Virus record (IMG/VR): IMGVR_UViG_2724679538_000006
Source: a virus
Taxonomy: Duplodnaviria > Heunggongvirae > Uroviricota > Caudoviricetes
Length of the DNA stretch: 4,312 bases
Reading direction: 5' to 3' (one strand)
The position numbers and the translations under genes were made by a program. The notes beneath the pieces are model-generated. The model searched no databases. It had not been told where the DNA came from and was given only the letters and a program-made list of their open reading frames with translations. Positions 1-4,312 of the stretch are shown here, piece after piece (the first letter of the stretch is position 1; the number at the start of each line of letters is the position of its first letter).

Positions 1-2899
1 TAATCGTGGGAGCAATAAGGAACTTGATCAGCGCCTCATTAATAAACGTCTGTCCGCCCTGTGTGACCAGTGCAGGAGTGGTGTTACCATTCGCCGGGTT
101 AATAAATGCCACCCGGTCTGCAGCCAGAAGCACCTGACTCTGCATGCCGTCCGGGGTATTCTCAATACCGGCACCGATACCCGCAATATAAAGGCGTCCA
201 TCCTTCATCTGTTGCAGCTTCACAGCCCACATACTGTTCAGGTTATTACTGGTGTCAACCTGAACCTTCTGTATCTGCTGGATTGCTGCGCTCTGGTCTT
301 TCAGTGTCTTGTTAACGGTCTCGGTGATTTCATTGCTGACATTCGTAATGGATGTCCTGATTTCAGCCAGATCCGGGGCAAGCTGACCGTTATCAATTTG
401 TGTCCACAGCTCCTGGGCCAGATGTGTTTTCCCTATCTCTCCTTTGAAAAAATCCAGATAGCCGGACGCATCATTACTCGGCTGGCCAACAGCTTCCACA
501 AATACCGATTTGCCGACGGTGTTCACACTGCGAACATAAAAATAATAATCATGGCCCGGCCTGATATTGATACTGGCAGCTATCCAGCACTGCGCCGTAC
601 CAAGATAACGCGCGCTGGTTTCAACCTGCCTGATATCGGTAATCCGCTTTTCCGAAAACCAGAACTCAAACTGTACCGTCGGATCATAAACCGCAAGATG
701 CGGCGTGGCGGTGATCTGAAAATAACCCGGCGTCAGCTCAATCCGCGACGGTGCTGCCGGTGCGGCAATCCGGAACGATACCGATGCCGGATCGCCCTGC
801 TGCTCCCAGGCATTTGCCGCCCGGACTGTCAGCCTGTAGTTTCCCAGCGCCAGTTGCGTGAAGCGGTATGTGGTTTCCGTCGTCCGGGCTGTGCTGACCA
901 GCCGCTCACTGCCGTCTTCCGCTGTCACGGTCAGACGAAGCAGGAAGCTCACGCCCTTCACCACCTTCGGCGTATCCCAGCGCGCCAGCACCTGATATTC
1001 CCCGCTGTCTGCGGTGACTTCGGCAGTCAGGTGCTGCACCGCTGGCGGCGTGACACCATTCACCGTGCCGCTCTGGTCGCCGTCAAAGTGCGCCCCGTTA
1101 TCCACGATGGCTTCTTTTTCCGGTATATGCTGCACGGCGGTGATGGCATACGTGCCGTCGTCGTTCTCACGGATACTCACGCAGCGGAACAGGCGCTGGC
1201 GCAGCGTCGGTAGCTTCAGCCCCCACACGCTGTATTCTGCAACGCCGTCAGGAACACGGCTCACTTTCACCTTCACGCCGTCGGTGACGGACTTAACTTC
1301 CACGCTGACCGGATTACCCTGACCGTCAACCAGGCTGATCAGCGTGGTGCCGGAGGATGGCAGCGTGATTTCACGGTCGAGCGTCAGCGTCCGGGTCTGG
1401 CTGTTCACCGCCAGCACGCGCCCGCCGATGCTGATCCCCGCATAGTCATCATCGCAGATTTCAATGACATCGCCCGGTACATGGCGAAGCCCTTCTGCGC
1501 CCACGCTGAAGTCCACGGTCTGCGTCTCCAGCAGCTCCGTTTTAATCAGCCACAGCCCGGCGCGGTGTGCCTGCCCCCGGCTGGTACAGCCAAAGGCATC
1601 CATCTTCGTGACGTTACGACCGTAACGGACAATGGCCTGCGTATCTTCCACAAGCTCTGTCGCCGTCTCCCAGCCGTTATTCGGGTCAATCCAGTTCACC
1701 TCAACGGCATTATGACGGTCCTTCAGGGCGCTGAAGCTGTAGCGGAACGGCGCGCCATCATCCGGCATCACCACATTACTGCGGTTATAGGTCCACACCT
1801 TATCCGATGGCCGGTCCTGCACGAACGTCAGCGTCTGCCCGTTCCATACCGGCATACAGCGCATCGCCGAGCAGAAATCACTGAGCACATCCCACGCCTT
1901 GCGCTGTGTGGTCAGGTACGCATTACAGGTGATGCGCGGCTCCGTGCCGCCAAAGCCGTCCGGCACTGACTGGTCGCAGTACTGGCCGATGACATACAGC
2001 GCCCATTTATCCACATCTGCCGCACCAAGACGTTTCCCCATGCCGTAGCGCGGATGGGTCAGCATATCCCACAGACACCAGGCCATGTTGTTGCTGTATG
2101 CTGGCTTAAACGTTCCATCCCAGATACCGCTGTATTGCCGCGTCTGCGGGTTATAGTTCGACGGCACCTGCAGAATGCGCCCGCGCAGATGATAATTACG
2201 GCTCACCTGCTGGCTGCCGAACTGCTCCGAATCCACCTGCACGCCGACCAGTGCCGTGTTCGGGTAGCCCTGTTTCACATCGATGATTTCGGTGTATGAC
2301 GACCAGAGCGTTTTGTTCTGCAGCTGGTCTGTGGTGCTGTCCGGCGTCATCCTGCGCATCCGGATATTGAACGGGCGCGGCGGCAGGTTACCCACCACCA
2401 CCGAGGCCAGATACTGCGAGGTGGTTTTGCCCTTAATGGTGATGTCTTTTTCCGTCACCCAGCCACCATTACGCTGGATCTGAACCAGCAGGCGGACTTC
2501 CGACGGATTCCTGTCCCCCTTTGAGGTGGTTTCCACCAGTGCCTGCACGCCGAAGGTAAAACGCAGTCGGTCAATGTTTGCCGACGTGATGGTCCGGGTG
2601 ATCGGCGTGTCGTATTTCACTTCCGTACCCAGCACCGTCTCGGAGCCGGAGGATTCAAATCCCTCCGGCGGTGTCTGCTCCTGCTCACCGGCCCGGAACA
2701 CCACCGTGACGCCGGAGATATTGGTATTCCCCTCACTGTCCAGCACCGGCGTACTGTTCAGCAGCACGCTTTTTAATCCATCCACCGGACCTTCAACCGG
2801 CCCTTCGCTGATGGCATCGATCACACTCAGCAACTGCGTGGACTTCAGGTTGTCCTTCGCTTCGCGCGGAGTATGCCCCTTACTGCTGCCTTTACCCAT
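1..2899 (-). CDS. J: Tail tip / host specificity protein J (central tail fiber), 5'-partial: N-terminal 966 codons present, C-terminal end lies beyond window position 1
   Basis: Translating the minus strand from the ATG at 2899..2897 gives [210 protein letters not shown]..., which I recognise as the N-terminus of phage lambda gpJ. The frame must stay open to position 1, because any in-frame stop would have produced a complete minus-strand ORF in the supplied track and none is listed for 1..2958. The last residues I translated at the window edge are ...[69 protein letters not shown] Shine-Dalgarno sits 8 nt upstream of the ATG. Confidence 0.95.
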
Positions 2900-2911
2900 T
2901 CCTCACGCTCC
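2900..2911 (-). promoter_or_regulatory. Ribosome-binding site for J (minus-strand sequence GGAGCGTGAGGA immediately 5' of the ATG)
   Basis: The reverse complement of 2900..2911 is GGAGCGTGAGGA followed directly by ATG GGT AAA. The GGAG core lies 8 nt before the start codon, which is canonical spacing. Confidence 0.7.
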
Positions 2912-2941
2912 ATAAACGACAAAACCGCCCGCAGGCGGTTT
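2911..2941 (-). terminator. Intergenic stem-loop between I and J: perfect 8-bp stem with 4-nt loop, followed on the transcribed strand by a T-rich tract (terminator-like or attenuator/mRNA-processing hairpin)
   Basis: Plus strand 2922..2929 aaaccgcc, loop 2930..2933 cgca, 2934..2941 ggcggttt are exact reverse complements. On the minus (mRNA) strand this reads AAACCGCC-UGCG-GGCGGUUU followed by UGUCGUUUAUGG, that is a GC-rich stem followed by a U-rich run, located between the I stop (2961..2959) and the J start (2899). Confidence 0.3.
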
Positions 2942-2958
2942 CACATAAACGTTTTTCA

Positions 2959-3630
2959 TCAGCGACCAATCACCACAACCTGACCACCATCCCCTTCGTC
3001 TGCCGTGCTGATCTCCTGAGAGACCACCCGCGACCCCACGCGCATTTCACCGTACAGAACCGGCAGAACATTGCCCTGGGCAACCATGTTATCCAGTGAG
3101 GAGAAATAGGTGTTCTGTTTGCCGTTATCCGTTGTCTGTGTACGGGGAGTTCTGGCTTTCGGTGCCAGCATCTGCGCCACACCACCGAGCACCATACTGG
3201 CACCGAGAGAAAACAGGATGCCGGTCATACCACCGGCCCCAATGGCTGCCCCCCATGCTGCAAGGGTGGCTCCGGCGGTAAAGAATGATCCGGCAATGGC
3301 GGCAGCCCCCAGGACAATCTGGAATACGCCACCTGACTTGGCCCCGGCGACTCTGGGAACAATATGAATCACAGCGCCATCAGGCAGAGTCTCATGTAAC
3401 TGCGCCGTTAACCCGGACGTGCTGACGTCCCGCCCGGCAATCCGTACCTGATACCAGCCGTCGCTCAGTTTCTGACGAAACACCGGGAGCTGTGTGGCCA
3501 GTGCGCGGATGGCTTCAGCCCCCGTTTTCACACGAAGGTCGATGCGGCGGCCAAATCGTTGCAAATCCCCGTAAAGGCAGATGCGCGCCATGCCCGGTGA
3601 CGCCAGAGGGAGTGTGTGCGTCGCTGCCAT
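2959..3630 (-). CDS. I: Tail assembly protein I (223 aa): N-terminal ubiquitin-like domain ending in Gly-Gly, then a Gly/Ala-rich hydrophobic C-terminal segment
   Basis: Complete ORF in the track (MAATHTLPLASPGMARICLYGDLQRFGRRIDLRVKTGAEAIRALATQLP...QVVVIGR). I recognise it as phage lambda gpI, with the same 223-aa length. A GAGG-containing purine run precedes the ATG. The gene order L-K-I-J and the I-J spacer of about 60 nt match the lambda arrangement as I remember it. Confidence 0.95.
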   Translation of the reverse strand: MAATHTLPLASPGMARICLYGDLQRFGRRIDLRVKTGAEAIRALATQLPVFRQKLSDGWYQVRIAGRDVSTSGLTAQLHETLPDGAVIHIVPRVAGAKSGGVFQIVLGAAAIAGSFFTAGATLAAWGAAIGAGGMTGILFSLGASMVLGGVAQMLAPKARTPRTQTTDNGKQNTYFSSLDNMVAQGNVLPVLYGEMRVGSRVVSQEISTADEGDGGQVVVIGR

Positions 3631-4271
3631 TTGTCGGTATACCTCTCTCGTTTGCTCAGTTGTTCAGGAATATGGTGCAGCAGCTCGCCATCACCACAGT
3701 AAATGGCGGCATGATTCGGCACCGATGAACCAAAACAGCACAGCAGCACATCGCCCGGTTGTGCTGATGACAACGGCACCTGATACAGCCCTGTGGCCTC
3801 CAGATTATCCAGATAGAGATTCTGACCGTGACGCCACCAGTCATCCCCGCGATGAAAATCCGGCATCTCAATCCCCGCCAGATGGTAAGCGTCCCGGAAC
3901 AGCGTGTAACAGTCCGTCACCCCGTGCTCAAAGCGCCGCCCGGTAAGATGCGGCACACAGCGGAATTTATGAATCGCCCCCCGGCAGACCAGCCACCACG
4001 GCAAATCACTCTGCACCTGCAGCCGCCGGTCGGCCTCACTCAGCCAGGGCAGACCACCGGGGTGGCTGTGGACCAGCGCCACAATCTCACCCTGCATTTC
4101 TGCCTGCAGCCAGTCCTCCGGCGACATCCGGAAATACGCCTCCGGCTCACCGGAGATATTCACGCAGGGGAAATATCTTTCCCCCTCCGGCGTTCTCACC
4201 ACGAAGCCGCACGACTCCGCTGGCGCACATCGCCGGGCGTGCGCCAGAATCGCTGATTCTGTCTCTGTCAT
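3528..4271 (-). CDS. K: Tail assembly protein K (247-aa long form): N-terminal JAB/MPN (JAMM) metalloprotease-like domain plus C-terminal NlpC/P60 cysteine peptidase-like domain
   Basis: Complete ORF in the track starting MTETESAILAHARRC. The JAMM motif HSHPGGLPWLSEAD (H68, H70, S78, D81) is coded at about 4029..4070; I checked codons 4068..4062 directly and they read His-Ser-His. The NlpC/P60-like catalytic Cys lies in HGVTDCYTLF (C121, about 3909..3911), with histidines downstream (HAAIYCGDGELLHH). The ATG lies 5 nt after the L stop codon. The 3' end overlaps the I start by 103 nt in a different frame. An alternative start at Met49 (4127..4125) would give the 199-aa form that I recall classic lambda annotation using. 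Confidence 0.9.
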   Translation of the reverse strand: MTETESAILAHARRCAPAESCGFVVRTPEGERYFPCVNISGEPEAYFRMSPEDWLQAEMQGEIVALVHSHPGGLPWLSEADRRLQVQSDLPWWLVCRGAIHKFRCVPHLTGRRFEHGVTDCYTLFRDAYHLAGIEMPDFHRGDDWWRHGQNLYLDNLEATGLYQVPLSSAQPGDVLLCCFGSSVPNHAAIYCGDGELLHHIPEQLSKRERYTDKWQRRTHSLWRHRAWRASAFTGICNDLAAASTFV

Positions 4272-4276
4272 GGGAT

Positions 4277-4312
4277 TTACTGCGAAAGTTTGTTAATGGA
4301 AAGGAAGCCGCC
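4277..4312 (-). CDS. L: Minor tail protein L, 3'-terminal fragment (last 11 codons plus stop); the rest lies beyond the window end
   Basis: The reverse complement of 4277..4312 reads GGC GGC TTC CTT TCC ATT AAC AAA CTT TCG CAG TAA, that is GGFLSINKLSQ-stop, which matches the C-terminus of lambda gpL as I recall it (...NFGGFLSINKLSQ). It sits directly upstream of K, as in lambda. Confidence 0.8.
   Translation of the reverse strand, partial: GGFLSINKLSQ

What the first reader, a model, noticed from the sequence alone, without database searches (positions are those of the whole stretch)
3528..4271. K reads as a 247-aa two-domain protein starting 5 nt after the L stop, not the shorter 199-aa form
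The open frame runs 48 codons upstream of the internal Met (4127..4125) that I recall being the annotated start of lambda K. This N-terminal extension carries conserved-looking sequence (CGFVVRTPEGERYF), including glutamates (E29, E31) that could serve as the upstream acidic residue of a JAMM active site (E...HxH...S..D). The long-form ATG is tightly coupled to the L stop (TAA, then 5 nt, then ATG), consistent with translational coupling. No good Shine-Dalgarno precedes either candidate start. The protein would combine a JAB/MPN metalloprotease fold with an NlpC/P60 cysteine peptidase fold.
Basis: partly seen in the sequence, partly recalled or inferred. Interest (0 to 1): 0.4.

Follow-up and report, generated by a model that had tools for sequence, protein, structure and literature searches.

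The report
Full-length lambda-type tail protein K
The gene is an ordinary, already catalogued 247-residue phage tail-assembly protein K with two peptidase domains; the familiar 199-residue "lambda K" comes from one G missing in the 1982 lambda reference sequence.

Summary
Window 3528..4271 (minus strand) is an intact 247-codon ORF. Its ATG lies 5 nt after the TAA of gene L, and Met49 is at 4127..4125.

The main interpretation is right. Residues 1-48 are as conserved as residues 49-105 in 53 homologues of 34-59% identity, and they evolve under purifying selection. They form the first helix and two strands of a JAMM/MPN fold, which is followed by an NlpC/P60 domain (AlphaFold pLDDT 96.9; Pfam hits to both domains).

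- The window is not lambda itself (about 97% identical). In the lambda reference (J02459/NC_001416) the upstream 48 codons are out of frame, because the reference lacks a G between 14266 and 14267. More than 20 independently sequenced lambda copies carry that G and so encode the 247-aa ORF.
- The JAMM glutamate is E19 (PxExCG motif, 53/54 sequences), not E29 or E31.
- A perfect GGAGG lies 11 nt upstream of the Met49 ATG.

None of this is new biology. The JAB + NlpC/P60 architecture was published in 2003-2006, and the 247-aa form is the standard call for thousands of prophage copies. What remains is a curation point: RefSeq and UniProt still list lambda K as 199 aa.

The parts
3528..4271 (-). 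Gene K, full-length CDS (247 codons plus TGA stop at 3528..3530); predicted product 28.2 kDa
   Evidence: ORF. Pfam two-domain hit. Exactly this protein is on record in E. coli and E. fergusonii as a 247-aa 'C40 family peptidase / phage tail protein'. Molecular weight.
4269..4271 (-). Start codon ATG of the long form. It is the first start codon in the open frame and has no Shine-Dalgarno sequence.
   Evidence: The same ATG gives a 247-aa ORF in all 80 IMG/VR relatives.
4277..4312 (-). 3' end of gene L (...GGFLSINKLSQ) with its TAA stop at 4279..4277. The 5-nt spacer ATCCC (4272..4276) separates it from the K ATG.
   Evidence: Read directly. Lambda L ends the same way. The gap from stop to ATG is 4-5 nt in 80 of 80 close relatives and 3-11 nt in 9 of the 12 divergent genomes where an upstream L-like ORF was located.
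4128..4271 (-). Codons 1-48, the N-terminal 'extension'. They encode helix 3-15 and strands 21-27 and 30-36 of the MPN fold.
   Evidence: Conservation. dN/dS. pLDDT 97-98 and secondary structure. PDB 2KKS aligns to residues 7-105.
4215..4217 (-). Codon GAG for E19, the predicted catalytic glutamate of the JAMM motif (within PAESCG)
   Evidence: E in 53 of 54 homologues. It aligns with the Glu of the ExCG segment of PfJAMM1 (5LD9/5LDA), 2KKS and 2KCQ.
4029..4070 (-). H68-S69-H70-x7-S78-x2-D81, the zinc-binding half of the JAMM motif
   Evidence: H68, H70 and D81 are invariant; S69 and S78 are kept in at least 90% of 54 homologues.
3957..4271 (-). JAMM/MPN (Prok-JAB) domain, residues about 1-105
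   Evidence: Pfam PF14464, 52.6 bits against a cut-off of 25. Foldseek match to PfJAMM1 5LD9, rmsd 2.6 A over 109 columns, and also to Rpn11, CSN5 and AMSH.
3600..3941 (-). NlpC/P60 (C40) papain-like domain, residues 111-224. Predicted catalytic residues are C121 (3909..3911), H187 (3711..3713) and H199 (3675..3677).
   Evidence: Pfam PF00877, 47.7 bits against a cut-off of 23. D120 and H199 are invariant; C121 and H187 are kept in at least 90%. Foldseek and profile hits to MepS/Spr, LytE and CwlO.
4125..4127 (-). Internal ATG (Met49), the start of the 199-aa form annotated in the lambda reference
   Evidence: Met in only 6 of 54 homologues, Ile in 37.
4139..4143 (-). GGAGG, 11 nt upstream of the Met49 ATG. 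It lies within codons E42-P43-E44-A45. It is a possible internal ribosome-binding site, but it is predicted to be base-paired in a local hairpin.
   Evidence: Duplex with the anti-SD is -9.5 kcal/mol; the 70-nt window around it folds at -30.3 kcal/mol with the GGAGG paired. It is annotated as an RBS in OM418625.
4137..4137 (-). The G (coding strand) that is absent from J02459/NC_001416 between lambda 14266 and 14267. Its absence splits lambda K into a 76-codon ORF and the 199-aa ORF.
   Evidence: Pairwise alignment. Site state in each locus. Translation of the 76-codon ORF.
3528..3630 (-). Out-of-frame overlap between the K 3' end (codons 214-247) and the 5' end of gene I (I ORF 2959..3630)
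   Evidence: An overlap of 58-103 nt is conserved in 16 relatives.

Best explanation
Window 3528..4271 (minus strand) encodes the complete tail-tip assembly protein K of a lambda-like phage or prophage. It is a single 247-residue (28 kDa) polypeptide.

Domain structure:
- The N-terminal JAMM/MPN+ zinc-metallopeptidase domain covers residues about 1-105. Its motif is E19 ... H68-S-H70-x7-S78-x2-D81.
- The C-terminal NlpC/P60 papain-like cysteine-peptidase domain covers residues about 111-224, with C121, H187 and H199.

Translation most likely starts at the ATG 5 nt after the L stop codon. That ATG has no Shine-Dalgarno sequence, so ribosomes finishing L probably re-initiate there (inferred from the spacing, not shown).

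The 199-residue 'lambda K' that starts at Met49 is an annotation artefact. The 1982 lambda reference sequence lacks one G (between 14266 and 14267), inside a GC-rich inverted repeat. This puts codons 1-45 in another frame. The first ATG left in the K frame, which happens to follow a GGAGG, was taken as the start.

Function comes from the literature and is inferred, not tested here. K acts catalytically or as a chaperone during tail-tip assembly with J, I and L, and it is absent from the virion. The published hypothesis is that its JAMM domain processes the ubiquitin-like N-domain of protein I.
For: ORF and domains:
- Prok-JAB matches residues 4-98 and NlpC/P60 matches 111-224, both above Pfam gathering scores.
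- Proteins called at 199 aa keep only the NlpC/P60 hit.

Conservation:
- In 53 homologues of 34-59% identity, residues 7-48 are as conserved as residues 49-105.
- P17, E19, C21, G22, N38 and F47 are invariant or nearly invariant.

Selection:
- Against E. albertii, codons 2-48 give pS 0.379 and pN 0.052 (omega 0.10). Against Citrobacter, omega is 0.34-0.41.

Start position:
- In 15 divergent genomes the ORF begins with an ATG 2-9 codons before the ILAHA motif.
- An upstream L-like ORF was located in 12 of them. Its stop lies 3-11 nt before that ATG in 9, overlaps it by 1 nt in one, and lies 35 or 88 nt before it in two.
- L125, L130, L132 and L134 have no in-frame ATG/GTG/TTG near codon 49.
- All 80 IMG/VR relatives have the intact 247-aa ORF.

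Structure:
- AlphaFold2 gives pLDDT 96.9 and pTM 0.91, with residues 1-48 folded as helix 3-15 and strands 21-27 and 30-36.
- Foldseek hits PfJAMM1, 2KKS, Rpn11 and CSN5, and also MepS, LytE and others. Profile alignment places E19 on the ExCG glutamate of PfJAMM1, 2KKS and 2KCQ.

Lambda reference error:
- A one-base gap separates the window from NC_001416.
- DE3, PV340536, KT232076, LC730321 and lambda imm21 carry the G and the 247-aa ORF.
- Twenty-one further contigs or fragments at least 99.6% identical to lambda also carry it. Most come from assemblies of unrelated bacteria, and 14 of them differ from the reference only by this base.
- The corrected lambda K exists verbatim on at least 1000 contigs.

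Literature:
- TAPK is described as JAB + NlpC/P60 (PMC1779556).
- Lambda K is listed as a JAMM protein (PMC300881).
- gpK is not found in virions (PMC10721106).
Against: - There is no direct protein-level evidence here (N-terminal sequence, mass, or initiation profiling) for which start codon is used.
- ATG1 has no SD (+0.7 kcal/mol), whereas Met49 is preceded by GGAGG at a usable, if long, spacing of 11 nt. Met49 is kept in 79 of 80 close relatives. Some internal initiation therefore cannot be excluded.
- Two database records (OR474059, OR974322) share the reference's missing G. They may be reference-guided assemblies, but this was not verified.
- Catalytic activity of either domain has never been shown, to my knowledge.
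Confidence: 0.87

Rival explanations
1. Two isoforms are made. Full-length K comes from ATG1. In addition, a 199-aa protein initiates internally at Met49 using the GGAGG at 4139..4143. This shorter protein is essentially NlpC/P60-only, because it lacks helix 1, two core strands and the catalytic Glu of the JAMM domain.
For: - GGAGG lies 11 nt upstream of the Met49 ATG, with a -9.5 kcal/mol duplex to the anti-SD.
- Met49 is kept in 79 of 80 close relatives.
- Curators of OM418625 annotated this site as the RBS.
- NlpC/P60-only TAPK versions exist in some prophages (PMC1779556).
Against: - Met49 is Ile, Leu or Val in 46 of 54 homologues. Several relatives have no in-frame start codon there. An internal start is therefore not a conserved feature of the family.
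- GGAGG is explained by coding, since it lies in the E42-P43-E44-A45 codons, in a segment where the family consensus keeps only the proline. About 9% of positions in this GC-rich region score at or below -9 kcal/mol.
- The SD and the AUG are predicted to be sequestered in a -30 kcal/mol hairpin.
- The leftover half of the MPN domain (residues 49-105) would probably not fold on its own (inference).
Confidence: 0.08
2. The short 199-aa protein that starts at Met49 is the only functional product, as annotated in NC_001416 and UniProt TIPK_LAMBD. On this view the upstream 48 codons are untranslated or an evolutionary relic.
For: - This is the historical annotation.
- There is an SD-like GGAGG before Met49 and none before ATG1.
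- Two extra records reproduce the frameshifted reference state.
Against: - Codons 2-48 are under purifying selection.
- They carry near-invariant JAMM residues.
- They are integral to a confidently predicted MPN fold.
- The frameshift that motivated the annotation is absent from more than 20 independent lambda sequences.
Confidence: 0.03
3. Translation starts at an intermediate GTG, either codon 24/25 (224 aa, as in NC_049954) or codon 37 (211 aa, as in KT232076).
For: - Gene callers chose these starts in some records.
- There is weak GGAG complementarity (-6.1 kcal/mol) upstream of GTG24.
Against: - Those records have the same intact 247-aa ORF.
- These starts would remove helix 1 and the PxExCG motif with E19, which are conserved across the family.
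- The GTGs encode the conserved V24/V25 strand residues, and equivalent start codons are absent in many relatives.
Confidence: 0.02

Closest known systems
Bacteriophage lambda tail-tip assembly protein K (gpK; UniProt TIPK_LAMBD/P03729, NP_040598, AAA96551)
   Same: Same gene in the same L-K-I-J order. The DNA is about 97% identical. Residues 49-247 correspond to the annotated 199-aa protein. Corrected lambda sequences encode a 247-aa K that falls in the same 90% cluster as the window protein.
   Different: The reference entry is 48 residues shorter because J02459 lacks one G. The window is a relative, not lambda itself; its best match is mEp460_4F5 at 98.9%.
247-aa K proteins already annotated in phage 21 (UMO75434.1), PhiR47_2 (XSB42918.1) and resequenced lambda PV340536 (XSB40720.1), plus PGAP 'C40 family peptidase / phage tail protein' entries
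   Same: Identical length, start position and two-domain content.
   Different: Nothing substantive. These entries show that the long form is already the common annotation.
TAPK family as described by Iyer, Burroughs and Aravind 2006 (PMC1779556)
   Same: JAB domain fused to an NlpC/P60 domain, encoded next to the ubiquitin-like TAPI and to TAPJ in lambdoid and T1-like tail clusters.
   Different: None in architecture. The proposed cleavage of TAPI by the JAB domain is still untested.
Stand-alone prokaryotic JAMM/MPN+ proteases: PfJAMM1 (5LD9/5LDA), DSY2949 (2KKS), 2KCQ, AfJAMM (1R5X/1OI0)
   Same: Same fold (rmsd 2.6 A over 109 columns to 5LD9) and the same E...HxH...S..D motif with the Glu in an ExCG segment.
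   Different: In K the domain is fused to a second peptidase. Sequence identity is only 21-26%. The substrate is unknown.
NlpC/P60 peptidoglycan endopeptidases MepS/Spr (2K1G, 8XUP), LytE, CwlO
   Same: Papain-like fold and a conserved Cys-His-His triad.
   Different: K has no signal peptide or cell-wall-binding module, and it acts in the cytoplasm during tail assembly (literature). A peptidoglycan substrate is therefore unlikely. NCBIfam cell-wall models score far below their cut-offs.

Membership tests
JAMM/MPN+ metallopeptidase (Pfam PF14464 Prok-JAB) | Profile match above the curated threshold | tested here: met
   52.6 bits against a gathering score of 25, residues 4-98 on model positions 4-103 of 114. 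The 199-aa forms lose this hit.
JAMM/MPN+ metallopeptidase (Pfam PF14464 Prok-JAB) | Motif E-x(n)-H-S/T-H-x7-S-x2-D | tested here: met
   E19, H68-S69-H70, S78 and D81. E19 is kept in 53 of 54 sequences; H68, H70 and D81 are invariant. E19 aligns to the ExCG glutamate of PfJAMM1, 2KKS and 2KCQ.
JAMM/MPN+ metallopeptidase (Pfam PF14464 Prok-JAB) | MPN fold | tested here: met
   The predicted model (pLDDT 96.9) matches 5LD9, 2KKS, Rpn11, CSN5 and AMSH at Foldseek probability 1.00. This is a prediction, not an experimental structure.
JAMM/MPN+ metallopeptidase (Pfam PF14464 Prok-JAB) | Zinc binding and (iso)peptidase activity | not testable with these tools
   Needs biochemistry. No report was found in the searched literature.
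NlpC/P60 (peptidase family C40, Pfam PF00877) | Profile match above the curated threshold | tested here: met
   47.7 bits against 23, residues 111-224 covering model positions 1-105 of 105.
NlpC/P60 (peptidase family C40, Pfam PF00877) | Catalytic Cys plus two His (or a polar third residue) in a papain-like fold | tested here: met
   C121 and H187 are kept in at least 90% of sequences, and H199 is invariant among 54 homologues. Fold matches to MepS, LytE and Acd33800.
NlpC/P60 (peptidase family C40, Pfam PF00877) | Peptidoglycan or other amidase activity | not testable with these tools
The NCBIfam cell-wall hydrolase equivalogs are far below their cut-offs.
Lambda-type tail assembly protein K (TAPK; phrog_30) | Sequence membership | tested here: met
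   phrog_30 'minor tail protein' at E = 9e-164. The DNA is about 97% identical to lambda across the K region, and the protein falls in the same 90% cluster as the corrected lambda K.
Lambda-type tail assembly protein K (TAPK; phrog_30) | Position between L and the ubiquitin-like I, upstream of J | tested here: met
   The L 3' end is upstream. The I ORF, with Pfam Lambda_tail_I, overlaps the K 3' end. Annotated relatives have the same order.
Lambda-type tail assembly protein K (TAPK; phrog_30) | Needed for tail-tip assembly but absent from virions | not testable with these tools
   Literature only: gpK was not detected by MS or cryo-EM in virions (PMC10721106; PMC12617516).

The most novel reading that the evidence does not exclude
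The model-phage protein has been handled as a 199-aa fragment that lacks the catalytic glutamate and about half of the MPN fold (for example HHpred on '199 residues' in PMC7291167). The JAMM activity of gpK may therefore never have been tested properly.

The full-length 247-aa K could be an active zinc isopeptidase. It would cleave the ubiquitin-like N-domain of gpI at its conserved C-terminal glycine during tail-tip assembly. That would be a phage-encoded, ubiquitin-type processing step, as hypothesised in 2006.

A minor variant of this reading is that an internally initiated 199-aa isoform coexists with the full-length protein.
Probability: 0.3. Interest if true: 0.55.

Novelty: already known. 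Interest (0 to 1): 0.18.

Why it matters
The value is practical rather than conceptual. Lambda is the reference siphophage, yet RefSeq NC_001416, GenBank J02459 and UniProt TIPK_LAMBD still list K as 199 aa. Some recent records and papers inherit this (DE3, lambda imm21; PMC7291167). Clones, interaction screens, structure predictions or activity assays built from that annotation use a protein that lacks the JAMM catalytic Glu and three core secondary-structure elements.

Knowing that real lambda DNA encodes the 247-aa form tells experimenters which construct to use when testing the long-standing hypothesis that K processes the ubiquitin-like protein I. This follows from the one G missing from the reference between 14266 and 14267.

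The artefact has also propagated. A 76-aa PHROG family of 'unknown function' matches the frameshifted stub.

Tried and rejected
- **E29/E31 as the JAMM acidic residue.** Rejected. These positions are variable (E in 2 of 54 and 11 of 54 sequences), while E19 is kept in 53 of 54 and aligns to the ExCG glutamate of solved JAMM proteins.
- **Programmed -1 frameshift fusing K to I in the 103-nt overlap.** I read the overlap by eye and saw no X XXY YYZ heptamer in the K frame. No tool was run, and I did not pursue it. The K-I fusion proteins are almost all singletons.
- **Literature.** I looked for a published statement that the lambda K start or position 14266 is wrong and found none in the held library. 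Casjens and Hendrix 2015 and the lambda ribosome-profiling paper (Liu et al. 2013) could not be opened.
- **Vendor note.** I have an unverified recollection that a vendor sequence note lists a G insertion at 14266. I treat it as a lead only.
- **The search for related loci with the distant alignment A1.** This failed because no stretch was conserved enough. It was redone with the closer alignment A2.
- **My first scripted check of locus L003.** It gave a spurious 174-aa ORF because the anchor motif was absent. Corrected: the ORF is 247 aa.
- **Mean anti-SD background energy.** It is meaningless because of sentinel values. Only the fraction at or below -9 kcal/mol was used.
Full report
**What is in the window**

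On the minus strand the window carries the end of gene L, then K, I and the start of J of a lambda-like tail cluster.
- The K region is 96.9-98.9% identical to many lambdoid phages. The best match is mEp460_4F5 at 98.9%, and lambda-named isolates sit at about 97%. So this is a close relative of lambda, not lambda itself.
- The ORF listing reports a 247-aa ORF at 3528..4271 (minus strand) that starts with ATG.
- Read, L ends ...GGFLSINKLSQ-TAA at 4279..4277. Five bases (ATCCC) follow, then the ATG at 4271..4269.
- The internal Met49 is at 4127..4125, and CGFVVRTPEGERYF is residues 21-34.

**Is the N-terminal extension coding?**

Domain and structure evidence says yes.
- Pfam places Prok-JAB on residues 4-98 (52.6 bits, cut-off 25) and NlpC/P60 on residues 111-224 (47.7 bits, cut-off 23).
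- Database proteins called at 199 aa keep only the NlpC/P60 hit.
- A sequence search of the PDB aligns residues 7-105 to the JAB-domain structure 2KKS, including ILAHARRCAPAESCGF against MLAHARQALPNEACGL.

Conservation says yes.
- An exhaustive search of 50%-clustered representatives found 2,777 clusters at E <= 1e-3. Almost all full-length ones are 230-260 aa and align from query residue about 1-10.
- I aligned 53 of them (34-59% identity) with the window protein. Residues 7-48 are as conserved as residues 49-105: 38% mean pairwise identity in both, and majority-residue fractions of 0.45 and 0.46.
- P17, E19, C21, G22, N38 and F47 are invariant or nearly invariant.

Selection says yes.
- Nei-Gojobori counts on codons 2-48 give pS 0.379 and pN 0.052 against an E. 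albertii prophage (omega 0.10).
- Against two Citrobacter copies omega is 0.34-0.41. In more distant pairs synonymous sites are saturated while pN stays at 0.3-0.45.

**Where translation starts**
- ATG1 is the first start codon after the upstream in-frame stop.
- All 80 close relatives in IMG/VR have the same ATG and a 247-codon ORF, 4-5 nt after the L stop.
- Fifteen divergent genomes were examined (Citrobacter, Edwardsiella, Budvicia, Limnobaculum, Chania, Pasteurellaceae, Aeromonadaceae; 44-77% identity). In all of them the ORF begins with an ATG 2-9 codons before the conserved ILAHA motif.
- An upstream L-like ORF was located in 12 of them. Its stop lies 3-11 nt before that ATG in 9, overlaps it by 1 nt in one, and lies 35 or 88 nt before it in two.
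- Four of them have no in-frame ATG/GTG/TTG anywhere near codon 49.
- Met49 itself is Ile in 37 of 54 homologues and Met in only 6.
- ATG1 has no Shine-Dalgarno complementarity (+0.7 kcal/mol). Termination-reinitiation coupling to L is therefore the likely mechanism. This is inferred from spacing, not shown.
- Contrary to the finding, Met49 is preceded by a perfect GGAGG (4143..4139) with an 11-nt spacer (-9.5 kcal/mol).
- That GGAGG lies in the E42-P43-E44-A45 codons, in a segment where the family consensus keeps only the proline. About 9% of positions in this GC-rich stretch score as well. The site is predicted to be buried in a -30 kcal/mol hairpin.
- Minor internal initiation cannot be excluded, but it is not a family feature.

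**Why lambda K is annotated as 199 aa**

- In NC_001416 and J02459, K is 14276..14875.
- Aligning the window to the reference shows a single one-base gap. The window reads GAGGCGTATTTCC and the reference reads GAGGC-TATTTCC, between lambda 14266 and 14267 (window position 4137).
- In the reference, the ATG 5 nt after the L stop opens a 76-codon ORF. Its first 45 residues are the JAMM N-terminus, and then it runs out of frame.
- Every independently sequenced lambda derivative I fetched carries the extra G and an intact 247-aa ORF. These are DE3 from BL21(DE3), PV340536 (an MG1655 lysogen), KT232076, LC730321 (48,503 bp) and lambda imm21.
- So do 21 further contigs or fragments at least 99.6% identical to lambda. 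Most come from assemblies of unrelated bacteria, apparently control-DNA contamination. Fourteen of them differ from the reference over the compared stretch only by this base.
- Only OR474059 and OR974322 reproduce the reference state. I could not check whether they are reference-guided assemblies.
- The corrected lambda K exists verbatim on at least 1000 contigs under names such as 'C40 family peptidase' and 'metal-dependent protease of the PAD1/JAB1 superfamily'. The 199-aa sequence is UniProt TIPK_LAMBD.
- The missing base lies in a GC-rich inverted repeat, where gel compression is plausible. That last point is inference.

Annotations of identical or near-identical DNA disagree.

| Length called | Records |
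|---|---|
| 247 aa | phage 21, PhiR47_2, PV340536 |
| 224 aa | NC_049954 |
| 211 aa | KT232076 |
| 199 aa | DE3, lambda imm21 |

All of these records contain the same open 247-codon frame.

**Structure and active sites**
- AlphaFold2 on the 54-sequence alignment gives pLDDT 96.9 and pTM 0.91.
- Residues 1-48 are confidently folded as helix 3-15 and strands 21-27 and 30-36.
- Foldseek against the PDB returns two sets of hits at probability 1.00:
  - JAMM/MPN+ proteins: PfJAMM1 5LD9 (rmsd 2.6 A over 109 columns), 2KKS, Rpn11, CSN5 and AMSH.
  - NlpC/P60 enzymes: MepS/Spr, LytE and Acd33800.
- A profile search aligns the family's 'PkEaCG' segment with the ExCG glutamate segment of PfJAMM1, 2KKS and 2KCQ.
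- The JAMM motif is therefore E19 ... H68-S69-H70-x7-S78-x2-D81.
- The NlpC/P60 triad is C121, H187 and H199.
- A protein starting at Met49 would lack the catalytic Glu and three core elements of the MPN fold.

**Function and comparison with what is known**
- Lambda K was listed among JAMM-motif proteins in 2003 (PMC300881).
- The TAPK family was described in 2006 as JAB + NlpC/P60 encoded next to the ubiquitin-like TAPI. That paper proposed that the JAB domain releases the Ub-like domain of I at its C-terminal glycine (PMC1779556).
- gpK is required for tail assembly but is not found in virions by mass spectrometry or cryo-EM (PMC10721106; PMC12617516).
- The window protein meets every sequence, motif, fold and synteny criterion I could test for JAMM/MPN+, NlpC/P60 and TAPK. 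Enzymatic activity could not be tested.
- Recent work still analyses lambda gpK as '199 residues' and sees only the peptidase domain at 52-182 (PMC7291167).

**Verdict**

The finding is correct in its main claim, but it describes something already in the databases and the literature. What I can add:
- The short lambda annotation comes from a one-base omission in the reference sequence.
- The catalytic Glu is E19.
- An SD-like element precedes Met49.

Interest is low (0.18). The residual value is in curating a model-organism reference and in choosing the right construct to test the K-I processing hypothesis.

**What led nowhere**
- No paper in the held library states the K start or 14266 problem. 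Two key lambda papers could not be opened.
- Reading the K/I overlap by eye, I saw no slippery heptamer that would suggest K-I frameshifting. No tool was run for this.

Noticed in passing
window 2959..3630 (minus strand), gene I; candidate starts at 3630, 3591, 3564 and 3531: Gene I is annotated with three different lengths in public records of near-identical DNA: 223, 201 and 190 aa. Pfam Lambda_tail_I (the ubiquitin-like domain) begins at residue 14 of the 223-aa ORF. In distant relatives I begins MA(T/I)V(R/C)(F/L)YGDLQR, 58-67 nt before the K stop, which corresponds to window M14. Lambda-clade relatives that lack M14 keep the ATG 103 nt before the K stop. The 190-aa and 201-aa annotations therefore truncate the Ub-like domain. 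The 223-aa form (or the 210-aa form from M14) is supported.
   Followed up: partly
window 3528..3630 (minus strand): An out-of-frame K/I overlap of 58-103 nt is conserved across 16 relatives down to about 45% identity. This may explain the strong conservation of the K C-terminal tail (SAFTGIxNDL) among closer relatives and the low synonymous divergence there (lambda versus window: 0 synonymous changes in codons 214-247).
   Followed up: partly
lambda reference L001:834-1064 (NC_001416 14133..14363); window equivalent 4128..4271: PHROG family phrog_7305 ('unknown function', 76 positions) matches K residues 1-48 end to end. It has exactly the length of the 76-codon ORF that the missing G creates in J02459. 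It looks like a database family seeded by the frameshift artefact.
   Followed up: partly
loci L093-L104, L113, L114, L116, L117, L121, L124, L135, L136, L138 (genome contigs): Genome assemblies of unrelated bacteria hold low-coverage contigs identical to lambda, some 48.4-48.5 kb long. Examples are Neobacillus, Shewanella, Chromatium, Pseudomonas, Bradyrhizobium and Paenibacillus. This is most likely lambda control-DNA contamination in public assemblies.
   Followed up: no
window about 4093..4162 (minus strand): A GC-rich inverted repeat (CUCCGGUGAGCCGGAGG...CCGGAUGUCGCCGGAGG) is predicted to fold at -30.3 kcal/mol around the Met49 AUG and its GGAGG. It coincides with the site where the lambda reference lost a G.
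   Followed up: no
proteins P0015, P0034, P0067, P0076, P0088, P0098, P0118 and P0008, P0023, P0032, P0041, P0042, P0048: Database proteins that fuse K to I (Pfam PF06805) or L (PF05100) to K occur, mostly as singletons or very small clusters. They are probably frameshift or assembly errors in these tightly packed, overlapping genes. Iyer et al. did report a genuine TAPI-JAB fusion in one E. coli prophage.
   Followed up: no

Follow-up and report, generated by a model that had tools for sequence, protein, structure and literature searches.

A ubiquitin-like domain and a JAB-domain partner in the tail-tip genes of a lambdoid phage: family comparison points to G96-A97 as the probable cut site of protein I

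Why does a phage tail-tip protein carry a ubiquitin-like (Ubl) domain next to a gene for a deubiquitinase-like protease, and at which bond would the one be cut by the other? We addressed this question for protein I and its neighbour K in a window of 4,312 nucleotides, i.e. the whole stretch of viral DNA that was analysed. The region very probably specifies the gpK-gpI step in the assembly of lambda-type tail tips. This system is already known: it was predicted in 2006, structures appeared in 2023-2025, and cleavage was reported in 2025-2026. Hence, the finding is a correct re-identification, not a discovery. A comparison across the family points to G96/A97 rather than G100-G101 as the scissile bond.

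On its minus strand, the window carries the tail-tip cluster of a lambdoid phage: the end of L, followed by K, I and most of J (Table 1). The stop codon of L and the start codon of K are 5 nt apart, and the ORFs of K and I overlap by 103 nt. Positions 2900-4312, at the I/K end, show 98.7% identity to lambdoid phages. According to the ORF map and Pfam, I is placed between a K-type gene (JAB plus NlpC/P60) and a J-type central fibre gene. The order in phage 21 is identical, and the phage 21 record annotates an identical 247-aa CDS for K. The J ORF continues past the window edge and has Pfam matches to Phage-tail_3, FNIII-A_GpJ, Ig_J, Ig_J_second and Phage_Tail_Tip.

Table 1. Features of the tail-tip cluster, with positions in the window.
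Feature	Position	Strand	Basis
Gene J, central tail fibre / tip attachment protein, first 966 codons	1..2899	-	Pfam
GC-rich hairpin then U run, between I stop and J start	2916..2946	-	RNA fold
Gene I, tail tip assembly protein I, 223 aa	2959..3630	-	ORF list, near-identity to lambda gpI
C-terminal plug and beta-strand domain of I (residues 158-223)	2962..3159	-	PDB 9e7m, virion models
Hydrophobic helix H2 of I (about residues 136-155)	3166..3225	-	AF2 helix 136-155
Hydrophobic helix H1 of I (about residues 102-129)	3244..3327	-	AF2 helix 101-129
Linker K98-S99-G100-G101 of I, includes GG at 3328..3333	3328..3339	-	84-homologue alignment
G96-A97, conserved C-terminal dipeptide of the beta-grasp domain of I	3340..3345	-	Homologue alignment, hhalign
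Predicted Ubl beta-grasp domain of I (residues 14-97), MoaD/ThiS/SAMP type	3340..3591	-	
Gene K, tail tip assembly protein K, 247 aa	3528..4271	-	ORF list, Pfam, phage 21 annotation
NlpC/P60 domain of K (residues 111-224)	3600..3941	-	Pfam NLPC_P60 (PF00877)
JAB domain of K (residues 4-98)	3978..4262	-	Pfam Prok-JAB, motif
Gene L, 3' end	4277..4312	-	Direct sequence reading; layout as in phage 21 annotation

Protein I is identical to lambda gpI (PDB 8iyk, 8iyl, 8k35, 8xcg) at 221 of 223 positions, with the substitutions A50V and I164T. Lambda gpI ('TAPI', PF06805) and gpK ('TAPK') are essentially the same proteins as those studied here, and share the K-I-J order and the K/I overlap; K here has 247 aa with a complete JAB domain. 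Pfam Lambda_tail_I (PF06805) matched residues 14-97 of I with a score of 100.1 bits (E = 9.7e-29; Pfam gathering cut-off 23.8), and PHROG 32 'tail assembly protein' matched at E = 3e-83. The true start of I may be M14 (at 3591): residue 14 is the first residue of the Pfam match and of the homologues of I, and NCBI cluster P0012 (5268 members) annotates I from M14. A profile search with the diverse I alignment returned nearly exclusively enterobacterial proteins and did not make the sample more diverse. The gpI precursor would consist of the Ubl (14-97), a variable linker (98-101), a Gly/Ala-rich hairpin (102-155) and a plug/beta-strand domain (158-223).

Structure prediction confirmed that the N-terminal domain adopts a beta-grasp fold of the ThiS/MoaD/SAMP branch, as the preliminary description of this DNA had expected. 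The AF2 model had a pLDDT > 93 over residues 15-92, and the best Foldseek matches were SAMP1, MoaD and CysO. The reading of the adjacent, overlapping gene K as a fusion of JAB and NlpC/P60 was likewise borne out by Pfam (E = 5e-14 for Prok-JAB and E = 1.6e-12 for NLPC_P60). Its JAMM motif comprises E19 (4215..4217) and H68-x-H70-x7-S78-x2-D81 (4029..4070), spelled out as H68-S-H70-PGGLPWL-S78-EA-D81. E19, H68, H70 and D81 were kept in every aligned K of 82 I-neighbouring homologues (with one gapped row at E19), while residue 78 was S or T. The NCBIfam desampylase family matched the N-terminal domain of K weakly (E = 6.8e-7, below the family cut-off).

The association of Ubl, JAB and NlpC/P60 was described in comparative genomics by Iyer et al. 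in 2006 (PMC1779556), in line with the preliminary description. We found a JAB plus NlpC gene at most 1.6 kb upstream in 104 of 119 Ubl-bearing I ORFs of viral contigs with sufficient upstream sequence to judge. Thirteen of the 15 I ORFs without an upstream K were second copies on contigs that also carry a K-I pair. The fold, the catalytic motifs, their family-wide conservation and the gene linkage are established by the present analysis. Among the I homologues examined, none was a genuine I without Ubl. A 127-aa Ubl-less I in Salmonella phage STSR3 was rejected, with an upstream ORF that has JAB plus the start of the Ubl; a split or a frameshift of the gene is the likeliest explanation. Six E. 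coli singletons (P0009, P0013, P0015, P0017, P0029 and P0048) were rejected as natural K-I fusions, because their junctions fall within domains; we regard them as decayed prophage genes altered by deletion or frameshift.

The virion content, the cleavage of the Ubl by gpK and the membrane spanning of H1/H2 are taken here from the literature, as reported or predicted. The 2006 study predicted that the JAB domain cleaves the Ubl of gpI, and described the arrangement found here, with a Ubl, a Gly-rich region and a C-terminal domain next to a JAB plus NlpC/P60 partner (PMC1779556). Virion cryo-EM shows the C-terminal part of gpI alone, with models that begin at residue 101, 134 or 135 (PMC11101478, PMC12617516, PMC10721106), those from 134/135 extending to 223 (PMC12617516, PMC10721106). 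Virion mass spectrometry detected one gpI peptide with 9.87% coverage, for which the C-terminal tryptic peptide 202-223 is the sole fit. Moreover, gpK is absent from virions (PMC10721106). According to a 2025 conference report, a meeting summary rather than a data paper, gpK cleaves the gpI Ubl once gpI has been incorporated into the tip complex; this summary is also the sole report of proteolytic activity of the JAB-type protein K toward a Ubl C-terminus (PMC12908700).

A comparable process was described for the F-type pyocin of Pseudomonas aeruginosa, in which the tip plug PA0640 and the maturation factor PA0639 are homologues of gpI and gpK. Mass spectrometry showed removal of the N-terminal part of PA0640, which was present in stalled tips and missing from mature particles. 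Only residues 127-200 were visible in the particle, and deletion of PA0639 yielded tubes without tips (2026 preprint, 10.64898/2026.02.24.707460). This particle differs in being a tailocin, not a phage, and its authors do not regard the responsible protease as established. When PA0640 was expressed alone, its N-terminal region was lost to unknown E. coli proteases (same preprint); therefore, K is not strictly required for this removal in every setting. The I profile matched PDB 25vf_9 and 9l9p_A. Given the meeting summary and the mass-spectrometric data on the F-pyocin, the earlier statement that the biochemistry of this system is poorly established is outdated.

These observations suggest the following sequence of events. 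The C-terminal part of gpI would enter the gpJ/gpL hub as a trimer, plug the tail-tip lumen and clasp the tape-measure protein at its C-terminus. Next, gpK, the product of the overlapping upstream gene, would remove the gpI Ubl by means of its JAB domain, a JAMM zinc protease; gpK itself is not retained in the particle. The uncut Ubl would accordingly serve as a checkpoint or chaperone of assembly that is later taken off, rather than as a modifier for conjugation. Upon infection the plug would open, and the H1/H2 hairpin would be freed toward the outer membrane, where it possibly inserts.

The C-terminal part of gpI remains in the virion as a trimer within the gpJ/gpL hub, and the plug has been assigned to gpI residues 159-175 (PMC11101478). 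The chains of PDB 9e7m span gpI 133-222, where I is near-identical (one substitution, I164T), and the conserved residues of this domain are F176, N181, G186, P190, G194 and G199. The segment between Ubl and plug is Gly/Ala-rich and hydrophobic, as noted earlier: Gly and Ala make up 45% of residues 102-157 versus 21% of the remaining protein, and there are no charged residues between K98 and K158. Its hydrophobic string had been placed at residues 104-146 (3193..3321). The actual string, QIVLG...QMLAP, comprises 54 residues from 104 to 157 (3160..3321), so that a lower bound of 3193 cuts H2. Neither does the segment form a glycine zipper, but rather a two-helix hairpin: GxxxGxxxG was found neither in I nor in 72 of 75 diverse homologues, and the Pfam glycine-zipper families did not match I at E ≤ 0.01. 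Looser small-xxx-small-xxx-small patterns occurred about 3.6 times per hydrophobic segment. The Kyte-Doolittle 19-residue mean reached a maximum of 1.78 over residues 94-157, and 62 of 75 diverse homologues had at most one charged residue in the segment. G108 in H1 was invariant across the aligned homologues, while G143 and G150 in H2 did not vary among 46 homologues; in the set of 75 they were kept in 73 and 72, respectively.

In the virion, the hairpin encircles the C-terminus of the tape-measure protein (PMC11101478; 10.64898/2026.02.24.707460), and residues 137-152 of I have been described as hydrophobic (PMC10721106). There, H1 and H2 sit inside the tail tip, and their spanning of or insertion into a membrane is a prediction and hypothesis of the structural studies (PMC12617516, PMC11101478). 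[quoted passage not shown] In contrast to gpI, the T5 plug is an insertion in one large hub protein, without a Ubl or JAB step.

Which bond of gpI would be cut? The preliminary description had ended the Ubl at G100-G101, correctly located at 3328..3333, and had raised the possibility that the JAB domain of K cuts after Gly101, as deubiquitinases do after the GG of ubiquitin. A C-terminal Gly-Gly immediately precedes the classical cut of JAMM enzymes, and residues 15-101 of I indeed read ARICLYGDLQRF...VAGAKSGG. Since I contains four GG dipeptides (at 100, 133, 149 and 215), GG by itself is uninformative. Conservation gave a different picture. Among 84 diverse I homologues, G96 was kept in 82 and residue 97 was A, S or G in 77; G96 was also kept in all 83 K-linked homologues. 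The conserved terminus of the Ubl reads P92-x-x-x-G96-[A/S]97. With hhalign, residues 77-96 of lambda I paired with MoaD 61-80, G96 matching G80, so that G96-A97 aligns with the C-terminal G80-G81 of MoaD and is, unlike G100-G101, its homologous position. In the profile match to PDB 4n6e_B, the G96 column lies one residue short of the C-terminus of 4n6e_B. Conversely, G100 was kept in only 40 of the 84 homologues, 42 had a GG in the linker, and linker length differed by up to 5 residues.

A cut after Gly101 has some evidence on its side: G101 was kept in 64 of the 84 diverse and 77 of the 83 K-linked homologues, and AF2 starts H1 at residue 101, which would place the bond at a domain boundary. 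It is nevertheless less likely than a cut at G96/A97, because the domain terminates at G96-A97, G100 is poorly kept, and there is no GG at this position in a cyanophage family in which the modules are fused. A single polypeptide of 322 aa in cyanophage MED4-117 unites JAB, Ubl and plug; it lacks NlpC/P60 and has 808 metagenomic relatives. The Ubl of this family ends in 'PIVSGA' followed directly by 'WFW', so that the hydrophobic helix comes after 'SGA' without an intervening Gly. The model of fusion P0358 (mean pLDDT 54, pTM 0.43) was too low in confidence to place the Ubl tail relative to the JAB site. Furthermore, H1 is said to be visible in the closed lambda tail from residue 101 on, a figure that may be approximate (PMC11101478); a cut after Gly101 is disfavoured because this residue, at which the lambda model starts, would then be lost from the virion. 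Overall, we consider cleavage after Gly101 unlikely. From the family alignment we infer that the scissile bond lies at or beside the invariant G96-[A/S]97, with G96-A97 as the most likely site of the K-dependent cut; the mature fragment would therefore begin near A97 or K98 rather than with the residue that follows G101. We did not find the exact cut site stated in the literature on gpK-gpI. The observation made in the preliminary description is confirmed, and its interpretation is partly supported.

The cut might also be made by the other half of K. The catalytic residues of NlpC/P60 equal those of the JAMM motif in conservation, with C121 and H187 invariant and H200 present in 82 of 83 sequences. 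However, the cyanophage family keeps JAB fused to the Ubl-plug without NlpC/P60 in its tail cluster, Ubl-JAB pairing is general across prokaryotes (PMC1779556), and the conference report credits a protein with a 'deubiquitinating domain' (PMC12908700). It is therefore very unlikely that NlpC/P60 rather than JAB cuts gpI. A separate proteolytic substrate of NlpC/P60 in tail assembly is a speculative idea to which we give a small chance, because the triad is conserved, K is absent from virions, and NlpC/P60 is dispensable for JAB-Ubl pairing in cyanophage. If true, K would be a two-protease maturation factor, whose JAB domain cuts gpI at G96/A97, not at GG.

The Ubl could instead stay on in the virion, flexible and unseen; PMC11101478 speculates that it might act as an enzyme. 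The cryo-EM papers call the N-terminal domain merely 'unresolved' (PMC10721106, PMC11101478), and it has been considered as the missing cell-wall hydrolase (PMC11101478). Yet, the domain is a small beta-grasp without catalytic motif, and three copies of 10 kDa would need room in the narrow lumen of the tail tip. The virion mass spectrometry coverage fits the C-terminal peptide alone, though the Ubl offers several good tryptic peptides, and its removal follows from the conference report (PMC12908700) and the F-pyocin mass spectrometry. Retention of the Ubl is highly improbable.

Hor et al. (10.1101/2023.09.04.556158) raised the idea that DUB domains in siphophage tail assembly proteins counteract Bil (bacterial ISG15-like), a host defence of Ubl, E1, E2 and DUB that conjugates its Ubl via E1 and E2. 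In this case the JAB domain of K would mainly strip Bil-type Ubl from the central tail fibre, with the gpI Ubl as a decoy or unrelated, and a gpJ homologue is indeed the Bil target. K is, however, required for tail assembly in Bil-free hosts (Ur-lambda, PMC12617516; deletion of PA0639 in F-pyocin), and the Ubl is encoded in cis, adjoining or fused to JAB. Unlike Bil, the phage module lacks E1 and E2, and its Ubl is joined to the partner by translational fusion. As the main function, counter-defence is a faint prospect; anti-Bil activity could be an additional role of the JAB domain.

The phage pair also invites comparison with prokaryotic JAMM/Ubl pairs. In HvJAMM1 (desampylase)/SAMP1, Mec+/CysO and QbsD/QbsE, a JAB protease cuts at the C-terminal Gly-Gly of the Ubl, and the freed C-terminus serves sulfur transfer or E1-like conjugation. 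These pairs resemble gpK/gpI in combining a MoaD-type beta-grasp with a JAB protease partner. In contrast, gpK/gpI has no E1, residue 97 is Ala or Ser, and the useful product would be the C-terminal fragment instead of the Ubl. That the gpI Ubl is a ThiS/MoaD-like sulfur carrier or conjugated modifier, activated at a C-terminal glycine, is hardly tenable: MoaD, SAMP1 and CysO are its nearest structural relatives and Iyer et al. named thiolation as a formal possibility (PMC1779556), but the Ubl is internal to the 223-aa I and thus has no free C-terminal Gly-Gly for E1 activation, its family-conserved residue 97 (Ala here) is not Gly, and neither the window nor those related tail clusters that we inspected contained an E1-like domain or an E1-, ThiF- or MoeB-like gene.

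The virus would thus use a Ubl and a deubiquitinase-like protease as a built-in assembly checkpoint, without conjugation machinery. Such a checkpoint is relevant to the question of how ubiquitin-type systems originated in bacteria and viruses, and to the maturation of siphophage and tailocin tail tips.

A GC-rich hairpin separates I from J. A consensus terminator scan did not report it, and returned one site inside I, at chance level (1 found, 1.1 expected). By RNA folding the hairpin has an energy of -23 kcal/mol (z = -3.8 versus shuffles), and its position bears a 'terminator' annotation in phage 21.

The N-terminal domain of I is a ubiquitin-like (Ubl) domain next to a JAB-domain gene. This feature is real and was correctly recognised in the preliminary description, although two details are corrected here. 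Pfam Lambda_tail_I matched I residues 14-97 (E = 9.7e-29). An AF2 model built from 46 diverse homologues (alignment A1) had pLDDT > 93 over residues 15-92, with strands at 15-19, 29-32, 60-64 and 87-92 and the main helix at 37-47, elements arranged as in a beta-grasp. A fold other than beta-grasp, the outcome named beforehand as refuting the proposal, was thus not obtained. Foldseek comparison of this domain with the PDB placed SAMP1, MoaD, CysO and Urm1 at the top and ubiquitin, NEDD8 and SUMO next, with E-values of 1e-4 to 1e-2 and TM-scores to the target of ~0.7.

The neighbouring protein K showed significant Pfam matches to both domains attributed to it beforehand, Prok-JAB on residues 4-98 (E = 5.1e-14) and NLPC_P60 on residues 111-224 (E = 1.6e-12). 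Its JAMM signature (E19 and H68-x-H70-x7-S78-x2-D81) is complete, and it also has the NlpC/P60 triad (C121, H187, H200). These residues were kept in essentially every one of 82 distinct K homologues, all adjoining I homologues in viral contigs; S78 was S or T, and H200 was Q in one sequence. Judged by this conservation, both active sites of K are under selection. The NCBI 'desampylase' model matched the N-terminal domain of K weakly (E = 6.8e-7, below the family cut-off), mirroring SAMP1 among the top structural matches of the Ubl.

The Ubl had been proposed to end at G100-G101. The coordinates given for A15 and for this dipeptide are correct, but the terminus is misplaced. Since I holds four GG dipeptides, a GG alone means little. 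Among 84 cluster representatives with <62% identity to lambda gpI, taken from 3157 matches, P92 was kept in 80, G96 in 82, and residue 97 was A, S or G in 77, whereas G100 was kept in only 40 and G101 in 64. A GG anywhere in the linker occurred in 42 of the 84, and linker length after the Ubl differed by up to five residues. When the N-domain profile (A2) was aligned by hhalign to E. coli MoaD (sequence confirmed against PDB 1fm0_D), lambda 77-96 matched MoaD 61-80, which pairs G96-A97 with G80-G81 at the end of MoaD. The ThiS/MoaD protein 4n6e_B, a weak profile match, ends in the same register. In a cyanophage fusion family, P-[ILV]-V-S-G-A runs straight into the hydrophobic helix WFWIAAAL without an intervening Gly. 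These conservation counts, the MoaD alignment, the 4n6e_B register and the cyanophage motif indicate, at the sequence level, that the canonical Ubl terminus is G96-A97 and that G100-G101 lie in a variable linker. K would probably cut I at or adjoining G96-[A/S]97; the argument for this site is the present analysis's own contribution.

To survey linkage of I and K, 118 viral loci were retrieved with two distant homologues of I as queries. Upstream sequence was sufficient for 119 Ubl-bearing I ORFs; 104 of these had a JAB+NlpC/P60 gene <=1.6 kb upstream, and 13 of the 15 exceptions were second I-like copies on contigs also holding a K-I pair. The K-I-J order was common to phages of Vibrio, Moraxella and Pseudomonas. 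In cyanophage MED4-117 (locus L120 1793..2761, JF974321.1), a single 322-aa protein combines JAB (5-102), a ThiS-like Ubl (134-210), the hydrophobic hairpin and a gpI-type plug; an NlpC/P60 gene was not found in its tail cluster. Marine metagenomes contained 808 relatives of this architecture, of which the best 120 were all 321-325 aa, so the fusion is not an artefact. Fusions of this type argue that the functional partner of the Ubl is JAB, not NlpC/P60. The fusion corresponds to PHROG 35166, listed as 'unknown function'.

The Ubl/JAB feature is already known. Iyer, Burroughs and Aravind 2006 (PMC1779556) described 'TAPI', with a Ubl bearing a conserved C-terminal glycine, a Gly-rich linker and a C-terminal domain, and its neighbour 'TAPK' (JAB + NlpC/P60), and predicted that JAB cuts at the C-terminal-most glycine and so frees the Ubl. 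Lambda gpI (PDB 8iyk, 8iyl, 8k35, 8xcg) is identical to I at 221 of 223 residues, the sole differences being A50V and I164T. In lambda virion and tail structures, gpI is represented by its C-terminal part alone, beginning at residue 101, 134 or 135 (PMC10721106, PMC11101478, PMC12617516). In virions, gpK was not found, and mass spectrometry detected one gpI peptide at 9.87% coverage (PMC10721106), a value that no tryptic peptide fits except the C-terminal one of 22 residues, 202-223. According to a 2025 plenary talk report (PMC12908700), gpK cleaves the gpI Ubl only when gpI is already bound to other tip proteins, a dependence that enforces assembly order. An F-pyocin preprint (10.64898/2026.02.24.707460) reports, by mass spectrometry, the same N-terminal removal in the gpI homologue PA0640, and a tip-less phenotype for the gpK homologue.

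The evidence best supports maturation of gpI by a self-contained Ubl/JAB step. The Ubl would prevent the gpI precursor from leaving its pre-assembly state, and K would remove the Ubl after the plug has taken its place in the J/L hub; the gpI fragment that is left would plug the tube and hold the tape-measure end. Hor et al. (10.1101/2023.09.04.556158) speculate that phage DUB domains of this kind may also counter Bil defence.

The hydrophobic string noticed after the Ubl is present, but its extent, given as residues 104-146, was too short. It comprises 54 residues, 104-157, so that the earlier lower bound cuts into H2, the second hydrophobic helix. Residues 102-157 are 45% Gly+Ala, no charged residue occurs between K98 and K158, and AF2 predicted one helix at 101-129 and another at 136-155. 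In 75 diverse homologues, Gly/Ala/Ser made up 42% of the segment on average, and 62 had <=1 charged residue there; G108 was invariant, G143 occurred in 73 and G150 in 72. The term 'glycine-zipper-like' is only loosely apt: the segment is Gly/Ala-rich and uncharged, but the strict GxxxGxxxG motif was absent from I and from 72 of the 75 homologues. In published structures, the tail helices of I are H1 and H2, which lie above the plug (159-175) within the tail tip (PMC10721106, PMC11101478). Both are lost from density when the tip opens on LamB, and their membrane insertion was proposed from TMHMM, not seen (PMC11101478, PMC12617516). In the homologous F-pyocin, the visible part of the plug protein wraps its N-terminal helices around the tape-measure C-terminal coiled coil (10.64898/2026.02.24.707460).

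Coordinates of genes and features in the window
Feature	Position	Strand	Source
L, last 11 codons + stop codon	4277..4312	minus	ORF map
K, 247 aa	3528..4271	minus	ORF map
K residues 1-49 (first JAB helix + E19)	4125..4271	minus	
K/I overlap, 103 nt, different frames	3528..3630		
I, 223 aa	2959..3630	minus	ORF map
I residues 1-14, start codon uncertain	3589..3630	minus	
A15 of I	3586..3588		
G100-G101 of I	3328..3333		
Hydrophobic string of I, 104-157	3160..3321		
Terminator-like hairpin in I coding region, H2	3220..3237	minus	consensus scan
GC-rich hairpin then U run, between I stop and J start	2916..2946	minus	
J, first 966 codons	from 2899 downward	minus	ORF map

Every long tail-module ORF in the window lies on the minus strand. 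Over its I/K end (2900-4312), the window shares 97.5-98.7% identity with many lambdoid phages, among them mEp460, phage 21 and lambda relatives, and the same K, I and J genes are annotated in phage 21, with K in its 247-aa form. The K start codon lies 5 nt past the L stop codon. In the classical lambda reference, K is annotated with only 199 aa, from an internal Met start, which would truncate the protease domain.

The K/I overlap specifies the C-terminal tail of K in one frame and, in another, the Ubl's first beta-strand; in most of the distant homologues the overlap is only 4 nt (ATGA). Pfam and nearly all homologues begin at M14 of I (ATG at 3591), as does NCBI cluster P0012 (5268 members, 210 aa). 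A start at M14 would shorten the overlap to 64 nt, the same overlap as in the lambda-like relative L002, which is without the upstream start. Residues 1-13 may be untranslated or lineage-specific.

The hairpin between I and J (-23 kcal/mol, z = -3.8) is annotated as a terminator in phage 21; termination at this point, partway through the late tail operon, would reduce J compared with I if there were no read-through. The hairpin within I is most likely due to chance (1 site found versus 1.1 expected from shuffles).

Some tail clusters hold two full-length I paralogues, 66-67% identical and each with its own Ubl (L053 1734..2842, also L054, L064, L066, L067, L015 and L059, the last two being the same contig, IMGVR_UViG_2667527686_000005). 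The second copy is in tandem (K-I-I'-J) or follows a J-like gene without an adjoining K, which leads one to ask whether plug trimers are mixed, or whether one K serves two substrates. In Salmonella virus STSR3 (L124 1477..2791, MT500539.1), a K-like ORF comprises JAB and the first 35 Ubl residues, and the 127-aa ORF after it has nothing but the C-terminal part of gpI, a split of a K/I region that looks like a frameshift or assembly error. E. coli genomes contain many singleton chimeric or internally duplicated I forms (proteins P0001, P0002, P0009, P0013, P0015, P0017, P0029 and P0048), the chimeric partners being fragments of K, L or a terminase-like protein; chimeric and duplicated forms alike seem to derive from prophage copies of this locus that have decayed.
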